Origin: Escherichia coli
GTDB taxonomy: Bacteria; Pseudomonadota; Gammaproteobacteria; Enterobacterales; Enterobacteriaceae
Direction: 5' to 3' (one strand)
Assembly (NCBI RefSeq): GCF_050920415.1
Contig: NZ_CP169309.1
DNA length: 64,000 nucleotides
This document shows positions 1 through 64,000 of the stretch, piece after piece (positions within the stretch are counted from its first letter, which is position 1; the number at the start of each line of letters is the position of its first letter). A program made the position numbers and the translations under genes. The notes beneath the pieces are model-generated. The model saw only the letters and a program-made list of their open reading frames with translations, ran no database searches and had not been told where the DNA came from.

Positions 1-743
1 GGTTCGTCGAACTGCGGATCGGCATTCAGCGAAAGTTGGAGTACGCCTTCGTTACGCCCACGGAACATCGCCAGCGCGCGGTGAGAAGGCACCGTTGACA
101 GCGGTTCGTGATGATCGAAATAGTCGCGGAATTTCGCCCCTTCCTCTTCTTTACCGTTCACCACCGTAGAAACCAAATGCGCGTTCTTCCACAGATAATC
201 ACGCACTTTCGCCAGCAGCGCGGCATCTTCGGCAAACCGTTCCATCAGGATATAGCGCGCGCCGTCCAGCGCGGCTTTGGTATCTGCTACGCCTTTATCG
301 GCATCAACATATTGTGCAGCGGCGACTTCTGGCGTGTGCGACGGATCGTTCCACAGTAGGTCGGCCAACGGCTCAAGCCCTGCTTCAATGGCGATTTGCC
401 CGCGGGTGCGGCGTTTAGGTTTGTAGGGCAGGTAGAGGTCTTCGAGTTCGGTTTTACTTAAGGTGGCGTTGATAGCATTCGCCAGTTCGTCGGTCAGTTT
501 GCCTTGCTCGGAAATGGACTTGAGGATTGCCTGACGTCTCTCTTCCAGCTCGCGCAGATAGCTCAGACGCGTTTCCAGATTACGCAACTGCGTGTCATCC
601 AGACCGCCGGTGATTTCCTTACGATAACGTGCGATAAACGGCACAGTATTCCCTTCGTCAAGCAGGCGAACGGCAGCGTCAACCTGTTCCGGGCGCGCCT
701 GAATTTCACCCGCAATAATGCGGCAGAACGAATCATTCATCAT
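1..743 (-). CDS. tex: Transcription accessory protein Tex (YhgF), N-terminal part; gene runs off the window start
   Basis: Minus-strand translation from tandem ATG at 743/740 gives [47 protein letters not shown]..., open to position 1. Missing from the ORF track because no stop lies inside the window. Confidence 0.9.
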
Positions 744-839
744 GGTTTGAGTTCATCTTTTCGGATCAAAAATCAGGGGATAGTTATACGGACTGGCTGG
801 CAAAAATGCCAGCCATCGGCAGGAGGTTAAGACTCTTCC

Positions 840-1316
840 TTACGGTTTCACGTACTCGATAGCATTAACATACCAGCTCGCTTCCCCGGCAGGGGTATTG
901 ACCACTGCCAGATCGCCCACTTCTTTTTTCAGCAATGCGCGGGCCATTGGGGAATCGATAGAGATGTAATCTTTACGGCCAAAAATTTCATCGTAGCCGA
1001 CAATGCGAAAACGGTGAGTCACGCCATCGTCGTTTTCAATCTCCACCCATGCGCCAAAAAAGACTTTGCCTTCCTGTTGCGGGGAGTAATCGACGATTTT
1101 GAGATTTTCCATGCATTTAGTGAGATAGCGCACGCGACGGTCGATTTCACGCAGACGCTTTTTATTATACTGATAGTCAGCATTTTCGCTGCGGTCGCCC
1201 AGACTTGCAGCCCAGGTCACTTTTTTTGTGACCTCCGGGCGCTCTTCACGCCAGAGATAATTTAGCTCTTGTTTGAGTTTTTCATACCCTTCCCGGGTAA
1301 CCAGGGGCGTTTTCAT
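840..1316 (-). CDS. greB: Transcription elongation factor GreB
   Basis: Track ORF 840..1352; internal ATG at 1316 gives MKTPLVTREGYEKLKQELNYLW..., the GreB N-terminus (158 aa). The track start at 1352 is an upstream GTG. Confidence 0.93.
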   Translation of the reverse strand: MKTPLVTREGYEKLKQELNYLWREERPEVTKKVTWAASLGDRSENADYQYNKKRLREIDRRVRYLTKCMENLKIVDYSPQQEGKVFFGAWVEIENDDGVTHRFRIVGYDEIFGRKDYISIDSPMARALLKKEVGDLAVVNTPAGEASWYVNAIEYVKP

Positions 1317-1543
1317 CTCGTTGATTCCCTTTGTCTGTTTGATAATGCGCACATTGGGTATAACGTGATCATATCAACAGAATCAATAATGTTTCGCCGA
1401 ATAAATTGTATACTTAAGCTGCTGTTTAATATGCTTTGTAACAATTTAGGCTGAAATTCATACCAGATTTAGCTGGTGACGAACGTAAGCTTTTTTAAGA
1501 ATACACGCTTACAAATTGTTGCGAACCTTTGGGAGTACAAAGA

Positions 1544-3612
<2,069 letters not shown>

Positions 3613-3614
3613 AT

Positions 3615-3649
3615 AAAACGGGAGGAGAAGGAGCCTCCTGTTTTATTTT
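3615..3649. terminator. Intrinsic terminator downstream of envZ (hairpin with flanking A and T runs, likely bidirectional)
   Basis: AAAACGGGAGG (3615-3625) pairs with CCTCCTGTTTT (3634-3644) with one G-U wobble; loop 8 nt; T-run 3641-3649. Confidence 0.75.
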
Positions 3650-3775
3650 GTGCACTCAGTATCTACTGAATGAATACGGTTTCAGACATCGGCACCATAC
3701 GAAGTAAAGTGTACTGTAAGCTGATTGCAGGCTAGCGTATCCTGATTAGTAAAGGCACACTAAAGGAATAGCTTG

Positions 3776-5059
3776 ATGCAACTTACCAACGAAGAACAAG
3801 CACAGATTGCTCGTATAAAAGAAAAAATCCCACGCATTGCCGCACTGGATCCTGAATGTAAGTTATTCGGTTCTGAAGGTTGGAAATATCAATGGCCGAA
3901 GCCTGCCAGCGAGGCGGAAATAGCTTCCTGGGAGAAAAAACATAGCGTCACTTTGCCACGGGAATATCGAATTTTTCTTCGCTATATCGCTAATGGCGGT
4001 CCGGCACATGCCTACGGTCTTGAATCTTTAGGCGGTACAGATATTTATGGCGATATAACAAAAGAAAGCCCTGTACCGCTTTATATGACGCAGCAGGATG
4101 TTGATGTGTTGAATGCTGGCCGTACAGAAGATGATGAAGAATATAGTTTTTTTGACGGCGCATTGACCATTCTCACCCTGGGATGTACTTATGATATTTG
4201 CCTGGTGGTGACGGGGCAGTATCGCGGAAGGTTAATGCTGACTGATGGTGATGAAGATTATCCGTTTGATTTTATATATGATAAAAATTTCCTCAACTGG
4301 TATGAACGCTGGCTGGACGATTTTATTGCTGGCATGAGTATGAAGGGTTTCGATAGAAGTTTGCCAGGAACGCAAATTCAACTGCGTGAGTGGTTTTTAA
4401 CTGAGAAAATCCCGGATTTACGTAGATCCATTTTATTCTCGCTATGCCGTTTTCCACAGATAGAACCCGAAACTTTTGCCCTTTGGGAACATGTTTGCCG
4501 CACAGAGAATGATAAAGAATTGTGTGAAGAGGCATTCACAAGATTACGCCAAAAAAAAGGTTCTTGTGCTGCAGATATTTTTCGACTCTATTTTACAATG
4601 CCAGGTGAATTACGTGATATTGCTATTAAAGATCTCCGTTTTGCCTGTAGAGATAGTGTGGTGAATATTGAGGATTATATTCATTCACTGTTAATAATAA
4701 TGCCTGAACTTGACGATGACACTCTATCCTCAGCTGTCTTTGCTATACGAGAAACAGAGTATAATAAATATGATACTTTTCTGCCGCTTCTCGAACGTAT
4801 CACTGATGACCGTCAGCAAACATTATTGTGGGCGATGAGTAAGGCGCCTGATTTCAATGAAAGCCGAGGATTCGTTGAGTTGGTATTACCGCTTTTTGCA
4901 TCATCAAAGATGGAGAATGTAAGGAAGGCTATTTTGTTGCTCATTGAAGTTAAAGATAATCGTATTCCACCATTGGTTGATGAAGCTGCAACTCGTTTCC
5001 CTGAACTGACCATTTTACGAGAAAACTACTATCTCAGGACGTGGGGACATAAGCCATAA
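3776..5059 (+). CDS. Accessory protein: N-terminal SUKH-1/SMI1-KNR4-like domain plus about 230-residue helical-repeat C-terminal region (putative immunity-type protein)
   Basis: ATG 3776 with AAGGA 8 nt upstream (track start 3773 is TTG). Motif WEKKHSVTLPREYRIFLRYIANGG and later DGALTILTLGCTYDICLVVTG...FDFIYDKNFLNWYERWLDDF resemble the SMI1/KNR4 pattern. AT-rich with rare codons; absent at this position in K-12. Confidence 0.8.
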   Translation: MQLTNEEQAQIARIKEKIPRIAALDPECKLFGSEGWKYQWPKPASEAEIASWEKKHSVTLPREYRIFLRYIANGGPAHAYGLESLGGTDIYGDITKESPVPLYMTQQDVDVLNAGRTEDDEEYSFFDGALTILTLGCTYDICLVVTGQYRGRLMLTDGDEDYPFDFIYDKNFLNWYERWLDDFIAGMSMKGFDRSLPGTQIQLREWFLTEKIPDLRRSILFSLCRFPQIEPETFALWEHVCRTENDKELCEEAFTRLRQKKGSCAADIFRLYFTMPGELRDIAIKDLRFACRDSVVNIEDYIHSLLIIMPELDDDTLSSAVFAIRETEYNKYDTFLPLLERITDDRQQTLLWAMSKAPDFNESRGFVELVLPLFASSKMENVRKAILLLIEVKDNRIPPLVDEAATRFPELTILRENYYLRTWGHKP

Positions 5060-5096
5060 ATTAATGGTTCAGAAATGATCTAACGCGGAGAAAAAT

Positions 5097-5627
5097 ATGA
5101 TCAGGGAACATATTCAGCAAGCGATAAATAATAGGTTAGCATTTGATGGCCCATTCAATGTTGTTCCTGAACCTGCAAGCACTGCGTTTGATGGCCGGAT
5201 CCCGACATTGAAAAACGGTGTCTGGCAGAAGGCCAGCCCTATGTTGCAGGCGCGTTTTGCACATTGTGGACGTTGGTTAAGCGCTACACATGGAAGCTGG
5301 CTAAGTATAAGTGACATGGAAACGCTTTGGCAGGAACACATAGAAGATACGTTTCTTGATGAAATCAAAATGAATGCTGTAGCTTCAAGTGATAATTGGG
5401 ATAACCATGCCTTGGGACTATTTCGTTCTCATCGCCTGTCACTTTTTGCCGGTAGTGATTACAGTTATGAAATGGTTTTTCTCCTTTGGCTAGATAGTAC
5501 CGTTGAGCCAGAGGTCTGGGTTTATGACTGCAATGGGGAATCACGTTATAAAGATCTTAATGATTACCTGAATGCATATATTAATGATGACGTAAGCGCC
5601 TGTGAGCGCTCCTGGCGAGTAGAATGA
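5097..5627 (+). CDS. Accessory hypothetical protein (176 aa) whose C-terminal half resembles a SUKH-type immunity fold
   Basis: ATG 5097 with GGAG 6 nt upstream; C-terminal LFAGSDYSYEMVFLLWLDSTVEPEVWVYDCNGESRYKDLNDYLNAYIND resembles the SMI1/KNR4 C-terminal pattern. Stop overlaps the next start (ATGA). Confidence 0.6.
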   Translation: MIREHIQQAINNRLAFDGPFNVVPEPASTAFDGRIPTLKNGVWQKASPMLQARFAHCGRWLSATHGSWLSISDMETLWQEHIEDTFLDEIKMNAVASSDNWDNHALGLFRSHRLSLFAGSDYSYEMVFLLWLDSTVEPEVWVYDCNGESRYKDLNDYLNAYINDDVSACERSWRVE

Positions 5628-6250
5628 ATAGCCCCCCTTGCCCCTTTGATCCACAAACCGCACATTACCTCGGTACAGTGCAAATCCACTACAGCCCAAC
5701 CACCTTCAACGCTGCCGTTAAGCATTATACCTGTTACATTAAAAAGCGTTTTAAAGGGTTTAAATGGGGAATTGGAACCGCTGGCTTATTGGCTATATTG
5801 CCCATGATCCCACAATGGTTGAAACCTTCTCATGACTTTAAACTCAACGCAATCAGTACGTTAATTCTTCTATTAATGTTGCCACTCCTCTTATCAATGT
5901 TCCTGTTAATCAGCAGAAGAATTAACGATTTTAAGTCAAAAACAAAGCAAGTTACTTTTACGAAACCCGTGCGTTATGCGTTTTATTTCGAGGGGATTGT
6001 TTTTTATGAATCTCATCAGCAGGGCATACTTCGCTGGGAAGATTTGTATAGCATTGACTATGAAGAAGATTATTTGTGGCTTTTTCTGCATTTACCGAAG
6101 AGTTTTCCCAGAGAAGCGACGAAAGCGTTTTGCGATATTTTCATTCCCGCCAGCGCGATAAAAGCGCAGCCTGAACTGGATACGTTTTTTCGTGAAACAC
6201 GCCACTCGCTGGATTATCTGTTTGTCCCGTTTAATTCTGACAGAAAATAA
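5624..6250 (+). CDS. Accessory membrane protein, YcxB-like architecture (two adjacent TM helices then a soluble C-terminal domain)
   Basis: ATG 5624 overlaps the upstream stop. Hydrophobic segments WGIGTAGLLAILPMIPQWL and AISTLILLLMLPLLLSMFLLI, followed by FYFEGIVFYESHQQGILRWEDLYSIDYEEDYLWLFLHLPK. Confidence 0.6.
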   Translation: MNSPPCPFDPQTAHYLGTVQIHYSPTTFNAAVKHYTCYIKKRFKGFKWGIGTAGLLAILPMIPQWLKPSHDFKLNAISTLILLLMLPLLLSMFLLISRRINDFKSKTKQVTFTKPVRYAFYFEGIVFYESHQQGILRWEDLYSIDYEEDYLWLFLHLPKSFPREATKAFCDIFIPASAIKAQPELDTFFRETRHSLDYLFVPFNSDRK

Positions 6251-6283
6251 AAAATCCCCCGTATCTGGTGAAACGGGGGATTT
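6245..6283 (-). terminator. Intrinsic terminator of pckA
   Basis: Perfect stem AAATCCCCCGT (6252-6262) / ACGGGGGATTT (6273-6283); on the pckA strand the hairpin is followed by TTTTTTATTTT. Confidence 0.8.
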
Positions 6284-6302
6284 CGTCGCTTAACTTATCG
6301 GA

Positions 6303-7925
6303 TTACAGTTTTGGACCAGCCGCTACCAGCGCGGCACCCGCAGGGGTGTCGGTGTATTTATCGAAGTTGTCGATAAACAGTTTCGCCAGCGTTTCAGCTT
6401 TTTCCTGCCACTGTTCCGGAGAAGCGTAGGTGTTACGCGGATCGAGGATTTTAGTGTCTACGCCCGGCAGTTCAGTCGGGATCGCCAGGTTAAACATCGG
6501 CAGAGTGAAGGTTTCTGCGTTATCCAGCGAACCGTTGAGGATAGCGTCGATAATGGCGCGGGTATCTTTAATGGAGATACGTTTGCCAGTACCGTTCCAG
6601 CCAGTGTTAACCAGATATGCCTGCGCACCCGCCGCTTGCATACGTTTCACCAGCACTTCTGCGTACTGAGTTGGGTGCAGCGACAGGAACGCCGCGCCGA
6701 AGCAAGCGGAGAAGGTTGGCGTCGGTTCGGTGATGCCACGTTCAGTACCGGCCAGTTTGGCGGTGAAGCCAGAGAGGAAGTGGTACTGAGTTTGATCGGC
6801 AGTCAGGCGAGAAACCGGCGGCAGCACACCAAAGGCGTCTGCGGTCAGGAAGATAACTTTAGTTGCGTGGCCCGCTTTGGAAACCGGTTTAACGATGTTA
6901 TCGATGTGATAGATCGGATAAGAAACGCGGGTGTTCTCGGTTTTTGAACCATCGTCAAAATCGATAGTGCCATCTTCACGTACGGTGACGTTTTCCAGCA
7001 GCGCATCGCGACGGATAGCGTTGTAGATTTCAGGTTCCGCTTCTTTCGACAGCTTGATGGTTTTCGCGTAGCAGCCGCCTTCGAAGTTAAACACGCCGTC
7101 GTCATCCCAGCCATGCTCGTCATCGCCAATCAGGCGACGTTTCGGGTCGGTGGAAAGGGTGGTTTTACCGGTGCCGGAAAGACCAAAGAACACCGCAACA
7201 TCGCCTTTCTCGCCAACGTTGGCGGAGCAGTGCATAGAAGCGATACCTTTCAGCGGCAGCAGGTAGTTCATCATTGAGAACATCCCTTTCTTCATTTCGC
7301 CGCCGTACCAGGTGCCACCAATCAGCTGCATGCGCTCGGTCAGGTTAAACGCCACGAAGTTTTCGGAGTTCAGACCCTGTTCTTTCCACTGCGGGTTAGT
7401 GCACTTCGCACCGTTCATAACGATAAAGTCTGGTTTGAAACCTGCCAGCTCTTCATCGCTCGGGCGAATAAACATGTTTTTGACAAAATGCGCCTGCCAG
7501 GCCACTTCGGTGATGAAACGGACGGAAAGACGAGTATCCGGGTTCGCACCACAGAAAGCGTCGACAACGAACAGACGTTTGCCGGAAAGCTGTTTGGTCA
7601 CCAGGCCTTTAAGATGCTGCCAGGTTTCCGGAGAGAGAGGTTTGTTGTCGTTCTTACCTTTGCCTTTATCAGCCCACCAGAAGGTATCGCGAGTGGTATC
7701 GTCACGGACGATATACTTATCTTTTGGTGAACGACCGGTGAAGATCCCGGTATCGACGGCAACGGCACCCAGATTAGTTAACACCCCGCGCTCATAACCT
7801 GTCAGGCTCGGATCGAGCTCTTCCTGATACAGCAGGTCGTAGCTTGGGTTGTAAACGATATCATGTACGTCACTGATACCATAAGCCTCGAGTTCTTGCG
7901 GGGTCAAACCATTGTTAACGCGCAT
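6303..7925 (-). CDS. pckA: Phosphoenolpyruvate carboxykinase (ATP)
   Basis: ATG 7925 preceded by AGGAG; [36 protein letters not shown]..., P-loop GLSGTGKTT; 540 aa. Confidence 0.96.
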
Positions 7926-8303
7926 TTCACTGCTCCTTAGCCAATATGTATTGCCTGAATAGTAAAGTCTTTTTGGGGGTGTTAACCGCGACAAGGCTCA
8001 TAGATTTACGTATCTGGAGAAATTCATATTTGACAAAAAACTCCGTGATTCCTGTCACGAAACGGTTGCTATTATCGCAGAAATAGCATTTTAGGTGTGG
8101 AAAATGTTCTTAAAAGGTTAAATCTTGGTTTATATGGCGGGAATATTGTGAGTGGAATCGCATTCCTGAATGAAATTGATGCAAATTCAATCAGTAAAGT
8201 ATCGATTCACCACGCTAACTTTTTTTGATTATTTTCTGAAAAAAGCAAAATAGTACTGCCCGGATGCGATAATTAATCCACCTTTTGATTCTGGATAACT
8301 AAC

Positions 8304-10028
8304 ATGGATAACGTTGAACTTTCACCCGCAACACGCTGGGGGATGATTGCTACCGGATTACTTCAGGGTCTAGTTTGCTACCTACTGATCGCCTGGCTTT
8401 CCGGAAAAAATCACAGTTGGATTGTTTATGGCGTGCCTGCGACCGTCGCGTTTTCATCCGTTTTACTCTTCTCCGTGATCTCCTTTAAACAGAAGCGCCT
8501 TTGGGGATGGCTGGCGCTGGTGTTTATTGCCACGCTGGGAATGAGCGGCTGGCTGAAGTGGCAAACTGATGGCATGAACCCCTGGATAGCTGAAAAGGCG
8601 CTTTGGGATTTTGGTTGCTATCTGCTGCTGATGGCAATGTTGTTGCTACCGTGGATACAACAAAGCCTTCGCATCCGCAATGACAGTAGCCGCTATCGCT
8701 ATTTTTACCAGTCAGTATGGCATAACGTACTTATATTACTGGTGATTTTTCTCGCCAATGGCCTGACGTGGCTGGTACTTTTACTGTGGGGCGAGTTGTT
8801 TAAACTTGTTGGCATCACGTTTTTCAAAACGCTCTTTTTTGCAACCGACTGGTTTATTTATCTCACGTTAGGTCTGGTTACCGCACTGGCGGTGATCCTC
8901 GCGCGTACACAGTCACGTTTAATCGACTCTATTCAAAAGTTGTTCACGTTAATCGCCACGGGGTTGCTGCCGTTAGTATCATTGCTAACCCTGATGTTTA
9001 TCATCACCCTGCCGTTTACGGGCCTGAGCGCGATTTCTCGCCACATCTCCGCCGCCGGGTTGCTGTTGACGCTGGCCTTTTTGCAATTGATTTTAATGGC
9101 TATTGTCCGCGATCCGCAAAAAGCGTCACTTCCCTGGACGGGGCCGTTGCGTTGCCTGATTAAAACCGCTCTGCTGGCTGCTCCGCTGTATGTGTTCGTC
9201 GCCGCCTGGGCGTTATGGCTGCGGGTCGCTCAGTACGGCTGGACTGTCGACCGCTTGCAGGGCACGCTGGCGGTGCTGGTGTTACTGGTATGGTCGCTGG
9301 GGTATTTTGTCAGTATCGTCTGGCGTAAAGGGCAAACCCCTCTTGTTCTTCAGGGCAAAGTGAACCTTGCGGTTTCGTTATTGGTGTTGGTAATACTGGT
9401 GCTTCTTAATTCGCCGGTGCTGGATAGTATGCGCATTAGTGTGAACAGTCATATGGCACGTTATCAGAGCGGCAAGAACACGCCAGATCAGGTAAGTCTC
9501 TACATGCTCGAACAGAACGGTCGCTATGGACGTGCGGCGCTTGAGTCGCTGAAAAGCGATGCCGAGTATATGAAAGACCCGAAACGCGCACGGGATCTGC
9601 TGATGACGTTAGATGGAGAGCAACATCTTCAGGAACAGGTATCGGAAAAAGTATTAGCCGAAAATGTGTTAATTGCCCCAGGCTCTGGCAAACCGGATAC
9701 GGCATTCTGGTCGGCCTTAATCCAGGATCGCTATAACGTGATGACCTGTATTGAAAAAGACGCCTGCGTACTGGTCGAGCAAGATCTGAATAGTGATGGT
9801 CAGGCGGAGCGGATCCTGTTTGCTTTTAATGATGACAGAGTCATTGTCTATGGCTTTGACTCAGATAGAAAAGAATGGGACGCGCTTGATATGAGTTTAC
9901 TTCCGAACGAAATAACGAAAGAAAAATTACTCACAGCTGCGAAGGATGGAAAGCTGGGGACGAGGCCGAAAGCGTGGCGCGATCTGACGGTAGATGGTGA
10001 AACGCTAGAAATAAACTTAAGCAAATGA
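8304..10028 (+). CDS. yhgE: Inner membrane protein YhgE (multi-pass, function unknown)
   Basis: 574 aa with many hydrophobic helices; positional and sequence match to the gene next to pckA in E. coli. Confidence 0.88.
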
Positions 10029-10084
10029 CAATGCTTTTATCGGATACGACGCTTTATCTTACCAACAATAACTTGCGAATTATT

Positions 10085-10117
10085 GCGTAGGCCTGGTAAG
10101 CGCAGCGCATCAGGCCA
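10085..10117. repeat. REP (repetitive extragenic palindrome) element
   Basis: GTAGGCCTGGTAAGCGCAGCGCATCAGGCC, a REP-type imperfect palindrome in the yhgE-hslO spacer. Confidence 0.65.
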
Positions 10118-10126
10118 TTACGTCGT

Positions 10127-10154
10127 AAAATCCGGCAGAGCACTCTCTGCCGGA
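10127..10154 (-). terminator. Hairpin downstream of hslO (probable terminator)
   Basis: Perfect 10 bp stem TCCGGCAGAG / CTCTGCCGGA with 4 nt loop; on the minus strand followed by TTTTACG. Confidence 0.55.
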
Positions 10155-10162
10155 CATACTCA

Positions 10163-11041
10163 TTAATGAACTTGCGGATCTGCCGGAGACGCGTTGTTGC
10201 GGATTTCAGCAATATCCATCGCATTGAACAGATAGTGGTTACCGCAGTAATCACAATGCATGTCAATTTCGCCATCTTCCGCCAGGATACTATCGACTTC
10301 TTCATCCGGCAGCGTTTTTAGCGCGTCGGCGCAACGTTCACGCGAACAGGTGCATTTGAACTCCACATCCTGCGGATCGTAAACCGTCACCTCTTCTTCG
10401 TGATACAAACGCCACAACACTTCGTTTGCCGGTAAGGTCAGCAGTTCTTCGGTTTTGATGGTTTCGGTTAGCGTTGCCAGGTGGTCAAAGTCGTCCTGCT
10501 GGGCATTTTGCGCAGGCATTACCTGCAACAACATACCGCCTGCAGCCGGTTTGCCGTCTACGTCGCCGGTGCGAATAAACAGGCGCGTCGGCAGCTGTTC
10601 AGAACGCATAAAGTAATCTTCCAGGCAGGCCGCCAGGGTATCACCTTCCAGACCCACCACGCCCTGATAGCGTTCGCCTTTGCTCGGAGTAATGGTGATC
10701 ACTACGTAACCATTGCCCACTAGCGTTTTCAGGTCGGCATTTTCTGGAATTTCGCCCTGCACGCGCGCCACACCGCGCATCTGCTGGTTGTTGTTACCAT
10801 TAATAACCGCCAGATTCATCGGTCCGTCGCCTTGCAGTTGTACGGTGATATCACCATCAAACTTCAGCGTAGCGGTTAACAGGCTGGTCGCAACCAGCAG
10901 TTCTGCCAGCACGTTTTTAACGGGCTGCGGATAATCGTGATTCTCAAGGATCTGTTGCAGGGTTTCCGAAACGGTTACCAGTTCGCCGCGTACGGCAAAG
11001 TTTTCAAACAGATAGCGATGTAATTGGTCATGTTGCGGCAT
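10163..11041 (-). CDS. hslO: Redox-regulated chaperone Hsp33
   Basis: [22 protein letters not shown]...; C-terminal zinc centre CTCSRERC...CDYCG. Track ORF extends to 11047 (MIM...); start is either 11041 or 11047. Confidence 0.93.
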
Positions 11042-11065
11042 AATCATCTCTCTTGCAGGTGACAG

Positions 11066-11467
11066 TTATTCACTGTCGCCGTGTTTAAATCGTAACAGGT
11101 CGCGGCGCTCTTTTTTGTCCGGGCGTCGGTCCGGGTGCGGCATGGTTAAGGCATTAAGTTTACGTGCCAGCGCCATTTTTTCGCGTTTCTCTACACTTTC
11201 TGCAGTCTCTTCATACAGCAAGACTGCCTCGCTGGCGGGGCGACGCTGTTCAGTAATCGCCTTTACAATCACCGTTCGTTCGTCATTTCCCTGGCGCAGA
11301 GTGAGCGTGGCATTCAGCTCGACGATTTTGCTTGGCTTGCTGCGCTGCCCATTGTAGTGCACCTTACCGCCTTCGATCATTTCGCGGGCCAGCGCGCGGG
11401 TTTTATAAAAACGGGCGGCCCATAGCCATTTATCCAGTCGAACCTCAACAGCAGGTTTTTCTTTCAT
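11066..11467 (-). CDS. hslR: Ribosome-associated heat shock protein Hsp15 (S4-like RNA-binding)
   Basis: 133 aa MKEKPAVEVRLDKWLWAARFYKTRALAREMIEGGKVHYNG... Confidence 0.94.
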   Translation of the reverse strand: MKEKPAVEVRLDKWLWAARFYKTRALAREMIEGGKVHYNGQRSKPSKIVELNATLTLRQGNDERTVIVKAITEQRRPASEAVLLYEETAESVEKREKMALARKLNALTMPHPDRRPDKKERRDLLRFKHGDSE

Positions 11468-11477
11468 GGCGTCTCCT

Positions 11478-12146
11478 TCACATTAGCGAGGGGATCAGGC
11501 GGCGGTAGTCATTCAGTGACGGATGGTGCTGATACTGTTTCTCGGCAATCCCGGAGTCAGGATTAGTCACGCCGAGGCAGTAACGAATACCAAATTGTGC
11601 GGCAGCATCGAGAATCGCTTCGCTGTCATCAATAAACAGCGTTCTTTCAGCTTTCAGACCCGTAGCTTCGGCCACCGCATGCCATAACCGCTGATCCTCT
11701 TTCGGATAACCAAATGTGTGGGTGGAAAGTAATAAATCAAGGTGTGCGTCCAGACCGGTATGCTCAAGTTTTACCGCCAGGTTATGCGGATGAGCATTGG
11801 TGAGCAAAATTCGTTGCTTACCACTGGCTTTCAGTGCCTCAAGAAACGGAATGGTATCTTCACGCAGCACGGCACGCGGTCCCATCTCAGTGGTCATCGC
11901 ACAGATATCCAGACCCAGTTGCTCACTCCAGTAATCAAGACAGTACCAGTTTAGCGTATGCTGCACGTCGTGATATTGCTGGCGCATATAGTCCATCGCT
12001 TCCTGTGGTGTGACCCCGTTTTTCGCCCCCCATGTTTCAGGCACCAGCTTTTGCCAGAAATAGTTATCGAAGGCGAGGTCGAGCAACGTACCGTCCATAT
12101 CCAGCAGAACGGTATCTACGTCCTGCCAGGCAATGTTGATATGCAT
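11478..12146 (-). CDS. yrfG: HAD-family GMP/IMP nucleotidase YrfG
   Basis: ATG 12146 with GGAG upstream; MHINIAWQDVDTVLLDMDGTLLDL with HAD motif DxDGT; 222 aa. The track ORF starts 15 codons upstream. Confidence 0.9.
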   Translation of the reverse strand: MHINIAWQDVDTVLLDMDGTLLDLAFDNYFWQKLVPETWGAKNGVTPQEAMDYMRQQYHDVQHTLNWYCLDYWSEQLGLDICAMTTEMGPRAVLREDTIPFLEALKASGKQRILLTNAHPHNLAVKLEHTGLDAHLDLLLSTHTFGYPKEDQRLWHAVAEATGLKAERTLFIDDSEAILDAAAQFGIRYCLGVTNPDSGIAEKQYQHHPSLNDYRRLIPSLM

Positions 12147-12210
12147 GAGGGAAATCTCCAGAGTGAAGCAATTTGCGCGACAGGGTAGCATAACCTGCCG
12201 CGCAAACGTG

Positions 12211-14346
12211 TTATTCGATAAGGCTTTCTGAAGGGGTGATCAGTTGCGGGTTCAGGCAGCTTTCATAATAGGCCTGAATCTCCATCATGCGAGTGCGATG
12301 ACGCTGGTAACGACGCCATGCCTGTACGCCATTATAGATGGTGCTGCCCAGCATCGTCAGTAGCAAAAGTGTGGTGCTGAGATAGCGCCACAGGCCGGAA
12401 CGATCCGGGATCGGATGAAGGCCTATATGCTGCGTACCATTGGCGTCGGTGAAGATTTTTGTGACGATGCCTTCGGCGTTAAACGGTGTATGCATCAGCA
12501 TTTGCGCCAGTTTCTGGAAAGCGTTCCACTGTTCTTGCGGCGGGTAGTCGTAAAGTGATGTTGAAGGCCAGGGTTGATCAACAAAATCGCTGCCTTCGTC
12601 GCTGACAATCAGGAATCCGCCGGGGGCCGGACTGTTTAGTGATTGTGCCGCTCGCGCCGTTTCATGCGTGATAAACGGCGCGGTGGAGGTCGCCACCAGG
12701 TTATCCAGCGATTCCGCACTCACTGGGCGTAATAACACATTCACGCCATCGAGTTTCCCGGCGTTAGCGCGTTTAACCAGCGCGTCCCAGTCTTTACTGT
12801 TGCCGAGATTGACCAGCGCATTTTTCAGTCGCACACAATCATCTTTGGCAGAACAAAGATCCGCTGTCTTCAGTACGATATCGCCAAAATCATCAAGCAA
12901 TACCATGCCGGATTTTTGAATTGCTGAACGTAATGAGGCGCTGACGCGAGATTCATCTTCCGGCTTTGGATGTAACTGGCGGTTAACTGCTTCGGTCAAT
13001 GCCGTCGCTTTGTTGACCAGTTCAGATTCCGGTAATGGTAATGAACGGGCGTCATTCCAGATGATCTGCGAGCAGTCAAACGGTAAAAAAGGTGAGTTGG
13101 TTTTCGCGCTCCAGGTACCGGAAGTGCGAATATTACACATTCCCGTACCGCTAATACGCAATGTATCGCCAACCCGCACGCCAGCGTCAGCCAGTTGTTT
13201 CACGCTGGTGGCTTCAATGGTCTGCGCGCCTTTCATCCACGAGAGGGTGAATTTCAGCGGCATATCCAGCGGGATCCAGAATAACAGCATAAACAGCACC
13301 AGTAGCGAGCCCGCAGCGATAATCGTACTGCGCAGCCAGTGCTGTAACGGAAAGTTTTTTACTTCATCATGCAGCGAAAGATATCGCCCCTGACGCACTA
13401 CGTGGCGGTCGAGATAGATATCGATATCGGTTTGTTGGCCGAGATCCTGAGCAATGTAGGGCTGCCAGTGTGCGGGATAGACCAGGTCGATAATACCGAG
13501 TGAAATATTGTTGATCTGTTCCTGATCGTTTTCGCCAAACAATCCCCAACGACGGGGTGTACCGCGCAGACAATGAATTTCCCGCAGGGAGGATTTTGCC
13601 GGGGGCGCGAATAGCCCCCACAGTCCTGCGCCCAGCAGCAGTAACGCGCCGCCTGCCAGCCACGGAACAAATACATCCGGGGTAATCAGGCAGAAAAAGA
13701 ACATCAGGAAGGAGGCGACAATCAGCAACGCTTCGCGCAGCCCGCGCGGACGACTTAGCGCATACTCTTCGTGCGTTTCTTTGCGAATATTGAGTAGCTC
13801 GATTTGCTCACTCTCTTCCCCGCGAATAGACGCCTGTGTTGACGGAACAGGTTGCAAGGCATAGCCGCGAGTTTCCTGCATGTACTCCTGCAGCGTATGA
13901 CCGTTTAGTGAAATAACCAGCGGCAGCGAATCGGTATGAATCAGTTCAACGCTATTCTCATCGTTGATGTACTGCTCCCAGAAAGGGGGCAGGTGGACTT
14001 CTACCGAATCGAGGTAGTAACGCCATTTATTCGGATCGTCGGTAGAGATGCCGTAACGCGTGATAGCGTGTGTCAGCATCATGACGTTGTTGCTTTCGGC
14101 ATTCAGCGCCAGAGAGACCGGTGCCGCGCTGGCTCCCGTTGGGCCAGGCACCTGTAATACCTGCGTCAGGCTCTCAAGATAATTTTCAACGGCGCTACGT
14201 TCTTCAGGTGTGAGTTTACGCGTTTGCGCATCCGCGAAGGCGTTGGTCCAAGGCAGCTGACGCCGTCTGGATCGCACTTTTATCAGCCATCCCGCAAGTA
14301 GTGAGCAGGCCAGCAAAGCAGCTAAAAAAATCACAATGGTGCTCAT
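12211..14346 (-). CDS. igaA: Inner-membrane attenuator of the Rcs phosphorelay IgaA (YrfF)
   Basis: 711 aa, N-terminal TM segment MSTIVIFLAALLACSLLAGWLIK and further TM segments. Confidence 0.93.
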   Translation of the reverse strand: MSTIVIFLAALLACSLLAGWLIKVRSRRRQLPWTNAFADAQTRKLTPEERSAVENYLESLTQVLQVPGPTGASAAPVSLALNAESNNVMMLTHAITRYGISTDDPNKWRYYLDSVEVHLPPFWEQYINDENSVELIHTDSLPLVISLNGHTLQEYMQETRGYALQPVPSTQASIRGEESEQIELLNIRKETHEEYALSRPRGLREALLIVASFLMFFFCLITPDVFVPWLAGGALLLLGAGLWGLFAPPAKSSLREIHCLRGTPRRWGLFGENDQEQINNISLGIIDLVYPAHWQPYIAQDLGQQTDIDIYLDRHVVRQGRYLSLHDEVKNFPLQHWLRSTIIAAGSLLVLFMLLFWIPLDMPLKFTLSWMKGAQTIEATSVKQLADAGVRVGDTLRISGTGMCNIRTSGTWSAKTNSPFLPFDCSQIIWNDARSLPLPESELVNKATALTEAVNRQLHPKPEDESRVSASLRSAIQKSGMVLLDDFGDIVLKTADLCSAKDDCVRLKNALVNLGNSKDWDALVKRANAGKLDGVNVLLRPVSAESLDNLVATSTAPFITHETARAAQSLNSPAPGGFLIVSDEGSDFVDQPWPSTSLYDYPPQEQWNAFQKLAQMLMHTPFNAEGIVTKIFTDANGTQHIGLHPIPDRSGLWRYLSTTLLLLTMLGSTIYNGVQAWRRYQRHRTRMMEIQAYYESCLNPQLITPSESLIE

Positions 14347-14665
14347 GCTTTCCCCATCTTACTTAGTCTGTCAGGCGTGGTCAGTCGCACCGGACACAAT
14401 ACATGATTCTGCGGTTGGCTATCGGCAAGCGTGGAGTTTAACTTGAGCATCATTAAGCACATCACAGTAACCGCTGATCATAGCAAACCCTCTGAAGGCG
14501 GAATATCAGCAAATTCCTGGAGTTATTTCAACCTATTGACTTTTAATTTGATTTGAGGATGATTATTTAATAAGTTACATAAATGTAAATAACATGCAAT
14601 TCACATTGCCGAAAGCGTGTCCGATATCGCACAATAACCGCTGATTTCACAGCATAGATCCCACG

Positions 14666-15226
14666 ATGAGCAAATCATTACAAAAACCCACCATTCTGAA
14701 TGTTGAAACTGTAGCCCGTTCACGACTGTTTACCGTCGAAAGCGTGGATCTGGAGTTCAGCAATGGCGTGCGGCGTGTTTATGAACGAATGCGTCCAACC
14801 AACCGGGAAGCGGTGATGATTGTGCCGATTGTGGACGATCACCTGATCCTGATCCGCGAATACGCAGTGGGAACGGAATCCTACGAATTAGGTTTTTCGA
14901 AAGGATTAATTGATCCGGGTGAAAGCGTCTACGAAGCCGCTAACCGCGAGCTAAAAGAAGAGGTTGGATTTGGTGCGAACGATCTGACTTTTTTGAAGAA
15001 GCTCAGCATGGCACCGTCTTACTTTTCCAGCAAAATGAATATCGTGGTAGCGCAAGATCTCTACCCGGAATCGCTGGAAGGCGATGAGCCAGAGCCGCTA
15101 CCACAGGTGCGCTGGCCGCTGGCGCATATGATGGATTTGCTGGAAGATCCTGACTTCAACGAAGCACGTAATGTCAGCGCACTGTTCCTCGTGCGCGAGT
15201 GGTTGAAGGAGCAGGGGCGAGTGTAA
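14666..15226 (+). CDS. nudE: ADP-sugar diphosphatase NudE (Nudix hydrolase)
   Basis: 186 aa; Nudix box region GLIDPGESVYEAANRELKEEVG. Confidence 0.93.
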   Translation: MSKSLQKPTILNVETVARSRLFTVESVDLEFSNGVRRVYERMRPTNREAVMIVPIVDDHLILIREYAVGTESYELGFSKGLIDPGESVYEAANRELKEEVGFGANDLTFLKKLSMAPSYFSSKMNIVVAQDLYPESLEGDEPEPLPQVRWPLAHMMDLLEDPDFNEARNVSALFLVREWLKEQGRV

Positions 15227-15239
15227 ATGCGTGAAGTTT

Positions 15240-15337
15240 GCCTGATGCACAATGCTTATCAGGCCTGCGAGACTCCTGCAATATATTGATTTTTCTCGAT
15301 ATTTTCAGACGGATAACGTGTTCACGCCGTATCCGGT
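15240..15337. repeat. Pair of REP-like palindromes in the nudE-mrcA convergent spacer
   Basis: GCCTGATGCACAATGCTTATCAGGCC and ACGGATAACGTGTTCACGCCGTATCCGG, both REP-type palindromes. Confidence 0.6.
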
Positions 15338-15367
15338 ATAAATAAAGTGACACTTTGTCAGCAAACA

Positions 15368-15392
15368 GAAAAAGGCGCCGAAGCGCCTTTTT
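15368..15392. terminator. Bidirectional intrinsic terminator between nudE and mrcA
   Basis: AAAAAGGCGC-CGAA-GCGCCTTTTT, a perfect GC-rich stem flanked by A and T runs, ending 3 nt before the mrcA stop. Confidence 0.8.
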
Positions 15393-15394
15393 AA

Positions 15395-17947
15395 TCAGAA
15401 CAATTCCTGTGCCTCGCCATTATCGATAATGGTCGTTCCCACCTCGTGCACCGCCTGTTGTGTCGGCTGTGTACCTTCGATGAAATACTCTTCGCGGCTG
15501 TTGCCACCATTAGCTAACTGCCCGGTGCTGCGATCGATATTCACCGTCACAATACCCGGCGGCGGCGTCAGCGGCTGTTCCGGCACGCCTTCAAGAACGG
15601 CTTTCATATAAGCGTCCCATGCAGGCTGGGCACTCTTGGCACCGCCTTCGTAACCTGAGATCTGATCTTTAATCGCTCCGGAAGCCGTTGTATGACCGAG
15701 ATTACGACGGTGATCATCAAAGCCAATCCAGACCGAGGTCACAACGCCCGGACCGTAACCCGAAAACCACGCATCTTTCGAACTGTTAGTGGTACCGGTT
15801 TTCCCGCCGATATCGCGACGCTGCAAATCACGACCTGCACGCCAGCCGGTACCCTGCCAGCCTGGCTCACCAAAGATATTGGTGTTCAAAGCACTCTTAA
15901 TCAGGAATGCCAGCGGAGTGTTGATGACGTGCGGTGCGTACTCCTGCGCGCCAGTCTTCGCGACTAACGCCTGATTCGCCTGCTCCAGCTGCGGCATTGG
16001 TACAGAAACATTCTGCTGCTCGCGGGAGATAGCGACATCTTCAACATCGTTATTTTCCAGCACGTTCGATTTCTGCGTATCACCGTAAATCACCGGAATA
16101 TCGCATTCCGGGCAGGCTACTTTCGGTTTCGCTTCGAAAATCACGCCGCCCTGATCGTTTTCAATTTTGCTGATAAACCACGGGTCCACCAGGAAGCCGC
16201 CGTTCGCCATTACCGCGTAGCCGCGCGCCACCTGCATTGGGGTGAAGGACGCTGAACCCAGCGCCAGCGATTCGGTGTGGACAATGTTTTGCGCCGGGAA
16301 GCCGAAGCGTTGCAGATATTCTGCAGCGTAGTCGACGCCCATCGCCCGCATTGCGCGTACCATCACCACGTTTTTCGACTGGCCCAGTCCCTGACGTAAG
16401 CGAATTGGACCGGCATACTGTGGTGGTGAGTTCTTCGGCTGCCAGTCAGAACCGGCACCTGCATCCCAGCGGGAAATTGGCACATCGTTCAACATACTTG
16501 CCAGCGTCAGACCTTTATCCATCGCCGCGGTGTAGAGGAACGGTTTGATGTTGGAACCTACCTGACGCAGTGCCTGGGTGGCGCGGTTAAACTTGCTCTG
16601 ATTGAAATCAAAGCCACCGACCAGCGCCATAACGGCACCGTTTTGCGGATTGATCGACACCAGCGCCGAGTTCACTTCCGGCACTTGTGCCAGCCACCAT
16701 GCATCGCCAACCTGACGAACCCAGATTTGCTGACCCGTTTGCAGAACATCGGTCACTTTACGCGGCGTCGGTCCCTGCTGAGTATCCGAACGGTAAGGAC
16801 GCGCCCAGCGAACGCCTTCCATACTCAATGCGACGGTCGACCCGTCCGCCAGCATCGCCGTCGCTTCCTGAGGATTGGCGCTGGTGACTGCGGCAGGCAG
16901 CAGCGGACCATAGGTCGGCAGCGCCTTCAGCGTATCGGTAATCTTGTTGTTATCCCACGCCGATTCGCCCACTTTCCACAGCACATTTGCCGGGCCGCGA
17001 TAGCCGTGGCGCATGTCGTAGTCCAGCACGTTATTACGTACCGCCTGCTGTGCGGCCTGCTGCACTTTGCGGGTGATGGTGGTGTAAATGCGATAACCGT
17101 CTTCATAGGCACTTTCGCCATAACGGTTATACATCTCCTGGCGCACCATTTCGCTCAGGTACGGCGCAGAGAAAGCAATCTCCGGCGCGTGATAGTTAGC
17201 GTTAATCGCCTCAGTGCGTGTCTGATCGAACTGTTGTTGGGTGATATACCCTTCATCCAGCATCCGCGACAGTACGACGTTACGCCGCGCGACGGCACGA
17301 TCCATTGAGTAGAGCGGATTAAAGGTGGAAGGCGCTTTCGGCAGCCCGGCTATCACCGCCATTTCGTTCAGCGTCAGTTGGTCGACCGTTTTACCGAAAT
17401 AGACTTGTGCCGCAGCACCGACACCATAGGCGCGGTAACCGAGGTAAATCTTGTTCAGATAAAGCTCGAGGATCTCGTCTTTCGTCAGCAACTGTTCAAT
17501 GCGAATCGCGAGGAAGACTTCCTTAATCTTACGCATCAGCGTGCGTTCTGGACTGAGGAAGAAGTTTCTCGCCAGCTGCTGGGTAATGGTACTCGCCCCT
17601 TGTGACGCGTGGCCGGAGAACAGCGCCACACTTGCCGCACGGAAGATCCCCACCGGGTCAACGCCGTGATGCTCGTAGAAGCGGCTGTCTTCCGTCGCGA
17701 TAAAGGCTTTCACCATCTCCGGCGGGATTTGATCCAACGTAACCGGGATACGACGTTTCTCACCGTATTGAGCAATCAGCTCGCCATCGGCGCTGTAAAT
17801 CTGCATCGGAATTTGCAGGCGAACATCTTTTAATGTCGCCACATCCGGCAGTTGTGGCTCGATGTAGCGGTATAGGCCATAAATCGAGCCTGCTCCCAGC
17901 AGAATGCAACAGACTGCAAGGATCAAAAAATACTTTACGAACTTCAC
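15395..17947 (-). CDS. mrcA: Penicillin-binding protein 1A (bifunctional glycosyltransferase/transpeptidase)
   Basis: Track ORF 858 aa; the 850 aa form starts at GTG 17947 (MKFVKYFLILAVCC...); an in-frame ATG lies at 17971. Transpeptidase serine motif region present. Confidence 0.93.
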   Translation of the reverse strand: MKFVKYFLILAVCCILLGAGSIYGLYRYIEPQLPDVATLKDVRLQIPMQIYSADGELIAQYGEKRRIPVTLDQIPPEMVKAFIATEDSRFYEHHGVDPVGIFRAASVALFSGHASQGASTITQQLARNFFLSPERTLMRKIKEVFLAIRIEQLLTKDEILELYLNKIYLGYRAYGVGAAAQVYFGKTVDQLTLNEMAVIAGLPKAPSTFNPLYSMDRAVARRNVVLSRMLDEGYITQQQFDQTRTEAINANYHAPEIAFSAPYLSEMVRQEMYNRYGESAYEDGYRIYTTITRKVQQAAQQAVRNNVLDYDMRHGYRGPANVLWKVGESAWDNNKITDTLKALPTYGPLLPAAVTSANPQEATAMLADGSTVALSMEGVRWARPYRSDTQQGPTPRKVTDVLQTGQQIWVRQVGDAWWLAQVPEVNSALVSINPQNGAVMALVGGFDFNQSKFNRATQALRQVGSNIKPFLYTAAMDKGLTLASMLNDVPISRWDAGAGSDWQPKNSPPQYAGPIRLRQGLGQSKNVVMVRAMRAMGVDYAAEYLQRFGFPAQNIVHTESLALGSASFTPMQVARGYAVMANGGFLVDPWFISKIENDQGGVIFEAKPKVACPECDIPVIYGDTQKSNVLENNDVEDVAISREQQNVSVPMPQLEQANQALVAKTGAQEYAPHVINTPLAFLIKSALNTNIFGEPGWQGTGWRAGRDLQRRDIGGKTGTTNSSKDAWFSGYGPGVVTSVWIGFDDHRRNLGHTTASGAIKDQISGYEGGAKSAQPAWDAYMKAVLEGVPEQPLTPPPGIVTVNIDRSTGQLANGGNSREEYFIEGTQPTQQAVHEVGTTIIDNGEAQELF

Positions 17948-18066
17948 TGGAAATTTCCCATTTAGTTTCATTTGGGCAGTTTATAAACAAACGCGCGGTA
18001 GTATAAAGGCAAGCCAGACGCATTGATATACCCGTCAGAGTGACGGGTGATAAGGAGATCATCACA

Positions 18067-18846
18067 ATGGCATTTAAGATCTGGCAAATTGGTTTGCATT
18101 TACAACAGCAAGAAGCGGTGGCGGTTGCGATCGTGCGGGGCGCAAAAGAATGCTTTTTGCAACGCTGGTGGCGGTTGCCGCTGGCGAACGACATAATCAA
18201 AGATGGGCGGATTGTCGATGCACAGCGGCTGGCTAAAACGTTGTTACCGTGGAGTCGCGAACTGCCGCAGCGTCATCACATTATGTTGGCGTTTCCCGCC
18301 AGTCGCACATTACAGCGGTCATTTCCGCGCCCGTCGATGTCCCTTGGTGAGCGGGAGCAAACGGCCTGGCTGTCCGGGACGATGGCCCGCGAGCTGGATA
18401 TGGATCCGGACTCCCTGCGCTTCGATTACAGCGAAGACTCACTCAGTCCCGCCTATAACGTGACTGCCGCGCAAAGCAAAGAGCTGGCAACGCTGCTTAC
18501 TTTGGCAGAAAGGTTGCGTGTTCATGTTAGTGCGATCACCCCGGATGCCAGTGCATTACAGCGATTCCTGCCTTTTTTACCTTCTCATCAGCAATGTCTG
18601 GCCTGGCGTGATAACGAACAGTGGCTGTGGGCGACGCGCTATAGCTGGGGGCGCAAACTGGCGGTGGGGATGACTAGCGCGAAGGAGCTGGCGGCAGCGT
18701 TATCCGTTGATCCCGAAAGCGTCGCGCTATGTGGCGAAGGCGGATTTGACCCGTGGGAGGCGGTTTCTGTTCGTCAGCCGCCGCTACCGCCGCCAGGTGG
18801 AGACTTTGCCATCGCGCTGGGGCTGGCGCTAGGGAAGGCGTACTGA
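18067..18846 (+). CDS. hofM: Type IV pilus / DNA-uptake assembly protein HofM (PilM-like)
   Basis: ATG 18067 with AAGGAG 10 nt upstream; MAFKIWQIGLHLQQQEAVAVAIV...; 259 aa. Confidence 0.9.
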   Translation: MAFKIWQIGLHLQQQEAVAVAIVRGAKECFLQRWWRLPLANDIIKDGRIVDAQRLAKTLLPWSRELPQRHHIMLAFPASRTLQRSFPRPSMSLGEREQTAWLSGTMARELDMDPDSLRFDYSEDSLSPAYNVTAAQSKELATLLTLAERLRVHVSAITPDASALQRFLPFLPSHQQCLAWRDNEQWLWATRYSWGRKLAVGMTSAKELAAALSVDPESVALCGEGGFDPWEAVSVRQPPLPPPGGDFAIALGLALGKAY

Positions 18847-19385
18847 TGAACCCGCCAATTAATTTTTTGCCCTGGCGACAGCAACGCCGGACCGCTTTTC
18901 TTCGTTTCTGGTTGCTGATGTTCGTTGCGCCTCTGCTGCTGACCGTCGGGATAACGCTAATATTGCGTCTGACAAGCAACGCCGAAGCTCGCGTAGATGC
19001 CGTTTTGCTTCAGGCGGAACAACAACTCGCCCACAGCTTACAAATAACGAAACCACGTTTGCTGGAGCTCCAACAAATTCGTGAGCAGCGTTTGCAAAGG
19101 CAGCGCCAGCGACAATTTACCCGTGACTGGCAATCTGCGCTGGAAGCACTGGCGGCGCTTTTACCCGAGCACGCCTGGCTGACAACGATAAGCTGGCAGC
19201 AGGGAACGCTGGAGATCAAGGGGCTAACAACAAGCATTACCGCGTTAAACGCGCTGGAAACGTCACTCCGCCAGGATGCTTCTTTTCATCTCAATCAGCG
19301 GGGGGCCACGCAGCAGGATGCGCAGGGACGCTGGCAATTTGAGTATCTGTTAACAAGGAAGGTTAGCGATGGACATGCTCTTTGA
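18846..19385 (+). CDS. hofN: HofN (PilN-like)
   Basis: ATG 18846 overlaps the hofM stop; MNPPINFLPWRQQRRTAFLRFWLLMFVAPLLL, single TM; 179 aa. Confidence 0.88.
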   Translation: MNPPINFLPWRQQRRTAFLRFWLLMFVAPLLLTVGITLILRLTSNAEARVDAVLLQAEQQLAHSLQITKPRLLELQQIREQRLQRQRQRQFTRDWQSALEALAALLPEHAWLTTISWQQGTLEIKGLTTSITALNALETSLRQDASFHLNQRGATQQDAQGRWQFEYLLTRKVSDGHAL

Positions 19386-19809
19386 CTGGTGGTTCGCCAC
19401 ATCACCCCGCCTCCGCCAGCTTTGCTGGGCATTCTGGTTGATGATGTTAGTTACGCTCATTTTTCTGTCATCGACACACCAGGAAGAGAGCGACGCATTA
19501 ATTCGACTACGGGCAAGTCATTACCAGCAGTGGGCCGCACTGTATCGCCTGGTAAACACCACTCCCTTCAGTGAGGAAAAAACGCAGCCCTTTTCGCCAC
19601 TGGATTTTCAGTTATCCGGCGCGCAACTGGTTTACTGGCATCCATCCGCGCAGGGAGGTGAGTTGGCGTTGAAAACGCTGTGGGAAGCAGTGCCGTCGGC
19701 ATTTACACGGCTGGCAGAGCGCAACGTCAGCGTGAGCCGTTTTTCGTTAAGCGTGGAAGGTGATGACCTTTTGTTCACGCTACAACTGGAGACGCCGCAT
19801 GAGGGTTAA
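19369..19809 (+). CDS. hofO: HofO (PilO-like)
   Basis: 146 aa, N-terminal TM WAFWLMMLVTLIFL; overlaps hofN and hofP. Confidence 0.85.
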   Translation: MDMLFDWWFATSPRLRQLCWAFWLMMLVTLIFLSSTHQEESDALIRLRASHYQQWAALYRLVNTTPFSEEKTQPFSPLDFQLSGAQLVYWHPSAQGGELALKTLWEAVPSAFTRLAERNVSVSRFSLSVEGDDLLFTLQLETPHEG

Positions 19810-20203
19810 ACGCTGGTTGTTGGCAGGTATTGCATTGTGCCTTTTAACCGGTATGCGTGACCCTTTTAAACCGCCGGAAGATCTATGCCGGATTAGCGAA
19901 CTTAGCCAGTGGCGCTATCAGGGGATGGTAGGGCGAGGCGAGCGCATCATCGGTGTAATAAAAGATGGGCAAAAAAAATGGCGACGGGTGCAGCAAAACG
20001 ATGTGCTGGAAAACGGCTGGACGATCTTACAGCTAACGCCAGACGCACTAACGCTGGGAACCGGGACAAACTGCGAACCGCCACAATGGTTGTGGCAACG
20101 GCAAGGAGATACAAATGAAGCAATGGATAGCCGCACTACTGTTGATGCTGATACCCGGCGTACAGGCGGCAAAGCCGCAAAAAGTGACGCTGATGGTGGA
20201 TGA
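19799..20203 (+). CDS. hofP: HofP (PilP-like lipoprotein)
   Basis: MRVKRWLLAGIALCLLTGMRDPFKP...; the 3' end overlaps hofQ by about 89 nt. Start is within a longer track ORF (19760). Confidence 0.8.
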   Translation: MRVKRWLLAGIALCLLTGMRDPFKPPEDLCRISELSQWRYQGMVGRGERIIGVIKDGQKKWRRVQQNDVLENGWTILQLTPDALTLGTGTNCEPPQWLWQRQGDTNEAMDSRTTVDADTRRTGGKAAKSDADGG

Positions 20204-21353
20204 CGTTCCGGTAGCTCAGGTGTTGCAGGCGCTGGCTGAACAGGAGAAGTTGAACCTGGTGGTGTCGCCAGACGTCAGCGGTACGGTGTCGTTACATCTA
20301 ACAGATGTTCCCTGGAAGCAAGCACTACAAACTGTAGTGAAAAGCGCCGGACTGATAACGCGTCAGGAGGGCAACATTCTCTCGGTGCATTCCGTTGCCT
20401 GGCAGAATGACAATATCGCCCGTCAGGAGGCGGAGCAGGCGCGGGCGCAGGCAAATCTGCCGCTGGAAAATCGCAGTATAACCCTGCAATACGCCGACGC
20501 GGGAGAACTGGCGAAAGCGGGGGAGAAGCTACTGAGTGCCAAAGGGAGTATGACCGTCGATAAACGCACCAATCGCCTTTTGCTGCGAGATAACAAAGCG
20601 GCGTTAAGCGCGCTTGAACAGTGGGTAGCGCAAATGGATCTGCCGGTCGGGCAGGTTGAGCTGTCGGCGCATATTGTCACCATTAATGAAAAAAGTTTGC
20701 GTGAGTTAGGCGTGAAATGGACGTTGGCTGATGCGCAACAAGCTGGTGGCGTTGGGCAAGTCACCACGCTTGGCAGCGACCTCTCCGTAGCGACGGCGAC
20801 AACGCATGTCGGTTTTAACATTGGACGCATCAACGGACGTTTACTGGATCTTGAGCTTTCCGCGCTCGAACAAAAACAGCAGCTGGATATTATCGCCAGT
20901 CCGCGTCTGCTGGCCTCACATCTTCAGCCTGCCAGCATTAAACAGGGGAGCGAAATTCCATATCAGGTTTCCAGCGGGGAAAGTGGCGCGACGTCGGTGG
21001 AATTTAAAGAGGCCGTCCTGGGGATGGAAGTTACGCCCACGGTGTTACAAAAAGGTCGCATCCGGCTGAAATTACACATCAGCCAGAACGTTCCGGGGCA
21101 GGTGCTACAGCAGGCCGATGGCGAAGTGCTGGCGATTGATAAGCAGGAGATCGAAACGCAGGTCGAGGTCAAAAGCGGAGAAACGTTGGCGCTGGGTGGC
21201 ATTTTTACCCGTAAAAATAAATCGGGTCAGGATAGCGTACCGTTGCTTGGCGACATTCCCTGGTTCGGGCAATTATTTCGTCATGACGGAAAAGAAGATG
21301 AACGACGCGAGTTAGTGGTGTTTATCACGCCACGACTGGTTTCCAGTGAGTAA
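20115..21353 (+). CDS. hofQ: Outer-membrane secretin HofQ (PilQ/ComE-like)
   Basis: 412 aa, signal peptide MKQWIAALLLMLIPGVQAAKP, secretin C-terminal domain. Confidence 0.93.
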   Translation: MKQWIAALLLMLIPGVQAAKPQKVTLMVDDVPVAQVLQALAEQEKLNLVVSPDVSGTVSLHLTDVPWKQALQTVVKSAGLITRQEGNILSVHSVAWQNDNIARQEAEQARAQANLPLENRSITLQYADAGELAKAGEKLLSAKGSMTVDKRTNRLLLRDNKAALSALEQWVAQMDLPVGQVELSAHIVTINEKSLRELGVKWTLADAQQAGGVGQVTTLGSDLSVATATTHVGFNIGRINGRLLDLELSALEQKQQLDIIASPRLLASHLQPASIKQGSEIPYQVSSGESGATSVEFKEAVLGMEVTPTVLQKGRIRLKLHISQNVPGQVLQQADGEVLAIDKQEIETQVEVKSGETLALGGIFTRKNKSGQDSVPLLGDIPWFGQLFRHDGKEDERRELVVFITPRLVSSE

Positions 21354-21753
21354 ACAGCCGTAAAAGCGGTAATGTTTTTACGCTGAACGTGTTTCATCTA
21401 TTTGACGCGCGCAGGTATTTAGCATACAAGGAGTACCGATTTGAGAGTTGGTGCTCTTCGCTGCCTGCGTTCCATGATGATGATTTATCATTCAGGCGGC
21501 ATTTTGCTGTCTTTTTTACGCTAATCTTACCCGGTGATTTATCGCCAGAGCGGTGGTAGCAAGGCAGCGCGCTTGCAGCGACCAGATATGCAGAGGGATG
21601 GGTGATTTATTCAGTTGCCAAACCCGCTGGAGTATTGAGATAATTTTCAGTCTGACTCTCGCAATATCTTATGAGGTTTCAGTTCATGTCCTGCGGCGCT
21701 CTCTGAGCGAAGCGGGTTTATCATTAACGAATAGTCTTAGTAGTACCGAAAAA

Positions 21754-22275
21754 ATGGCAGAGAAACGCAATATCTTTCTGGTTGGGCCTATGGGTGCCGG
21801 AAAAAGCACTATTGGGCGCCAGTTAGCTCAACAACTCAATATGGAATTTTACGATTCCGATCAAGAGATTGAGAAACGAACCGGAGCTGATGTGGGCTGG
21901 GTTTTCGATTTAGAAGGCGAAGAAGGCTTCCGCGATCGCGAAGAAAAGGTCATCAATGAGTTGACCGAGAAACAGGGTATTGTGCTGGCTACTGGCGGCG
22001 GCTCTGTGAAATCCCGCGAAACGCGTAACCGTCTTTCCGCTCGTGGCGTTGTCGTTTATCTTGAAACGACCATCGAAAAGCAACTTGCACGCACGCAGCG
22101 TGATAAAAAACGCCCGTTGCTGCACGTTGAAACACCGCCGCGTGAAGTTCTGGAAGCGTTGGCCAATGAACGCAATCCGCTGTATGAAGAGATTGCCGAC
22201 GTGACCATTCGTACTGATGATCAAAGCGCTAAAGTGGTTGCAAACCAGATTATTCACATGCTGGAAAGCAACTAA
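21754..22275 (+). CDS. aroK: Shikimate kinase I
   Basis: ATG 21754; [26 protein letters not shown] with P-loop; 173 aa. The track ORF starts at an upstream in-frame codon. Confidence 0.95.
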
Positions 22276-22331
22276 TTCTGGCTTTATATACACTCGTCTG
22301 CGGGTACAGTAATTAAGGTGGATGTCGCGTT

Positions 22332-23420
22332 ATGGAGAGGATTGTCGTTACTCTCGGGGAACGTAGTTACCCAATTACCATCGCATCTGGTTTGTTTAAT
22401 GAACCAGCTTCATTCTTACCGCTGAAATCGGGCGAGCAGGTTATGTTGGTCACCAACGAAACCCTGGCTCCTCTGTATCTCGATAAGGTCCGCGGCGTAC
22501 TTGAACAGGCGGGTGTTAACGTCGATAGCGTTATCCTCCCTGACGGCGAGCAGTATAAAAGCCTGGCTGTACTCGATACCGTCTTTACGGCATTGTTACA
22601 AAAGCCTCATGGTCGCGATACTACGCTGGTGGCGCTTGGCGGCGGCGTAGTGGGCGATCTGACCGGCTTCGCGGCGGCGAGTTATCAGCGTGGTGTACGT
22701 TTCATTCAAGTCCCGACGACGTTACTGTCGCAGGTCGATTCCTCCGTTGGCGGCAAAACCGCGGTCAACCATCCCCTCGGTAAAAACATGATTGGCGCGT
22801 TCTACCAGCCTGCTTCAGTGGTGGTGGATCTCGACTGTCTGAAAACGCTTCCCCCGCGTGAGTTAGCGTCGGGGCTGGCAGAAGTCATCAAATACGGCAT
22901 TATTCTTGACGGTGCGTTTTTCAACTGGCTGGAAGAGAATCTGGATGCGTTGTTGCGTCTGGACGGTCCGGCAATGGCGTACTGTATTCGCCGTTGTTGT
23001 GAACTGAAGGCAGAAGTTGTCGCTGCCGACGAGCGCGAAACCGGGTTACGTGCTTTACTGAATCTGGGACACACCTTTGGTCATGCCATTGAAGCTGAAA
23101 TGGGGTATGGCAATTGGTTACATGGTGAAGCGGTTGCTGCGGGTATGGTGATGGCGGCGCGGACGTCGGAACGTCTCGGGCAGTTCAGTTCTGCCGAAAC
23201 GCAGCGTATTATAACCCTGCTCACGCGGGCTGGGTTACCGGTCAATGGGCCGCGCGAAATGTCCGCGCAAGCGTATTTACCGCATATGCTGCGTGACAAG
23301 AAAGTCCTTGCGGGAGAGATGCGCTTAATTCTTCCGTTGGCAATTGGTAAGAGTGAAGTTCGCAGCGGCGTTTCGCACGAGCTTGTTCTTAACGCCATTG
23401 CCGATTGTCAATCAGCGTAA
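22332..23420 (+). CDS. aroB: 3-dehydroquinate synthase
   Basis: 362 aa [22 protein letters not shown]... Confidence 0.95.
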
Positions 23421-23511
23421 CAACAAGAAAGGTCAGGCCGCTTATCAAGCGGTCTATTAGCTTCAGGTTAATTGCAACGTGGTAAGCATTAACCTTTTAG
23501 TGGGGTGTTAA

Positions 23512-24789
23512 ATGGATGAATTCAAACCAGAAGACGAGCTGAAACCCGATCCCAGCGATCGTCGTACTGGTCGTTCTCGTCAATCTTCTGAGCGTACTGA
23601 ACGTGGCGAACCGCAGATCAATTTTGATGATATTGAACTTGATGACACTGACGATCGCCGTCCGACTCGTGCGCAAAAAGAGCGCAATGAGGAACCGGAA
23701 ATCGAAGAAGAAATTGACGAATCCGAAGATGAAACCGTGGATGAAGAGCGCGTAGAACGTCGTCCGCGTAAGCGCAAAAAAGCAGCCAGTAAACCCGCTT
23801 CTCGTCAGTATATGATGATGGGCGTCGGCATTCTGGTTCTCCTGCTGTTGATCATCGGTATCGGTTCTGCGCTAAAAGCCCCCTCGACCTCTTCCAGCGA
23901 TCAAACCGCGTCTGGCGAGAAGAGTATTGATCTTGCTGGCAATGCGACCGATCAGGCGAATGGCGTGCAGCCAGCGCCGGGAACCACGTCTGCGGAAAAT
24001 ACTCAGCAGGATGTTTCTCTGCCGCCGATCTCTTCTACGCCGACTCAAGGGCAAACCCCGGCGGCAACGGATGGTCAACAACGTGTTGAAGTGCAGGGTG
24101 ACCTGAACAATGCGCTGACCCAGCCACAAAATCAGCAACAGTTGAATAATGTGGCGGTCAATTCCACGTTGCCGACTGAACCCGCGACGGTCGCGCCTGT
24201 TCGCAATGGCAATGCATCGCGTGACACGGCGAAAACGCAAACCGCTGAACGTCCGGCCACTACGCGTCCAGCTCGCCAGCAGGCGGTGATTGAACCGAAA
24301 AAACCGCAAGCAACCGTGAAAACGGAACCGAAGCCGGTAGCACAGACGCCGAAGCGTACTGAACCAGCTGCTCCTGTGGCGAGCACGAAGGCACCGGCTG
24401 CGACCTCTACGCCAGCACCAAAAGAGACCGCAACTACGGCTCCAGTACAGACGGCATCCCCGGCGCAAACCACGGCAACACCAGCCGCTGGAGGGAAGAC
24501 CGCAGGTAATGTTGGTTCGTTGAAATCGGCACCGTCCAGCCATTACACTCTGCAGCTGAGCAGTTCCTCTAACTACGACAACCTGAACGGTTGGGCGAAG
24601 AAAGAGAATCTGAAAAACTACGTTGTCTATGAAACGACGCGTAATGGTCAGCCGTGGTATGTCCTGGTTTCTGGCGTGTACGCTTCGAAAGAAGAGGCGA
24701 AAAAAGCGGTATCTACATTGCCAGCAGATGTCCAGGCCAAAAACCCGTGGGCGAAACCGCTGCGTCAGGTACAGGCCGATCTGAAGTAA
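23512..24789 (+). CDS. damX: Cell division protein DamX (low-complexity linker, C-terminal SPOR domain)
   Basis: 425 aa; acidic N-terminus, TM, long Q/P/A/T-rich low-complexity region, C-terminal [23 protein letters not shown]... SPOR-like. Confidence 0.93.
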
Positions 24790-24895
24790 TCAAGGTTATC
24801 TCCCGCAATGGTTTATCATCGCGGGAGTTGCCTGAAGCGCTGGATGCTGTCGGAGCTTTCTCCACAGCCGGAGAAGGTGTAATTAGTTAGTCAGC

Positions 24896-25732
24896 ATGAA
24901 GAAAAATCGCGCTTTTTTGAAGTGGGCAGGGGGCAAGTATCCCCTGCTTGATGATATTAAACGGCATTTGCCCAAGGGCGAATGTCTGGTTGAGCCTTTT
25001 GTAGGTGCCGGGTCGGTGTTTCTCAACACCGACTTTTCTCGTTATATCCTTGCCGATATCAATAGCGACCTGATCAGTCTCTATAACATTGTGAAGATGC
25101 GTACTGATGAGTACGTACAGGCCGCACGCGAGCTGTTTGTTCCCGAAACAAATTGCGCCGAGGTTTACTATCAGTTCCGCGAAGAGTTCAACAAAAGCCA
25201 GGATCCGTTCCGTCGGGCGGTACTGTTTTTATATTTGAACCGCTACGGTTACAACGGCCTGTGTCGTTACAATCTGCGCGGTGAGTTTAACGTGCCGTTT
25301 GGCCGCTACAAAAAACCCTATTTCCCGGAAGCAGAGTTGTATCACTTCGCTGAAAAAGCGCAGAATGCCTTTTTCTATTGTGAGTCTTACGCCGATAGCA
25401 TGGCGCGCGCAGATGATGCATCCGTCGTCTATTGCGATCCGCCTTATGCGCCGCTGTCTGCGACCGCCAACTTTACGGCGTATCACACAAACAGTTTTAC
25501 GCTTGAACAACAAGCGCATCTGGCGGAGATCGCCGAAGGTCTGGTTGAGCGCCATATTCCAGTGCTGATCTCCAATCACGATACGATGTTAACGCGTGAG
25601 TGGTATCAGCGCGCAAAATTGCATGTCGTCAAAGTTCGACGCAGTATAAGCAGCAACGGCGGCACACGTAAAAAGGTGGACGAACTGCTGGCTTTGTACA
25701 AACCAGGAGTCGTTTCACCCGCGAAAAAATAA
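24896..25732 (+). CDS. dam: DNA adenine methyltransferase (GATC)
   Basis: 278 aa [44 protein letters not shown]..., catalytic DPPY. Confidence 0.96.
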
Positions 25733-25749
25733 TTCTCAAGGAGAAGCGG

Positions 25750-26427
25750 ATGAAACAGTATTTGATTGCCCCCTCAATTCTGTCGGCTGATTTTGCCCGC
25801 CTGGGTGAAGATACCGCAAAAGCCCTGGCAGCTGGCGCTGATGTCGTGCATTTTGACGTCATGGATAACCACTATGTTCCCAATCTGACGATTGGGCCGA
25901 TGGTGCTGAAATCTCTGCGTAATTATGGCATTACTGCCCCTATTGATGTGCATCTGATGGTGAAACCGGTCGATCGCATTGTGCCAGATTTCGCTGCCGC
26001 TGGTGCCAGCATCATAACCTTTCATCCAGAAGCCTCCGAGCATGTTGACCGCACGCTGCAACTGATTAAAGAAAATGGCTGTAAAGCGGGGCTGGTATTT
26101 AACCCGGCGACACCGCTGAGCTATCTGGATTACGTGATGGATAAGCTGGATGTGATCCTGCTGATGTCCGTCAACCCTGGTTTCGGCGGTCAGTCTTTCA
26201 TTCCTCAAACACTGGATAAACTGCGCGAAGTACGTCGTCGTATCGACGAGTCTGGCTTCGACATTCGACTGGAAGTGGACGGCGGCGTGAAGGTGAACAA
26301 CATTGGCGAAATCGCTGCGGCAGGTGCCGATATGTTCGTCGCTGGTTCGGCCATTTTCGATCAGCCAGACTACAAAAAGGTCATTGATGAAATGCGCAGT
26401 GAACTGGCAAAGGTAAGTCATGAATAA
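25750..26427 (+). CDS. rpe: Ribulose-phosphate 3-epimerase
   Basis: 225 aa [22 protein letters not shown]... Confidence 0.95.
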
Positions 26428-27178
26428 GTTTGAAGATATTCGCGGCGTCGCTTTTGATCTCGATGGTACGCTGGTGGACAGTGCTCCTGGTCTGGCTGCT
26501 GCGGTAGATATGGCGCTGTATGCGCTGGAGTTGCCCGTCGCAGGTGAAGAACGCGTTATTACCTGGATTGGTAATGGCGCAGATGTTCTGATGGAGCGTG
26601 CATTGACCTGGGCGCGTCAGGAACGTGCGACTCTGCGTAAAACAATGGGTAAACCGCCCGTTGATGACGACATTCCGGCAGAAGAACAGGTACGTATTCT
26701 GCGTAAACTGTTCGATCGCTACTATGGCGAGGTTGCCGAAGAGGGGACGTTTTTGTTCCCGCACGTTGCCGATACGCTTGGCGCATTGCAGGCAAAAGGC
26801 CTGCCGCTAGGTCTGGTCACCAACAAACCGACGCCGTTCGTCGCGCCACTGCTCGAAGCCTTAGATATCGCAAAATACTTTAGCGTGGTCATTGGCGGCG
26901 ATGATGTGCAAAACAAAAAACCGCATCCGGACCCACTGTTACTGGTGGCTGAGCGGATGGGCATTGCCCCACAACAGATGCTGTTTGTTGGCGACTCACG
27001 CAATGATATTCAGGCAGCAAAAGCAGCCGGTTGCCCTTCAGTTGGCTTAACCTACGGATATAACTACGGCGAGGCTATCGATCTTAGCCAGCCTGATGTA
27101 ATTTATCAGTCTATCAATGACCTTCTGCCCGCATTAGGGCTTCCGCATAGCGAAAATCAGGAATCGAAAAATGACTAA
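26420..27178 (+). CDS. gph: Phosphoglycolate phosphatase
   Basis: 252 aa, HAD motif [10 protein letters not shown]; overlaps rpe and trpS by 8 nt each. Confidence 0.94.
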
Positions 27179-28175
27179 GCCCATCGTTTTTAGTGGCGCA
27201 CAGCCCTCAGGTGAATTGACCATTGGTAACTACATGGGTGCGCTGCGTCAGTGGGTAAACATGCAGGATGACTACCATTGCATTTACTGTATCGTTGACC
27301 AACACGCGATCACCGTGCGCCAGGATGCACAGAAGCTGCGTAAAGCAACACTGGATACGCTGGCGTTGTATCTGGCTTGTGGTATCGATCCTGAGAAAAG
27401 CACCATTTTTGTTCAGTCCCACGTGCCGGAACATGCGCAGTTAGGCTGGGCACTGAACTGCTATACCTACTTCGGCGAACTGAGCCGCATGACGCAGTTT
27501 AAAGATAAATCTGCGCGTTATGCCGAGAATATCAACGCGGGTCTGTTTGATTATCCGGTGCTGATGGCGGCGGATATTCTACTGTATCAAACCAATCTGG
27601 TGCCGGTGGGTGAAGACCAGAAACAGCACCTGGAACTGAGCCGCGATATCGCTCAGCGTTTTAACGCGCTGTATGGCGATATTTTTAAAGTACCGGAGCC
27701 GTTTATTCCGAAATCTGGCGCGCGCGTAATGTCGCTGCTGGAGCCGACCAAGAAGATGTCCAAGTCTGACGATAACCGCAATAACGTTATCGGCCTGCTG
27801 GAAGATCCGAAATCGGTAGTGAAGAAAATCAAACGCGCGGTCACTGACTCCGACGAGCCGCCGGTAGTTCGCTACGATGTGCAGAATAAAGCGGGCGTTT
27901 CCAACCTGCTGGATATTCTTTCTGCGGTAACTGGCCAGAGTATCCCGGAACTGGAAAAACAGTTCGAAGGCAAGATGTATGGTCATCTGAAAGGCGAAGT
28001 GGCTGATGCCGTTTCCGGTATGCTGACTGAATTGCAGGAACGTTATCACCGTTTCCGCAACGATGAAGCCTTCCTGCAACAGGTGATGAAAGACGGCGCG
28101 GAAAAAGCCAGTGCACACGCTTCTCGTACGCTAAAAGCGGTGTACGAAGCGATTGGATTTGTGGCGAAGCCGTAA
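27171..28175 (+). CDS. trpS: Tryptophan--tRNA ligase
   Basis: 334 aa, class I motifs ([11 protein letters not shown]..., KMSKS). Confidence 0.96.
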
Positions 28176-28191
28176 TTTAACATTAATGCCA

Positions 28192-28217
28192 AAAACCGGG
28201 GGAACCCGGTTTTTTTA
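28192..28217 (+). terminator. Intrinsic terminator after trpS
   Basis: AAAAACCGGG-GGAA-CCCGGTTTTTTT. Confidence 0.8.
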
Positions 28218-28335
28218 TCCTCTTTTTGCAATAATCCGAAAAAATGTGAAGCGCCTCGCCATTTTCATATCTCACAGTTGCCACTTATCTTCAATTTAAT
28301 GAAGATATAAATATTCACTTTATTGAAAATTTACT

Positions 28336-29241
28336 ATGCGTCGAACGTTTATCAAAAAAGAAGGCGTCGTCATCACGACACTGGCCCGTTATTTGTTGGG
28401 TGAAAAGTGCGGTAATCGACTGAAAACCATAGATGAACTGGCAACTGAATGCCATTCATCGGTTGGTCTGACACAGGCCGCGTTGAAAACGCTGGAATCA
28501 AGCGGAGCGATACGGATAGAACGCCGTGGGCGCAATGGCAGTTATCTGGTGGAAATGGATAACAAAGCGCTGCTGAGTCATGTGGATATCAATAACGTTG
28601 TGTGTGCCATGCCTTTGCCCTATACCCGCTTGTACGAAGGTTTAGCAAGCGGGCTGAAAGCCCAGTTTGATGGCATTCCTTTTTACTATGCGCATATGCG
28701 CGGCGCGGATATTCGCGTGGAGTGTTTGCTTAACGGTGTCTATGACATGGCGGTGGTTTCCCGACTGGCGGCAGAAAGTTATCTCACGCAAAAAGGCTTA
28801 TGCCTCGCGCTGGAGTTGGGGCCGCATACCTACGTTGGTGAGCATCAGTTGATTTGCCGTAAAGGGGAGTCTGCAAAGGTGAAACGCGTGGGGCTGGATA
28901 ACCGTTCGGCGGATCAGAAAATTATGACCGATGTCTTTTTTGGCAGTAGCGATGTAGAACGTGTCGATCTCTCATATCACGAGAGTTTACAACGCATTGT
29001 TAAAGGCGATGTCGATGCGGTGATCTGGAATGTGGTAGCGGAGAGCGAACTGGCCATGCTGGGATTAGAAGCGATGCCACTGACGAACGATCTGCGATTT
29101 TTACAGGCTACTGAAGCCGTGATACTAACGCGTGCCGATGATTACCCAATGCAACAACTGCTGCGTGCAGTGGTTGATAAACAGGCCCTGCTTGCCCATC
29201 AACAACGAGTGGTGAGTGGGGAACAGGAACCCAGTTATTAA
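28336..29241 (+). CDS. yhfZ: Putative regulator YhfZ (first gene of the cryptic yhfZ-yhfS cluster)
   Basis: 301 aa; matches the E. coli gene downstream of trpS. Confidence 0.85.
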   Translation: MRRTFIKKEGVVITTLARYLLGEKCGNRLKTIDELATECHSSVGLTQAALKTLESSGAIRIERRGRNGSYLVEMDNKALLSHVDINNVVCAMPLPYTRLYEGLASGLKAQFDGIPFYYAHMRGADIRVECLLNGVYDMAVVSRLAAESYLTQKGLCLALELGPHTYVGEHQLICRKGESAKVKRVGLDNRSADQKIMTDVFFGSSDVERVDLSYHESLQRIVKGDVDAVIWNVVAESELAMLGLEAMPLTNDLRFLQATEAVILTRADDYPMQQLLRAVVDKQALLAHQQRVVSGEQEPSY

Positions 29242-29257
29242 ATGAAAGGCATCTGAA

Positions 29258-29620
29258 ATGGAAACCAGACTCAACCTGCTTTGCGAGGCAGGCGTTATTG
29301 ATAAGGACATCTGCAAAGGCATGATGCAGGTCGTCAAGGTACTGGAAACCGAATGCCATTTGCCAGTGCGCAGCGAGCAAGGAATGATGGCGATGACACA
29401 TATGGCGAGCGCACTGATGCGCAGTCGCCGTGGTGAAGAAATAGAGCCGCTGGATAACGAATTGCTGGCAGAGCTGGCGCAATCCAGCCACTGGTCAGCC
29501 ATTTTACAATTGCATCAGGTGTTGTTGAAGGAATTCGCACTGGAAGTTAACCCGTGTGAAGAAGGCTATTTGCTGGCCAACCTTTATGGATTATGGATGG
29601 CTGCTAACGAAGAGGTTTGA
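29258..29620 (+). CDS. yhfY: Uncharacterized protein YhfY
   Basis: 120 aa METRLNLLCEAGVIDKDICKGMM... Confidence 0.85.
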   Translation: METRLNLLCEAGVIDKDICKGMMQVVKVLETECHLPVRSEQGMMAMTHMASALMRSRRGEEIEPLDNELLAELAQSSHWSAILQLHQVLLKEFALEVNPCEEGYLLANLYGLWMAANEEV

Positions 29621-29703
29621 GGCTCCCGACAAATCCACGTCGCACAACCTAAATATTCAAAAAAATGAATATTTAATTCAAGGAACAGAAACGAGGCAAC
29701 AAG

Positions 29704-30867
29704 ATGTTTGTAGAAGCATTGAAACGCCAGAACCCGGCACTGATTTCCGCCGCACTAAGATTGTGGCAACAGGGCAAGATCGCCCCGGACAGTTGGGTAA
29801 TCGACGTCGATCAGATACTGGAAAACGGTAAGCGGCTGATTGAGACGGCGCGGCTTTACGGCATTGAACTGTATCTGATGACCAAGCAGTTTGGTCGTAA
29901 TCCGTGGCTGGCAGAAAAACTGCTGGCGCTGGGTTACAGCGGCATTGTGGCGGTGGATTACAAAGAGGCACGAATCATGCGCCGCGCAGGTTTACCGGTG
30001 GCGCATCAGGGGCATCTGGTACAAATCCCTTGTCATCAGGTTGCTGACGCCGTTGAACAGGGCACCGACGTCATCACCGTGTTTACACTCGACAAAGCGC
30101 GGGAAGTTTCTGCGGCAGCGGTGACGGCCGGGCGGGTCCAGCCTGTGCTGCTCAAAGTTTATAGCGACGATGATTTTCTTTATCCGGGGCAGGAGAGCGG
30201 TTTTGCACAGCATTCGCTGCATGAGGTGGTTGCTGAAATCCAGAAACTACCGGGGTTACATTTAGCCGGATTAACCCATTTCCCTTGCCTGCTATGGGAT
30301 GAGGCTGCCGGGAAAGTTTTGCCAACACCGAACCTCCAGACGCTGGTCAATGCTCGTAACCAACTTCTGAAGTCTGGAGTTGTACTTGAGCAATTAAACG
30401 CGCCTTCAGCGACCAGCTGCACTTCGCTGCCATTACTGGCGGAATACGGTGTGACTCATGCCGAACCCGGCCATGCGCTGACGGGGACGATTCCGGCAAA
30501 CCAGCAGGGCGACCAACCTGAACGTATCGCCATGCTTTGGCTGAGCGAAATTTCCCATCACTTCCGTGGCGACAGCTACTGCTACGGCGGCGGTTATTAC
30601 CGTCGTGGTCACGCGCAACATGCGCTGGTGTTTACGCCAGAAAATCAAAGCATTACTGAAACATATCTCAAAGCCGTAGATGACAGCAGTATCGACTACA
30701 CCCTGCCGCTGGCAGGCGAGCATTCGGTAAGCAGTGCTGTGGTGCTCTGCTTTCGCACGCAGATTTTTGTCAGCCGTAGCGATGTGGTGCTGGTATCGGG
30801 TATTCAGCGCGGCGCGGCAGAAATTGTGGGGCGTTATGACAGCCTCGGTAACCCTCTGGAGGCGTAA
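29704..30867 (+). CDS. yhfX: Uncharacterized YhfX (alanine-racemase-fold PLP enzyme family)
   Basis: 387 aa; stop overlaps the yhfW start. Confidence 0.85.
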
Positions 30868-32093
30868 TGGCGCGATTTGTGGTGTTAGTGATTGATAGCT
30901 TTGGCGTAGGCGCAATGAAAGATGTCACGTTGGTGCGCCCACAGGATGCCGGGGCGAATACCTGTGGTCACATCCTGAGCCAGTTGCCGCATTTGCAGCT
31001 ACCAACGCTGGAGAAAATGGGGCTAATCAACGCATTAGGTTATGCGCCAGGCGATATGCAGCCGTCAGACTCCGCAACCTGGGGCGTGGCAGAGTTGCAA
31101 CATGAAGGTGGCGACACCTTTATGGGGCATCAGGAAATTTTAGGCACGCGCCCGTTACCGCCGCTGCGGATGCCCTTTCGCGATGTGATTGACCGTGTTG
31201 AACAGGCATTAGTCACCGCTGGCTGGCGGGTTGAGCGCCGTGGCGAAGAGTTGCAATTTCTGTGGATTAATCAGTCGGTTGCCATTGGCGATAACCTCGA
31301 GGCGGATTTAGGCCAGGTCTATAACATCACCGCCAATCTCTCTGCGATCTCTTTTGACGACGCAATCAAAATTGGTCGTATCGTGCGTGAGCAGGTACCG
31401 GTCGGTCGGGTCATTACATTTGGCGGCCTGTTAACCGACAGCCAGCGCATTCTCGATGCGGCTGAAAGTAAAGAAGGGCGCTTTATTGGCATAAATGCGC
31501 CGCGTTCTGGCGCTTATGACAATGGCTTCCAGGTCGTACATATGGGCTACGGCGTCGATGAAAAAGTGCAGGTGCCGCACCAACTGCATCAAGTGGGCGT
31601 GCCCACGGTGCTGGTGGGTAAGGTGGCAGATATCGTCAGCAATCCTTATGGCGTGAGCTGGCAAAACCTGGTGGATAGCCAGCGGATTATGGATGTCACC
31701 CTTGACGAATTTAACACGCATCAGACGGCGTTTATTTGCACCAATATCCAGGAAACCGACCTCGCTGGTCACGCAGAAGACGTCGCACGTTATGCCGAAC
31801 GTTTGCAGGTCGTTGACCGTAACCTTGTCCGGCTTGTTGAGGCGATGCAGCCAGATGATTGCCTGGTCGTGATGGCGGATCACGGTAACGATCCGACCAT
31901 TGGTCACAGCCACCATACCCGTGAAGTAGTGCCAGTGCTGGTTTATCAGCAAGGGCTGGTCCACACGCAACTCGGTGTGCGCACCACGCTTTCTGATGTG
32001 GGGGCTACCGTGTGTGAATTTTTCCGTGCGCCACCGCCACAAAATGGTCGCTCTTTTCTTTCCTCCCTCCGGTTTGCAGGAGACACCCTATGA
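30867..32093 (+). CDS. yhfW: Uncharacterized YhfW (phosphopentomutase/metalloenzyme-like)
   Basis: 408 aa; ATGA overlap with php. Confidence 0.85.
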
Positions 32094-32968
32094 GTTTTGA
32101 TCCGACGGGCTTCACCCTCGCCCATGAGCATCTGCATATTGATCTCTCCGGCTTTAAAAACAACGTGGACTGCCGCCTTGATCAGTATGCGTTCATTTGC
32201 CAGGAGATGAACGACCTGATGGCACTGGGGGTGCGTAATGTGATTGAGATGACCAACCGTTACATGGGGCGCAATGCACAATTTATGCTCGATGTAATGC
32301 ACGAGACGGGGATCAACGTGGTGGCCTGCACCGGTTATTACCAGGACGCGTTTTTCCCGCAACATGTGGCGACCCGCAGTGTGCAGGAACTGGCGCAGGA
32401 GATGGTCGATGAAATTGAACAGGGTATCGATGGCACGGAGCTGAAAGCCGGGATCATCGCGGAGATCGGCTCCAGCGAAGGAAAGATTACGCCGCTGGAA
32501 GAGAAAGTTTTTATTGCCGCCGCGCTGGCACATAACCAGACCGGACGCTCGATCTCCACGCATACGTCGTTCAGCACGATGGGGCTGGAGCAATTGGCTC
32601 TGTTGCAAGCCCACGGAGTTGATCTTTCGCGCGTCACCGTTGGTCACTGCGATCTGAAAGACAACCTCGACAACATTTTGAAGATGATCGATCTCGGCGC
32701 CTATGTACAGTTCGACACCATTGGCAAGAACAGTTACTACCCGGACGAAAAGCGCATTGTGATGCTTCATGCGCTACGCGACCGTGGGTTGCTGAACCGC
32801 GTCATGCTGTCGATGGATATTACGCGCCGCTCTCATTTAAAAGCCAACGGTGGTTATGGCTATGACTATTTATTAACCACCTTTATTCCGCAATTGCGCC
32901 AGTCAGGATTCAGTCAGGCCGATGTGGATGTGATGTTACGTGAAAATCCCTCTCAATTTTTCCAATAA
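32090..32968 (+). CDS. php: Phosphotriesterase homology protein
   Basis: 292 aa [22 protein letters not shown] (HxH metal-binding motif of the amidohydrolase/PTE family). Confidence 0.9.
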
Positions 32969-32978
32969 GGACAGACTC

Positions 32979-33332
32979 ATGAAAAAGATTGGTGTTGCAG
33001 GCTTACAGCGTGAGCAGATTAAAAAAACCATTGAAGCGACGGCTCCTGGCTGTTTTGAAGTTTTCATTCATAACGACATGGAAGCGGCGATGAAGGTGAA
33101 ATCCGGGCAACTGGATTACTACATCGGCGCGTGTAATACCGGTGCGGGCGCGGCATTGTCGATTGCCATCGCGGTGATTGGCTATAACAAAAGTTGCACC
33201 ATTGCCAAGCCGGGCATTAAAGCGAAAGACGAGCATATCGCCAAAATGATCGCCGAAGGGAAAGTGGCGTTTGGGCTTTCCGTTGAGCACGTCGAACATG
33301 CGATTCCGATGCTGATTAACCATCTGAAATAA
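32979..33332 (+). CDS. yhfU: Uncharacterized protein YhfU
   Basis: MKKIGVAGLQREQIKKTIEA...; 117 aa. The track ORF starts upstream inside php. Confidence 0.82.
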   Translation: MKKIGVAGLQREQIKKTIEATAPGCFEVFIHNDMEAAMKVKSGQLDYYIGACNTGAGAALSIAIAVIGYNKSCTIAKPGIKAKDEHIAKMIAEGKVAFGLSVEHVEHAIPMLINHLK

Positions 33333-33343
33333 AAGGCACGACT

Positions 33344-34648
33344 ATGGATCTGTATATTCAGATTATCGTGGTGGCGTGCCTGACGGGTATGACATCGCTT
33401 CTGGCGCATCGCTCGGCAGCCGTTTTTCATGACGGTATCCGCCCGATCCTGCCGCAACTGATTGAAGGCTATATGAACCGTCGTGAGGCGGGGAGTATCG
33501 CTTTTGGTCTGAGCATTGGTTTTGTGGCCTCGGTGGGGATCTCTTTTACCCTGAAAACCGGGTTGCTCAACGCATGGTTACTCTTTCTTCCTACCGATAT
33601 CCTCGGCGTACTGGCGATAAACAGCCTGATGGCGTTTGGCCTTGGTGCACTCTGGGGCGTACTGATCCTCACCTGCCTGCTGCCGGTAAACCAGCTGCTG
33701 ACCGCGCTACCGGTGGATGTATTAGGTAGTCTGGGGGAATTAAGCTCGCCAGTGGTTTCAGCTTTTGCACTGTTCCCGTTGGTGGCGATTTTCTACCAGT
33801 TTGGCTGGAAGCAAAGTCTGATCGCCGCCGTGGTAGTGTTGATGACCCGTGTGGTGGTAGTGCGCTATTTCCCGCATCTCAATCCGGAATCCATCGAAAT
33901 CTTTATTGGCATGGTGATGCTGCTGGGGATCGCGATAACTCACGACCTGCGTCATCGTGATGAAAATGATATTGATGCCAGCGGGCTTTCGGTGTTTGAA
34001 GAACGCACGTCGCGGATTATCAAAAACTTACCGTATATCGCCATCGTAGGGGCGCTGATTGCCGCAGTTGCCAGCATGAAGATTTTTGCTGGTAGTGAAG
34101 TGTCGATCTTCACCCTGGAGAAAGCATATTCCGCAGGCGTTACACCGGAGCAATCGCAAACGCTGATCAACCAGGCGGCGCTGGCGGAATTTATGCGCGG
34201 GCTGGGCTTTGTGCCGTTGATTGCCACCACCGCGTTAGCAACAGGTGTGTATGCCGTTGCGGGCTTTACCTTTGTTTATGCGGTGGGCTATCTCTCTCCG
34301 AATCCGATGGTTGCGGCGGTATTAGGCGCAGTGGTTATTTCGGCAGAAGTCCTGTTACTTCGTTCGATCGGCAAATGGCTGGGACGCTACCCATCGGTAC
34401 GTAATGCGTCGGATAACATCCGTAACGCCATGAATATGCTGATGGAAGTGGCTCTGCTGGTCGGTTCTATTTTCGCAGCAATTAAGATGGCGGGCTATAC
34501 CGGATTCTCCATCGCGGTTGCCATTTACTTCCTCAACGAATCCCTGGGCCGTCCGGTACAGAAAATGGCGGCACCGGTCGTAGCCGTAATGATCACCGGC
34601 ATCCTGCTGAATGTTCTTTACTGGCTTGGTCTGTTCGTTCCGGCTTAA
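33344..34648 (+). CDS. yhfT: Inner membrane protein YhfT (multi-pass)
   Basis: 434 aa, many hydrophobic helices. Confidence 0.86.
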   Translation: MDLYIQIIVVACLTGMTSLLAHRSAAVFHDGIRPILPQLIEGYMNRREAGSIAFGLSIGFVASVGISFTLKTGLLNAWLLFLPTDILGVLAINSLMAFGLGALWGVLILTCLLPVNQLLTALPVDVLGSLGELSSPVVSAFALFPLVAIFYQFGWKQSLIAAVVVLMTRVVVVRYFPHLNPESIEIFIGMVMLLGIAITHDLRHRDENDIDASGLSVFEERTSRIIKNLPYIAIVGALIAAVASMKIFAGSEVSIFTLEKAYSAGVTPEQSQTLINQAALAEFMRGLGFVPLIATTALATGVYAVAGFTFVYAVGYLSPNPMVAAVLGAVVISAEVLLLRSIGKWLGRYPSVRNASDNIRNAMNMLMEVALLVGSIFAAIKMAGYTGFSIAVAIYFLNESLGRPVQKMAAPVVAVMITGILLNVLYWLGLFVPA

Positions 34649-34659
34649 GGAAGGTACCT

Positions 34660-35745
34660 ATGAAGACGTTTCCTTTGCAAAGCCTGACGCTTATTGAAGC
34701 GCAGCAAAAGCAGTTTGCGTTGGTGGATACGATTTGCCGTCATTTTCCCGGCAGCGAGTTTCTTACACGCGGGGATTTAGGCTTAACGCCAGGGCTGAAT
34801 CAACCGCGTATTACTCAGCGTGTGGAGCAGGTGCTGGCTGATGCGTTTCATGCGCCAGCGGCGGCGCTGGTACAGGGCGCAGGTACTGGAGCGATTCGTG
34901 CGGCGCTGGCAGCTTTGCTCAAACCGGGGCAGCGTCTTCTGGTGCATGACGCGCCGGTTTACCCGACGACTCAGGTCATTATTGCGCAGATGGGGCTGAC
35001 GCTTATCACTGCTGATTTTAATGACCTGTCGGCACTGAAGCAGGTCGTCGACGAGCAACAACCAGATGCCGCGCTGGTGCAGCATACGCGCCAACAGCCG
35101 CAGGACAGCTATGTGCTGGCAGATGTGCTGGCAACATTGCGTTCGGCTGGCGTTCCTGCGTTAACCGATGACAATTATGCGGTGATGAAGGTGGCTCGAA
35201 TTGGCTGCGAATGCGGCGCGAATGTTTCGACATTCTCCTGTTTCAAGCTGTTTGGACCAGAGGGTGTTGGCGCAGTGGTAGGTGATGCCGATGTTATTAA
35301 CCGGATCCGCGCCACGCTCTATTCCGGCGGCAGTCAGATCCAGGGCGCACAGGCGCTGGAAGTATTGCGTGGTCTGGTGTTTGCGCCAGTCATGCACGCG
35401 GTGCAGGCGGGGGTATCTGAACGGTTGCTGGATTTACTTAACGGTGGCGCGGTGGCGGAAGTTAAAAGCGCCGTTATTGCCAATGCGCAGTCGAAGGTGT
35501 TGATTGTGGAGTTTCATCAACCGATTGCCGCCAGAGTGCTTGAAGAGGCGCAAAAGCGCGGCGCGTTGCCTTACCCGGTCGGCGCAGAGTCAAAATATGA
35601 AATCCCGCCGCTCTTTTATCGACTTTCCGGAACGTTTCGTCAGGCGAATCCGCAATTAGAACATTGTGCAATTCGCATTAACCCGAATCGCAGCGGTGAT
35701 GAGACGGTATTGCGGATTTTGCGCGAGAGTATTGCCAGCGTTTAA
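34660..35745 (+). CDS. yhfS: Uncharacterized YhfS (PLP-dependent transferase-like)
   Basis: 361 aa; last gene of the cluster. Confidence 0.85.
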   Translation: MKTFPLQSLTLIEAQQKQFALVDTICRHFPGSEFLTRGDLGLTPGLNQPRITQRVEQVLADAFHAPAAALVQGAGTGAIRAALAALLKPGQRLLVHDAPVYPTTQVIIAQMGLTLITADFNDLSALKQVVDEQQPDAALVQHTRQQPQDSYVLADVLATLRSAGVPALTDDNYAVMKVARIGCECGANVSTFSCFKLFGPEGVGAVVGDADVINRIRATLYSGGSQIQGAQALEVLRGLVFAPVMHAVQAGVSERLLDLLNGGAVAEVKSAVIANAQSKVLIVEFHQPIAARVLEEAQKRGALPYPVGAESKYEIPPLFYRLSGTFRQANPQLEHCAIRINPNRSGDETVLRILRESIASV

Positions 35746-35775
35746 TTCTGGGAACGATGTTTTCGCAGAGGATGG

Positions 35776-35809
35776 AGAAAAATACGCCCTCGGAAAATTC
35801 AGAGGGCGT
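35776..35809 (-). terminator. Intrinsic terminator downstream of yhfL
   Basis: Stem ACGCCCTC (35784-35791) / GAGGGCGT (35802-35809); on the minus strand followed by ATTTTTCTCC. Confidence 0.6.
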
Positions 35810-35849
35810 TAGCTCATTAAATCGGTGTTAGCCGATTTCTGTCAGAGAC

Positions 35850-36017
35850 TTACTGTGCAGTAGGACCGCAACCGCCAATGATTTTAGAAATAGAAATTGC
35901 CGGGTGCAGCAGGTAGTCGTAAGAGCAGTTCTTATCACGGTTTTCAATATGACCAGTACATGCAGTTAACGTAGCCAGTACTGCACCTACCAGTGCAACT
36001 TTAATAAATTTGTTCAT
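35850..36017 (-). CDS. yhfL: Small lipoprotein YhfL
   Basis: Not in the ORF track (55 aa). Minus-strand ATG 36017 gives MNKFIK...TACTGHIENRDKNCSYDYLLHPAISISKIIGGCGPTAQ, with a lipobox (LTAC). Confidence 0.85.
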   Translation of the reverse strand: MNKFIKVALVGAVLATLTACTGHIENRDKNCSYDYLLHPAISISKIIGGCGPTAQ

Positions 36018-36219
36018 TTACATTCCCTATGTATTATATATTAATTAATATTCATTGATTATATGAATATAAGCGGACTGCTCATAAAGAACGATACAGG
36101 AATATTTAATTGGCGTCAGTGAGTGAATGACTTAATTTTGTAAGTCGCTGTAACGGTGAATATAATCCATTAGCAAATGATATTTATTAAGAGGGTATGC
36201 TTTATTTGCTGAATATATA

Positions 36220-36258
36220 AAAAGAGTGATAAAGAGGGCCAGAATTATCTGGCCCGGG
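36220..36258 (-). terminator. Probable terminator after cysG
   Basis: GGGCCAGA-ATTA-TCTGGCCC hairpin; T-rich tract on the minus strand. Confidence 0.55.
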
Positions 36259-36263
36259 TAAAA

Positions 36264-37637
36264 TTAATGGTTAGAGAACCAGTTCAATTTATCGCGCAGG
36301 CCAACGACCCGACCAATAATAATTAATGAGGGACTGTTCATTTGCTGCGCCAGCTCGCCCAGTTGCGTGAGCGTACCGTCAATCACGCGTTGCGTTACCG
36401 CCGTACCGTTTTCGACAATCGCCACCGGCATTTCGCAAGGCATTCCGTGTTCAATCAGTTTTTGCTGAATGGTCGCGGCCTGATTAAGCCCCATATAGAA
36501 CACCAGCGTCTGTTTTTCGGCTGCCAGGTTTTCCCAGTCCAGCTCGCCACCGGTTTTTAAGTGTCCGGTAATTAAGCGTACGCTCTGAGCATAATCGCGA
36601 TGCGTGAGCGGAATGCCCGAATAGGCAGAGCAACCAGACGCTGCGGTAATACCTGGAACCACCGAGAACGGAATGCCTGCATTGCACAGTGTTTCCAGCT
36701 CTTCGCCACCACGGCCAAAAATAAACGGATCGCCGCCTTTCAGCCGCACCACGCGTTTGCCTTTTTGCGCTTCCCGCAGCAGGATCTGGTTAATCTCTTC
36801 CTGCGGTACGCAGTGGTATCCCGCGCGTTTGCCGACGAAAACGCGATCAGCATCGCGGCGTACCAGATTCATAATATCGTCAGAAACCAGACGGTCGTAG
36901 ACCACCACATCTGCCTGCTGAATTTGTTGCAGTCCTTTTAGTGTCAGCAGACCGGCATCGCCCGGACCTGCGCCAACCAGCACCACTTCACCGCGATGAT
37001 CGAGCGGTTCATTGATTAACTGTTCGGTCGTTTCGGTAATGGCTTTCTGATCGTTGTTCGCCAGCGACTGCGCCAGGCGATCATTAACGAACAGTTTTTC
37101 CCAGAAACGGCGACGTTCACCCATCGTGGCGAACTGTCGTTTGACCCGACCGCGTAACTGCCCCGCATATTTTGCTACCTGGCCGAGATGCAGCGGCAGC
37201 AGTGATTCAAGTTTTTCGCGCAACAGTCGCGCCAGAACCGGAGAGGTGCCGCCAGAGGAGACCGCTACCATGAGCGGGGAGCGGTCAATAATCGACGGCA
37301 TAATAAAGCTGGCGGCTTTCGGCGCATCGACCACGTTACAGAAGATACGACGAGATTCGGCGGCTTCGCTGACACGCTGGTTAAGCGCGTCATCATCCGT
37401 CGCCGCAATTGCCAGCCAGCAGGTGTCGAGAAGGCTTTCATCAAATGGCCCTTCGACGAGGGTTAACATGCCTGCATCTGCCCATGCGGTGAACTGTGGA
37501 ATAAACGCTAATGCATTCACCGTTAAGCGAGCACCTGCGTCTAACAGCAACCTTGCTTTGCGTTCCGCGACATCACCACCGCCGACAATCAAACAGTCGC
37601 GGTCGCGTAATTGGCAAAATATAGGCAAATGATCCAC
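36264..37637 (-). CDS. cysG: Siroheme synthase (multifunctional CysG)
   Basis: 457 aa [40 protein letters not shown]... Confidence 0.96.
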
Positions 37638-37655
37638 GTAAAAACCCCTTAATAA

Positions 37656-38462
37656 TTAACCGGCAGCCGTTTCAGTTTGATTAAATTTGTCCGCAACCGG
37701 ACGATTAGCTTTCGGCGTAGCATACCAATAACCCAATCCCATGAATACGGCACCCGATAAAGTATTACCCAGCGTCACCCACAGCAGGTTATGACCAATA
37801 CCCGCCAGCGTGTAGGCTTCGCTGTGGTTGCCGAACCATGAGAGCGCGAACAGCGTCATGTTAGCGATGGAGTGCTCGTAACCGGACGCAATAAACGCCA
37901 GCAGACACCACCAGATTGCGATAAATTTCGCCGCGCCTTCAGTACGCAGTGCCATCCAGATTGCCAGACAAACCAGCCAGTTACACAATGCGCCTTTGAA
38001 GAACAGTACCATTGCCGGTGCGGTGGTTTTAGCCAGCGCGACGGAGTGAACAATACTGGTATCTACTGGCAAAAGGCTACCACCGCCCCAGCTATAAAGC
38101 ATGGCAACAAAGACGGAACCGACCAGGTTACCCAGCCAGGTTTGCGGCAGGATTGCCCACATTTGCCCGTGGCTAATGGTGCCCGCTTTCACCCCAAAGG
38201 TGAGGAACATGGTGTGTCCGGTGAACAGTTCAGAACCGGCGATAATGACCAGCGTTAAGGCGATACCAAAGGTCGCGCCCATCACCAGAGGACGTACGGA
38301 CGGATCGAGCAAATTACCGAGCGTGAAAATCAGGATGATCCCCAGCCCCACATACGCGCCCGCCATCGCGGAGCTTACCCAGAAGCCGAGCGGGTTATTT
38401 GCCGACAGGCGTGCAATGCGCGCAGCGTTAGCCGCACACTTATTAATAGTGTCTGTAAACAT
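37656..38462 (-). CDS. nirC: Nitrite transporter NirC (FNT family)
   Basis: 268 aa, multi-TM, MFTDTINKCAANAARIARLSANNPLGFWVSSAMAGAYVGLG... Confidence 0.95.
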   Translation of the reverse strand: MFTDTINKCAANAARIARLSANNPLGFWVSSAMAGAYVGLGIILIFTLGNLLDPSVRPLVMGATFGIALTLVIIAGSELFTGHTMFLTFGVKAGTISHGQMWAILPQTWLGNLVGSVFVAMLYSWGGGSLLPVDTSIVHSVALAKTTAPAMVLFFKGALCNWLVCLAIWMALRTEGAAKFIAIWWCLLAFIASGYEHSIANMTLFALSWFGNHSEAYTLAGIGHNLLWVTLGNTLSGAVFMGLGYWYATPKANRPVADKFNQTETAAG

Positions 38463-38588
38463 TTGATTATCCTTTAAAAAATAAAAACAAAAAATAAAAC
38501 AAAAAGTTTAAAAAATGTCCTGCAATATACTTAAGGTCATTACAGGACAATGCAAAAAGGGGAGGCATTGCGCCTCCCGTTAAAACAA

Positions 38589-38915
38589 TTAACCGCGTAG
38601 CTGTACCACGCCGTCTTTCACTCGTGCCTCGTAATGCTTGACGGAAAACTGTTCATCTTCCATGCATAAACCGTCGCTTAAGCGAAAACGCTGTTTTTTC
38701 AGCGGACTGGCGACCCACAGCTCGCCCTGGTGTTCCGCAATCAGCCCGCGTGACAGCACGCTGGATTCGAAGAACGGATCGATGTTGCTGATCGCAAACA
38801 CCTGGTCGCTGTGATACGGGCGGAAAATCGCTACCTGCTCGTCACCTAACAGCGCGCAGACGCCGGTTTCAGGCAGGATGTCATCAATTTTGCAGATGTC
38901 TTTCCACTGGCTCAT
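38589..38915 (-). CDS. nirD: Nitrite reductase (NADH) small subunit
   Basis: 108 aa MSQWKDICKIDDILPETGVCALLGDEQVAIF... Confidence 0.95.
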   Translation of the reverse strand: MSQWKDICKIDDILPETGVCALLGDEQVAIFRPYHSDQVFAISNIDPFFESSVLSRGLIAEHQGELWVASPLKKQRFRLSDGLCMEDEQFSVKHYEARVKDGVVQLRG

Positions 38916-41455
38916 GCGTTGTCCTCCACCAGAGTTACCGGGATACGTTCATACGGCGTTGCCGGACGGTGCTGTTCGCGCTCTGGCACCATCTGCACGT
39001 TCGGGTCACGCTTGTCGCTGTTGATGAAGTGTTTGAAGCGAATCTGCGCGGACGGTGTATTGACCGTTTCAGTCCACTCACACACTACCGCTTCACGCAG
39101 GCGCGCCATCTCTTCTTCCAGATGTGCGTTCAGCCCCAGCTTGTCGTCAATGATCACCGCTTTCAGGTAATCGATGCCGCCTTCGAGGTTTTCTAACCAC
39201 GGTGCGGTACGCGTCAGTTTGTCGGCAGTACGGATGTAGAACATCATGAAGCGGTCAAGATATTTGATCAGCGTTTCGCGATCGATATCCGCTGCCAGCA
39301 GATCCGCATGACGCGGTTTCATGCCGCCGTTACCGCACACATACAGGTTCCAGCCTTTTTCGGTGGCGATAATACCTACGTCTTTACCCTGAGCTTCTGA
39401 ACATTCACGGGTACAGCCGGAGACACCGAACTTCATTTTGTGCGGCGTACGGATGCCTTTGTAGCGGTTTTCCAGTTCCACGCCGAGGCCGACGCTGTCG
39501 CCAACGCCATAGCGGCACCAGGTGCTACCCACGCAGGTTTTCGCCATACGCAGTGCTTTCGCATAGGCATGACCGGTTTCGAAACCTGCTTCAATCAGCT
39601 GACGCCAGATCTCCGGCAGATCGTCTTTCTGTGCGCCAAACATCGCCAGACGCTGGGAGCCGGTGATTTTGGTGTAGAGATTAAATTCACGCGCGATACG
39701 ACCCACTGCCATCAGCCCTTCTGGGGTGATTTCACCACCCGGAGAACGCGGGATCACCGAGTAGGTGCCGTCTTTCTGGATGTTAGCGAGGAAGTTGTCG
39801 TTAGAATCCTGCAGCGGAGTATGTTCCGGCTTCAGAATGTATTCGTTCCAGCAGGAGGCCAGCAGCGAACCGACGGTCGGTTTACAAACCTCACAACCGT
39901 AGCCTTTACCGTGTTTCGCCAGCAGTTCTTCGAAGGTTTTAATGCCTTCAACGCGGATCAAATGGAACAGTTCCTGACGCGAATAAGCAAAGTGTTCGCA
40001 CAGGTTATTGTTAACTTCGATACCCTGTTTTGCCAGTTCCGCGTTCAGTACCTGAGTGACCAGCGGGATACAGCCACCGCAGCCAGTACCCGCTTTGGTT
40101 TCGGCTTTCAGCGCCGCAACGGTGTGGCAGCCTTTGTTGATGGCAGCAATCAGATCGCCTTTGGTGACGTCGAAGCAGGAGCAGATTTGCGCGCTGTCCG
40201 GCAGTTTATCAACACCAATAGACGGCTTGCCGCTACCTGAGTGCGCCGGCAGGATCAGGGAATCCGGGTTTTCCGGCAGTTCGATTGCGTTCAGCACCAG
40301 TTGCAGCAGGTTACCGTAGTCGCTGGTATCACCCACCAGTACTGCACCGAGCAGGGTTTTGTTGTCTTCGCTGACAATCAGGCGTTTGTAGATCTCTTTA
40401 CTTTCGTCGAGGTAAACGTAGCTACGTGCGCCAGGCGTGCGACCGTGAGCATCGCCAATACCGCCTACGTCTACGCCAAGCAGTTTCAGCTTGGCGCTAA
40501 GGTCAGCACCTTCAAAGGCGTTTTCGCTACCGAGAATATGGTCAACGGCGACCTGCGCCATTTTGTAGCCAGGTGCTACCAGACCAAATACACGGTTGTT
40601 CCAGCTTGCGCATTCACCGATGGCGTAGATATCTGGATCGGAAGTCTGGCAGGAATCATTAATGACGATACCCCCACGAGGAGCAACGTCCAGACCACAC
40701 TGGGTTGCCAGCTTATCGCGCGGACGGATACCGGTAGAGAAGACGATAAAGTCGACTTCCAGTTCGCTGCCGTCGGCAAAACGCATGGTTTTACGCGCTT
40801 CGACACCTTCCTGCACAATCTCAAGAGTGTTTTTGCTGGTGTGAACGCGTACACCCATGCTTTCGATTTTGCGACGCAATTGCTCGCCGCCCATCTGATC
40901 AAGCTGTTCCGCCATCAGCATAGGGGCAAATTCGATAACGTGGGTTTCAATGCCTAAGTTTTTCAGCGCGCCAGCGGCTTCCAGACCTAACAGGCCGCCG
41001 CCAACAACGGCACCGCGCTTACTGCGACGGGCGCAGGATTCAATGGCGTTGAGGTCTTCAATGGTGCGATAGACAAAGCAGTCCTGAGTATCAGAACCTT
41101 TGATTGGCGGGATCCACGGATAGGAACCGGTCGCCATGATCAGCTTGTCATAAAAAACGGTACGTCCGGCGCTGGAGTGAATCACCTTCTCCTGACGGTT
41201 GATGGTGATAGCGCGTTCGCCGACCAGAACTTTAATACCGTGTTTTTCGTAAAAGCCTTCGCGCACCAGCGACAGCTCTTCGGCGGTGTGGTGAGAGAAG
41301 TAAGACGAGAGGTGTACGCGGTCATAAGCGATGCGCGGTTCTTCACAGAAAACGGTAATATCAAAGTTGGCCGCATCAGATTTATCAAGAAGATCTTCGA
41401 TAAAGCGATGGCCGACCATACCGTTACCGATAATTGCGAGTCTGACTTTGCTCAT
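38912..41455 (-). CDS. nirB: Nitrite reductase (NADH) large subunit
   Basis: 847 aa; N-terminal FAD/NAD fold MSKVRLAIIGNGMVGHRF; ATG 41455. Confidence 0.96.
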   Translation of the reverse strand: MSKVRLAIIGNGMVGHRFIEDLLDKSDAANFDITVFCEEPRIAYDRVHLSSYFSHHTAEELSLVREGFYEKHGIKVLVGERAITINRQEKVIHSSAGRTVFYDKLIMATGSYPWIPPIKGSDTQDCFVYRTIEDLNAIESCARRSKRGAVVGGGLLGLEAAGALKNLGIETHVIEFAPMLMAEQLDQMGGEQLRRKIESMGVRVHTSKNTLEIVQEGVEARKTMRFADGSELEVDFIVFSTGIRPRDKLATQCGLDVAPRGGIVINDSCQTSDPDIYAIGECASWNNRVFGLVAPGYKMAQVAVDHILGSENAFEGADLSAKLKLLGVDVGGIGDAHGRTPGARSYVYLDESKEIYKRLIVSEDNKTLLGAVLVGDTSDYGNLLQLVLNAIELPENPDSLILPAHSGSGKPSIGVDKLPDSAQICSCFDVTKGDLIAAINKGCHTVAALKAETKAGTGCGGCIPLVTQVLNAELAKQGIEVNNNLCEHFAYSRQELFHLIRVEGIKTFEELLAKHGKGYGCEVCKPTVGSLLASCWNEYILKPEHTPLQDSNDNFLANIQKDGTYSVIPRSPGGEITPEGLMAVGRIAREFNLYTKITGSQRLAMFGAQKDDLPEIWRQLIEAGFETGHAYAKALRMAKTCVGSTWCRYGVGDSVGLGVELENRYKGIRTPHKMKFGVSGCTRECSEAQGKDVGIIATEKGWNLYVCGNGGMKPRHADLLAADIDRETLIKYLDRFMMFYIRTADKLTRTAPWLENLEGGIDYLKAVIIDDKLGLNAHLEEEMARLREAVVCEWTETVNTPSAQIRFKHFINSDKRDPNVQMVPEREQHRPATPYERIPVTLVEDNA

Positions 41456-41512
41456 TTTTGCCTCGATTTCTTTTCTATTACCGCCTACCTTAACGATTCA
41501 GCAACCCCGCTT

Positions 41513-41526
41513 ATTGATGTAAATCA
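41513..41526 (-). promoter_or_regulatory. FNR binding site of the nirB promoter
   Basis: Perfect TTGAT-GTAA-ATCAA palindrome; a TAAGGT -10-like hexamer lies at 41486-41491 on the nirB strand, about 31 bp downstream of the site centre, consistent with a class II FNR promoter. Confidence 0.85.
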
Positions 41527-41539
41527 AATTCACCTTTAT

Positions 41540-41555
41540 ATACTCCTTAAGAGGT
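41540..41555 (-). promoter_or_regulatory. Candidate NarL/NarP 7-2-7 site upstream of the FNR site
   Basis: TACTCCT-TA-AGAGGTA inverted heptamers, centred 28 bp upstream of the FNR site centre. Confidence 0.6.
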
Positions 41556-41716
41556 ATATTGCTGATTTGTATAAATTTTCTTAAGTCACGGAATTGTCTG
41601 ACATTTCATTCGTGTGCAAAAAATAGACAAAATGAAAGGGTTTATAGAAATAGACGTACGTAGCGGGGTAAGTGAGGAAAAGGCCGGACGACGATAGCGC
41701 CGCCCGGCATGAGCAA

Positions 41717-42898
41717 TTAATGAGAGGTCAGGGTGTTATGCTGACGGTGACGGCTGACGAAACCTAACAGGAAGCACATCACAAAGACGACAGCGTACAG
41801 ACCGTTTGCCGTCAGCAGCGCCGCCTTTGGACCGCTATGTTCAACAATCGGGCCGGTAACGACAAAGGTCAGCATGGTACCGATGGTCCCGCAGGTCAGG
41901 ACAAAGTTAACCAGTTTTGGTGACGGTACTTTGGTTTGCTGTGAACCCAGGGTGATGATGGTGGTATAGATCGCGCTGGAGAAGAAGCCCAGGGCGAGAA
42001 TTGACCACGCCATATGTGCCGGTGTTCCGGTGTTAAAGACGTACATTAGAATCGCAGCCAGACCGGCCAGTACGGTCAGAATACGTTGCAAATCAAAGAA
42101 GCGAAGAATAAAGCTGAACGCCCACATGCCGACCATATAGGACATCCAGAAGTTACTCACCAGCGTACCTGCGTCGTTCAGGCTCATGCCCAGGCCTTTG
42201 GCATACTCTGGTACCCAGGAGATAAAACCTAACTGACCGAGGATGTAGCACAGCGCCGCAACAGAGAGAAACAGCACGCCGATCCCCCATTTTTCTTTCG
42301 CTACCGGAGCATCCGTTTTTGGTGCATGTTTGCCCAGTGCCGGAAACTCACAGCCGAAGGTCAGAATAAAAATAGCGACGTAAACCAGCCCGATGCAGGC
42401 ATAAACCCAGTACCACTCAATGCTGCGCGCCAGCAGAAACGCGGCGATCATTGGGAAAATCATCCCTGCCATACTGAAGAAGGAGTCGGTAAATAACAGG
42501 CGAGAACCGCGCTGACGCCCTTCATACATTTGTGTTATCAGGAATGTACCAATCGACATAGTGATACCGCTGACCACCCCGAGAATGAACATCGCTGCCG
42601 AGAAAAGCGCCAGGCTGTGGCTAAACATCAAACCAGCAACCGCTAGCACCATCAGGAGAAAGCCAAAACGTAACTGCGTTTTTAACGGGACGATTTCCAT
42701 CAGCCAGGCATTGAGGAAGATAGAGATTAAAATGCCAGCATTGAGGAAGGTGAAGGTGTTACTCATACTGGAAACAGGCAGATTGAAATAATCGGCGATA
42801 TTTCCCATCACCATCCCGGTGACAATAACCAACGCACCCGTCAGTGCGTAGGAGAGAAAGCTAATCCATGTGAGCTTGATGCGATTGCTGTTAGTCAT
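41717..42898 (-). CDS. tsgA: MFS-type transporter TsgA
   Basis: 393 aa, 12-TM-like hydrophobicity, [24 protein letters not shown]... Confidence 0.92.
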
Positions 42899-43158
42899 GA
42901 TTGGCCTGCGTTCAAAAATAAAATGGCATAGCGGGATATGCCGCGAGCGGGCGATTTTAGGTGATTTTGTGATCTGTTTAAATGTTTTATTGCAATCGGT
43001 TGCTAAATTGCATTTTAAGGGTGATTTTGATCACGGAATAAAAAGTAATCGTCAGGTTACATATATTTCAGATACGTAAAATTAGGTAAAGGGATGGCCT
43101 TGTTCTTGAAGGCTATTTAGAATCTCTTCACTTGCTTTTTTTCTGCTCTGTTTGTTAA

Positions 43159-43740
<582 letters not shown>

Positions 43741-43748
43741 TGATTTCT

Positions 43749-43780
43749 CGCGCGGGCAATCTTGCCCGCGCTTCTGCTCT
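43749..43780 (+). terminator. Terminator-like hairpin after ppiA
   Basis: CGCGGGCA-ATCT-TGCCCGCG stem-loop followed by a T-rich tract. Confidence 0.5.
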
Positions 43781-43844
43781 CCCGGCGTAACCCGGATTTG
43801 CCGCTTATACTTGTGGCAAATGGACACGTTCAGGGAGGCATCAA

Positions 43845-44012
43845 GTGAAGAAACTCACCGATAAGCAAAAGTCCCGTCTCTGGGAGCTTCAGCGTAATCG
43901 TAATTTCCAGGCCAGTCGCCGTCTTGAAGGCGTCGAGATGCCTTTAGTTACTCTTACTGCCGCAGAGGCTTTAGCGCGCCTTGAAGAGCTGAGGAGGCAC
44001 TATGAGCGATAA
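43845..44012 (+). CDS. yhfG: Small protein YhfG (antitoxin-like partner of Fic)
   Basis: Not in the ORF track. GTG 43845 gives [55 protein letters not shown] (55 aa); 3' end overlaps the fic start by 11 nt. Confidence 0.8.
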
Positions 44013-44604
44013 ATTCGGCGAAGGGCGCGATCCGTATCTTTATCCTGGCCTTGATATCATGCGGAACCGGCTGAACATCCGCCAGCAACAGCGGCTGGAA
44101 CAGGCCGCTTACGAAATGACGGCGCTGCGTGCTGCGACCATTGAGCTTGGTCCGCTGGTGCGCGGTTTACCGCATTTGCGCACTATCCATCGCCAGCTGT
44201 ATCAGGATATTTTCGACTGGGCGGGGCAACTGCGTGAAGTTGATATTTATCAGGGCGATACGCCGTTCTGCCACTTTGCTTATATCGAAAAAGAGGGCAA
44301 TGCCCTGATGCAGGATCTGGAGGAAGAAGGGTATCTGGTTGCCCTGGAGAAAACGAAGTTCGTCGAGCGGCTGGCACACTACTATTGTGAAATCAACGTC
44401 CTGCATCCCTTCCGGGCGGGAAGTGGTCTGGCACAGCGGATCTTCTTCGAGCAACTGGCGATTCATGCTGGTTATCAACTGAGCTGGCAGGGTATTGAAA
44501 AAGAGGCCTGGAATCAGGCAAATCAGAGTGGGGCAATGGGGGATCTCACTGCGCTGCAGACGATATTTAGCAAAGTGGTAAGCGAAGCCGGGGAATCTGA
44601 GTAA
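44002..44604 (+). CDS. fic: Fic-domain protein (AMPylase family)
   Basis: 200 aa; Fic motif region [12 protein letters not shown]. Confidence 0.93.
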
Positions 44605-44635
44605 AATAGCGCGGTTCTTTCGTACCGGAGCCGCC

Positions 44636-45199
44636 ATGATCCTGCTTATTGATAACTACGATTCTTTCACCTGGAACCTCTACCAGTACTTTTGTGAACT
44701 GGGGGCCGACGTGTTGGTTAAGCGCAACGATGCGTTAACGTTGGCGGATATCGACGCCCTGAAACCGCAAAAAATTGTTATCTCACCTGGACCCTGTACG
44801 CCGGACGACGCAGGGATCTCCCTTGACGTTATTCGCCACTACGCCGGGAGTTTGCCGATTCTTGGCGTCTGCCTCGGTCATCAGGCAATGGCGCAGGCAT
44901 TTGGTGGCAAAGTTGTGCGCGCAGCAAAGGTGATGCACGGCAAAACCTCGCCGATCACACATAACGGTGAGGGCGTATTTAAGGGGCTGGCAAATCCACT
45001 CACCGTGACACGCTACCATTCGCTGGTGGTGGAGCCTGACTCATTACCGGAGTGCTTTGAAGTGACGGCCTGGAGCGAAACCCGCGAGATTATGGGGATT
45101 CGCCATCGCCAGTGGGATCTGGAAGGCGTGCAGTTCCATCCAGAAAGTATTCTCAGCGAACAAGGACATCAACTGCTGGCTAATTTCCTGGAACGCTGA
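44636..45199 (+). CDS. pabA: Aminodeoxychorismate synthase component II (glutamine amidotransferase)
   Basis: 187 aa [19 protein letters not shown]..., catalytic GVCLGHQ. Confidence 0.95.
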
Positions 45200-45269
45200 T
45201 TTCTGATTGCCATTTAGTGATTTTTTATGCATATTTTGTGATTATAATTTCACGTTGAGTTATGCGTAA

Positions 45270-46508
<1,239 letters not shown>

Positions 46509-46566
46509 GACGCATCAGGCAAAAGATGTCGGATGCGGCGTGAACGCTGTATCCGAAGGTAGCCTG
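46509..46566. repeat. REP-like element between argD and yhfK
   Basis: GACGCATCAGGC...GTCGGATGCGGCGTGAACGCTGTATCCGAAGGTAGCC, similar to the REP consensus. Confidence 0.6.
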
Positions 46567-46568
46567 TA

Positions 46569-48671
46569 TTACGCCTTCGAATCCCGCAACTTGCGACTCA
46601 GCCAAATCCCATGATGTGGTCGCTGACGCCATGCCATCGACGAAATGGTGTGCATGGTGTTCAGATGACCAATAACCCGCTGTAAATGCTGCTCCAGTGT
46701 GCCTGCTGCACCTTCGTGCGGCTGCATCTCCGGCGCATCCATGATATTGGCATCGCCAGAACTACCTGGTTCGTCATACTCCAGTCGCTGCTGACAACGC
46801 TGAATGGCGATTTCACAAGACTGTAAATACTCTTGTGCCAGTTCAGGTGGCAATGCCCGGTGTTCCCGCGCCAGCGTGGTCATGGCATTAATATGCTCAA
46901 CAATAAACTGGCTGTGCGTCACCCACAGTTTCATATCTGCCAGATAATGGCTGTTGAATGCCGGTTCCTGCATCGCCTGATTCAATGAGTTATACAGAGT
47001 GTTATGCGCCTGATTCACCCGCATTCGCTGCCAGGCCAGTGGCGTTGGTTGCGGATCTTCACTCAGAATCAAACGAATCGCTTCCTGATAGGCTTCTAAA
47101 GCATCATGGGCGTTTTTACGCAATAACCCGCTCTGCCACTGCGGCCACAGCCAGACAGTTCCGCCGAAAGCAATCAAACAACCAATAATGGTGTCAATAA
47201 GACGCGGAAGAATGTACTGCTCACCGTTCAGCCACAACAGTTGCAGGGTATACACTGCGGTAATAGTAAAACCGACCGTCGCCCAGCCGTAGTTTTTGCG
47301 CAATATCAGGTAGCTGGCGAGGGTGGTAATCAGCATCAACGTCAGGGTGTAACCTTCGGGAATTTTAAAGTGCAGGGCAACGCCCGCAATGATTAACCCG
47401 ACCACGGTTCCCACAGAACGATTCACAATCCTCAGACGGGTTGCGCCATAGCCATTTTGCGTCACCAGCAATACCGTCATCAGGATCCAGTACGACTTCG
47501 GCAGATGCAGCGCGGTACCCATCAGGCTGGCAACACTTAACATCACACTCAGTCGTCCAGCATTGCGTAGCGCCGGAGATTTCAGTGACAGATAACTTTT
47601 CAGTGCCGGCAGTAACGGCATTCGCCGCTGTTTATCGGCCAGTAAGTCACGGGCATAGAGCGGTTTTTGGGTGCGCAGCACGCGGGCGATGCGGCTGAAG
47701 TGCCAATAGCAGAATTGCCCAACCGGATTATCCGGATGCTGGCGGGCGATTTTTTCCAGTGCGCCAATTTGTTTTTCCATCGTAAAGCGCGTCGGCAGGC
47801 GATGGTAAAGAATGTCATCAGCCAGCACGCGCAGGCGAGTGGCGACAGTTTGCGCATTCCAGCGGATAACTTCTTCTGCATGGCTACGCTCGACCAGCTT
47901 TTGCACCTCTTCCGGCTGATGCAAGCTGACCGAAATATGTTCCTGTAAATCCAGCGCCTCCTGGAAAATACGCAGCATCCGCTTGTAGTCAGTATTATTT
48001 TGCGCGGAAAGCATATGCATTTGCTGATAGCACTGAGTAATTAAATCGACCGCTTTTTGCTGGCGCACCAGCAGTGGTGGCAATGCTTTTTCAGGATCGG
48101 TGTGCTGGGTAAGCAGGCTGTATTTGGCTTCACAATAATCTGCCAGTTCACGGTACAGCAGACTTAGTGACTCGCGTAGCGGTTGTTCGCGCCAGAGCCA
48201 GAACCAAAACCAGTTAAACAGTCCGTACCACAACGTGCCCAGCGCATAGATCAGCAACGGTTCCCAGACTGGCATGTATCCCGCCAGACTGAGGGTAAAA
48301 ATGGCGGCGAGCAGCGATGCGGGAAGCAATTTTGCGTGCAATGGCCCCAGCTCAGCAGTGACACCAAGCACCAGCGTTAACCCGGTCAGCAAAAAGGGCA
48401 GGGGAACATCTTTTGCCAGTAGTAGCTGTGTCAGCAAGCTACAGGAGGCAAACAGTGACGCACCAATGATTAAGCGTTTGAAAAAACGTTTATGAGGCGT
48501 ATCAAGGCCCGCAATATTGCAACAGGCTGGAACGAGGGAGAAGAGCAGACCGAATCGTAATTCGCCAAGCATTAACCCAACGGCCACGGGCAAACATAGC
48601 ACTAGCGTTTGTCGTAGTGCATAGTTGATATCGGGGTGATAAATCAGTCTGCGCCACATCGGGGGAAACAA
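46569..48671 (-). CDS. yhfK: Inner membrane protein YhfK (putative efflux/aromatic-acid exporter-like)
   Basis: 700 aa, two clusters of TM helices. Confidence 0.9.
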   Translation of the reverse strand: MFPPMWRRLIYHPDINYALRQTLVLCLPVAVGLMLGELRFGLLFSLVPACCNIAGLDTPHKRFFKRLIIGASLFASCSLLTQLLLAKDVPLPFLLTGLTLVLGVTAELGPLHAKLLPASLLAAIFTLSLAGYMPVWEPLLIYALGTLWYGLFNWFWFWLWREQPLRESLSLLYRELADYCEAKYSLLTQHTDPEKALPPLLVRQQKAVDLITQCYQQMHMLSAQNNTDYKRMLRIFQEALDLQEHISVSLHQPEEVQKLVERSHAEEVIRWNAQTVATRLRVLADDILYHRLPTRFTMEKQIGALEKIARQHPDNPVGQFCYWHFSRIARVLRTQKPLYARDLLADKQRRMPLLPALKSYLSLKSPALRNAGRLSVMLSVASLMGTALHLPKSYWILMTVLLVTQNGYGATRLRIVNRSVGTVVGLIIAGVALHFKIPEGYTLTLMLITTLASYLILRKNYGWATVGFTITAVYTLQLLWLNGEQYILPRLIDTIIGCLIAFGGTVWLWPQWQSGLLRKNAHDALEAYQEAIRLILSEDPQPTPLAWQRMRVNQAHNTLYNSLNQAMQEPAFNSHYLADMKLWVTHSQFIVEHINAMTTLAREHRALPPELAQEYLQSCEIAIQRCQQRLEYDEPGSSGDANIMDAPEMQPHEGAAGTLEQHLQRVIGHLNTMHTISSMAWRQRPHHGIWLSRKLRDSKA

Positions 48672-48709
48672 AATGGCGCGCTACTCAGTAACGCGCCACT
48701 CCGACGGGA

Positions 48710-49342
48710 TTAACGAGTGCCGTAAACGACGATGGTTTTACCGTGTGCGGAGATCAGGTTCTGATCTTCCAGCATCTTCAGAATGCGTCCCACGGTTTCA
48801 CGAGAACAGCCGACAATCTGACCAATTTCCTGACGGGTAATTTTGATTTGCATACCGTCCGGGTGAGTCATAGCATCCGGTTGTTTTGCCAGGTTCAGCA
48901 GAGTCTGTGCAATGCGGCCCGTCACGTCGAGGAACGCCAGGTTGCCCACTTTCTCTGAAGTGACTTGCAGACGACGCGCCATCTGTGCAGACAGACGCAT
49001 CAGAATGTCCGGGTTTACCTGAATCAATTGGCGAAATTTTTTGTACGAAATTTCAGCCACTTCACAGGCGGTTTTCGCACGTACCCATGCGCTACGTTCC
49101 TGGCCTTCTTCAAACAGGCCCAGTTCGCCAATAAAATCACCCTGATTCAGATAGGAGAGGATCATTTCTTTACCCTCTTCATCTTTGATCAGCACTGCCA
49201 CAGAGCCTTTAACGATGTAGTACAGCGTTTCCGCTTTTTCACCCTGGTGAATAAGCGTGCTCTTGGATGGGTACTTATGAATGTGGCAATGAGACAAGAA
49301 CCATTCGAGAGTCGGGTCTGTTTGCGGTTTGCCAAGCACCAT
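48710..49342 (-). CDS. crp: cAMP receptor protein (global regulator)
   Basis: 210 aa [50 protein letters not shown]..., [15 protein letters not shown]. Confidence 0.97.
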
Positions 49343-49460
49343 GCGCGGTTATCCTCTGTTATAAGCTTTCTCCAGAGCCAGAAAACGCCGCTGTCTCTGG
49401 ATTGCCGAAATTGTGCTTCCCGCTACCTGGGAAGGGGCTATCAACTGTACTGCACGGTAA

Positions 49461-49476
49461 TGTGACGTCCTTTGCA
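49461..49476 (-). promoter_or_regulatory. CRP-type binding site in the crp upstream region (TGTGA-N6-TGCA-like)
   Basis: TGTGACGTCCTTTGCA, i.e. TGCAAAGGACGTCACA on the crp strand, about 120 bp upstream of the crp ATG. Confidence 0.5.
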
Positions 49477-49644
49477 TACATGCAGTACATCAATGTATTA
49501 CTGTAGCATCCTGATTGTTTTAGCATAGCTTTCGCTTTGTGTCTCCTGGTGTCTCGCTTCAGCATGACCCAGGTCGCCTTCCGTTGCGCGATTTGGTTAG
49601 TACGCGTACTCTGTCAGGAAAATTGACGCAGTGGAGTAGCAAAA

Positions 49645-50049
49645 ATGCAAGCGCGAGTGAAGTGGGTCGAAGGGTTAACTTTTCTGGGCGAATCCGCCTC
49701 TGGTCACCAGATTTTAATGGATGGCAACTCAGGCGATAAAGCACCAAGTCCGATGGAAATGGTGTTGATGGCGGCGGGTGGTTGCAGTGCCATCGATGTG
49801 GTTTCTATCCTGCAAAAGGGGCGTCAGGATGTGGTCGATTGTGAAGTTAAATTGACCTCTGAACGCCGCGAAGAGGCACCACGCCTGTTTACGCACATTA
49901 ATCTGCATTTTATCGTCACCGGTCGCGACCTGAAAGACGCAGCAGTTGCGCGTGCGGTTGATCTCTCTGCCGAGAAATATTGCTCAGTAGCGTTAATGCT
50001 GGAAAAAGCGGTAAATATTACTCACTCGTATGAAGTGGTGGCCGTGTGA
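49645..50049 (+). CDS. yhfA: OsmC-family protein YhfA
   Basis: 134 aa MQARVKWVEGLTFLGESASGHQILMDGNSG... Confidence 0.92.
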   Translation: MQARVKWVEGLTFLGESASGHQILMDGNSGDKAPSPMEMVLMAAGGCSAIDVVSILQKGRQDVVDCEVKLTSERREEAPRLFTHINLHFIVTGRDLKDAAVARAVDLSAEKYCSVALMLEKAVNITHSYEVVAV

Positions 50050-50067
50050 TTTAATGTCAGGAGTACG

Positions 50068-50093
50068 ATGCCGGATAATTGTTTATCCGGCAT
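50068..50093. repeat. Perfect 11 bp inverted repeat hairpin between yhfA and prkB (terminator or REP-like)
   Basis: ATGCCGGATAA-TTGT-TTATCCGGCAT; no adjacent T-run on either strand. Confidence 0.5.
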
Positions 50094-50103
50094 ATTAGCA
50101 GAG

Positions 50104-50973
50104 TTACTCGATTTTCTTTCCTTCCATCAATCGTTGCACCAGTGGCAGCATAATTAACTCCATTGCCAGACCCATTTTGCCGCCCGGTACCACTAATGTA
50201 TTGATGTGGGAAATGAATGAGCCCTGTAACATCGCCAGCAGCCAGGGGAAATCGATCCCTTCCAGATTACGAAAATGGATCACCACAAAGCTTTCATCCA
50301 GTGATGGAATGCCCTTTGCCGCGAACGGGTTTGAGGTGTCGACAGTGGGAACGCGCTGGAAGTTAAGATGGGTGCGGGAAAACTGCGGCGTGATGTAGTT
50401 GATATAGTCTTCCATTGAACGCACTACTGAGTCCATCACCGCTTCTCGTGAGTGCCCGCGCTCGCTGGTGTCGCGGATCAGTTTTTGAATCCACTCAAGG
50501 TTAACGATAGGCACTACGCCGACCAGTAAATCCACATGCTGCGCAACGTTATGATGTGGCGTGACGACGCCACCGTGTAGCCCTTCATAAAACAGTACAT
50601 CAGTGGGTTCCGGTAAAGGTTGCCATGGGGTGAATGTTCCCGGCACCTGATTCCACGGTACGGCTTCGTCGTACGTATGCAGATATTTGCGTGATTTTCC
50701 TTTGCCGCTCTGACCGTATTCAATGAAGGTTTGTTCCAGCAGGCCGAAGTCGTTCGCTTCGGGGCCAAAGTAGCTGATATGCCGCCCGGCATCACGCGCC
50801 TTGCGGATCGCCATGTCCATTTCCGGGCGCGTGTAACGGTGAAAACTGTCGCCTTCCACCTCAGCTGCATGCAGATTTAACTGCGCGAATATTTTACGAA
50901 ACGCGAGACTGGTGGTGGTGGTCCCCGCGCCGCTGGATCCTGTTACCGCAATGACCGGATGTTTGGCAGACAT
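50104..50973 (-). CDS. prkB: Phosphoribulokinase homolog
   Basis: 289 aa, P-loop AVTGSSGAGTTT. Confidence 0.93.
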   Translation of the reverse strand: MSAKHPVIAVTGSSGAGTTTTSLAFRKIFAQLNLHAAEVEGDSFHRYTRPEMDMAIRKARDAGRHISYFGPEANDFGLLEQTFIEYGQSGKGKSRKYLHTYDEAVPWNQVPGTFTPWQPLPEPTDVLFYEGLHGGVVTPHHNVAQHVDLLVGVVPIVNLEWIQKLIRDTSERGHSREAVMDSVVRSMEDYINYITPQFSRTHLNFQRVPTVDTSNPFAAKGIPSLDESFVVIHFRNLEGIDFPWLLAMLQGSFISHINTLVVPGGKMGLAMELIMLPLVQRLMEGKKIE

Positions 50974-51026
50974 AGTAACTCCATGACTTAGCTATCATTA
51001 TTATCTCGTCCGCCGACGGCTGCAGG

Positions 51027-51245
51027 TTATTCACGAAACTGACTGCGCGGCATGATATTGACCGTTTCGTGCAGCTCCGACCATACCAGCACCGCTTCTC
51101 CGCACTGTAGCTGGCGTTTGACGTCGGCGACTTTCTGTTCAAGTGTACGCTCATGTTCACCATAATCGGTGCCTTCGCGTAACACAAAACTTTCAATTAA
51201 ATTTTCCAGCGTTTCGGGGGAGAGTTCTTGCCACGGAATCAACAT
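51027..51245 (-). CDS. yheU: UPF0270 protein YheU
   Basis: 72 aa [32 protein letters not shown]... Confidence 0.9.
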
Positions 51246-52261
51246 GATTTCGCCTCCAGATACGTTGTTAACCAGTCAGGAATGCGTGACTCCAGCCACA
51301 TTTGCGGATGAAATAATGTACCGCCAAGAAAGCCAACATGACCACCATGTTCAGTCAGTTGATACTCCACCTGCGGGGGGAGATTTTCCGGTTTCGGGAT
51401 CACCTGATGATCCATAAACGGATCGTCTTTGGCGTGAATAATCAGTGTCGGTTTGGCGATCTGGTTCAGCATCGGCATGGCGCTACACTGACGATAATAG
51501 TCGATAGCGTCAGCGTAGCCGTGAATTCTGGCGGTGATCAGATCGTCAAATTCACGGATGCGACGTACCGATTTTAACTGTGCGAGATTAATCGGCAGCG
51601 TACCGGGATAGGCTGCCAGTTTGCGCGCAGCATTGGCTTTTAACAGGTTCAGCAAGTAACGCTGATAAACGCGGGAAAAGCCCTTTTCCATATGATAACT
51701 ACAGGCTTCCAGCATAAATGGCGCGGAGACAATTACCGCTGCATCAATCGGGAGGTTATTACCTTCTTTTGCCAGCAAACAGGCGAGCATATTACCGCCG
51801 AGCGAATAGCCGACGGCAGCCGTTGGCGCATGTCCAAATTCGCGCTGCAGCCAGCGTAAAAACCAGCTGGCGTCTTCGGTTTCGCCCGAATGGTAAATGC
51901 GGTGCATACGGTTTGGTTCACCGCTGCATCCGCGAAAATGCATCACCACGCCCAGCCAGCCGCGTTTTTGCGCCGCCTCGACCAGACCGTGGGCGTAAGG
52001 GCTATTGAGGCTGCCCTCCAGCCCGTGAAACACCACTAAACGCGGTTTCTGTTTCGCCTGGGCAGGGTCTTCACTCCATGCGAGATCGACAAAATCGCCG
52101 TCGGGCAACTCCAGTCGCTGCCAGTGCGGGGTGAATTTCACCTTGCGACGAAACAGACGCGGCAGCATGGTTTGCAGATGACAATTGCTAAAGCCGCGCA
52201 TAGGGGTGAATTCAGCACTGCTGCTGAATTCATTGGCATCGGTCGTCGTTATCTGCGCCAT
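51239..52261 (-). CDS. yheT: Alpha/beta hydrolase YheT
   Basis: 340 aa, nucleophile-elbow motif GYSLGGN. Confidence 0.92.
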
Positions 52262-54174
52262 CAGTTGCTTTGGCCTTCCAGCAGCATCTGCTCAAGCTGC
52301 TCCTGGGCTTCCAGCCACGCCATTTCGCACTCTTCCAGGCCGGATTTGGCGCTGGCTTGCTGTTGCAGGCAGGCGGTCAACTCCGCTTTACGGCTTTGAT
52401 CGTACAGTTCGCTGTCGCCGAGTTTCTCTTCCGCCTGCGCCAGTTGCGCGTTCAGCTTCTCCATCTCTTTTTCCAGACGGGCGATTTCTTTACGCAGTGG
52501 CTGGGTTTGCGCACGCAGCTCCGCTTCCCGACGCTTCTGGTCTTTACGTGCCTGGGCGCTGTTCGCGTTCTCTTTTGGCGCGTCGTCGGTCTGGTTTTCC
52601 TGCTTTTGAACGTCGCTCAACCACTGTTGATAATCTTCCAGATCGCCGTCGAACGGTTCGACTTTACGATCGTGAACCAGATAGAGATCGTCAGTGGTGG
52701 AACGCAACAAATGGCGGTCGTGCGAAACGACAACCAATGCGCCTTCAAACTCGATCAACGCTTCAGTCAGTGCCTGGCGCATGTCGAGGTCAAGGTGGTT
52801 AGTCGGTTCGTCGAGCAGCAGTAGATTCGGACGCTGCCAGACGATTAATGCCAGCACCAGACGGGCTTTTTCCCCACCGGAGAAACGGCGCGTTTCTTCC
52901 GTCACTTTATCGCCCTGGAAACCAAAGCCACCGAGGTAATCACGTAGTTTTTGTTCTAGTTCCTGCGGTGCTAAACGTGCCAGATGTTGAATAGGCGATT
53001 CGTCGGCGCGCAGGTATTCAAGTTGATGCTGGGCGAAGTAACCGAGTTTGATCCCTTTCGCCAGGCCAATTTCACCGCTGACAGGCGCAAGTTCTCCGGC
53101 TAACAGTTTGATTAATGTCGATTTACCCGCGCCATTGCGGCCTAACAGACCAATGCGCGAACCTGGCACCAGATTCAGTTTAATCGAGTCGAGAATAATG
53201 CGATCGCCATAACCTGCGCTGACCTTTTCCATTTTCAACAACGGATTAGGCAGGCTTTCCGGCGCGCGGAAGCTAAAACGGAACGGGTTGTCGACGTGCG
53301 CTGGGGCAATCAGCTCCATACGCTCGAGCATCTTAATACGACTCTGGGCCTGCTTCGCTTTGGTGGCTTTGGCACGGAAACGGTCGATATAACTTTGCAG
53401 ATGTGCCACGCGCTCTTGCTGGCTTTCATACATCGCCTGTTGCTGCGCCAGACGGGTGGCGCGCTGTACTTCAAACGAGCTGTAGTTGCCGGTGTACTCG
53501 AACATGTTTTGTTGTTCGATATGAATAATTTTATCAACAATCGGATCGAGGAAGTCGCGGTCGTGGGAGATCAGGATCAGCGTGCCCTGATAGCTCTTCA
53601 GCCATTTTTCCAGCCAGATAACAGCATCGAGATCGAGGTGGTTAGTTGGTTCGTCGAGCAGCAGCAAGTCTGAACGGCAAATCAGCGCCTGGGCGAGGTT
53701 GAGACGCATACGCCAGCCACCGGAGAAATCACTTACCGGGCGCTCCAGTTGTTCATTGCTGAAACCGAGGCCGTGCAGTAGGCTGGCGGCGCGGGAGCGA
53801 ATACTCCATGCGTCAATAGCATCCAGCTTGCCATGAATGGTCGCAATGGCGTGCCCGTCGTTACGTTCGTTGGCGTCGTGTAGCTGCGCTTCCAGTTGAC
53901 GATATTCACGGTCGCCGTCAATGACATATTCCAGCGCCGCTTGCGGTAGCGCTGGTGTTTCCTGATTCACCCACGCCAGTTGCCAGCTTCCTGGAAAGGT
54001 GTAGCTGCCGCCGTCGGCGCTGATTTCATTTTTCAGCAATGCCAGCAGGGTAGATTTACCACAGCCGTTTTTACCCACCAGGCCAACTTTCTGCCCGGGG
54101 TTGATGGTGGCGGTGGCATTATCCAGCAGGACGCGCACGCCGCGACGAATTTGTAACGAGGAGAAAACAATCAT
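52261..54174 (-). CDS. yheS: ABC-F family ATPase YheS
   Basis: 637 aa, two ABC cassettes (GKNGCGKST and GRNGAGKST, two LSGG signatures), C-terminal coiled coil. Confidence 0.95.
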   Translation of the reverse strand: MIVFSSLQIRRGVRVLLDNATATINPGQKVGLVGKNGCGKSTLLALLKNEISADGGSYTFPGSWQLAWVNQETPALPQAALEYVIDGDREYRQLEAQLHDANERNDGHAIATIHGKLDAIDAWSIRSRAASLLHGLGFSNEQLERPVSDFSGGWRMRLNLAQALICRSDLLLLDEPTNHLDLDAVIWLEKWLKSYQGTLILISHDRDFLDPIVDKIIHIEQQNMFEYTGNYSSFEVQRATRLAQQQAMYESQQERVAHLQSYIDRFRAKATKAKQAQSRIKMLERMELIAPAHVDNPFRFSFRAPESLPNPLLKMEKVSAGYGDRIILDSIKLNLVPGSRIGLLGRNGAGKSTLIKLLAGELAPVSGEIGLAKGIKLGYFAQHQLEYLRADESPIQHLARLAPQELEQKLRDYLGGFGFQGDKVTEETRRFSGGEKARLVLALIVWQRPNLLLLDEPTNHLDLDMRQALTEALIEFEGALVVVSHDRHLLRSTTDDLYLVHDRKVEPFDGDLEDYQQWLSDVQKQENQTDDAPKENANSAQARKDQKRREAELRAQTQPLRKEIARLEKEMEKLNAQLAQAEEKLGDSELYDQSRKAELTACLQQQASAKSGLEECEMAWLEAQEQLEQMLLEGQSN

Positions 54175-54301
54175 AAGGCGCCGTATGTTCAGACTATGTT
54201 AACTTATCATTATGATAATGTAATGTATGGGCGAGCTGCCGCACCGGGCGCAATGGTAGCCCAAAACAGCGACTATACACAAAAACCATACCGGGAGGGG
54301 G

Positions 54302-54856
54302 ATGATGTCTCAGCCAGCGAAAGTTTTGCTGCTGTATGCCCATCCGGAATCTCAGGACTCGGTGGCAAACCGGGTACTGCTTAAACCGGCCACGCAGCTC
54401 AGCAATGTTACCGTGCACGACCTTTATGCACACTATCCCGATTTTTTTATTGATATCCCCCGTGAGCAGGCATTACTGCGCGAGCACGAGGTGATTGTCT
54501 TTCAGCACCCTCTTTATACCTATAGCTGCCCGGCGCTACTGAAAGAGTGGCTGGATCGGGTATTAAGCCGTGGTTTTGCCAGCGGGCCGGGAGGAAACCA
54601 ACTGGCGGGAAAGTACTGGCGTAGCGTGATTACCACCGGCGAGCCGGAAAGTGCTTACCGTTATGACGCATTGAATCGCTACCCGATGAGCGATGTTCTG
54701 CGCCCCTTTGAGCTGGCGGCGGGCATGTGCCGGATGCATTGGTTAAGTCCCATCATTATTTACTGGGCGAGACGGCAAAGCGCACAGGAGCTGGCGAGTC
54801 ACGCCAGAGCCTACGGTGACTGGCTGGCAAATCCGCTGTCTCCAGGAGGCTGCTGA
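54302..54856 (+). CDS. kefG: Glutathione-regulated K+ efflux ancillary protein KefG
   Basis: 184 aa [28 protein letters not shown]...; stop overlaps the kefB ATG by 1 nt. Confidence 0.94.
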
Positions 54857-56661
54857 TGGAAGGTTCCGATTTTTTACTCGCAGGAGTGCTGTTTCTCTTC
54901 GCGGCGGTGGCTGCGGTGCCGTTGGCATCGCGGCTGGGTATTGGCGCTGTGTTGGGATATTTGCTGGCAGGGATTGCAATTGGCCCGTGGGGGCTAGGGT
55001 TTATTAGCGACGTCGATGAGATCCTCCACTTTTCGGAACTCGGCGTGGTGTTCCTGATGTTTATCATCGGCCTTGAGTTGAATCCCTCCAAGCTTTGGCA
55101 ACTGCGGCGTTCGATTTTTGGCGTAGGCGCGGCACAGGTGCTGTTAAGCGCGGCGTTGCTGGCGGGATTATTGATGCTGACGGATTTCGCCTGGCAGGCG
55201 GCGGTGGTCGGTGGCATTGGCCTTGCGATGTCTTCCACTGCAATGGCGTTGCAATTGATGCGTGAGAAAGGGATGAATCGCAGCGAATCTGGACAGCTAG
55301 GTTTTTCGGTTTTGCTGTTTCAGGATCTGGCGGTGATCCCGGCGCTAGCGTTAGTACCGCTGCTGGCGGGATCGGCAGATGAACATTTTGACTGGATGAA
55401 GATCGGCATGAAGGTGCTGGCGTTTGTTGGCATGCTGATTGGTGGGCGCTATTTACTGCGTCCGGTATTCCGTTTTATTGCAGCTTCTGGTGTGCGGGAA
55501 GTGTTCACCGCCGCGACACTGCTGCTGGTGTTGGGTTCCGCATTGTTTATGGATGCGCTGGGGTTGTCGATGGCGCTCGGTACGTTTATTGCGGGCGTGC
55601 TGCTGGCGGAAAGTGAATATCGCCATGAGCTGGAAACGGCTATCGATCCGTTCAAAGGCTTGCTGCTCGGACTGTTTTTTATCTCTGTCGGCATGTCGCT
55701 CAACCTTGGAGTGCTTTATACCCATCTGTTGTGGGTAGTGATAAGCGTGGTTGTGCTGGTGGCGGTGAAAATTCTCGTGCTGTATTTGCTGGCGCGGCTG
55801 TATGGCGTGCGTAGCTCAGAGCGGATGCAGTTTGCTGGCGTGTTGAGTCAGGGCGGCGAGTTTGCCTTTGTCCTCTTTTCTACCGCTTCTTCACAACGCT
55901 TATTCCAGGGCGACCAGATGGCGCTATTGCTGGTGACGGTGACGCTTTCCATGATGACCACGCCGCTGCTGATGAAGCTGGTGGATAAATGGCTATCCCG
56001 CCAGTTTAACGGACCGGAAGAAGAAGACGAAAAACCGTGGGTCAACGATGATAAACCCCAGGTCATAGTCGTGGGCTTCGGACGTTTTGGTCAGGTGATT
56101 GGTCGTTTGCTGATGGCAAATAAAATGCGCATTACTGTGCTGGAGCGGGATATCAGTGCTGTTAACCTGATGCGCAAATATGGCTACAAAGTTTATTACG
56201 GCGACGCCACGCAGGTAGCTCTTTTACGTTCTGCGGGTGCAGAGGCCGCAGAGTCAATCGTCATTACCTGTAACGAACCGGAAGACACCATGAAGCTGGT
56301 GGAGATTTGCCAGCAACACTTCCCGCATTTGCATATTCTTGCGCGAGCGCGCGGACGTGTGGAAGCGCATGAGTTATTACAGGCAGGGGTGACGCAGTTT
56401 TCTCGTGAGACATTCTCCAGTGCGTTAGAGCTGGGGCGCAAAACGCTGGTCACGCTTGGCATGCATCCGCATCAGGCACAGCGGGCACAACTGCATTTTC
56501 GTCGCCTGGATATGCGAATGTTGCGGGAGCTCATACCGATGCATGCCGATACCGTACAAATTTCTCGCGCCAGGGAAGCCCGACGCGAACTGGAAGAGAT
56601 TTTCCAGCGTGAAATGCAACAAGAACGACGCCAGCTGGATGGCTGGGATGAATTTGAGTAG
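54856..56661 (+). CDS. kefB: Glutathione-regulated K+/H+ antiporter KefB
   Basis: 601 aa, multi-TM domain plus C-terminal Rossmann-type nucleotide-binding domain ([17 protein letters not shown]). Confidence 0.96.
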
Positions 56662-56670
56662 AGGATAACG

Positions 56671-56871
56671 ATGGCAATCCGAAAACGTTTTATTGCGGGA
56701 GCAAAATGCCCGGCCTGTCAGGCGCAGGATTCAATGGCGATGTGGCGCGAAAATAATATTGATATTGTTGAATGCGTTAAGTGCGGACACCAGATGCGAG
56801 AAGTCGACAAAGAAGCCCGCGATCATGTTCGCAAAGATGAGCAAGTGATCGGGATTTTTCATCCGGACTAG
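56671..56871 (+). CDS. yheV: Zinc-ribbon protein YheV
   Basis: 66 aa with CxxC...CxxC (CPACQ...CVKCGH). Confidence 0.88.
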   Translation: MAIRKRFIAGAKCPACQAQDSMAMWRENNIDIVECVKCGHQMREVDKEARDHVRKDEQVIGIFHPD

Positions 56872-56965
56872 CGATATGCGCCGAGATTTTTTAAGCTAGT
56901 GAGTACACGGCTGCAGAATTCCGCTACAATCTGCGCCACTATTCTTCCCATGCTCAGGAGATATC

Positions 56966-57556
56966 ATGAAAGTAGCAAAAGACCTGGTGGTCAGCCTGGC
57001 CTATCAGGTACGTACAGAAGACGGTGTGTTGGTTGATGAGTCTCCGGTGAGTGCGCCGCTGGACTACCTGCATGGTCACGGTTCCCTGATCTCTGGCCTG
57101 GAAACGGCGCTGGAAGGTCATGAAGTTGGCGACAAATTTGATGTCGCTGTTGGCGCGAACGACGCTTACGGTCAGTACGACGAAAACCTGGTGCAACGCG
57201 TTCCTAAAGACGTATTTATGGGCGTTGATGAACTGCAGGTTGGTATGCGTTTCCTGGCTGAAACCGACCAGGGTCCGGTACCGGTTGAAATCACTGCGGT
57301 TGAAGACGATCACGTCGTGGTTGATGGTAACCACATGCTGGCCGGTCAGAACCTGAAATTCAACGTTGAAGTTGTGGCGATTCGCGAAGCGACTGAAGAA
57401 GAGCTGGCTCATGGCCACGTTCACGGTGCGCACGATCATCACCACGATCACGACCACGACGGTTGCTGCGGTGGTCATGGCCACGATCACGGTCATGAAC
57501 ACGGTGGCGAAGGCTGCTGCGGCGGTAAAGGTAACGGCGGTTGCGGTTGCCACTAA
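56966..57556 (+). CDS. slyD: FKBP-type peptidyl-prolyl isomerase SlyD with His/Cys-rich metal-binding tail
   Basis: 196 aa MKVAKDLVVSLAYQVRTEDGVLVDESP...; C-terminus HGHVHGAHDHHHDHDHDGCCGGHGHDHGHEHGGEGCCGG. Confidence 0.96.
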   Translation: MKVAKDLVVSLAYQVRTEDGVLVDESPVSAPLDYLHGHGSLISGLETALEGHEVGDKFDVAVGANDAYGQYDENLVQRVPKDVFMGVDELQVGMRFLAETDQGPVPVEITAVEDDHVVVDGNHMLAGQNLKFNVEVVAIREATEEELAHGHVHGAHDHHHDHDHDGCCGGHGHDHGHEHGGEGCCGGKGNGGCGCH

Positions 57557-57571
57557 TACCGAAAAAGTGAC

Positions 57572-57600
57572 AAAAAAGCGGGGAATCCCCGCTTTTTTTA
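57572..57600. terminator. Bidirectional intrinsic terminator between slyD and slyX
   Basis: AAAAAAGCGGGG-AAT-CCCCGCTTTTTTT. Confidence 0.8.
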
Positions 57601-57604
57601 CGCC

Positions 57605-57823
57605 TCAATAATGTGGCGGTGGCGTTTCTTCAGCCTGCGACGCGATGTTCGACGGCTGGCTGGCTTTTAGCTTCTCGGTCAGCAGACGCAGATGATCGCG
57701 CAGTTTCGCCATCTCCATTTCATGAGCGGTCACCGTGACGTTCAGTTCTTCAATGGTGATTTCCTGAAAAGCCAGTCGGCTCTCCAGCTCTGCCAGGCGT
57801 GCTTCCAATGATAAATCCTGCAT
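57605..57823 (-). CDS. slyX: Protein SlyX
   Basis: 72 aa [28 protein letters not shown]... Confidence 0.92.
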
Positions 57824-58043
57824 GATTCACCTCTTTTGTCGAATGGTCGCCGCGGATTCTACTTAACTTTGCTGCCCGAGACAGCACTCATTTCGCGGTC
57901 ATCGAAACTAATTTAAACAAAAAGAGTCTGAAAATAGATGATAATAGGGCGTGTCTGTATGTAGATTTGTTCGACAACGCTTTATAGTACCCTTCTGATA
58001 ATAGTTAACCCTGGGGTGAGATGCCCCGATCCTGGAGATATGG

Positions 58044-58856
58044 ATGAAATCACTGTTTAAAGTAACGCTGCTGGCGACCACAATGGCCGTTGCCCTGCAT
58101 GCACCGATCACTTTTGCTGCTGAAGCTGCAAAACCTGCTACAACTGCTGACAGCAAAGCAGCGTTCAAAAATGACGATCAGAAATCAGCTTATGCACTGG
58201 GTGCTTCGCTGGGTCGTTACATGGAAAACTCTCTTAAAGAACAAGAAAAACTGGGCATCAAACTGGATAAAGATCAGCTGATCGCGGGTGTTCAGGATGC
58301 ATTTGCTGATAAGAGCAAACTCTCCGACCAAGAGATCGAACAGACACTGCAAGCATTCGAAGCTCGCGTGAAGTCTTCTGCTCAGGCGAAGATGGAAAAA
58401 GACGCGGCAGATAACGAAGCGAAAGGTAAAGAGTACCGCGAGAAATTTGCCAAAGAGAAAGGTGTGAAAACCTCTTCAACTGGTCTGGTTTATCAGGTAG
58501 TAGAAGCCGGTAAAGGCGAAGCACCGAAAGACAGCGATACTGTTGTCGTGAACTACAAGGGTACGCTGATCGACGGTAAAGAGTTCGACAACTCTTACAC
58601 CCGTGGTGAACCGCTCTCTTTCCGTCTGGACGGTGTTATTCCGGGTTGGACAGAAGGTCTGAAGAACATCAAGAAAGGCGGTAAGATCAAACTGGTTATT
58701 CCACCAGAATTGGCTTACGGCAAAGCGGGTGTTCCGGGGATCCCACCGAATTCTACCCTGGTGTTTGACGTAGAGCTGCTGGATGTGAAACCAGCGCCGA
58801 AGGCTGATGCAAAGCCGGAAGCTGATGCGAAAGCCGCAGATTCTGCTAAAAAATAA
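58044..58856 (+). CDS. fkpA: Periplasmic FKBP-type peptidyl-prolyl isomerase / chaperone FkpA
   Basis: 270 aa with signal peptide, FKBP C-terminal domain. Confidence 0.96.
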   Translation: MKSLFKVTLLATTMAVALHAPITFAAEAAKPATTADSKAAFKNDDQKSAYALGASLGRYMENSLKEQEKLGIKLDKDQLIAGVQDAFADKSKLSDQEIEQTLQAFEARVKSSAQAKMEKDAADNEAKGKEYREKFAKEKGVKTSSTGLVYQVVEAGKGEAPKDSDTVVVNYKGTLIDGKEFDNSYTRGEPLSFRLDGVIPGWTEGLKNIKKGGKIKLVIPPELAYGKAGVPGIPPNSTLVFDVELLDVKPAPKADAKPEADAKAADSAKK

Positions 58857-58864
58857 GCATTAAG

Positions 58865-58896
58865 AACCGCCGCCTGACCAGGCGGCGGTTTTTTTA
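58865..58896 (+). terminator. Intrinsic terminator after fkpA
   Basis: AACCGCCGCC-TGACCA-GGCGGCGGTT followed by TTTTTTTATT. Confidence 0.85.
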
Positions 58897-59022
58897 TTAC
58901 AGGCCGGATATAATTAGTGCTGGAAAGCGGAACCTCCGCTGTATTAATTTAGTTACCCGCATCATTAATGAGCCTGCCCTGAAAAGTTAACGACAGGCTC
59001 CTGAAAAGGAGTGTTTTTTTTC

Positions 59023-60130
<1,108 letters not shown>

Positions 60131-60131
<1 letters not shown>

Positions 60132-60490
60132 TGAAACGAATTGCGTTTGTTTTTTCTACTGCGCCTCATGGTACCGCTGCAGGCCGGGAAGGTTTAGATG
60201 CTTTACTGGCAACTTCCGCATTAACTGACGATCTGGCTGTCTTCTTTATTGCTGATGGCGTTTTTCAGCTGTTGCCAGGACAAAAGCCCGATGCAGTGCT
60301 GGCGCGTGATTACATTGCCACTTTTAAATTGTTGGGTCTGTACGACATTGAACAGTGCTGGGTTTGTGCGGCTTCACTGCGCGAACGCGGGTTAGATCCG
60401 CAGACCCCCTTTGTTGTCGAAGCCACGCCGCTCGAAGCAGATGTCTTACGCCGCGAACTCGCCAACTACGATGTTATTTTGAGGTTTTGA
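60131..60490 (+). CDS. tusC: Sulfur relay protein TusC
   Basis: 119 aa [27 protein letters not shown]... Confidence 0.94.
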
Positions 60491-60497
60491 GGCGTTT

Positions 60498-60785
60498 ATG
60501 CTGCACACATTACATCGTTCACCCTGGCTGACGGATTTTGCTGCGCTGTTGCGTCTACTCAGTGAAGGCGACGAACTGCTATTATTGCAAGATGGTGTAA
60601 CTGCCGCAGTTGACGGTAACCGCTACCTTGAAAGTCTGCGTAATGCCCCCATTAAGGTCTATGCCCTGAACGAAGACCTTATTGCCCGCGGTTTGACTGG
60701 TCAAATTTCGAACGACATCATTCCCATTGACTATACTGATTTCGTCAGACTTACGGTTAAGCACTCCAGCCAGATGGCCTGGTGA
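60498..60785 (+). CDS. tusB: Sulfur relay protein TusB
   Basis: 95 aa [21 protein letters not shown]... Confidence 0.93.
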
Positions 60786-60807
60786 TGGCGGGATCGTTGT
60801 ATATTTC

Positions 60808-61285
<478 letters not shown>

Positions 61286-61366
61286 TGGTTCTCCGTTAAG
61301 TAAGGCCAAACGTTTTAACTTAAATGTCAAACTAAACTCGTAGAGTTTTGGACAATCCTGAATTAA

Positions 61367-61852
<486 letters not shown>

Positions 61853-61936
61853 TCCCTTCGGAGTTTTAGTCACCAGGCGGGCGCTTCCAGTAAGCAGCCC
61901 GCTTTGGGCTACTTAAATTGAACGCCTAAAAGATAA

Positions 61937-64000
<2,064 letters not shown>

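Follow-up and report, generated by a model that had tools for sequence, protein, structure and literature searches.

A three-gene island downstream of envZ in Escherichia coli probably begins at the left boundary of a rare allele of an envZ–pckA recombination hotspot

The window analyzed here, a 64-kb stretch of Escherichia coli DNA, carries greB, ompR and envZ (2260-3612, + strand) in that order, followed by a 2.69-kb stretch and then by pckA on the − strand. The stretch between envZ and pckA, most of which constitutes the island discussed below, is 100% identical to that of strain N96, where the NCBI annotation places three + strand genes, and its GC content of ~0.40 contrasts with 0.55-0.59 in the flanks. 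The features on which the argument depends are the following (coordinates, strand where one applies, description and basis).

2260 to 3612, + strand: envZ (450 aa), from the open reading frame and annotation; its 3′ half is a divergent haplotype linked to the island
3610 to 3612, + strand: envZ stop codon, read from the sequence
3611 to 3648: predicted intrinsic terminator of envZ, a hairpin preceded by an A-tract and followed by a T-tract, from an inverted repeat and its fold
3645 to 3650: left limit of alignability among spacer alleles, from the junction alignment
3656 to 3669: 6-2-6 palindrome TCAGTA-TC-TACTGA, read from the sequence and judged a chance feature of the leader
3681 to 3710, + strand: best sigma-70-like promoter candidate, TTCAGA-N18-TAAAGT, from a weight-matrix scan; weak and putative
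3763 to 3767, + strand: Shine-Dalgarno sequence AAGGA, 8 nt upstream of the ATG at 3776 and conserved in E. albertii
3776 to 5059, + strand: gene 1, a 427-aa member of the SMI1/KNR4 (SUKH) family that has a long C-terminal extension, from Pfam and the NCBI annotation
5097 to 5627, + strand: gene 2, a 176-aa protein of no known family, annotated by NCBI as “hypothetical protein”
5624 to 6250, + strand: gene 3, a 208-aa predicted membrane protein, annotated by NCBI as “hypothetical protein”; its start overlaps the gene 2 stop codon (ATGA)
6252 to 6283, − strand: island-borne hairpin predicted to be used as the pckA terminator, from an inverted repeat, its fold and a U6AU4 tail on the − strand only
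6284 to 6302: allele-specific spacer of 19 nt separating this hairpin from the pckA stop codon; island DNA ends here on the right
6303 to 7200, − strand: 3′ part of pckA, a divergent haplotype fully linked to the island, from genome comparison; stop codon at 6303-6305

The 3′ end of envZ is occupied by an inverted repeat (3611-3625 and 3634-3648) that folds to a predicted −19.1 kcal/mol on the + strand (z −6.05) and is followed by UUUUAUUUU; with a stem-loop 1 nt past the envZ stop codon and this sequence as its U-tract tail, 3611-3648 has the predicted form of an intrinsic (Rho-independent) terminator. On the − strand the same hairpin folds to −14.5 kcal/mol, and it keeps a bidirectional shape, although no gene ends there on that strand. 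In an alignment of junctions that took in the K-12, toxin-antitoxin, IS200, A30, Salmonella and Shigella alleles, the hairpin was common to all spacer alleles as far as GTTTT (3640-3644), and similarity to K-12 had faded by 3649. The first-pass annotation had described an insert starting directly after a retained envZ terminator, and on both counts we agree with it: the hairpin is present at 3611-3648, and insert-specific DNA begins at the end of the T-run (3645-3650).

The K-12-type allele has a single hairpin in its 75-nt envZ–pckA intergenic region, with predicted folding energies of −20.3 and −20.8 kcal/mol on the two strands and U-tracts on both (tails UUUUGCUUU and UUUAUUUA). Because of the equal folding and the U-tracts on both strands, we read this hairpin as a bidirectional terminator shared by envZ and pckA, which converge on it. 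Bidirectional intrinsic terminators at convergent E. coli gene pairs were reportedly described by Ju et al. in 2019 and are also the subject of a preprint (bioRxiv 10.1101/2022.10.23.513370). The K-12-type hairpin resembles them, with an A-tract at one flank, a T-tract at the opposite flank and equal folding on both strands; in the window, by contrast, the pair is split, with the envZ hairpin serving one direction and an island hairpin predicted to take over for pckA.

The right end of the island does not mirror the left. It had been claimed that the last gene stops 1 nt before the A-run of a pckA terminator and that the insert sits exactly between two convergent terminators, and neither claim survived closer analysis. 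The stop codon of gene 3 (6248-6250) falls within the A-run at 6244-6254. The empty site has one bidirectional hairpin, and the hairpin at 6252-6283, which folds to −21.3 kcal/mol on the − strand, is followed by a strong U-tract (U6AU4) on the pckA strand alone. This second hairpin was not found in the K-12-type spacers of 4,027 genomes; it occurs only with gene 3 homologues and recurs with them in the A30, Salmonella, Shigella/E. coli and E. albertii alleles, in Salmonella with one compensatory pair (G-C to A-U). Since it is absent from insert-free strains, recurs with gene 3 and has its strong U-tract on the pckA strand only, we conclude from these comparisons that it is island cargo that would restore a pckA terminator, rather than the resident one. 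Every aligned allele differs right up to TTACAG at the pckA stop codon (6303), and allele-specific DNA therefore extends from about 3645-3650 to this codon, with 44 nt replaced by about 2,655 nt at the spacer. The 44-nt spacer of K-12 was not found in the window, even allowing 10 mismatches, which makes the island a replacement of the spacer and not an insertion between two terminators. Alignment with an insert-free junction thus upholds the left breakpoint of the first-pass annotation, here placed at 3645-3650, moves the right one to the pckA stop codon, and reveals no target-site duplication.

Among 5,426 complete E. coli genomes, the K-12-type 44-nt spacer was found in 4,027 and a RelE/ParE plus NadS toxin-antitoxin pair in 1,331; the three-gene island occurs in 18 (at least 99.1% identity), a single 346-aa HEAT-membrane gene is present in one (strain A30), and in one further strain an IS200 copy separates the envZ stop codon from the hairpin. 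There are thus at least five allele types at this spacer in E. coli. In a Salmonella enterica genome the same spot holds CdiI_5 genes together with a HEAT-like gene and a homologue of gene 3, and an allele shared by Shigella flexneri and E. coli combines a HEAT-like gene with a homologue of gene 2 (67%) and a gene resembling gene 3. The leader and gene 1 are unique to the three-gene island allele, and the leader has no similarity to any other spacer allele. As judged from these comparisons, the envZ–pckA spacer is a multi-allelic recombination hotspot, which would cycle among an empty form, a toxin-antitoxin pair and small immunity-like clusters across Escherichia and Salmonella, and every spacer allele must supply termination for both convergent core genes. 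Literature searches for an envZ/pckA hotspot or bidirectional terminator yielded no paper, and the spacer is apparently a compact hotspot that has so far gone undescribed.

The flanks of the island indicate how such an allele could move. Across 898 nt of pckA (6303-7200), identity to the window is 98.9-100% in exactly the 18 carriers and reaches 96.4% in the best insert-free genome; across 941 nt of envZ (2700-3640), the best 18 matches are the 18 carriers (96.5-100%), followed by an insert-free genome at 96.0%. The carriers are nearly identical to one another at 6550-7150 and diverge beyond, and mismatch profiles, both against K-12 and among carriers, put the right end of the shared tract near 7200. 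Farther out, at 7300-8200, 332 genomes, insert-free ones included, match at 99% or better, and among the 25 matches listed the only carriers are N96 and MFDS1022581, the rest being insert-free at 99.3%. We conclude from these profiles that the crossovers lie inside envZ/ompR and pckA. In the left flank at 900-1800, carriers rank first by a small gap (98.8 vs 98.4%); with a gap of this size, the haplotype linkage on that side could partly reflect the carriers' shared ancestry.

A second indication comes from the E. albertii type strain, in which envZ is followed by the island (amino-acid identity 92% for gene 1, 85% for gene 2 and 76% for gene 3), the island hairpin, 56 nt of the pckA 3′ end and a 73-nt internal pckA fragment, and then by a 277-nt envZ 3′ stub with its hairpin, a toxin-antitoxin allele and the full pckA. 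These stacked alleles with their core-gene stubs are, as we read the arrangement, a record of alleles that carry parts of envZ and pckA along with them. Several different contents at a single site, together with a flank haplotype linkage that decays with distance, are what exchange at a hotspot would produce, and because of this linkage and the E. albertii structure we favor homologous recombination as the route of entry. Such an entry would also account for the absence of a target-site duplication, terminal repeats and a recombinase.

One could instead envision a mobile element that inserted, by site-specific recombination or transposition, between two pre-existing convergent terminators, with the palindrome as a recombination scar. 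The boundaries are indeed sharp and adjoin hairpins, the base composition is foreign, and an IS200 copy has inserted into this very spacer in another strain. However, the empty site has one hairpin rather than two, and 44 nt of it have been replaced rather than duplicated. We found no flanking direct or inverted repeats of note and no target duplication at the island ends, and no recombinase, integrase or transposase among its three ORFs; it thus has neither the terminal repeats, target-site duplication and transposase of a transposon or insertion sequence nor the integrase and terminal direct repeats of an integrase island, and its flanks are envZ and pckA. Leader and gene 1 have no plasmid match, the leader is present once per genome and only beside envZ (an exact-pattern scan of metagenomes retrieved only E. 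albertii-like contigs with the same context), and the flanking core DNA is co-inherited with the island. Insertion as a mobile element is, on this evidence, barely credible. A heptamer, TGTGCAC, is common to the IS200 end in that one strain and to the island start; it is not conserved in E. albertii, and we regard the match as a coincidence.

We therefore propose that the region 3613-3775 is the left boundary of a rare hotspot allele that entered by recombination, contains a palindrome by chance and has a weak promoter of its own, and we consider this account as a whole probable. In the common empty allele, the homologue of the 3611-3648 hairpin would be the single terminator shared by envZ and pckA. 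In the window, DNA from ~3650 to 6302 would be allele-specific, AT-rich and foreign, comprising a 126-nt leader, an apparent three-gene operon and a hairpin of its own, the last of which would give a terminator to a pckA that has been cut off from the shared one. The allele would enter and spread through homologous recombination with crossovers inside envZ/ompR and pckA, as the flank linkage and the E. albertii arrangement suggest. An insertion between two terminators is thereby corrected to an allele replacement at a recombination hotspot.

Hotspots that lack mobile elements are known to diversify when the core genes on either side undergo double homologous recombination (Oliveira, Touchon, Cury and Rocha 2017, PMC5635113), and the envZ–pckA site is like them in several respects: many alternative contents occupy one spot between two core genes; integrase and repeats are absent, the flanks being envZ and pckA; and a recombinant flank haplotype of envZ and pckA is linked to the cargo. 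It is unlike them in that the spacer is very small and lies between the 3′ ends of convergent genes, where each allele must bring or reuse a terminator. The stacked E. albertii alleles with core-gene stubs also depart from a simple double-crossover model and represent an illegitimate variant of it. The junction itself is of little importance, being the ordinary boundary of a rare hotspot allele, and the interest lies rather in the spacer as a clean natural example of small cargo spreading via recombination in flanking core genes.

How the island genes are expressed is less clear-cut. The first-pass annotation had noted a good ribosome-binding site but no strong promoter upstream of the first insert gene, and both remarks are borne out: AAGGA lies at 3763-3767, 8 nt before the ATG at 3776 (the same start is used by NCBI in N96), and a consensus scan of 3650-3775 revealed no promoter-like site with at least 9 of 12 matches. 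The best candidate, TTCAGA (3681-3686) and TAAAGT (3705-3710), matches 8 of 12 consensus positions with an 18-nt spacer and scores 9.3 bits by a home-made and approximate weight matrix based on published frequencies; this score falls within the highest 6% of background windows and exceeds those of the best matches upstream of ompR and pckA. Both hexamers are identical in E. albertii; in two carriers the first T of the −35 is a C (CTCAGA). The three genes would most likely be transcribed at a low level from this weak sigma-70 promoter in the leader, with a start near 3717, and read-through of the envZ terminator may add to their transcription. The spacing of the genes, with a 37-nt gap between gene 1 and gene 2 and a 4-nt overlap between gene 2 and gene 3, suggests that they form one operon, and no terminator-like site was detected on the + strand between them, the sole + strand match (4370-4387) being inside gene 1.

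Alternatively, the island genes may have no promoter of their own and be reached through read-through of the envZ terminator, in which case they would amount to a facultative 3′ extension of the ompR-envZ operon. The failure of the leader to present a site with at least 9 of 12 promoter matches is consistent with this, as are the orientation of all three genes with envZ and the uninterrupted + strand between them; moreover, the A30, Salmonella and Shigella/E. coli alleles start their first gene ~26 nt past the envZ T-run, which leaves no space for a promoter. Against it, the envZ hairpin with UUUUAUUUU is predicted to be a canonical strong terminator (−19.1 kcal/mol), the several hairpin variants found among carriers, the K-12 form included, display no consistent weakening, and only this allele has a 126-nt leader, with a candidate promoter conserved in E. 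albertii. We consider exclusive read-through possible but rather unlikely, and a weak promoter in the leader remains our preferred reading. A stronger version, in which the envZ terminator is leaky by design and the island is transcriptionally coupled to the ompR-envZ operon, seems improbable to us; were it true, orphan immunity genes would be placed under the control of envelope or osmotic stress, a condition met under contact-dependent or type VI toxin attack.

The leader offered few other candidates for a regulatory element. Its RNA fold is no more stable than those of shuffled sequences (z −0.99), and a search of 3400-6500 against Rfam at E up to 1 gave no match in 3613-3775 and two matches elsewhere, both inside gene 1 and far below gathering scores. 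A 21-aa ORF at 3670-3735 was rejected as a leader peptide: it lacks a ribosome-binding site, and E. albertii has ATA in place of its ATG. We also discarded TCAGTATC as a recurring junction motif. Its second occurrence, at the beginning of E. albertii gene 3, encodes SQYL, and because SQYL is homologous to the TQYL or TAHYL of other gene 3 proteins the recurrence is not significant, given the search space.

The remaining feature of the leader is the palindrome TCAGTA-TC-TACTGA, which is located exactly at 3656-3669 as first described and is insert-specific, being missing in insert-free strains and outside the conserved envZ 3′ region. The suggestion that it is an operator or a recombination scar fared less well. 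Perfect inverted repeats with 6-nt arms and a spacer of 0-8 nt number 216 in the 64-kb window; the insert contains 7, compared with 6.96 ± 3.1 in shuffles, and the probability of at least one in the 126-nt leader is ~0.35. As RNA, the palindrome would form a stem of at most 5 bp (−4.0 kcal/mol). The orthologous E. albertii leader is ~88% identical, and the left arm of the palindrome is its most altered part (GTGCGTTC-GTATCTACTGA), with a deletion and two substitutions nearby; the same broken palindrome is found upstream of an intact 427-codon gene 1 in a metagenomic E. albertii-like contig. These conservation tests compare two lineages, E. coli and E. albertii. Given its chance frequency, the weak RNA stem, the breakage in E. 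albertii and the lack of a regulator gene in the island, the palindrome looks like a chance feature with no conserved role, and we have dropped it as a lead.

The competing interpretation would be a functional element, either an operator bound by a dimeric regulator or a small hairpin that controls the leader as RNA. The arms are perfect over 6 nt and lie right at the leader start, and if only 2-nt spacers are counted, the expectation per 126 nt is no more than 0.04 such repeats. The arms are also unbroken in all 8 of the E. coli carriers examined, the single change (in one carrier) being in the spacer; these carriers are at least 99% identical overall, so that the conservation of the arms says little, though it would be compatible with a role specific to E. 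coli. Nevertheless, with a spacer of 0-8 nt such a repeat is not rare in a leader of this length and the insert total equals the shuffled expectation, no regulator is encoded in the island, and the least conserved part of the E. albertii leader is the left arm, even where gene 1 is intact. Its position (~12 nt before the candidate −35 and ~107 nt before the start codon), its −4 kcal/mol stem and the lack of a match to any Rfam family also speak against a function, which we consider very unlikely. As judged by eye and without a formal score, the palindrome is not a LexA box, its half-sites being in the wrong order (CAG-N6-CTG), nor is the nearby TACTGTAAGCTGATTGCAG, which has 11-nt rather than 10-nt spacing.

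The cargo itself points to a role in bacterial antagonism. Members of the SUKH family are predicted to act as immunity proteins in polymorphic toxin systems, and they are found in arrays (PMC3113570). Gene 1 matches Pfam PF09346 at residues 43-152 (29.5 bits vs a cut-off of 25.4) and is named “SMI1/KNR4 family protein” by NCBI; its homologues are 92% identical in E. albertii and 62% identical in Superficieibacter, where the context is different and the neighbors (metabolic and unknown genes) are uninformative. No toxin gene adjoins gene 1 in the window, E. albertii or Superficieibacter, and for this reason we call it an orphan. A gene 2 homologue (56% identical) in Pectobacterium parmentieri is the last in the order VgrG, DcrB, PAAR-Rhs (1423 aa), homologue, and on the basis of this order it occupies the immunity position after a PAAR-Rhs toxin. 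NCBIfam and PADLOC returned nothing usable for the three proteins, the only match being a weak one to PycTM for gene 3 (E 0.0036). From family membership and gene neighborhood, the island cargo probably consists of orphan or spare immunity genes against bacterial toxins, and if these genes are protective the island would provide orphan genes for immunity to Rhs or CDI toxins.

As a recombination hotspot and as an orphan immunity cluster alike, the locus belongs to a class already described. Like described orphan and poly-immunity clusters (PMC3113570, Zhang, Iyer and Aravind 2011; PMC3482391), the island is a short array on one strand that opens with a SUKH gene and has no adjacent toxin gene; a PAAR-Rhs toxin precedes the gene 2 homologue of Pectobacterium, and the Salmonella allele carries CdiI_5 genes. 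The island differs from them in that gene 1 carries a 250-aa C-terminal extension and its immunity role is a predicted one, and in that no described immunity family includes gene 3 or the HEAT-like gene with which other alleles begin. Gene 3 represents a narrow Enterobacteriaceae family of predicted membrane proteins and is the constant 3′ module of the island, its homologues adjoining pckA in the A30, Salmonella, Shigella/E. coli and E. albertii alleles. In A30 it is fused to a HEAT-like N-terminal domain to give the 346-aa protein, and this fusion is possibly the ancestral form.

The 3' haplotypes of envZ (window 1900-3640) and pckA (6303-7200) that are linked to the island, the three-gene spacer allele lying between these two genes, are ~4% divergent from those of every insert-free E. 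coli (5,408 genomes), and a divergence of this kind from all of them suggests that the donor does not belong to the E. coli lineages that are commonly sequenced. As donor of the envZ and pckA 3' haplotypes, E. albertii is too distant (91-93%). In E. albertii NBRC 107761 (L013 7546-7950), the envZ-pckA spacer holds two alleles in tandem, namely the three-gene island and a NadS/RelE toxin-antitoxin pair; the same arrangement is also present at locus L019 (4640-5046). Between the stacked alleles lie three pieces of the flanking genes:

56 nt, stub of the pckA 3' end
73 nt, fragment of internal pckA
277 nt, stub of the envZ 3' end, including its own copy of the hairpin

E. coli A30 carries a single gene of 346 aa (L005 3566-4606), in which a gene 3-like membrane part is fused to a HEAT-like N-terminus; in Salmonella (L015 3348-3806 and 5001-5618), this A30-type 346-aa gene appears split, with CdiI_5 genes between its parts; and the HEAT gene has at its end a 23-nt segment that recurs without a mismatch where the window's gene 3 begins (5645-5667). 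The fusion, the split and the shared segment together suggest that cassettes were inserted into an ancestral gene of 346 aa or took the place of part of it. At the beginning of the leader upstream of gene 1, ACTCAGTATCTA (window 3654-3665) resembles the codons for the N-terminal SQYL / TQYL of the gene 3 proteins in E. albertii (L013 6893-6904) and Salmonella (L015 5021-5032). This likeness is probably a coincidence; alternatively, ACTCAGTATCTA could be what is left of the 5' end of a gene 3-like gene. A 183-aa database protein (P0051) matches gene 3 across half its length and also matches Pfam HATPase_c, a domain found in envZ as well; it may come from a further allele of the envZ-pckA spot, either as a fused protein or as a truncated gene call.

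The envZ hairpin is itself polymorphic among carriers of the island, with four variants (window 3620-3640 and the corresponding positions of L007-L012); two stem-top changes, which widen the loop from 6 to 8 nt, are common to L011, L012 and the window. Within the toxin-antitoxin allele (L002 640-650; 1,331 genomes), the T-run of this hairpin is overlapped by the nadS stop codon (minus strand), an overlap that would make the hairpin a bidirectional terminator for envZ and the toxin-antitoxin operon; a different hairpin belonging to this allele adjoins pckA. In E. coli ETEC1738 (L003 613-1330), an IS200/IS605-family element, with AATAAA on either side, lies after the envZ stop codon and ahead of the shared hairpin, cutting envZ off from its terminator.

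A homologue of gene 2 (56% identical) is found in Pectobacterium parmentieri CP003415 (L016 1-6525) directly after genes for VgrG, DcrB and a 1,423-aa PAAR-Rhs protein, whose final 299 residues matched no Pfam family; the PAAR-Rhs protein and the homologue may constitute an undescribed toxin-immunity pair. Within the coding region of gene 3, the window contains a perfect 13-nt inverted repeat, CGTTAATTCTTCT at 5859-5871 and AGAAGAATTAACG at 5915-5927, with arms 43 nt apart, which is longer than the leader palindrome at 3656-3669.

Follow-up and report, generated by a model that had tools for sequence, protein, structure and literature searches.

The DNA between the convergent core genes envZ and pckA in this Escherichia coli chromosome is best read as an orphan immunity-gene array in a polymorphic slot that is exchanged by recombination, with the second of its three genes, gene B, conferring protection against a DNase carried by Rhs effectors; we give this reading a probability of about 0.7. 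Most likely, the insert guards its host against a DNA-cutting toxin that rival bacteria inject, a known kind of defense at a previously undescribed site. The analysis covered a window of 64,000 nucleotides, to which all coordinates refer.

In K-12, envZ and pckA are convergent neighbors separated by a spacer of 75 nt, in line with the layout given in the initial annotation. In the window, approximately 43 bp of this spacer is swapped for approximately 2.65 kb, directly after an envZ terminator hairpin common to both. The proposed insert of about 2.6 kb with three linked, co-directional genes was confirmed, with ORFs on the + strand at 3776-5059 (gene A, 427 aa), 5097-5627 (gene B, 176 aa), and 5624-6250 (gene C, 208 aa, proximal to pckA). 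A 37-nt gap separates A from B, and the last 4 nt of B are also the first 4 nt of C (ATGA). Strain N96 is 100% identical, and its RefSeq annotation names A an "SMI1/KNR4 family protein" (WP_001177604) and both B (WP_000617564) and C (WP_001087953) a "hypothetical protein". The insert is found at 99.0-100% identity in 18 of 5,426 complete E. coli genomes (0.33%), always on the chromosome, and the reading frames of all three genes are intact in every one of the 18 carriers (at least 99% identity). The three genes are thus not universal in E. coli, and K-12 lacks the insert. At 41.9% G+C, the insert lies below envZ (56.4%), pckA (53.0%), and the window as a whole (51.6%); the AT-richness first noted therefore stands, with the original estimate of 35-40% slightly low against a range of 36% to 45% in 300-nt windows. 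GC3 is lower in A (0.35), B (0.38), and C (0.44) than in envZ (0.67), and the codons initially described as rare in the core genes are indeed enriched, at 9.9 versus 1.1 per 1000 in the core for AGA, 17.3 versus 3.9 for ATA, and 7.4 versus 2.8 for CGA.

The left core flank, envZ (2260-3612, + strand), and the right core flank, pckA (6303-7925, - strand), are both ORFs annotated in the identical strain N96 and would serve as homology anchors for exchange of the slot. K-12 homology stops just past the envZ terminator hairpin (3611-3648; the inverted repeat I2, whose 15-nt arms are 93% complementary and precede a T-run), which places the left junction at about 3645-3650 by spacer alignment, and picks up again at about 6301-6302. 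The only other terminator hairpin at the insert lies at 6252-6283 (inverted repeat I3, 14-nt arms, 93% complementary) and is kept in E. albertii. Judged from its position and its strong T-run on the - strand, this hairpin arrived with the insert and terminates pckA; it probably also terminates gene C. The noncoding leader 5' of A (3649-3775, + strand) has the ribosome-binding site AAGGAA 8 nt ahead of the start codon (ATG) of A, and a promoter scan of its + strand returned no sigma-70 consensus promoter. Homology to this leader runs on into envZ in E. albertii L020 and begins only at 3760 in E. albertii L019. As initially reported, no integrase, transposase, or flanking direct repeat is present in or beside the insert, nor is a recombinase; only chance repeats were found in place of a target-site duplication or terminal repeats, and no Rfam family matched the insert. 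A flank-divergence scan, used as a probe for a divergent donor and covering 12 kb in comparison with K-12, gave 93-100% identity per 300-nt window and about 96-97% overall, with no peak of divergence beside the insert.

Gene B links the insert to type VI secretion. The suggestion that two of the three products are SUKH-like holds for A by Pfam (SMI1_KNR4, 2.7e-6) and for B by predicted fold only. B has no Pfam hit at E <= 0.1, so that it falls outside the SUKH sequence profiles, and a profile of its family has no sequence match in the PDB; PADLOC, PHROGs, and NCBIfam likewise returned no match. By structure prediction, B adopts the SUKH alpha+beta fold, and its structural matches include Tdi1 and Atu4351, immunity proteins of Ntox15 toxins, a pairing of SUKH with Ntox15 that is listed in PMC3482391. 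B lies outside the Tdi1/DUF1851 sequence family represented by PDB entry 8g0k_D. A search of related genomes for a cognate toxin, proposed at the outset, was productive: in eight genomes examined, a B homologue lies 3' of an Rhs toxin domain. The spacing is 10-22 nt in seven of these (P. parmentieri, P. zantedeschiae, Lonsdalea, Serratia rubidaea, Burkholderia turbans, Azovibrio, and E. coli 05-3629) and 116 nt in Aggregatibacter, where the gene boundary was delimited by tblastn. In E. coli 05-3629, the pair is found within a tssM-VgrG-DcrB-Rhs cluster; the Rhs protein there is WP_032141712, with the domain in its last ~135 aa, and the cognate immunity protein is WP_023155453. This adjacency supports the assignment of the B family as cognate immunity proteins for the C-terminal toxin domain of type VI Rhs effectors. 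In addition, relatives of B in Bacteroides are located near genes resembling serine recombinases, as judged from N-terminal sequences.

The toxin domain comprises 126 aa at the C terminus of type VI secretion PAAR-Rhs effectors and forms a family of 126 representative clusters. It is C-terminal in long proteins (1,172-2,621 aa) and in nearly all other well-covered hits. A profile of 31 sequences contains invariant H, P, D, G, N, and G residues, including an H-x-P-D motif, and matches the Ntox15 domain of PDB entry 8fzz_A at E 1.5e-4 in an alignment that spans the HxxD motif; one single family member matches the same entry at E 0.036, and an initial profile of seven sequences gave no meaningful PDB match. 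Neither Pfam, including its Ntox15 model, nor NCBIfam gave a match to this domain. The DNase assignment therefore depends on a single profile-to-PDB match, of modest significance, which suggests a distant relationship between the toxin and the Ntox15/Tde Mg-dependent DNases. An early guess that the toxin is a NucA/NucB-like DNase found no support and was dropped.

The toxin and B-homologue pair is present in 70 of the 5,426 E. coli genomes at 99% identity or higher, and none of the 60 toxin-bearing genomes listed of these 70 carries the insert. Neither the C-terminal toxin domain nor an Rhs core occurs in the 64-kb window, in agreement with the initial statement that no toxin gene is visible. 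Because the cognate toxin is absent from the window and insert carriers are not among the listed toxin carriers, B is classed as an orphan. B shares 48-56% identity with the cognate immunity proteins, which share 53-82% among themselves, and it has the conserved residue at each of the 36 invariant positions in an alignment of the family, B itself included. Its dN/dS is 0.36. Orphan SUKH or Tdi proteins that are 38-65% identical to the cognate immunity protein still protect (10.1101/2025.05.03.651265; PMC10470768), and B itself probably still neutralizes the toxin. Immunity specificity can be narrow, as indicated by a Proteus case, cited via 10.1101/2025.05.03.651265, of about 90% identity without cross-protection.

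Gene A is an SUKH protein by sequence profile, matching Pfam SMI1_KNR4 (i-E 2.7e-6, aa 43-152) and SUKH_6 (3.4e-5). Its N-terminal SUKH domain, at about aa 43-170, is followed by a C-terminal helical HEAT-like region, and PF13646 HEAT_2 is present in its homologues. The family is rare, with only 24 clusters among 5.8 billion proteins, and A has no match in PADLOC, PHROGs, or NCBIfam. Enterobacterial homologues, including those of K. aerogenes and E. coli, are solitary on the chromosome; a homologue on a Serratia plasmid has IS and intron debris on its flanks; and distant relatives are found in long arrays of small co-directional genes, one of which encodes an Imm-NTF2 protein. No toxin was found beside A homologues in the enterobacterial, Capnocytophaga, Saccharibacillus, metagenome, and plasmid contexts. 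In one E. albertii genome (L018), A is split. The dN/dS of A, measured against E. albertii, is 0.15. Most likely, A is a putative immunity protein that does the job of B against another toxin.

Gene C encodes a YcxB-like membrane protein with a strong hydrophobic segment at aa 76-98 and a predicted layout of an N-terminal strand, a helical membrane hairpin, and a PH-like C-terminal domain. The original guess of YcxB for this gene is borne out at the level of the fold, since the top Foldseek hits of the model (pLDDT 72) are all annotated YcxB-like or YcxB family, and is not borne out by Pfam, for which the YcxB model (PF14317) gave no match and MASE8 alone appeared (E 0.016). The one PADLOC hit, to PycTM, is weak (E 0.0036) and confined to the hydrophobic segment, and PHROGs and NCBIfam gave nothing useful. 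YcxB-like structures form a very large family, with 1,041 AFDB50 matches to C at E <= 0.001, and a full-text literature search returned no published work on YcxB function. The dN/dS of C is 0.38 (range 0.34-0.45), and frameshifted or chimeric variants are present in databases (P0074-P0076). No toxin link was found for C in the contexts examined, and an immunity role for this gene is not supported.

A pckA-proximal C is also found in A30, Salmonella, E. albertii, Escherichia sp. MOD1-EC7003, and Enterobacteriaceae G50, with considerable variability in what lies upstream. The A-B-C trio is common to E. coli and E. albertii. The A30 allele is a single 346-aa gene in which a different N-domain is fused to C; the Escherichia sp. 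MOD1-EC7003 allele comprises an N-domain, B, and C; the Salmonella allele comprises an N-domain, a CdiI_5 cassette, and C; and the Enterobacteriaceae G50 allele consists of C alone. Three of these alleles (A30, Salmonella, and Enterobacteriaceae G50) thus carry C but neither A nor B. The N-domain of the 346-aa gene has no similarity to A, its HEAT_2 match is nonsignificant, and searches of this 140-aa domain against PADLOC, NCBIfam, and PHROGs gave nothing useful. Further states of the site are an empty one, a RelE/NadS pair, and IS200. The alleles diverge upstream of a recombination junction zone (5645-5667, + strand) that encodes FDPQTAH and lies where the conserved portion of C begins: A30 homology to the window C begins at 5645, and in Salmonella the 23-nt stretch 5645-5667 is parted from the rest of C by a 1,225-nt CdiI_5 cassette, with a 5-nt overlap at the junction. 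C is intact across alleles despite these differing upstream junctions. In E. albertii, two alleles lie in tandem with duplicated envZ and pckA fragments between them, and a 277-nt copy of the envZ 3' end adjoins the alternative allele. As read from these alignments, C is the resident gene of the slot in several genera, and different immunity cassettes (B, CdiI_5) have been inserted just upstream of it. The allele itself appears to have moved between strains by homologous recombination, for which envZ and pckA on either side would supply the homology, and not by a mobile-element enzyme.

These comparisons suggest how the insert would work. A neighboring cell would inject an Rhs DNase into a cell carrying the insert, and cytoplasmic B would bind and inactivate the toxin, so that a cell that does not produce it survives. 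Possible attackers would include the approximately 1.3% of E. coli with the domain on a T6SS-1 Rhs protein, as well as Pectobacterium, Serratia, and others. A would do the same for a different toxin. Cassettes would recombine in just upstream of the resident C, and the allele would pass between strains by homology of the envZ/pckA flanks. A broader version of this scheme, which we hold only tentatively and consider doubtful, is that the site is a recombinase-free enterobacterial counterpart of the acquired-defense islands of Bacteroidales, in which A, B, and CdiI_5 are swapped at a fixed junction (FDPQTAH|YLGTVQ) and the YcxB-like gene aids survival of contact-dependent attack. Were this so, B and its Rhs partner would constitute a toxin-immunity family (an Ntox15-like DNase with a Tdi-like SUKH protein) that profile libraries have missed, and this family would act in competition of E. 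coli against E. coli.

The orphan-array reading must be weighed against the view that the insert is functionless hitch-hiking DNA, in which relic immunity genes lie silent and slowly decay at a recombination hotspot. AT-rich acquired DNA is often silenced, and the leader of A has no promoter consensus. The rarity of the insert (0.33% of genomes), the moderately relaxed dN/dS of B and C (0.36-0.45), the frameshifted and chimeric variants of C, and the split A of E. albertii L018 fit the same view. However, decay is difficult to reconcile with three intact frames in 18 of 18 E. coli carriers, with dN/dS values well below 1 that reach 0.15 in A, with the retention by B of every invariant family residue (in the alignment including B), and with a C that stays intact beneath varied upstream junctions; we regard this explanation as unlikely and consider A, B, and C to be probably expressed. 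Observations that count against an immunity reading include the lack of a sigma-70 consensus in the leader of A, the failure to find A beside a toxin in any context examined, and the lack of a toxin link for C.

The initial annotation left a choice between an orphan array and a three-component module, and the alleles favor the former, since the genes are not co-inherited. A single new anti-phage or stress module, with A as an SUKH sensor, B as an SUKH adaptor, and C as a YcxB-like membrane effector, would account for the tight co-directional packing with its ATGA overlap, the retention of the trio in both E. coli and E. albertii, and the weak PycTM match of C. Outside Escherichia, however, the trio is not inherited together, with A alone in K. 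aerogenes, and also in E. coli, and C without A or B; B elsewhere accompanies Rhs toxins or belongs to different arrays; A and B have no match in PADLOC, PHROGs, or NCBIfam; and PycTM covers only the hydrophobic segment. This module is therefore quite improbable. Less probable still is a toxin-antitoxin-like pair in which C would be a membrane toxin and B its neutralizer, A being unrelated. The apparent translational coupling of B and C, their adjacency in the window, E. albertii, and Escherichia sp. MOD1-EC7003, and the RelE/NadS pair at the same site in other strains are compatible with such a pair, but C is found without B in three of the alleles described above, more than 20 genomes have a B homologue but no C, with the B homologue next to an Rhs toxin instead (others are in different arrays), and the YcxB-like family is very large. 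Both readings were rejected, mainly because the genes are not co-inherited. Judged by their distributions, A, B, and C do not form a single conserved unit: A stands alone elsewhere, B is found beside toxins or within different arrays, and C is resident in the slot.

Orphan immunity genes decide survival of type VI attack among human-gut Bacteroidales, and to our knowledge they are little documented in E. coli. Read as an orphan array, the locus offers a concrete, testable E. coli case, in which an unannotated immunity family is paired with an unannotated putative Rhs DNase domain found on the T6SS-1 of about 1.3% of complete E. coli genomes. It also suggests that an intergenic site between core genes can serve as an exchangeable immunity slot without mobile-element machinery. 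The practical gain is annotation of two "hypothetical protein" families and of an Rhs toxin domain; the understanding of orphan immunity systems would stay as before.

Among known systems, the closest relative of the B-Rhs pair is Tde/Tdi, an Ntox15 DNase effector and immunity protein of type VI secretion, with orphan Tdi proteins in Bacteroidales (PMC10470768). The pair differs from Tde/Tdi in that the corresponding Pfam models match neither B nor the Rhs toxin domain and in its delivery by PAAR-Rhs rather than by an Hcp fusion; B resides in an intergenic slot between core genes and not on a mobile element. C resembles YcxB-like proteins (PF14317) in predicted architecture and fold but not by Pfam model, and the insert falls outside the anti-phage systems of PADLOC, with C alone giving its weak PycTM match. 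Similar to the orphan rhs/cdi modules of Enterobacteria (PMC3150448, PMC3967940), the slot holds Rhs/CDI-related immunity genes apart from a full-length toxin, including the CdiI_5 genes of the Salmonella allele. Classical rhs/cdi orphans, however, lie directly downstream of the main rhs gene or cdiA together with a toxin C-terminal fragment, whereas the insert has no such fragment and the envZ-pckA site has no connection with an rhs, cdi, or type VI locus. The AID/rAID and polyimmunity loci (PMC3482391; 10.1101/2025.05.03.651265) share with the insert toxin-less, tandem, co-directional genes of the immunity type, strain-variable content, prominent SUKH domains, and divergence from the cognate immunity proteins. 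In contrast to AID/rAID, the insert has only two candidate immunity genes, its array ends with a resident YcxB-like gene, and it contains no recombinase or mobile-element gene, with exchange apparently proceeding through the core-gene flanks.

The window, from E. coli, carries greB, ompR and envZ (2260-3612, + strand), three co-directional open reading frames, and pckA (6303-7925, − strand). The three frames, gene A (3776-5059; 427 aa; "SMI1/KNR4 family protein" in RefSeq), gene B (5097-5627; 176 aa) and gene C (5624-6250; 208 aa), the latter two both "hypothetical protein" in RefSeq, lie at the coordinates given in the initial annotation. In K-12, envZ and pckA are convergent, adjoining genes with 75 nt between them. 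Homology to K-12 stops just 3′ of the envZ terminator hairpin (3611-3648), which is common to the window and K-12, and restarts at the pckA stop codon; thus, ~2.65 kb stands in place of ~43 bp, and a second hairpin (6252-6283) came with the new DNA. The insert has a G+C content of 41.9%, compared to 56.4% for envZ and 53.0% for pckA, a GC3 of 0.35-0.44, compared to 0.67 for envZ, and raised frequencies per 1000 of the rare codons AGA (9.9 versus 1.1), ATA (17.3 versus 3.9) and CGA (7.4 versus 2.8). No flanking direct repeats, integrase or transposase were found at the insert, and no Rfam family was found in it. Among 5,426 complete E. coli genomes, 18 carry it (99.0-100% identity), on the chromosome in every case and in strains from varied hosts; strain N96, isolated from Tibetan pig feces, is 100% identical to the window over this region. 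The earlier description of an AT-rich insertion with rare codons, lacking mobility signatures and absent from the K-12 layout, holds in every testable respect.

Elsewhere in the window, the fructoselysine operon frlABCDR (~5.1 kb between yhfS and yhfL in K-12) is absent, with yhfS and yhfL ~100 nt apart at ~35755-35860. The yhgE-hslO spacer (~10006-10104) exceeds that of K-12 by ~70 nt and coincides with a break in the K-12 alignment; the extra sequence may be a small repeat element.

The family of C, a YcxB-like putative membrane protein, comprises 18 clusters, which are confined to Enterobacteriaceae among those with an organism name, and C adjoins pckA in every context examined. The content of the envZ-pckA slot is otherwise variable. 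E. coli A30 has a single 346-aa gene, in which a 140-aa helical N-domain is fused to C; Escherichia sp. MOD1-EC7003 has a separate N-domain gene, B and C; Enterobacteriaceae G50 has C alone; and other E. coli have an empty slot, a RelE/NadS pair or an IS200/IS605 element. The helical domain (140-150 aa; L015:3566-3985 in the A30 locus and L021:7483-7911 in a second locus) occurs as a fusion with the YcxB-like protein or as the product of a separate gene directly after envZ, and has no family match, HEAT_2 being hit only at a nonsignificant E-value of 0.29. A RelE/ParE-NadS toxin-antitoxin pair holds the slot in many E. coli (as in locus L003), and an IS200/IS605 transposase does so in at least one (ETEC1738, locus L004), marking the site as a general insertion hotspot.

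Two alleles bear on how the slot may be remodeled. In Salmonella (N-domain gene, CdiI_5, 91-aa gene, CdiI_5 fragment, C), a 1,225-nt cassette consisting of a CdiI_5 gene, the 91-aa gene and a truncated CdiI_5 copy (L016:5806-7030) lies inside the 346-aa N-domain::YcxB frame, breaking it exactly between FDPQTAH and YLGTVQ with a 5-nt junction overlap, and the CdiI_5 fragment supplies the first 11 codons of C. Homology of the window to A30 starts at 5645, the same point as this junction. In E. albertii NBRC 107761, A, B and C are followed in tandem by a RelE/HTH toxin-antitoxin allele. The DNA between the two comprises a piece of the pckA 3′ end, 73 nt from the interior of pckA and a second copy (277 nt) of the envZ 3′ end, the last two at L020:9280-9626, an arrangement expected from recombination through the flanking core genes. 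From the allelic series and these tandem alleles, we infer that C is the resident of a polymorphic slot, upstream of which A and B have been placed as cassettes, and that the three genes do not form one conserved machine.

The function of the B family is settled by genomic context as toxin immunity. A scan of species-representative genomes gave 21 loci with B homologues. In Pectobacterium parmentieri, Hcp-VgrG-DcrB-PAAR/Rhs is directly followed by a homologue with 56% identity, and by tblastn a 126-aa domain after the Rhs DPxGL motif adjoins a B homologue on its upstream side in seven species of β- and γ-proteobacteria, with a gap of 10-22 nt in six of the seven and 116 nt in Aggregatibacter. 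E. coli 05-3629 has a tssM...VgrG-DcrB-Rhs cluster, in which the 1,503-aa Rhs protein ends in the same type of domain (75% identical to that of Pectobacterium) and is followed after 12 nt by the gene for a 176-aa "hypothetical protein" that shares 54.5% identity with window B. This pair occurs in 70 of 5,426 E. coli genomes; none of the 60 listed out of these 70 carries the insert. The initial annotation had noted no toxin gene or toxin C-terminal fragment at the insert; across the 64-kb window, neither a toxin trace nor an Rhs core was found. Because pairs exist elsewhere but the window lacks the toxin, its B is an orphan from a genuine toxin-immunity family.

The Rhs C-terminal domain is not recognized by Pfam or NCBIfam. 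A full-library search returned 126 representative clusters, with the domain placed C-terminally in long proteins (1,172-2,621 aa) and in nearly all other well-covered matches, a placement that marks polymorphic toxin modules. When 31 diverse members are aligned, six residues are invariant, H-x-P-D among them, and the resulting profile matches the Ntox15 domain of PDB entry 8fzz_A (E = 1.5e-4), aligned exactly across HxPD...GG...N; one divergent member alone matches this chain at E = 0.036. Ntox15/Tde toxins are DNases that require Mg and have an HxxD active site; the Tdi immunities, cognate or orphan (61-65% identity), bind them at nanomolar affinity and confer protection by splitting apart the nuclease fold (PMC10470768). 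The SUKH-Ntox15 pairing has been catalogued since 2012 (PMC3482391). Fold matches of B include Tdi1 and Atu4351, and therefore agree with the toxin assignment. Because the Pfam Ntox15 model does not match the domain, the toxin is termed Ntox15-like here, an assignment of moderate confidence. In 05-3629 (L044:4847-9901) and 69 other E. coli genomes, a T6SS-1 PAAR-Rhs effector ends in this Ntox15-like HxPD domain. RefSeq gives the accompanying immunity gene no name beyond "hypothetical protein", and neither the toxin domain nor the immunity has a functional annotation there.

Window B shares 48-56% identity with the toxin-linked immunities, which share 53-82% with one another, the Burkholderia cognate being only 53-57% identical to the others. 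All 36 columns that are invariant in the family alignment (B included) are conserved in B, whose dN/dS against the E. albertii copy is 0.36. Orphans protect in experiments at 38-39% identity for SUKH (10.1101/2025.05.03.651265) and 61-65% for Tdi (PMC10470768), and certain immunity systems are much narrower in specificity (10.1101/2025.05.03.651265). Given these values, cross-protection by B against the Rhs toxin is plausible.

Gene A contains a Pfam SUKH domain (SMI1_KNR4, 2.7e-6), and its C-terminal half aligns with HEAT_2-repeat proteins. Its family has only 24 clusters. Enterobacterial homologues stand alone, inserted at unrelated places, in K. aerogenes and, within E. coli, in the yoaA-yoaB interval. 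Those of Capnocytophaga and Saccharibacillus lie within long arrays of small, co-directional genes that lack annotation, among them a gene for an Imm-NTF2 protein. A DUF7638/DUF7639 gene is found just upstream of the homologue in both genera (L041:6492-7511 in Capnocytophaga, with one gene between; L042:7026-7961 in Saccharibacillus, adjacent), possibly a pairing conserved across phyla. On a Serratia plasmid, a SUKH-only relative (54% identity), bordered by IS and intron debris, sits amid orphan CdiA-CT, Imm31 and deaminase modules. The dN/dS of A is 0.15. No partner toxin was found in the homologue contexts examined, and the best inference is an immunity role for A.

The initial annotation had offered two readings, an orphan immunity-gene array or a three-component module. 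The first is supported by a B family that is toxin-linked elsewhere and a window free of toxin. A three-component system of A, B and C, as well as a toxin-antitoxin pair formed by B and C, is weakened by the observation that the genes are not co-inherited. Silent relic DNA is weakened too, as the reading frames are intact in all carriers and the insert genes are under purifying selection, but no recognizable promoter was found, and this reading keeps a low probability. Functionally, the insert appears to be an array of orphan immunity genes, or a polyimmunity locus of small size. The concept is itself unsurprising; as an example in E. coli the insert is clean and testable, and its analysis supplies annotation for three unannotated families.

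As an orphan immunity array, the insert is similar to polyimmunity loci (PMC3482391) and to the AID/rAID systems of Bacteroidales; relatives of B in Bacteroides and Parabacteroides lie in long arrays beside genes resembling serine recombinases, as judged by eye from N-terminal sequences. The differences are that the insert has only two candidate immunity genes, lacks a recombinase, occupies a core intergenic site and ends in a resident YcxB-like gene. B would act in the manner of a Tdi immunity, yet does not belong to the Tdi family by sequence, nor to any Pfam SUKH family. The best description is that of a new, predicted immunity family of SUKH fold, whose partner toxins form a new Ntox15-like subfamily.

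Follow-up and report, generated by a model that had tools for sequence, protein, structure and literature searches.

Within the 64,000-nucleotide stretch of Escherichia coli DNA analyzed here (the window), a low-GC islet of three co-oriented genes is located between envZ and pckA, where it replaces some 45 nt of the spacer that separates envZ and pck in K-12. The islet is rare, being found in 18 of 5426 complete E. coli genomes. Its first gene, ORF1, encodes a protein with an N-terminal SUKH-1 domain and a C-terminal region of HEAT-like repeats (SUKH-HEAT). The features of the locus are:

3623-3650: envZ terminator, 5' edge of the islet
3651..6302, no strand: low-GC islet, ~2.65 kb (GC 42%, against 51.6% for the whole window)
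3776..5059, + strand: SUKH-HEAT coding sequence (ORF1), 427 aa plus stop; ATG at 3776, stop at 5057-5059
3776..3901, + strand: N-terminal extension of SUKH-HEAT, residues 1-42, with a long helix at 5-24
3902..4360, + strand: SUKH-1 (SMI1/KNR4) alpha/beta domain, residues 43-195
4361..5056, + strand: seven predicted HEAT-like helix-turn-helix repeats (alpha-solenoid), residues 196-427
5097..5627, + strand: second gene (ORF2), 176 aa
5624..6250, + strand: third gene (ORF3), 208 aa, with two hydrophobic segments (residues ~48-62 and 75-96)
~6250-6285: hairpin with a T run after it (identified by eye), beside the pckA stop

The ORF1 start codon is preceded, at 8 nt, by a Shine-Dalgarno-like motif (AAGGA). 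A search for promoter-like sites from the envZ terminator to the ATG found none. The ORFs located between envZ and pckA include no recognizable recombinase, integrase or transposase gene, and no flanking repeats were noticed at the islet boundaries, which were inspected without a dedicated repeat search. The islet also contains no toxin, nuclease, NTPase or other effector gene.

The predicted product of ORF1 is a soluble, cytoplasmic and strongly acidic protein (pI 4.85, net charge approximately -20), in which neither a signal peptide nor a transmembrane segment was found. An identical coding sequence in E. coli N96 corresponds to WP_001177604.1, which already carries the RefSeq/PGAP name ‘SMI1/KNR4 family protein’. 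Literature searches returned nothing specific on WP_001177604 or on any described SUKH+HEAT fusion.

The sequence-only reading, whose quoted peptide strings (from both halves) are all present in the ORF1 translation, had proposed an SMI1/KNR4 pattern in the N-terminal half, and both profile and fold searches place this half in the SUKH-1 group. Residues 43-152 match the Pfam family SMI1_KNR4 (PF09346, E 2.7e-6, 28.4 bits), and residues 46-169 match SUKH_6 (PF14568, E 3.4e-5). A SUKH profile is matched at E<=1e-3 by 21 of 24 homologues (best 1.1e-11). In the AlphaFold2 model of the ORF1 product (pLDDT 90, pTM 0.82), residues 46-184 consist of helices and a beta-sheet. Foldseek searches with the N-terminal half retrieve B. 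subtilis YobK, which neutralizes YobL, at a target-normalized TM-score of 0.56 (PDB 2prv), and the Knr4 core (6qb* entries) at a target-normalized TM-score of ~0.5, in both cases with probability 1.0 and an E-value of only ~1e-2. The N-terminal extension carries conserved residues R13, I14, K17 and Y38, which are peculiar to this SUKH subfamily. The SUKH core is conserved, and variability is concentrated in an acidic loop within the domain (residues 85-127) and in the HEAT domain. The SUKH-1 domain is closed, at the junction with the repeats, by an invariant helix with the motif FLxWYERWLD (residues 172-184).

The C-terminal half is predicted to form a solenoid of tandem antiparallel helix pairs. 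In the AlphaFold2 model, residues 200-423 comprise 14 helices arranged as 7 pairs, which start at residues 200, 231, 265, 299, 332, 366 and 397 and thus have a spacing of about 31-35 residues; pLDDT exceeds 90 across most of the repeat region. The top PDB matches of this half in Foldseek are designed armadillo proteins, importin-alpha, and beta subunits of AP-1, AP-2 and COPI. A family profile of the C-terminal halves matches the consensus HEAT-like alphaRep proteins (E 8.7e-25), as well as MTH187 (E 6e-3) and YibA (E 0.05), with matches covering mainly the last three repeats. With Pfam, the 230 C-terminal residues of the ORF1 product itself have no match, and no HEAT family appears even at E<=10. 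Among the 24 homologues, HEAT_2 (PF13646) is found in two at E<=1e-3 and in eight at E<=0.1 (best 4.7e-9). Within the protein, the HEAT-like region evolves fastest, with a mean pairwise identity of 0.30. Profile comparison, model and fold search together support the proposal, made from the sequence alone, that a complete SUKH-1 domain precedes ~230 residues of HEAT/ARM-type repeats, and the evidence for each half is well above what chance would give.

The composite is a fixed and widespread architecture and not a peculiarity of the window. The sequence-only reading had called for homologues with the same layout, and these are present in hundreds of species from at least eight phyla, with a family member in 323 genomes; the scan of 100,044 species genomes demanded the exact heptapeptide WYERWLD and therefore leaves divergent members unsampled. 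In 74 of 80 species loci the layout is full length, and the architecture is constant rather than assembled in a mix-and-match fashion. Over their whole length, the ORF1 model and independently built AFDB models from many phyla superimpose with TM-scores of 0.7-0.8, which together with the high pTM of the model indicates that the two domains constitute a fixed unit. Very many Paenibacillus species carry a member of the family, and some genomes contain tandem or multiple paralogues. The E. coli copies are ~99% identical across the 18 genomes, which come from different hosts and countries, and show no sign of diversification. The E. albertii copy, at the corresponding site, is broken into two ORFs (211 and 179 aa), and Serratia and Xenorhabdus have copies that are truncated or fragmentary. 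One truncated copy, on the Serratia plasmid pAM01, lies within a region of CdiA-CT/Imm31/deaminase orphan cassettes; the PLSDB gene tables are incomplete.

Searches of the three islet ORFs against NCBIfam, PADLOC and PHROGs gave nothing useful; ORF2 belongs to no Pfam or NCBIfam family, and Pfam searches with ORF2 and ORF3 gave noise only. The predicted model of ORF2 is weakly SUKH-like. A relative of ORF2 (56% identical) is encoded directly 3' of a PAAR-Rhs toxin in a Pectobacterium Hcp-VgrG-DcrB-Rhs T6SS cluster, and because of this position ORF2 appears to be an orphan gene of the Rhs-immunity type. The C-terminal toxin domain of the Pectobacterium Rhs protein has no Pfam match. The gene that follows the SUKH-HEAT homologue of Superficieibacter was considered as a possible relative of ORF2, and the two proved unrelated on comparison. 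Immunity identity within the islet is indicated for ORF1 by its domain only, and for ORF2 by relatives that are encoded after an Rhs toxin.

No genomic linkage of the SUKH-HEAT gene to a polymorphic toxin gene or cassette was found. No recognizable toxin is adjacent in the window, in ~10 annotated contexts of enterobacterial, Firmicute and Bacteroidetes homologues, or in the 80 species loci, around which genes were defined by greedy longest-ORF calling. Large upstream ORFs in Paenibacillus, Chitinophaga and Lewinellaceae were considered as candidate toxins; they encode a pilus protein with sortase B, a T9SS-tailed protein or products without an assignment, and none is recognizable as a toxin. 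A conserved partner is also lacking, as no family of clustered neighbors occurs in more than 9 of the 80 loci. The top 20 Pfam families among 112 unrelated co-oriented neighbors, a tally in which rare toxin domains could be hidden, include SUKH (three), DUF4304 (two) and generic enzymes. The Capnocytophaga homologue is one of many small genes that run in the same direction in a long array, Imm-NTF2 among them, and in Paenibacillus the SUKH-HEAT genes are found in housekeeping-type neighborhoods. A SUKH-only relative in Listeria, separated by 1 nt from a 483-aa ORF, resembled a toxin-immunity pair; the ORF encodes a GH1 phospho-beta-glucosidase. The links to toxins are indirect and two in number, namely the Rhs-immunity-type ORF2 and the truncated copy in the CDI orphan region.

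Several described systems resemble parts of this arrangement. In Salmonella SPI-6, PAAR-Rhs toxins of the HNH/WHH kind are predicted to be paired with SMI1_KNR4 immunity proteins (PMC10469887). Single-domain SUKH-1 immunity proteins share the Pfam family and fold of the N-terminal half of ORF1, and are likewise cytoplasmic and acidic. However, they are ~150 aa long and encoded right after the toxin, whereas ORF1 is extended by an N-terminal helix and by a HEAT domain of 230 residues, and has no adjacent toxin. The yeast Knr4/Smi1 core (PDB 6qbr and others) has the SUKH fold in common with ORF1, but Knr4 acts as a hub in a eukaryotic cell and has disordered arms, and its biological context differs. 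The alphaRep proteins, MTH187 (1te4) and E. coli YibA (1oyz) share with the C-terminal half an alpha-solenoid built from repeats of about 31-34 residues, and profile similarity over roughly the last three repeats; they are pure repeat proteins without SUKH, and the repeats of ORF1 are too divergent for Pfam HEAT_2. Orphan SUKH proteins neutralize T6SS effectors experimentally, and the dual-SUKH ‘I2’ immunity proteins that belong to Bacteroidales rAID systems protect in experiments (PMC12247911). Like ORF1, I2 proteins combine SUKH with a second binding domain in one polypeptide and are encoded in toxin-remote, co-oriented arrays, although their second domain is another SUKH instead of HEAT repeats. 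rAID arrays are characterized by a tyrosine recombinase and conserved intergenic motifs, in contrast to the three genes of the islet, where no recombinase is seen, and by this feature the islet does not qualify as an AID/rAID array.

A further precedent is found in the survey of Zhang et al. 2012 (PMC3482391), in which HEAT repeats are listed as a class of immunity protein (Imm-HEAT) and Imm-SUKH domains are described in ‘polyimmunity proteins’, joined to immunity domains of other kinds and also to TPR or ankyrin repeats (PMC3482391). No SUKH+HEAT fusion was found named there. Polyimmunity loci are defined in the same work as tandem, co-oriented and closely spaced immunity genes without intervening toxin genes (PMC3482391). 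The islet fits the geometry of this definition, with three genes on the + strand, a gap of 37 nt between ORF1 and ORF2, an overlap of 4 nt between the ORF2 stop and the ORF3 start, and no toxin gene. It differs in that the described polyimmunity proteins are mix-and-match fusions, while SUKH-HEAT is constant across phyla, and in that the islet has only three genes.

We hypothesize, with a confidence that we would put at about even, that ORF1 encodes an acidic two-domain toxin-binding protein, the first product of a small orphan ‘polyimmunity’ islet. The SUKH-1 domain would be rigidly coupled, via the invariant WYERWLD helix, to the seven-repeat HEAT-like solenoid, and the protein would bind a polymorphic toxin, delivered by a competing bacterium, at its C-terminal toxin domain. 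Such a toxin would be of the Rhs/T6SS or CDI type, probably with a basic, nuclease-like domain, and would be blocked stoichiometrically, as by other SUKH immunity proteins. The conserved SUKH core may serve as a scaffold, with target specificity determined by the acidic loop at residues 85-127, which is variable, and by the fast-evolving surface of the HEAT repeats. In favor of this proposal we count the SUKH-1 domain and the HEAT-like repeats, the strong negative charge, the rare, toxin-less, low-GC islet, the Rhs-linked relative of ORF2, the Capnocytophaga array, the SUKH genes among the neighbors (3 of 112), the paralogues, the Serratia pAM01 copy, the contrast between a conserved SUKH core and a variable loop and HEAT domain, and the published precedents for SUKH and Imm-HEAT immunity proteins. 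Against it stand the absence of toxins beside SUKH-HEAT genes in ~90 loci and of a recurrent neighbor family, the constant architecture, the undiversified E. coli copies, the missing promoter-like site and the split E. albertii copy; the breadth of the family in Paenibacillus also looks more like that of a stable gene than of a fast-turnover immunity cassette. The sequence-only reading had concluded from the large extra domain that the function goes beyond toxin neutralization. This does not follow, because Imm-HEAT proteins and polyimmunity fusions have already been described, and the claim is therefore unsupported; it is not refuted either, since no examined homologue adjoins a toxin.

The absence of an adjacent toxin gene in ~90 homologous loci leaves room for a role outside immunity, in which the family would be a stand-alone adaptor or scaffold with an endogenous partner, and the adjacency of ORF2 would reflect coincidental co-transfer. 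In eukaryotes, SUKH domains are known to act as adaptors (PMC3113570), and the fixed architecture with its domain junction invariant across phyla, the abundance in Paenibacillus within housekeeping-type surroundings, and the glucosidase gene that precedes the Listeria SUKH-only relative would all be in agreement with such a role. However, a dedicated cellular adaptor without a conserved operon partner would be unusual, and the extremely patchy occurrence in E. coli (18/5426) within a low-GC islet, the immunity-type neighbor ORF2, the immunity-like array in Capnocytophaga and the existence of pseudogenized or truncated copies argue against it. We consider this role possible but rather doubtful. 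A related idea, which we regard as unlikely, is that SUKH-HEAT is a stand-alone cytoplasmic ‘guard’ or broad-spectrum sponge. A rigid, constant layout in at least eight phyla, never found beside a toxin, may indicate that the protein is not of the cognate immunity type; the composite surface of SUKH domain and solenoid could then recognize either an endogenous hub protein or some conserved feature that many incoming effectors share.

A part in defense against phages or mobile elements, for instance through binding of an invading protein as its sensor or decoy, could be reconciled with the accessory nature of the low-GC islet and with SUKH and HEAT both being generic binding modules. ORF3 weakly matches the PADLOC model PycTM (E 0.0036), and one homologue, from Paenibacillus, is encoded after a protein whose NACHT-type match is very weak (E 1.5e-4) and far short of the cutoff. 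ORF1 and ORF2, however, have no PADLOC 2.0 match and no meaningful PHROG match, PADLOC 2.0 places the islet in no known anti-phage system, and the islet encodes no nuclease, NTPase or other effector. Relatives with the family motif are absent from 2.9 million viral contigs, a scan that likewise needed exact WYERWLD, and the phage collection yields only four ‘Listeria phage’ records, which are unannotated fragments containing the SUKH-only relative. We thus reject a phage association, and hold a defense role to be quite unlikely. The notion that ORF1 is a remnant in decay, without function in present-day E. coli, appears very improbable. It could account for the split frame in E. albertii, the fragmentary copies in Serratia and Xenorhabdus and the lack of a promoter-like site upstream, but the E. 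coli frame is intact and full length, with ~99% identity over 18 genomes from varied hosts and countries, a Shine-Dalgarno-like motif and a confident AlphaFold2 model, and full-length conservation is strong among the species loci (74/80).

If the immunity reading is correct, the islet would be a compact case of the acquisition, by an enteric bacterium, of toxin-less protection against T6SS, Rhs or CDI attack, and the SUKH-HEAT family would represent a large unexplored set of two-domain inhibitors. We speculate that cooperation between the SUKH cleft and the HEAT solenoid could explain how SUKH proteins cover many toxin types. The finding does not overturn current understanding, and the practical gain lies mainly in annotation: ORF1 can be described as ‘SUKH-1 / HEAT-repeat protein, putative orphan immunity’, and ORF2 can be assigned to an Rhs-immunity family that lacks annotation. 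The ‘glucan synthesis’ labels found on some bacterial homologues are annotation carry-over.

The first 12 kb of the window carries, in order, greB, ompR, envZ, three unnamed ORFs on the + strand, pckA (- strand), yhgE, hslO and hslR, and the annotation of this segment is identical in E. coli N96. The three ORFs form an islet of ~2.65 kb between envZ and pckA:

3776-5059, + strand: ORF1, 427 aa, a SUKH-1 (SMI1/KNR4) domain followed by HEAT-like repeats (SUKH-HEAT)
5097-5627, + strand: ORF2, 176 aa
5624-6250, + strand: ORF3, 208 aa

A gap of 37 nt separates ORF1 from ORF2, and ORF2 and ORF3 overlap by 4 nt. The sole marked low-GC stretch in the window contains the three ORFs (41.5% at 4001-6000 versus 48-55% elsewhere; 42.0% for 3651-6300 versus 51.6% for the whole window). 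In K-12, 75 nt separate the stop codons of envZ and pck; in the alignment the envZ terminator and the end of pckA are common to both sequences, and ~2.65 kb replaces ~45 nt. No integrase or transposase gene was seen among the islet ORFs, nor any flanking repeat by inspection of the K-12 boundary alignment. By megablast, 18 of the 5426 complete E. coli genomes carry the islet, at the same chromosomal site every time and with 98.9-100% identity. E. albertii and another Escherichia-like assembly have the same islet at the same site; in E. albertii NBRC 107761 it is 92% identical, and the SUKH-HEAT gene (8001-9287 of L019; L-numbers denote comparison loci with their own coordinates) is broken into two ORFs, of 211 and 179 aa, the 211-aa product being also an AFDB entry. 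Because the site is shared with E. albertii, the islet may be older than the split between the two species; it may not have been imported recently, most E. coli having lost it instead.

ORF1 has an ATG start with AAGGA upstream, and PGAP names the identical CDS 'SMI1/KNR4 family protein'. The sequence-only reading had proposed a SUKH-1-like N-terminus fused to HEAT/ARM-type repeats, and both halves are borne out. Pfam matches SMI1_KNR4 (E 2.7e-6, residues 43-152) and SUKH_6 (E 3.4e-5, residues 46-169), with no match in the C-terminal half. The AlphaFold2 model, calculated with the homologue alignment as input (pLDDT 90.0, pTM 0.82), consists of a helix (5-24), an alpha/beta domain (46-184) and 14 helices within 200-423, which pair as seven repeats starting at residues 200, 231, 265, 299, 332, 366 and 397. 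In Foldseek searches of the PDB the N-terminal half matches the Knr4 core and B. subtilis YobK (probability 1.0, E 1e-3 to 2e-2), and the C-terminal half designed armadillo proteins, importin-alpha and the beta subunits of AP-1, AP-2 and COPI. Profiles of the full-length family and of its C-terminal half were both searched; the latter matches consensus HEAT-like alphaRep proteins (E 8.7e-25) and also MTH187 and YibA. The protein is acidic (pI 4.85, net charge about -20) and, judged from its sequence, has no signal peptide or membrane segment.

The fusion is a trait of the family, not a local accident. The 24 homologues obtained from a database search belong to Superficieibacter, Klebsiella aerogenes, Saccharibacillus, Capnocytophaga and Flavobacterium; most are 420-450 aa long and align over their full length, and some have precomputed HEAT_2 matches. 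Scanned singly, 21 of the 24 contain SMI1_KNR4, and HEAT_2 appears in two at E<=1e-3 and in eight at E<=0.1 (best 4.7e-9). With the ORF1 model, Foldseek gave 264 matches in AFDB50 at E<=1e-3; whole-length matches (TM-scores 0.7-0.8) are to proteins of 400-540 aa labelled 'SMI1/KNR4' or 'HEAT repeat' from Paenibacillus, Aneurinibacillus, Clostridium, Providencia, Proteus, Vibrio, Snodgrassella, Actinomadura, Kitasatospora, Chitinophaga, Myroides, Deinococcus, Sorangium, Gimesia and a cyanobacterium. Among 1.84 billion cluster representatives, the C-terminal profile matches dozens of proteins of 420-480 aa that carry it whole, in one stretch starting at residue 200-225; its other matches are generic multi-HEAT proteins of giant size. 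When 100,044 species genomes were scanned for the invariant junction heptapeptide WYERWLD, 323 relatives were found, and in 74 of the 80 best loci a single ORF spans both domains (HMM positions about 7-415). The invariant residues (G147, G151, R152, F166 and FLxWYERWLD, 172-181) are grouped at the SUKH end and the junction; this grouping and the high pTM both speak for a single rigid unit made up of the two domains. Mean pairwise identity is 0.52-0.56 in the SUKH core, the conserved part, and 0.27 in the acidic loop (85-127) and 0.30 in the HEAT domain, the most variable parts.

Paralogues occur in some genomes. A second E. coli gene, 41% identical to ORF1, lies between yoaA and yoaB (L008-L010, 10001-11275) in two of the 5426 complete genomes (R32_14_1F and 2020CK-00188); both also have the envZ-pckA islet, which suggests one unusual lineage that keeps or collects SUKH-HEAT genes. 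A Pseudohongiella MAG (L079, 4970-9419) encodes two full-length paralogues, 44% identical, on the same strand and 1.5 kb apart, with a gene between them that matches a lipid hydroxylase (OlsE) model below the cutoff. RefSeq names the gene SMI1/KNR4, several homologues bear the name HEAT-repeat protein, and AFDB contains models of the family; our literature search found no paper on the SUKH+HEAT architecture or on the ORF1 protein. ORF1 is a new, uncharacterised member, or subfamily, within an already known kind of protein.

Toxin linkage, the genomic context by which SUKH immunity proteins are defined, was not found for the SUKH-HEAT family: not a single recognisable toxin lies beside such a gene in the annotated contexts and the 80 species loci. 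Enterobacterial homologues border on conserved housekeeping-type genes or lie between them; those of K. aerogenes and Superficieibacter are beside dkgA-like and other conserved genes, the former solitary, the latter with co-oriented genes of unknown function after it. Long co-oriented arrays of small unknown genes, including Imm-NTF2, DUF2695, an LRR protein and DUF7638/7639, contain the gene in Capnocytophaga and Saccharibacillus; they look like, and may be, a heterogeneous polyimmunity array. The DUF7638/DUF7639 gene is located just upstream of SUKH-HEAT in both Saccharibacillus (Firmicutes) and Capnocytophaga (Bacteroidetes) (L011 9026-9961, L012 8492-9511 / L050 6478-7497; 28% identity over 306 residues, E 2e-46) and turned up in none of the remaining loci examined. 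Each neighbour family occurs in 9 of the 80 species loci at most. Large upstream ORFs, considered as toxins, proved to be pilus/sortase B proteins, T9SS-tailed proteins or proteins without recognisable identity. Among the Pfam matches listed for 112 co-oriented neighbours, there are three further SUKH and two DUF4304 proteins, the rest being generic enzymes and regulators. A Listeria SUKH-only relative follows a GH1 glucosidase gene. On the Serratia marcescens plasmid pAM01 (L100, 7001-7627), a truncated SUKH-only copy of 208 aa, 54% identical to residues 1-185, stops just past WYERWLDD. It adjoins a group II intron and an IstB-like fragment. Its company is suggestive, in a scrambled region, and comprises CdiA pretoxin (DUF637) fragments, deaminase cassettes and a type-17 polymorphic toxin with Imm31. 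On two independent metagenome contigs, a 689-aa member with ~250 extra C-terminal residues starts 29 nt after a gene for a 417-aa PDDEXK_4 nuclease-superfamily protein (L016, 6719-10070; L017), and the two could be a nuclease/inhibitor pair.

ORF2 has no match in Pfam, NCBIfam, PADLOC or PHROG. It has ~30 relatives (48-85% identity) in Pectobacterium, Dickeya, Brenneria, Lonsdalea, Corticimicrobacter and Caulobacter, the last of them solitary. In Pectobacterium parmentieri (L014, 3710-8525) a 56% identical relative starts 20 nt after the gene for a 1423-aa PAAR-Rhs protein, within an Hcp-VgrG-DcrB-Rhs cluster; Rhs immunity genes canonically occupy this slot. Since this member directly follows a PAAR-Rhs toxin, the ORF2 family is probably an unannotated Rhs-immunity family, orphan in the window. 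The C-terminal ~130 residues of the Rhs protein, after a DPFGL cleavage-type motif (L014, 7382-7981), have no Pfam match and are presumably an unclassified toxin domain that the ORF2 family neutralises. They contain GHTPDVGWGG, an HxxD-like motif. The only meaningful PDB matches of the ORF2 model (pLDDT 90.5) are 4iqn, a Salmonella protein whose function is unknown, and the Knr4 core (E 0.03-0.4, TM 0.41-0.50), a weak hint that the fold may be SUKH-like.

In polyimmunity loci, immunity genes are co-oriented and tightly spaced, without toxin genes (Zhang et al.; PMC3482391). The islet has this geometry, and ORF2 has an Rhs-immunity-type relative; we therefore liken it to such a locus, of which it contains at least one putative member. 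HEAT repeats are listed there as an immunity class, and Imm-SUKH is described in fusions with TPR or ankyrin repeats as well as with further immunity domains (PMC3482391). In Salmonella SPI-6, the PAAR-Rhs HNH and WHH nucleases have SMI1_KNR4 proteins as their predicted immunity partners (PMC10469887). For Bacteroidales, orphan SUKH proteins were shown to bind a T6SS effector and to neutralise it (PMC12247911). Given what is known about immunity proteins, the earlier step from a large extra domain to a function beyond toxin neutralisation was unwarranted, although such a function may exist.

The most economical explanation, to which we give an even chance, is that ORF1 is an orphan immunity-type, toxin-binding protein in a three-gene protective islet. 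The role of scaffold would fall to the SUKH core and that of specificity elements to the variable loop and HEAT surface, and the strong negative charge would suit basic, nucleic-acid-targeting toxin domains. It is rather unlikely, but conceivable, that SUKH-HEAT proteins are conserved adaptors with an endogenous partner, with which both the missing toxin linkage and the stable presence of the family in Paenibacillus agree. Defence against phages or mobile elements is improbable beside either reading, and a scan of viral contigs for the WYERWLD heptapeptide found no relative; that ORF1 is a decaying remnant is the least probable.

The third member of the putative protective islet, ORF3, has two hydrophobic segments, and its relatives are confined to Escherichia, Salmonella and related Enterobacteriaceae. 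In E. coli A30, one genome beyond the 18 (megablast), and in Escherichia sp. E4742, a longer version of 346 aa (L002, 4566-5606), extended by 140 residues at the N-terminus, is present alone at envZ-pckA. The sole lead to its role is a weak PADLOC match to PycTM (E 0.0036).

Follow-up and report, generated by a model that had tools for sequence, protein, structure and literature searches.

The convergent nudE-mrcA junction of Escherichia coli: a probable two-way terminator hairpin and a single BIME-1 element

The spacer between the convergent genes nudE and mrcA of Escherichia coli very probably records two separate events: the presence of an old two-way intrinsic terminator hairpin next to the mrcA stop codon, and the later insertion, in the ancestor of Escherichia, of one BIME-1 element that has been decaying since. 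The BIME-1 itself is an ordinary one and is already catalogued in K-12. In what follows, we set out the evidence for the two elements, their distribution across Enterobacteriaceae and their variation within E. coli, and weigh these observations against other readings of the same DNA.

The nudE-mrcA junction

The DNA analysed here, which we call the window, is a 64-kb stretch of the E. coli chromosome, with 97.7% identity to K-12 MG1655 across 18 kb; strain MFDS1022581 is 100% identical to it over a 401-nt query spanning the nudE-mrcA locus. An earlier sequence-only reading had described the locus as a convergent nudE/mrcA spacer packed with REP palindromes and a bidirectional terminator, and both the gene names and the convergent layout agree with the ORF list and the RefSeq annotation. 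The two genes leave a spacer of 168 bp (15227-15394). If the annotated K-12 length (2553 nt) applies, mrcA would end at 17947. ORFs that cross the spacer (e.g. 15174-15353, minus strand, 59 aa) were set aside because they run through repeat sequence. The features of the locus are as follows.

14666-15226, plus strand: nudE coding sequence, 186 aa, stop TAA at 15224-15226; from the ORF list and the RefSeq annotation of MFDS1022581 and of all E. coli matches
15227-15239, plus strand: 13-nt stretch from the nudE stop to the first REP stem; weak alignment to the left-flank consensus of the paralogues, invariant between window and K-12
15240-15268, plus strand: z1-type REP, GCCTGATGCACAATGCTTATCAGGCCTGC, with its tail tetranucleotide toward the linker; from the Z1 consensus match, the paralogue alignment and the hairpin
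15269-15303, no strand assigned: L-type long linker of BIME-1, aligning to the consensus CTGCAATATATTGAATTTGCACGATTTT
15279-15291, minus strand: perfect match to the IHF core, AATCAATATATTG against the consensus WATCAANNNNTTR, with an A-rich tract (GAGAAAA) before the core
15304-15338, plus strand: y-type REP, in inverse orientation and degenerate, TTCA-GACGGATAACGTGTTCACGCCGTATCCGGTA, palindrome proper 15308-15337; from the Y consensus match and the alignment
15339-15368, plus strand: right flank motif of BIME-1, TAAATAAAGTGACACTTTGTCAGCAAACAG, kept in most paralogous copies as TAAACAAAGCGCACTTTGTCAGCAATCTG
15369-15392, no strand assigned: predicted two-way intrinsic terminator hairpin, AAAAAGGCGC-CGAA-GCGCCTTTTT, starting 2 nt past the mrcA stop and 142 nt past the nudE stop; A-run 15369-15373, stem GGCGC 15374-15378, loop CGAA 15379-15382, stem GCGCC 15383-15387, T-run 15388-15392
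15395-17971, minus strand: mrcA (PBP1a), stop TGA at 15397-15395, longest ORF 858 aa

A single BIME-1 element in the spacer

Both palindromes are extragenic: they start after the nudE stop (15226) and end before the mrcA stop (15395). Each REP agrees with its consensus at 24 of 27 positions (E=0.001, blastn-short over the 64-kb window), the z1 REP with Z1 and the y REP with Y, the latter on the opposite strand. A second consensus was derived independently from paralogues, and the z1 REP fits it as well. Consensus matches with E<0.01 are few, four in the entire 64 kb, and two of the four are the REPs of this spacer. The REP identity claimed in the sequence-only reading thus came through alignment to the consensus without refutation.

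The two units have fared differently. The z1 REP, at 29 nt unlike the longer z2, folds as RNA at -11.5 kcal/mol (z=-2.85), and its inner stem carries GCA/TGC in place of the consensus GCG/CGC, with pairing kept through changes on both sides. The y REP has TTCA in place of GTAG and five further changes, leaving 8 of its 35 positions off consensus, and its fold of -9.4 kcal/mol (z=-1.35) is equalled by 21 of 200 shuffled sequences; the orthologous y REP of K-12 folds at -17.9 kcal/mol (z=-4.7), so that the one in the window is weaker by about 8.5 kcal/mol. Judged by its sequence, the y unit is a REP by homology that is hardly palindromic above chance in this strain. The conserved GTAG/CTAC tetranucleotide is missing at both REPs, the z1 tail being CTGC (consensus CTAC) and the y head TTCA, and K-12 has TTAT and GTTA at these places. 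The REP-associated transposase needs the GTAG tetranucleotide both to bind and to cleave (Ton-Hoang 2012, PMC3333891). Because both tetranucleotides have been lost, the spacer copy is best regarded as a decayed member of the REP family, and one that can probably no longer be mobilised.

An independent set of family members was assembled by scanning metagenome contigs with a 22-nt pattern that lies only inside the linker. The scan returned 73 loci with 25 distinct sequences, representing 17 genomic places, with a z1 on one side of the linker in most of the 17 and a y on the other side in all. Most of these places also share a left motif of about 24 nt and a right motif of about 30 nt, which are probably the extra-PU motifs described in earlier work on BIMEs. 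The window is colinear with these 17 paralogous BIME-1 loci from 15240 to 15368, that is, across z1, linker, y and right flank. Since the retrieval pattern lay within the linker only, the z1, y and flank sequences of the 17 paralogues serve as independent evidence. Ahead of the first REP stem, the 13 nt that follow nudE may be what is left of a decayed left flank motif; where the element begins on that side is uncertain.

A BIME-1 is described as a z1 and a y with a long, well-conserved L linker between them, often with an IHF site, and as occurring in single copies (Ton-Hoang 2012, PMC3333891). RIP and RIB are other names under which these elements appear. The spacer holds a z1, an inverse y and an L linker with an IHF-type core, in a single copy at the locus. 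BIME-2 elements combine z2 and y with short S linkers in tandem copies; none of these traits was found in the spacer, with its z1, L linker and one copy. DNA gyrase is associated mainly with BIME-2 rather than with BIME-1. The sequence-only reading was right that two REPs are present, but the loose cluster that it pictured gives way to one composite element, since the REPs, the linker and the 30-nt flank together form one BIME-1, which fills nearly all of the spacer outside the hairpin. Its suggestion of IHF binding gains a predicted site: the linker contains a perfect WATCAANNNNTTR core (13/13, vs 12/13 in both the family consensus and K-12), and such cores number 6 in the 64 kb against 2.4 expected, which puts the chance expectation for a 168-bp spacer at about 0.006. 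IHF probably binds the DNA of the BIME-1, a role much less certain than the identification of the element.

Other repeats of the family occur in the window. A well-preserved solitary z1 REP lies at 10087-10115 on the minus strand (27/29, GTAG intact), possibly with a decayed partner upstream, and a REP pair is located just past a coding region at 46505-46560, with a Y core of 18/18. A search with the pattern CTTATCMGGCCTAC allowing 3 mismatches was discarded, as it found 6 matches in the whole window against 5.9 expected, and only its 1-mismatch matches are meaningful.

Two other readings of this DNA can be weighed at this point. One holds that both palindromes are chance inverted repeats outside the REP family, in keeping with a y unit that folds no better than shuffled sequence and with a repeat finder that, at its length cut-off, reported the terminator arms only. 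We give this reading virtually no chance. The Z1 and Y matches, each at E=0.001, speak against it, as do the annotation of the K-12 orthologue as REP251 and the insertion of IS1397, an element that targets palindromic units, in the y loop; the colinear alignment of the whole element to the 17 paralogues, linker and flank included, refutes it. The other reading places a small RNA of the ES036/CssrF type on the minus strand of the linker. The Rfam model for ES036 (RF02751) does match 15261-15303 on the minus strand (E=0.0014), and a promoter-like site (CTGAAA, 17 nt, TATATT) is found inside the L linker at 15308-15280 on the same strand. However, the match reaches 27 bits, short of the 37.6 bits set as gathering score, two stem pairs of the model are broken in the window, and the promoter-like site is at the level of chance (1 found vs 1.0 expected). 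Moreover, the ES036 consensus itself consists of an L linker and a REP tail from another BIME. The match therefore reflects repeat homology and not a gene, and a small RNA encoded here is highly improbable. As a separate observation, the ES036 (CssrF) consensus corresponds to our most abundant metagenome match, which is flanked by z2 and y; sub-threshold matches of this model on BIME-1 linkers in general therefore follow.

The two-way hairpin

The rest of the spacer is taken up by the hairpin, in which two 10-nt arms, 15369-15378 and 15383-15392, pair with 100% complementarity around a loop of 4 nt. It folds at -14.2 kcal/mol on the plus strand and -14.5 kcal/mol on the minus strand (z of about -3.8), and none of 200 shuffled sequences folded as well. 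The GGCGC/GCGCC stem is followed by a T-run on either strand (TTTTTAAT on plus, TTTTTCTGTTT on minus), giving U-tracts of T5 on the plus strand and of T5 then CTGTTT on the minus strand. The form that the sequence-only reading had assigned to a bidirectional terminator, an A-run, a GC stem and a T-run, is therefore present as a perfect 10+10-nt inverted repeat with a hairpin and a T-run on both strands, from which termination in both directions would be predicted. A simple terminator scan reported the minus strand only, as it counted the A/T pairs as part of the stem and so left the plus strand without a T tail, and taken by itself the scan was at chance (2 found vs 1.1 expected). The support for a terminator comes from its conservation across genera. 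Within Escherichia, the stem is invariant in 13 alleles.

One reservation is that a hairpin only 2 nt past a stop codon could be partly covered by the terminating ribosome, which would lower the efficiency of mrcA termination. Rfam matches to rsmX, STnc320, STnc40 and ctRNA_p42d were rejected as chance or terminator-only hits, being far below their gathering scores and aligned only on a generic terminator hairpin.

History of the junction across Enterobacteriaceae

We collected nudE-mrcA junctions from 80 species of Enterobacteriaceae, 70 of which were resolved for the count of hairpins. Stems were read by direct listing, and an RNAalifold analysis of a MAFFT alignment of 22 terminator regions was discarded because the 3' arms were out of register. 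Among the spacers outside Escherichia in which the end of mrcA was reached, most measure 26-142 bp and three are longer, up to 259 bp; those that were read have no BIME-1. Such short spacers without BIME-1 occur in Citrobacter, Salmonella, Yokenella, Trabulsiella, Klebsiella, Raoultella and Cedecea.

Many genera carry a hairpin with an A-run, stem and T-run 2-7 nt past the mrcA stop, built on at least 5 different stem sequences. The GGCGC stem of the window is also present, among the matches listed, in Salmonella and most Citrobacter, while the stem is GGCGCC in Yokenella and Trabulsiella, GCGCC/GGCGC in Klebsiella and Raoultella, CCCTTC/GAAGGG in Cedecea and GCCCTTC/GAAGGGC in one Enterobacter. 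Under strict criteria, the hairpin was found in 32 of the 70 resolved species; REP-type hairpins were found in 27 of the 70, and 24 of these 27 have no strict hairpin. The BIME-1, by comparison, is confined at this junction to Escherichia, with the full-length element in E. coli and Escherichia sp. E1V33. Given that genera free of BIME-1 carry such a hairpin, with differing stems, at a matching distance from the mrcA stop, the sequence comparison indicates that a hairpin is the conserved feature of the nudE-mrcA junction and that the window's own hairpin was in place before the BIME.

A number of lineages depart from this arrangement. In E. albertii, only the 3' half of y and the right flank are kept and the rest of the element is deleted, and E. 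coli SCPM-O-B-8794 has an internal deletion spanning the linker and the 5' half of y. Escherichia sp. MOD1-EC7003 has at least 4.2 tandem 128-bp BIME-1 units (z1, L, y, flank) with 94% identity, running off the end of the contig (NZ_PTRE01000012.1; positions 2073-2611 of our junction L080), in contrast with the single-copy BIME-1 described in the literature. In Escherichia whittamii, both the BIME and the hairpin are replaced by an ORF of 234 aa with hydrophobic stretches, which starts just past the mrcA stop (positions 2071-2775, minus strand, of our junction L081) and has no Pfam match. Citrobacter koseri, Pseudescherichia vulneris and Escherichia sp. ESNIH1 carry a head-to-head pair of REPs with a short linker right after the mrcA stop and no A-run/T-run hairpin, and in these lineages REPs seem to have replaced the terminator. 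Finally, in Salmonella enterica diarizonae a decayed z1-like REP overlaps the nudE stop (GCCTGA followed by TGGCGCTGCGTTTATCAAGCC), with a y-like half preceding the hairpin.

Variation and insertion within E. coli

The nudE-mrcA locus is present in 5425 of 5426 complete E. coli genomes and was recovered at full length, as one place, in 5422. The sequence-only reading had suggested that REP copy number can differ between strains. Among the complete E. coli genomes, this did not hold, as the copy number is constant at one and the tandem junction of MOD1-EC7003 occurs in 0 of 5426; it is within the genus that copy number varies, from the array of MOD1-EC7003 to the partial deletions in E. albertii and SCPM-O-B-8794. 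The same reading's view of such sites as hotspots for insertion found its counterpart in two complete genomes (95-3322 and 09A19CPO009), where IS1397 has inserted in the y-REP loop at this very locus (GCGTTCA, then the IS, then TCACCCGC). IS1397 is known for its specific insertion into palindromic units. Across the genomes, a junction query that joins an IS1397-family end to the L linker and half a y REP is matched over at least 80% of its length in 2297 of the 5426, at various loci, one genome having at least 40 such pieces; insertions of IS1397 in the y loops of BIME-1 look widespread.

The element is also very variable in sequence, 13 alleles of it falling into at least 3 haplogroups, with that of O104:H4 being a mosaic of two of these. 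The window allele is a minority one, at least 99% identical over the 401-nt query in 14 of the 5426 genomes. Against K-12, the flanking 4.6 kb differs by 1.7%, whereas the spacer differs at 25 of 168 positions and is 85% identical. All 25 differences fall within 15255-15369 and none is in the stem or loop of the hairpin, and 15227-15254, which covers the 13 nt after nudE together with the left half of z1, is invariant, so that this stretch may be under constraint. Within the BIME, 22 of 129 aligned sites (17%) are substituted, against 67 of 896 (7.5%) 4-fold sites of nudE, mrcA and igaA (Fisher p=0.001), which is a divergence about twice as fast as at 4-fold sites. We also observed 7 differences from K-12 in the 3' end of nudE (15100-15199), where neighbouring bins have 0-2 per 100 nt.

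This pattern hints at a divergent haplotype block that extends beyond the BIME (15100-15226) and at recombination rather than local mutation alone. The faster-than-neutral divergence could thus come from recombination or gene conversion, and not from a mere lack of constraint. A stronger form of this idea would be that the mosaic, fast-diverging alleles are products of repeated gene conversion among the BIME-1 copies of the genome, or of selection on alleles that set the 3'-end processing of nudE and mrcA, as opposed to plain decay. We consider this a long shot. If true, the window allele would have moved from a strong RNA hairpin, given its weakened y stem (by about 8.5 kcal/mol), toward a better IHF site (13/13 vs 12/13).

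Discussion

Our preferred explanation is that an old two-way terminator was joined by one BIME-1 that is now in decay. The hairpin at 15369-15392 most likely ends mrcA transcripts 2 nt past the stop codon, and nudE transcripts about 165 nt past theirs, after read-through of the BIME. The BIME-1 would have entered between the nudE stop and the hairpin in the ancestor of Escherichia and would by now be an immobile relic, as suggested by its lost tetranucleotides, the y stem weakened in this strain and its fast divergence. Lying in the 3' untranslated region of nudE, it would be transcribed with that gene. Much less certain than the identification are the effects that it may have there: its hairpins may slow 3'-to-5' exonucleases and so protect the 3' end of nudE, on the other strand it may provide a Rho-assisted backup for mrcA read-through, and, with its first stem 13 nt past the stop, it possibly lowers nudE translation. 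Liang, Rudd and Deutscher reportedly found in 2015 that a gene is translated less when a REP follows its stop codon within about 15 nt.

The main alternative is that the BIME-1 is the chief functional unit of the spacer and is under selection, as an architectural site bound by IHF and, at the RNA level, as an element that keeps nudE mRNA stable or adjusts its translation. Several observations would agree with this: a single copy is kept in 5422 of 5426 complete E. coli genomes, the IHF core is perfect in the window where the family consensus and K-12 have 12/13, pairing in the inner z1 stem is preserved through two-sided changes, and 15227-15254 is invariant between the window and K-12. Convergent pairs with REPs are also more highly expressed, according to a preprint (10.64898/2026.03.23.713779). 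However, the same preprint reports no general effect of REPs on mRNA half-life, the BIME diverges more than 4-fold sites do, and the stability of the y hairpin has been halved in the window lineage. In addition, nudE and mrcA are intact in E. albertii and SCPM-O-B-8794, which have lost part of the BIME, as well as in E. whittamii, where an ORF has taken its place, and other genera manage with the hairpin alone. Rapid divergence, a weakened y stem and deletions in sister species together argue, at the level of sequence, against strong selection on the whole BIME, and we regard a selected BIME-1 as unlikely, if the least unlikely of the alternatives. We therefore retain the reading of a conserved terminator beside a decaying BIME-1.

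The element agrees well with what has been catalogued in K-12. The supplement of the preprint (10.64898/2026.03.23.713779) lists the orthologue as REP251, "Convergent", with nudE and mrcA (NC_000913.3 3525479-3525576), and it places a peak of in-vitro Rho binding over REP251 on the mrcA-sense strand. The RefSeq annotation of K-12 has no REP feature at the locus; it has none at a control region for REP1 either and so seems to lack REP features, which makes the absence uninformative. Like REP251, the element occupies the orthologous position between nudE and mrcA, with the same order of z1, L with an IHF-type site, and y, with its tetranucleotide ends facing the linker, and as a single, extragenic copy. 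Unlike REP251, the window allele has three extra changes in y that halve the stability of the hairpin, and one base difference that makes its IHF core perfect; unlike canonical REP ends, its tetranucleotides are CTGC and TTCA.

The hairpin in turn resembles known bidirectional Rho-independent terminators in being a perfect palindrome with an A-run, a 5-bp G+C stem, a 4-nt loop and a T-run between convergent genes. In E. coli, 306 bidirectional terminators were counted in a published study to which the preprint refers (10.64898/2026.03.23.713779). The spacer can also be compared with REP/BIME terminators or stabilisers in 3' untranslated regions, such as REP325, with which it shares REP hairpins in an intergenic 3' UTR and, for REP251, an overlapping Rho-binding peak in vitro. 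REP325 is, however, a BIME-2-type array of 12 z2/y hairpins with no adjacent U-tract hairpin, whereas here two z1/y hairpins stand beside a canonical intrinsic terminator. The nudE-mrcA REPs are therefore probably accessory.

REPs are found in about 30% of the convergent intergenic regions of E. coli (207 of 704, as given in 10.64898/2026.03.23.713779). With REP251 catalogued, and BIME-1, IS1397 targeting and two-way terminators all described, the significance of this locus in itself is little. Its modest value is that of a clean worked example, in which a stable, conserved two-way hairpin persists while REPs come and go at one convergent junction: they were inserted in Escherichia, multiplied in one cryptic lineage and lost in part from E. 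albertii, and they stand in for the hairpin in C. koseri and Pseudescherichia.

Follow-up and report, generated by a model that had tools for sequence, protein, structure and literature searches.

In Escherichia coli, the hofP reading frame runs 89 nt into hofQ, the gene for a PilQ-family secretin. This arrangement raises the question of whether the hofP stop or the hofQ start lies elsewhere than annotated or whether both proteins are made from overlapping frames and, in that case, why the overlap is so long. The overlap is already known in the sense that it is present in the reference annotation, and Huber et al. 2023 (PMC10666635) list it as -89 in their table of E. coli gene pairs. Searches of the literature on hofP, hofMNOPQ and yrfA-D turned up no account of the overlap and, in what was searchable, no data on HofP from expression studies, ribosome profiling or proteomics.

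The hofMNOPQ locus

We analyzed a 64,000-nt stretch of E. coli DNA, referred to here as the window. The open reading frames and RefSeq annotation place the locus at mrcA / hofMNOPQ / aroK, with all five genes co-directional and in the order M-N-O-P-Q (Table 1), and together with Pfam and NCBIfam matches they confirm the original identification of the cluster. The hof locus was found in 5425 of 5426 complete E. coli genomes, and the mrcA-hofMNOPQ-aroK synteny also occurs in distant relatives. HofN matched PilN (PF05137; 38 bits versus a cut-off of 22.8), HofO matched PF25319 (89 bits), and HofP matched PF10748 over its full length. For HofM, the Pfam T2SSL match was sub-threshold (18.2 bits versus a cut-off of 25.5) and there was no NCBIfam match, with relatives showing weak PilM_2 matches. 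HofQ contains Secretin, Secretin_N, and STN domains, aligned to the NCBIfam HofQ model over positions 1-412 of 412 (856.6 bits) and to TIGR02515 PilQ (448 bits), and matched PilQ in the PDB (6w6m; E = 1.6e-74). The gene order is common to pilMNOPQ of Pseudomonas, Neisseria, and Myxococcus and to comABCDE of Haemophilus influenzae, as are the PilN family, the PilP-like beta domain, and the PilQ-family secretin with its N0 domain.

Table 1. Coordinates of hofMNOPQ and associated features in the window
Feature	Position	Strand	Description
hofM upstream region, inside mrcA 5' coding sequence	17791-17912	+	Published yrfD (hofM) promoter fragment
hofM (PilM-like)	18067-18846	+	259 aa; ORF and RefSeq annotation
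hofN (PilN domain)	18846-19385	+	179 aa; ORF, RefSeq annotation, Pfam
hofO	19369-19809	+	146 aa; ORF, RefSeq annotation, Pfam
hofP	19799-20203	+	134 aa; ORF, RefSeq annotation, Pfam HofP full length
hofQ Shine-Dalgarno AAGGAG	20103-20108	+	6-nt spacer to ATG; within hofP codons 102-104 (conserved R-Q/E-G)
hofQ, PilQ-family secretin	20115-21353	+	412 aa; Pfam, NCBIfam, PDB homology
hofQ signal-peptide coding region	20115-20168	+	MKQWIAALLLMLIPGVQA; probable cleavage after VQA; predicted from sequence features
89-nt dual-coding overlap	20115-20203	+	hofQ codons 1-29 and first two bases of codon 30
hofP stop TGA	20201-20203	+	Last base of hofQ codon 29 (GAT) and first two bases of codon 30 (GAC), VDDVPV motif
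Terminator-like hairpin and T-run	21357-21380	+	Just 3' of hofQ stop; candidate from consensus scan

Regulation of hof by Sxy/CRP-S matches that of the Haemophilus com operon according to the literature (PMC1635313, PMC3330819). The forward primer of Cameron & Redfield 2006 (PMC1635313) maps exactly at 17791-17810 and the complement of their reverse primer at ~17891-17912. The yrfD (hofM) promoter was reported to have two predicted CRP-S sites, to bind CRP weakly but specifically in EMSA, and to be induced 16-fold by Sxy (PMC1635313), and deletion of hofQ abolishes Sxy-dependent DNA uptake (PMC3330819). A search upstream of hofM for TGCGA-N6-TCGCA with at most two mismatches gave no match. At the other end of the operon, the number of terminator-like sites found in the region by consensus scan was not above the shuffled expectation.

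The hofM/N, N/O, O/P, and P/Q overlaps measure 1, 17, 11, and 89 nt, respectively, and the hofM/hofN junction is TGATG. Identical gene boundaries are annotated in K-12 MG1655 (b3392/b3391) and in one 100%-identical RefSeq genome, so that the chain of overlaps and the 89-nt figure first read from the sequence hold in all their coordinates. On the hofP side, the overlap extends from the last two bases of codon 106 through codon 134 and the stop, with the hofQ frame at +1 relative to hofP. A co-directional overlap of 89 nt is far beyond the usual -4/-1/-8 nt classes; it belongs, as do the 11- and 17-nt overlaps of the operon, to the -8, -11, -14 ... series, which is given as the commoner phase among long same-strand overlaps in PMC2542354 and the gene-pair data of PMC10666635. 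A differently placed hofP stop, one of the options originally raised, finds no backing, as the annotated TGA is the first stop codon in the hofP frame.

The annotated hofQ start encodes a predicted signal peptide

A secretin needs a signal peptide, and sequence inspection of the HofQ N-terminus identified an n-region Lys, a hydrophobic core, and an AXA-type site, with a GRAVY of +0.78 over the overlap; homology to the PilQ N0 domain begins at residue 23. The original prediction had also allowed for a hofQ start placed elsewhere, including one past the hofP stop that would remove the overlap, and neither was borne out. The annotated ATG has a strong Shine-Dalgarno sequence, whose GGAG/GGA core is kept in related loci, opens the putative signal peptide, and is kept in each of the 54 related loci that could be analysed. 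The candidates Met11, Val24, Met27, Val28, and GTG 20220 onward were rejected, as they have no Shine-Dalgarno sequence and their signal peptide is truncated or absent; GTG 20220, the first in-frame start beyond the hofP stop, would also remove the first N0 strand, and all in-frame starts past that stop are without a signal peptide.

Most long co-directional overlaps in databases have been judged to be start-codon mispredictions (Palleja 2008, PMC2478687), and hofP/hofQ could be read as such an artefact, with HofQ starting at Met27 (20193; an 11-nt overlap like that of hofO/hofP) or beyond the hofP stop. Measured upstream from the end of the hofP stop, ATG 20193 and GTG 20196 are 11 and 8 nt away, a coupling geometry used elsewhere in the operon, and in one relative (L059) the gene caller took a downstream start. 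However, the resulting 386-aa protein has lost the signal peptide even though an upstream start encoding MMRWISLLILLLPALVV is present, and among the E. coli candidates only 20115 gives a signal peptide or has a good Shine-Dalgarno sequence. The NCBIfam HofQ model matches from residue 1, and every lineage retains the character of a signal peptide in the hofQ frame while the hofP-frame peptide varies. Three loci (L048, L056, and L064) provide natural controls, in that hofP ends at the hofQ ATG (ATGA) and no longer covers the signal peptide, which is nonetheless encoded. A misplaced start is thus barely conceivable, and on these sequence features the annotated hofQ start (20115) is sound. Palleja et al. 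2008 asked for ortholog-matched gene ends and for the lack of a plausible downstream start in the downstream gene; at hofP/hofQ the ends match among orthologs (HofP lengths; hofQ start aligned in 54 loci) and hofQ has no plausible downstream start. Of the options originally offered, synthesis of both proteins from overlapping frames is the only one to survive, as judged from the genomic comparisons.

Conservation of the long overlap

Comparison of the hofP/hofQ boundaries across enterobacteria confirmed them, with an overlap of 80-140 nt, mostly 89 nt, at 52 of 54 loci. Two loci too short for all of hofQ (L061 and L065) and the C. koseri locus with a disrupted hofQ (L008) were left out of the quantitative tests. 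HofP is 133-137 aa long in Escherichia, Salmonella, and Citrobacter, and in nearly all Enterobacteriaceae loci hofP stops at the same D-D junction as in E. coli or at the adjacent V-D. Four distant relatives with a readable junction, whose HofQ is ~50-70% identical to that of E. coli, have overlaps of 62-89 nt in the same phase, and two further incomplete contigs from distant relatives exhibit the same hofP read-through; in the distant relatives the stops fall at N-E, D-K, N-D, S-N, D-E, or V-D junctions. The initial description of the overlap as unusually long consequently holds against genes in general but not within the HofP/HofQ family, where such a length is the norm.

A long C-terminal tail is found in 67 of 79 HofP-family representatives, and the remaining 12 have the short form. 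The ATGA forms sit among long-form Enterobacter relatives, to which their HofQ is 77-82% identical, and a single base, in the spacer from GGA to ATG, separates the two junction types. Three lineages have lost the HofP tail altogether, with the operon intact. The reverse polarity, in which the ATGA form is ancestral and the long form a frameshift derivative, was rejected for the Enterobacteriaceae on the preponderance of long forms, their presence in the most distant relatives, and the nesting of ATGA forms among Enterobacter-like sequences. The sequences thus point towards a long overlap that is ancestral and typical for the HofP family. A comparable case is holD-rimI (PMC2478687), likewise a bona fide co-directional overlap with ortholog-supported ends kept across enterobacterial genera; its length is 32 nt in E. 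coli (89 nt for hofP-hofQ) and reaches 56 nt in Salmonella and Yersinia (80-140 nt for hofP-hofQ in relatives), and hofP-hofQ was not found in the supplementary lists of PMC2478687.

Start-codon phase and signal-peptide codons can account for the length of the overlap

The hofQ ATG lies in phase +1 of hofP (hofP codons AAT-GAA), so that no stop codon can overlap it and an ATGA or TGATG coupling junction is impossible. In the hofP frame, a stop arises only where T is the last base of a hofQ codon and the next codon opens with AA, AG, or GA (Lys, Asn, Ser, Arg, Asp, or Glu). Such junctions are nearly absent from the hydrophobic signal peptide (E. coli has two), so that the hofP frame stays open across the entire signal-peptide region until the first suitable polar pair, GAT-GAC in the conserved VDD where the HofQ N0 domain begins, yields TGA. 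The first 28 hofQ codons contain a mean of 0.13 stops in the hofP-type frame versus 3.97 in the other frame, and the rest of hofQ contains 1.54 per 28 codons in the hofP-type frame. Under a neutral codon model for E. coli, the probability of an earlier stop is 0.32, of a stop at the observed site 0.44, and of a later stop 0.24, making the observed hofP stop the single most likely, or modal, site. A purely compositional null, as in the accounts of Sabath, Graur & Landan 2008 and, in the text consulted, Huber et al. 2023, suffices for hofP/hofQ too; the cause here is local, in the downstream signal-peptide codons, which was not found stated in the parts consulted of PMC2542354 or PMC10666635.

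We propose that hofQ initiates on its own at AAGGAG-N6-ATG, inside the last codons of the hofP PilP-like domain. As the phase +1 ATG rules out a short coupling junction, the hofP frame would stay open into hofQ, read through the signal-peptide codons, and stop at the VDD GAT-GAC, leaving a HofP tail that is most probably not a functional module but a tolerated by-product. In a few lineages, single-base changes in the A-rich spacer ahead of the ATG would toggle the long form to the ATGA form, and any expression of the operon would entail translation of hofP and hofQ from overlapping frames, the HofP tail included. Huber 2023 (PMC10666635) limits termination-reinitiation to overlaps or gaps a few nucleotides long, so it cannot serve a hofQ start 89 nt upstream of the hofP stop, and hofQ initiation is probably independent of hofP termination. 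On balance we favour the reading in which both boundaries are right, the frames are translated in overlap, and the overlap length is a passive by-product of the signal-peptide codons.

HofP is predicted to carry a PilP-type domain and a disordered tail

HofP consists of an N-terminal hydrophobic helix (residues 2-16), a PilP-like beta domain (39-100), and a predicted-disordered tail (~101-134). In its AlphaFold2 model, residues 31-100 have a pLDDT of ~90 and the tail one of 43-56, and the top Foldseek PDB matches were to PilP (2ivw, 3jc8_P, 2lc4, and 2y4x) and the GspC HR domain (3oss_C), such that HofP, as modelled, carries a PilP-type beta-sandwich (HR) fold. The PilP-type HR domain docks on the secretin N0 domain. 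PilP is a lipoprotein, whereas sequence inspection of HofP found no convincing lipobox: the E. coli protein has IALC with Leu at -1, the Cys is not kept in Salmonella or Citrobacter, and the conserved segment is LTG-MRDPF, or AxA-RDPF in distant relatives. The HofP family (PF10748) also differs from canonical PilP in its 24-70-residue tail encoded inside the secretin signal-peptide region, and HofQ differs from PilQ in having no AMIN domains and in its length (412 aa versus 571-901 aa in solved PilQ structures). The 29 C-terminal HofP residues that form the overlap tail in E. coli are hydrophilic and rich in Gly, Ala, Asp, and Arg, and across 57 loci the GRAVY of the overlap is -1.25 in the HofP frame versus +0.99 in the HofQ frame.

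Tests for selection on the HofP tail

Alternatively, the overlap may be maintained dual coding, in which the HofP tail is functional, for example as a flexible contact with HofQ or peptidoglycan or as a translational device that adjusts the HofP:HofQ ratio, and the open frame and the VDD stop position are kept by selection. The persistence of the long form where HofQ is only ~50% identical to that of E. coli, and in 85% of family representatives, is in keeping with this. Synonymous diversity at hofQ codons 2-30 was below that of every contiguous window of the remaining gene in three clades (0/345, 0/333, and 0/322), with a ratio to the rest of hofQ of 0.37-0.73, and in Citrobacter and Enterobacter it stepped up at ~codon 30, near the hofP stop. 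Among the control genes (hofM, hofN, hofO, hofP, aroK, and mrcA), the 5' ends of the internal operon genes hofN, hofO, and hofP had no such reduction, which also favours dual coding, but the non-overlapped 5' ends of hofM, mrcA, and aroK had an equal or stronger loss (ratios 0.05-0.83). The signal is thus not specific, and we do not take it to prove dual-coding selection. Two conserved junctions speak for selection: in the Enterobacter group a Phe-Ser junction is encoded without exception by TTC-AGC even though Phe is usually TTT (probability of an earlier stop, 0.86), and hofQ codon 29 is GAT almost everywhere, with a diversity of 0-0.1 versus 0.28-0.49 at codon 30.

For stop avoidance in the hofP frame, a pooled geometric null (0.30 per potential site) made early stops look under-represented. 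It was superseded by amino-acid-specific probabilities and then by a lineage-aware simulation, under which the excess was no longer significant (P = 0.07-0.12). These P values lean toward selection.

The sequence of the tail argues against a dual-coding role, as it is poorly conserved, predicted to be disordered, and of the composition that shifted signal-peptide codons dictate. The three tail-less lineages keep an intact operon, and canonical PilP has no such tail, with pilP and pilQ (COG3168-COG4796) seemingly ~+13 nt apart if the relevant column of the Huber 2023 supplement (PMC10666635) is read as spacing. Evidence for selection on the tail is equivocal overall; we regard maintained dual coding as possible but unlikely, and the HofP tail as probably functionless. 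Conservation of the overlap for an RNA element, that is, an mRNA structure controlling hofQ translation rather than either protein frame, would agree with the reduced synonymous variation at the hofQ 5' end but is highly improbable and was rejected, as the predicted fold of the E. coli region is no more stable than that of shuffled sequence (z = -0.32) and RNAalifold of 17 diverse sequences gave a near-absent consensus (-0.8 kcal/mol, 3 pairs, no covariation).

Discussion

The hofP/hofQ pair is ordinary and annotated, yet it is a genuine long co-directional overlap, and the simplest account of it is a harmless consequence of the hofP frame running on across the hofQ signal-peptide codons. It is doubtful that the tail is selectively maintained and that hofP ribosomes crossing the hofQ start set the stoichiometry of the PilP-like protein to the secretin by a mode other than termination-reinitiation; if this were true, hofP-hofQ would be the longest conserved functional co-directional overlap of two bona fide E. 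coli cellular genes.

The overlap is a well-supported counter-example to the rule that co-directional overlaps exceeding ~60 nt are start-codon errors (Palleja 2008, PMC2478687). This matters for annotation, in that at least one automatic gene call (L059) wrongly clipped a secretin signal peptide to avoid the overlap. More generally, wherever the 5' end of a downstream gene encodes a signal peptide and the ATG is in phase +1 of the upstream gene, the upstream frame would run through the signal peptide by default, adding a hydrophilic, disordered-type tail that may be cheap to tolerate. For the hof operon, this suggests that hofQ translation is not coupled to that of hofP via termination-reinitiation, unlike the other junctions of the operon, and that mutations in the HofQ signal peptide would alter HofP too.

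The hofP/hofQ overlap and its boundaries

By ORF listing and direct reading, ~18-21.4 kb of the window is the E. coli mrcA / hofMNOPQ / aroK-aroB region, in which the successive hof genes overlap by 1 (hofM/N), 17 (N/O), 11 (O/P), and 89 nt (P/Q). The original prediction of a hofMNOPQ cluster with chained overlaps, the last of them 89 nt long, is confirmed, as our ORF reading agrees with existing annotation: identical boundaries, including the 89-nt overlap, are found in RefSeq/PGAP and in the K-12 MG1655 record (b3392/b3391). The overlap is thus already part of the reference annotation, and Huber et al. 2023 (PMC10666635) list the pair at -89 in their table of E. coli gene pairs. At an identity of at least 95%, the 3.6-kb hof stretch was recovered from 5425 of 5426 complete genomes of E. 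coli. Using Pfam and NCBIfam, matches were obtained to PilN, HofO, HofP (full-length), and the PilQ-family secretins, with HofQ covering positions 1-412 of 412 of the NCBIfam HofQ model; HofM gave a sub-threshold family match only. A terminator-like hairpin and T-run lie at 21357-21380, 4 nt past the hofQ stop and before a 400-nt gap to aroK.

Coordinates of the hof genes and of the hofQ ribosome-binding site
Feature	Coordinates	Strand	Basis or remark
hofM	18067-18846	+	ORF listing, direct reading
hofN	18846-19385	+	ORF listing, direct reading
hofO	19369-19809	+	ORF listing, direct reading
hofP	19799-20203	+	ORF listing, direct reading
hofQ	20115-21353	+	ORF listing, direct reading
hofQ Shine-Dalgarno AAGGAG	20103-20108	+	6-nt spacer to ATG at 20115

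The original prediction also offered, as alternatives to two proteins made from overlapping frames, that the hofP stop or the hofQ start is misplaced. Against this, the TGA at 20201-20203 is the first stop in the hofP frame, and the hofQ start is conserved and preceded by a strong Shine-Dalgarno sequence. Read from 20115, hofQ opens with a predicted textbook signal peptide, MKQWIAALLLMLIPGVQA/AK, and from residue 23 onwards the protein is homologous to the N0 domain in solved PilQ structures. The alternative in-frame starts at Leu10, Met11, Val24, Met27, Val28, and then GTG 20220 were rejected, as none has a Shine-Dalgarno sequence and each truncates or removes the signal peptide; starts past the hofP stop, the case that would have abolished the overlap, lack both elements and would additionally delete the first N0 strand. 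Comparison of the boundaries across enterobacteria, as the original prediction had suggested, revealed that the hofQ start aligns with that of E. coli and is followed by a signal peptide in all 54 loci with an intact junction, the start codon being GTG in the E. cloacae group and ATG otherwise. Three loci from other bacteria (L048, L056, and L064) serve as natural controls, in which hofP ends at the hofQ start (ATGA form) and a similar signal peptide is still encoded. Because these loci keep the signal peptide without hofP coverage, and given the conserved start and Shine-Dalgarno sequence, a misannotated boundary was rejected. Judged from these comparisons, the hofQ start at 20115 is secure and well supported. 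In L059 (Logan contig SRR12267831, region 2822-2916), the automatic call has hofQ starting past the hofP stop, for a 386-aa product without a signal peptide. A start at an ATG further upstream would give MMRWISLLILLLPALVV... and an overlap with hofP of about 77 nt; the gene caller seems to have dodged the long overlap and cut off a genuine signal peptide.

The long overlap is a property of the Hof branch

Fifty-five loci of other species were fetched by HofP similarity, with patterns from the N-terminal half only, from Escherichia, Salmonella, Citrobacter, Enterobacter, Lelliottia, Huaxiibacter, Trabulsiella, Pseudenterobacter, Leclercia, and one MAG. The overlap measured 80-140 nt in 52/54 loci, mostly exactly 89, and 4 nt in 2/54. 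An exhaustive profile search gave 133 HofP-family cluster representatives, and among the 79 that are full-length the split was clearly bimodal: 67 extend 24-70 residues past the conserved second Cys (long form, in which hofP reads through to encode a C-terminal tail) and 12 stop 8-17 residues past it. Distant long-form members, with HofQ only about 50-70% identical to that of E. coli, keep the mrcA-hofMNOPQ-aroK synteny on contigs of sufficient length. The four distant relatives with a readable junction have overlaps of 62-89 nt in the E. coli relative frame that extend into the hofQ signal-peptide region, as does the hofP read-through on two incomplete contigs (L061 and L065), and distant-relative hofP genes stop at N-E, D-K, N-D, S-N, D-E, or V-D junctions just past the signal peptide.

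The HofQ proteins of the two enterobacterial ATGA forms are 77-82% identical to long-form Enterobacter sequences, which nests these forms among long-form lineages, and a single base in the A-rich spacer from the Shine-Dalgarno GGA to the ATG sets their junctions apart (8 nt versus 7 or 10). This nesting and the one-base difference suggest that the long form is ancestral in this group, with what looks like occasional one-base toggling to ATGA. The long overlap is a property of the Hof branch, since the spacing of canonical PilP-PilQ pairs is apparently about +13 nt in 281 species, on our reading of the relevant column in the supplement of Huber et al. (PMC10666635). An 89-nt overlap falls in the -8, -11, -14 ... 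series, which is the more frequent phase among long overlaps (Huber et al. 2023). For Palleja et al. 2008 (PMC2478687), the longest real overlap was holD-rimI (32-56 bp); hofP-hofQ is not in their lists, possibly due to the then-hypothetical status of yrfA, and would count as real by their criteria because both ends agree with orthologs.

Two loci deviate at this junction. In L030 (Enterobacter sp. ENT03), hofQ codon 29 is GAC, not GAT, which removes the usual TGA; hofP continues until the overlap reaches 140 nt, and its tail is 17 residues longer. In L008 (Citrobacter koseri NCTC10786), the best hofQ-like frame begins ~230 nt downstream of the expected position, in the hofP frame, which suggests that hofQ is frameshifted or disrupted in this assembly.

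Signal-peptide codons probably account for the overlap length

The hofQ frame is the hofP frame +1, such that a hofP codon comprises the third base of one hofQ codon and two bases of the next. As the hofQ ATG is embedded in the hofP codons AAT-GAA, no hofP stop can overlap the hofQ start. A hofP-frame stop instead requires a T-ending hofQ codon followed by one whose first two bases are AA, AG, or GA (Lys, Asn, Ser-AGY, Arg-AGR, Asp, or Glu), which the signal-peptide residues Leu, Ala, Val, Ile, Met, Pro, and Gly are unable to supply. Across 60 loci, hofQ codons 1-28 contain on average 0.13 stops in the hofP-type frame versus 3.97 in the other frame, compared with 1.54 per 28 codons over the remainder of hofQ. 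Just two E. coli junctions, Ala19-Lys20 and Val28-Asp29, could give an earlier hofP stop. A neutral model with amino-acid-specific T-ending-codon probabilities from 4169 matched junctions elsewhere in hofQ gave P = 0.32 for an earlier stop, 0.44 for the observed Asp29-Asp30, and 0.24 for a later one; 89 nt is therefore the modal neutral outcome. hofP would read through the hydrophobic signal-peptide codons by default, ending at Asp29-Asp30. This compositional explanation fits quantitatively, and a passive model, in which signal-peptide codons set the overlap length and the HofP tail is merely tolerated, is sufficient.

Fold of HofP and possible selection on its tail

In an AlphaFold2 model of HofP built from a 79-sequence alignment, residues 2-16 form an N-terminal helix and residues 39-100 a confident beta domain (pLDDT about 90 over 31-100), followed by a tail of low confidence (pLDDT 43-56). 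Among PDB structures, the domain best matched PilP (2ivw, 3jc8 chain P, 2lc4, and 2y4x) and the GspC HR domain. The hofQ ATG lies at HofP residues 106-107, directly after the beta domain, and thus the overlap encodes the tail only. Over 57 loci, the GRAVY of the overlap is +0.99 when read as hofQ and -1.25 when read as hofP. The tail composition (18% Gly, 16% Ala, 11% Asp, and 10% Arg) is the expected product of frame-shifted Leu, Ala, Val, and Ile codons, and such a tail should be cheap to tolerate. At the other end, the HofP N-terminus (19799-19870) appears to have no convincing lipobox, unlike PilP lipoproteins; Cys14 (IALC) of E. coli HofP is not conserved, and the conserved junction, LTG-MRDPF or, in distant relatives, AxA-RDPF, looks more like a signal-peptidase I site or uncleaved anchor. 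Rare E. coli hofP alleles (variants P0001, P0010, and P0040) are altered internally, by a duplication (161 aa) or by deletions (107 and 78 aa), with the tail still in frame, and a 115-aa form with few members ends inside the tail, which may be a contig end.

Selection for the tail itself would predict avoidance of hofP-frame stops and reduced synonymous variation in hofQ. With lineages collapsed to single representatives at 85, 90, or 95% HofQ identity, the summed log-probability of a frame open up to the observed stop was below the neutral mean, though not significantly (P = 0.12, 0.12, and 0.07). Synonymous-codon diversity at hofQ codons 2-30 versus the rest was 0.09 versus 0.25 in Escherichia, 0.22 versus 0.42 in Citrobacter, and about 0.33 versus 0.45 in the Enterobacter group; outside these codons, hofQ has no contiguous window with a value as low (0/345, 0/333, and 0/322), and diversity rises stepwise near codon 30 in two clades. 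This matches what dual coding predicts, a possible reading weakened by controls without protein overlap: over the first 30 codons, diversity ratios were 0.56-0.83 for hofM, 0.05-0.38 for mrcA, and 0-0.16 for aroK, reductions similar to or stronger than that of hofQ, while none was found in the first 30 codons of hofN, hofO, or hofP. As stop avoidance was not significant and non-overlapped 5' ends behave alike, selection on the HofP tail is possible but less likely than not. Conservation of the overlap through RNA structure is not supported, with a folding z of -0.32, no consensus structure, and no covariation.

Two of the control genes have features of their own. Synonymous variation in the first ~50 codons of mrcA (17791-17947, minus strand) is 0.00-0.24, versus about 0.2-0.4 further in, and this near-invariance spans Escherichia, Citrobacter, and Enterobacter. 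Because the stretch coincides with the published yrfD/hofM promoter fragment (primer mapped at 17791), which carries two predicted CRP-S sites (PMC1635313), the divergent hofM promoter is apparently located within mrcA and may place a constraint on its coding sequence. Diversity over aroK codons 1-60 (21754-21935) is 0.00-0.12, essentially zero across three genera; the gene as a whole shows much less synonymous variation than the hof genes do, which could reflect high expression or an embedded element.

Implications for translation of hofQ

The hofM/N, N/O, and O/P junctions are compatible with local coupling. Reinitiation efficiency drops steeply within tens of nucleotides according to Huber et al. 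2023 (PMC10666635), from which it would follow that hofQ must start de novo, presumably at its own strong Shine-Dalgarno sequence. Ribosomes translating hofP would cross the hofQ start site and terminate 29 codons later, and their passage could keep this site unfolded, or transiently occlude it. The feature itself was annotated before; beyond the known annotation, our analysis adds that the overlap is family-wide, that the hofQ start is secure, and that a compositional explanation based on the signal peptide fits its length quantitatively.

Follow-up and report, generated by a model that had tools for sequence, protein, structure and literature searches.

The frlABCDR-free yhfS-yhfL junction of an Escherichia strain probably preserves the ancestral state of the locus

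We analyzed a stretch of 64,000 nucleotides (hereafter, the window) from the Escherichia coli assembly GCF_050920415.1, contig NZ_CP169309.1, in which yhfS and yhfL converge on a short spacer and the fructoselysine operon frlABCDR, which lies between them in K-12, is absent. It is very probable that this junction is ancestral in the lineage of the strain and that other E. coli lineages gained frlABCDR through a single insertion.

The yhfS-yhfL junction in the window

The yhfS gene is located at 34660-35745 on the plus strand and encodes an intact PLP-dependent aminotransferase of 361 amino acids. It is the final gene of the operon yhfZYXW-php-yhfUTS, and yhfZ, yhfY, yhfX, yhfW, php, yhfU and yhfT were all found upstream of it on the plus strand. 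In NZ_CP169399.1, a record that is 100% identical, the gene is likewise annotated as yhfS. The yhfL gene is located at 35850-36017 on the minus strand and encodes a DUF4223 lipoprotein of 55 amino acids (the Pfam family DUF4223 is recorded on an identical protein); beyond it, cysG, nirC, nirD and nirB lie on the minus strand. By tblastn, YhfL was 100% identical to K-12 YhfL over 55 amino acids. The amino acid identity of YhfS to the K-12 protein was 95.8%, and the nucleotide identity of the gene was only 91.1% (dS 0.38).

The spacer between the two convergent genes occupies 35746-35849 and measures 104 bp from stop codon to stop codon. The first-pass annotation of this DNA had given 35745 as the end of yhfS and 35850 as the end of yhfL, and the list of open reading frames agreed with these coordinates and with the gene order. 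The arrangement is that of an empty junction, in which yhfL and yhfS converge at a distance of approximately 100 bp with no gene between them, at the position occupied by frlABCDR in K-12. When the five K-12 Frl proteins were compared with the 64-kb window, no tblastn match was obtained at E <= 1e-3; the window thus holds none of the members of the operon, namely the genes for the FrlA permease, the FrlB deglycase, the FrlC epimerase, the FrlD kinase and the FrlR regulator. In the region 35000-36800, no Rfam family matched at E <= 1.

A hairpin at 35776-35809 on the minus strand is predicted, from folding and from the conservation of its stem, to be the intrinsic terminator of yhfL. Pairing of ACGCCCUC/GAGGGCGU forms the stem, in which positions 35802-35809 pair with 35784-35791 on the minus strand, and the U-run AUUUUUCU follows directly at 35783-35776 on the same strand. 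A G+C-rich stem-loop followed by a U-run on the transcribed strand is the form of a rho-independent terminator. The fold of the yhfL 3' region was -26.3 kcal/mol (z = -3.8 against shuffles). The stem of 8 bp, with six G-C pairs, is invariant in all of the 12 Escherichia sequences compared, K-12 and E. albertii among them, and one inner pair of the hairpin is altered on both sides among these sequences. The hairpin was not reported by a consensus terminator scan because its loop exceeds the 8-nt limit of the scan, and folding and alignment were used in its place. The same coordinates had been assigned to the hairpin at first reading, and both the fold and the invariant stem show that they are accurate. 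Judging from these features, it is considered that 35776-35809 probably acts as the rho-independent terminator of yhfL.

The exchange between the window and K-12

In MG1655, the annotated gene order is cysG-yhfL-frlA-frlB-frlC-frlD-frlR-yhfS, with yhfS on the opposite strand (b3369-b3376). The position given to frl in the first-pass annotation, between yhfL and yhfS, agrees with the MG1655 annotation, and the objection that the operon might belong to a different locus does not hold. The absence of frlABCDR from the junction, which it also claimed, was confirmed by blastn against K-12 and by tblastn with the Frl proteins, and no frl gene appeared on re-inspection. The K-12 locus otherwise resembles that of the window in having the same flanking genes in the same orientation, a conserved yhfL terminator and an identical YhfL protein, whereas yhfS is only 91% identical and K-12 has 5242 bp where the window has 29 bp.

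When the window was aligned with 80 kb of K-12 by blastn, homology ended at 35751 and resumed at 35772, leaving 5235 bp in K-12 against 20 bp in the window. A more exact reading was obtained from strain GPEC1240 (NZ_CM142783.1; L005 415-2020), which is devoid of frl and yet has K-12-like flanks, with identities to K-12 of 99.9% in yhfS, 100% in yhfL and its terminator and 99.6% in the yhfL-cysG spacer. Comparison of GPEC1240 with K-12 gives an exchange of the 29 bp CTTGTGAATGATGTTTTCGAAAAGAATGC for the 5242 bp at K-12 3499692-3504933. The equivalent of the 29 bp in the window is 35747-35775, which aligns with the spacers of GPEC1240, locus L023 and E. albertii and is without a counterpart in frl-bearing genomes. 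GPEC1240 is either a haplotype that precedes the insertion or a recombination product that ends exactly at the insertion site.

The 5242 bp of K-12 contain the frlA promoter region, frlABCD, frlR and the repeat-rich frlR-yhfS spacer. The G+C content of the frl block is 53.8%, as compared with 53.6-54.0% in the flanks, so the composition is uninformative as to whether the block is foreign. The block does not have the form of a mobile genomic island: it carries only frlABCDR, encodes no integrase, does not deviate in composition, and its repeats are within chance. Two candidate signatures, an ATTTAA repeat taken as a target-site duplication and a spacer-like similarity upstream of frlA, were rejected as being at chance level, since 13 of 500 and 1271 of 2000 shuffles, respectively, reached the observed scores. 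At the distal end of the block, the K-12 frlR-yhfS spacer (L001 9785-9935) contains the palindromic repeats GCCGGATAAG...CATCCGGC and CCCTCTCCCC...GGGGCGAGGGG, which we take to resemble REP and BoxC elements.

Gene content of the interval in E. coli

Among 5426 complete E. coli genomes, the contiguous yhfS-yhfL junction was found in 2105 and frlABCDR in 3300, always on the chromosome and almost always in one copy; yhfL is adjacent to frlA in 3295 genomes. Both arrangements were equally frequent among ten distinct contexts on contigs that encode an identical YhfL. The empty and the filled junction are thus a major dimorphism of E. coli and not a peculiarity of the strain of the window. Strain SMS-3-5, for example, has the empty junction and is without frl.

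At least three states of gene content occur in the yhfL-trpS interval of E. coli: yhf only, frl with yhf, and frl only. The O157:H7 locus shows the last of these and is the opposite of the window, in that frl is present, the whole yhfS-yhfZ operon is absent and frlR adjoins trpS. The deletion of the yhf operon in O157:H7 begins inside a stretch of repeats that corresponds to the K-12 frlR-yhfS spacer. In O157:H7 strain NE 1169-1 (NZ_CP038324.1; L054 4844-6275), frlD contains an internal stop and is annotated as a pseudogene. In several strains from pigs and cattle (H111-H115, e.g. NZ_CP075462.1 400372-403149), an IS1 transposase gene is present within the stretch from the 3' part of cysG through yhfL to the 5' part of frlA, and an additional element interrupts frlA in NZ_CP103739.1.

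Divergence of the yhf operon beside the junction

The region 28193-39000, which covers the yhfZ-yhfS operon, cysG and nirC, is the part of the window that is most divergent from K-12, with identities of 89-96% per kb against about 97-99% elsewhere. The dS values of yhfS, yhfX and yhfZ (0.34-0.38) are approximately twice those of the flanking genes (about 0.15-0.2), with dN/dS of 0.05-0.14. The alleles of yhfS differ by 8-12% between E. coli lineages and by about 5-12% within clade I. At first reading, two points of accessory-gene flux had been described in an otherwise conserved region, one at this junction and the other between envZ and pck. The envZ-pck insert was confirmed by the blastn comparison with K-12. 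The flux of frl lies on the K-12 side, however, and the region cannot be called conserved, the yhfZ-yhfS operon being its most divergent part.

Origin of the two arrangements

The polarity of the exchange was examined by a YhfL search with one genome per species. At least 39 loci were obtained and screened with the K-12 proteins; E. fergusonii, E. marmotae, E. ruysiae and Salmonella are not among the matches listed. In every non-E. coli locus among these matches that has both genes, yhfL converges directly on yhfS without frl. The outgroups with this empty junction are E. albertii, Citrobacter werkmanii, Citrobacter sp. FP75, Superficieibacter electus, Buttiauxella agrestis and Enterobacter sp. 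ENT03. The empty junction is likewise present in SCPM-O-B-8794, another GTDB species representative that carries the label E. coli, and only the E. coli representative E69 carries frl among the matches listed. As in the window, the two genes converge in E. albertii and Citrobacter, separated by a spacer of about 80-110 bp that includes a terminator hairpin. A base-for-base alignment with the window was obtained for the E. albertii spacer, whereas the Citrobacter and Enterobacter spacers differ in their hairpin sequence and could be aligned only at the coding ends.

The empty-site spacers of Escherichia (the window, GPEC1240, 2022N21-074, FHI_NMBU_03, 25DN, SCPM-O-B-8794 and E. albertii) could be aligned over their full length, including the 29 nt missing from filled sites. 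Since many substitutions are found among them, the empty arrangement is considered to be old. Together, the adjacency in the outgroups and the homology of the spacers show that the empty site is the ancestral one. In addition, the filled sites share their ends. The breakpoint on the yhfL side, 10 nt past the terminator stem, is common to K-12, E69 and O157:H7, and that on the yhfS side, one base past the yhfS stop codon, is common to K-12 and E69. These shared breakpoints point to a single insertion. As the filled site is devoid of the 29-bp spacer, the event was a replacement and not a simple insertion.

Based on these results, we suppose that in the ancestral enterobacterial state yhfL and yhfS converged on a short spacer containing the yhfL rho-independent terminator. 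frlABCDR would have entered this spacer once, in an ancestor of the other E. coli lineages in which it is now seen (K-12, E69 and O157:H7), and the incoming block of 5.24 kb would have replaced the 29 bp immediately beyond the yhfL terminator. Homologous recombination in the conserved flanks may later have carried the block from one yhf haplotype to another. In keeping with such a spread, one and the same frl block lies beside very different yhfS alleles (90.1% identity between K-12 and E69). In the lineage of the window, the operon would never have been present, and its strain, which groups with Escherichia cryptic clade I, would simply keep the empty site.

A broader reading is that the yhfL-trpS interval is a long-lived structural polymorphism rather than the site of a simple gain, in which homologous recombination in the flanks transfers the frl block from one haplotype to another, and that the deep yhf alleles reflect balancing selection or repeated introgression linked to the use of diet-derived Amadori compounds. 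The depth of the yhf alleles fits this reading, which we regard as possible but rather doubtful.

The precise deletion of an ancestral frlABCDR, of which the junction would be the scar, is very unlikely. This was the sense of the first-pass annotation, in which the frl genes were described as missing as a clean block. The equal G+C content of frl and its flanks is what would be expected of a long-resident operon, and GPEC1240, with its K-12-like flanks, could be read as a recent loss. A deletion, however, could not recreate a sequence that is missing from the filled site, and the spacer, with the 29 nt, shows homology to the E. albertii spacer and is common, with many SNPs, to clade I, SMS-3-5 and other frl-less lineages. 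Furthermore, six outgroup species other than E. coli (E. albertii and species of other genera) have yhfL adjacent to yhfS, and no repeat or significant microhomology flanking the K-12 block was found when local and positional alignments were compared with shuffles. The deletion is therefore already largely refuted. Of the earlier description, the absence of frl stands, whereas the implied loss is contradicted by the outgroups and the spacer homology, and the exchange of 29 bp for 5242 bp is not a perfectly clean one.

The strain and the absence of frl from its chromosome

Over the stretches searched, the window is 100% identical to NZ_CP169399.1, the chromosome of strain MFDS1022581 from an animal-source food in Korea. 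With the 24 kb at 36000-60000, only 18 genomes showed an identity of at least 98.4%, and all others were at or below 96.9%. Seventeen of them are relatives at 98.4-99.0%, including 2013C-4282 and EC42405, which have been named among the completely sequenced strains of Escherichia cryptic clade I (PMC10100065). Judging from this one 24-kb region, the strain of the window likely belongs with cryptic clade I. That it is not K-12, as had been concluded at first reading, is borne out by this grouping. Four relatives that were inspected (N96, R32_14_1F, 2017-02-2CC and 2013C-4282) have the same empty junction, with a spacer of 104-107 bp, a length range also seen in SMS-3-5 and in other strains devoid of frl.

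An empty junction would also result if frl had been relocated elsewhere on the chromosome or onto a plasmid. As for this possibility, NZ_CP169399.1 and the 17 related chromosomes were searched with a chimeric query, composed of 2.5 kb of the yhf allele of the window and 2 kb of K-12 frlB-frlD, at megablast sensitivity (roughly at least 85% identity). The yhf part gave the only match, at a single place on each chromosome; thus, no frlBCD match was present on any of them at this sensitivity. The search of the rest of the genome that had been proposed for frl genes was in this way made on the 100% identical chromosome NZ_CP169399.1, and none was detected. Across the 5426 genomes, no plasmid gave an frl match, and the empty-junction and frl-positive genomes together account for 5405 of the 5426, so that few genomes could belong to both classes. 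Nothing speaks directly for relocation. A simple yhfL-frlA adjacency is missing from about five frl-positive genomes (3300 against 3295), some of which may be explained by IS insertions. We consider that relocation is scarcely credible. An artefact of the assembly or of the window, by collapse or mis-joining, can practically be dismissed, as 2105 independently finished genomes and an E. albertii assembly show the identical contiguous junction, and both yhfS and yhfL are intact.

Predicted phenotype and relation to earlier reports

According to papers that cite Wiame and Van Schaftingen, FrlA acts in uptake, FrlD as the kinase, FrlB as the deglycase and FrlC as the epimerase. Since it would lack the transporter, the kinase, the deglycase and the epimerase, the strain of the window is predicted not to use fructoselysine or psicoselysine, and hence not to grow on them; by the same prediction, cryptic clade I as a whole is apparently unable to use them. 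These substrates are Amadori compounds that heated food contains in abundance, and adaptation of E. coli to them takes place in the mouse gut. The frl genes have been reported to be targeted repeatedly when E. coli adapts to this environment, and the yhfL-frlA intergenic region to be an adaptive target in germ-free mice.

Strains of phylogroup B2 are reported to lack both the frl operon and the fructoselysine transporter, which is among the most discriminating metabolic differences (PMC5996543), and the absence of frl has been called a hallmark of B2 (preprint 10.1101/2025.09.14.675865). The frl-negative B2 strains share with the window the same presence/absence polymorphism of frlABCDR at yhfL-yhfS and the same predicted inability on fructoselysine and psicoselysine; the window, in contrast, groups with cryptic clade I and not with B2. 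The papers on B2 describe the absence or the dispensing of the enzymes, whereas our analysis of the junction points to an ancestral state. The polarity usually implied in the literature would thereby be corrected, in that B2, F and clade I would keep the ancestral junction rather than have lost the operon. The empty and filled junctions offer a simple and unambiguous typing marker. The frl-less junction itself is an ordinary and already documented accessory-gene polymorphism, which opens no new question and is of limited practical use. It is only mildly unusual, in the divergent yhf operon beside the site and in the three or more gene-content states of the interval.

Other differences from K-12

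The envZ-pck insert occupies 3645-6301 of the window (2.66 kb) and has a G+C content of 41.9%, as compared with 51.6% for the window. Its three open reading frames (3773-5059, 5097-5627 and 5624-6250) lie on one strand and are annotated in RefSeq as an SMI1/KNR4 family protein and two hypothetical proteins; none of the three gave an NCBIfam or PADLOC match. Members of the SMI1/KNR4 family often serve as immunity proteins in polymorphic toxin systems. Near window position 28193 there is a small indel, in which K-12 is longer by about 130 bp (3512487-3512615, between trpS and yhfZ). Furthermore, the stretch at 10007-10103, between hslO and yhgE, is not alignable with the 25 bp that K-12 has there.
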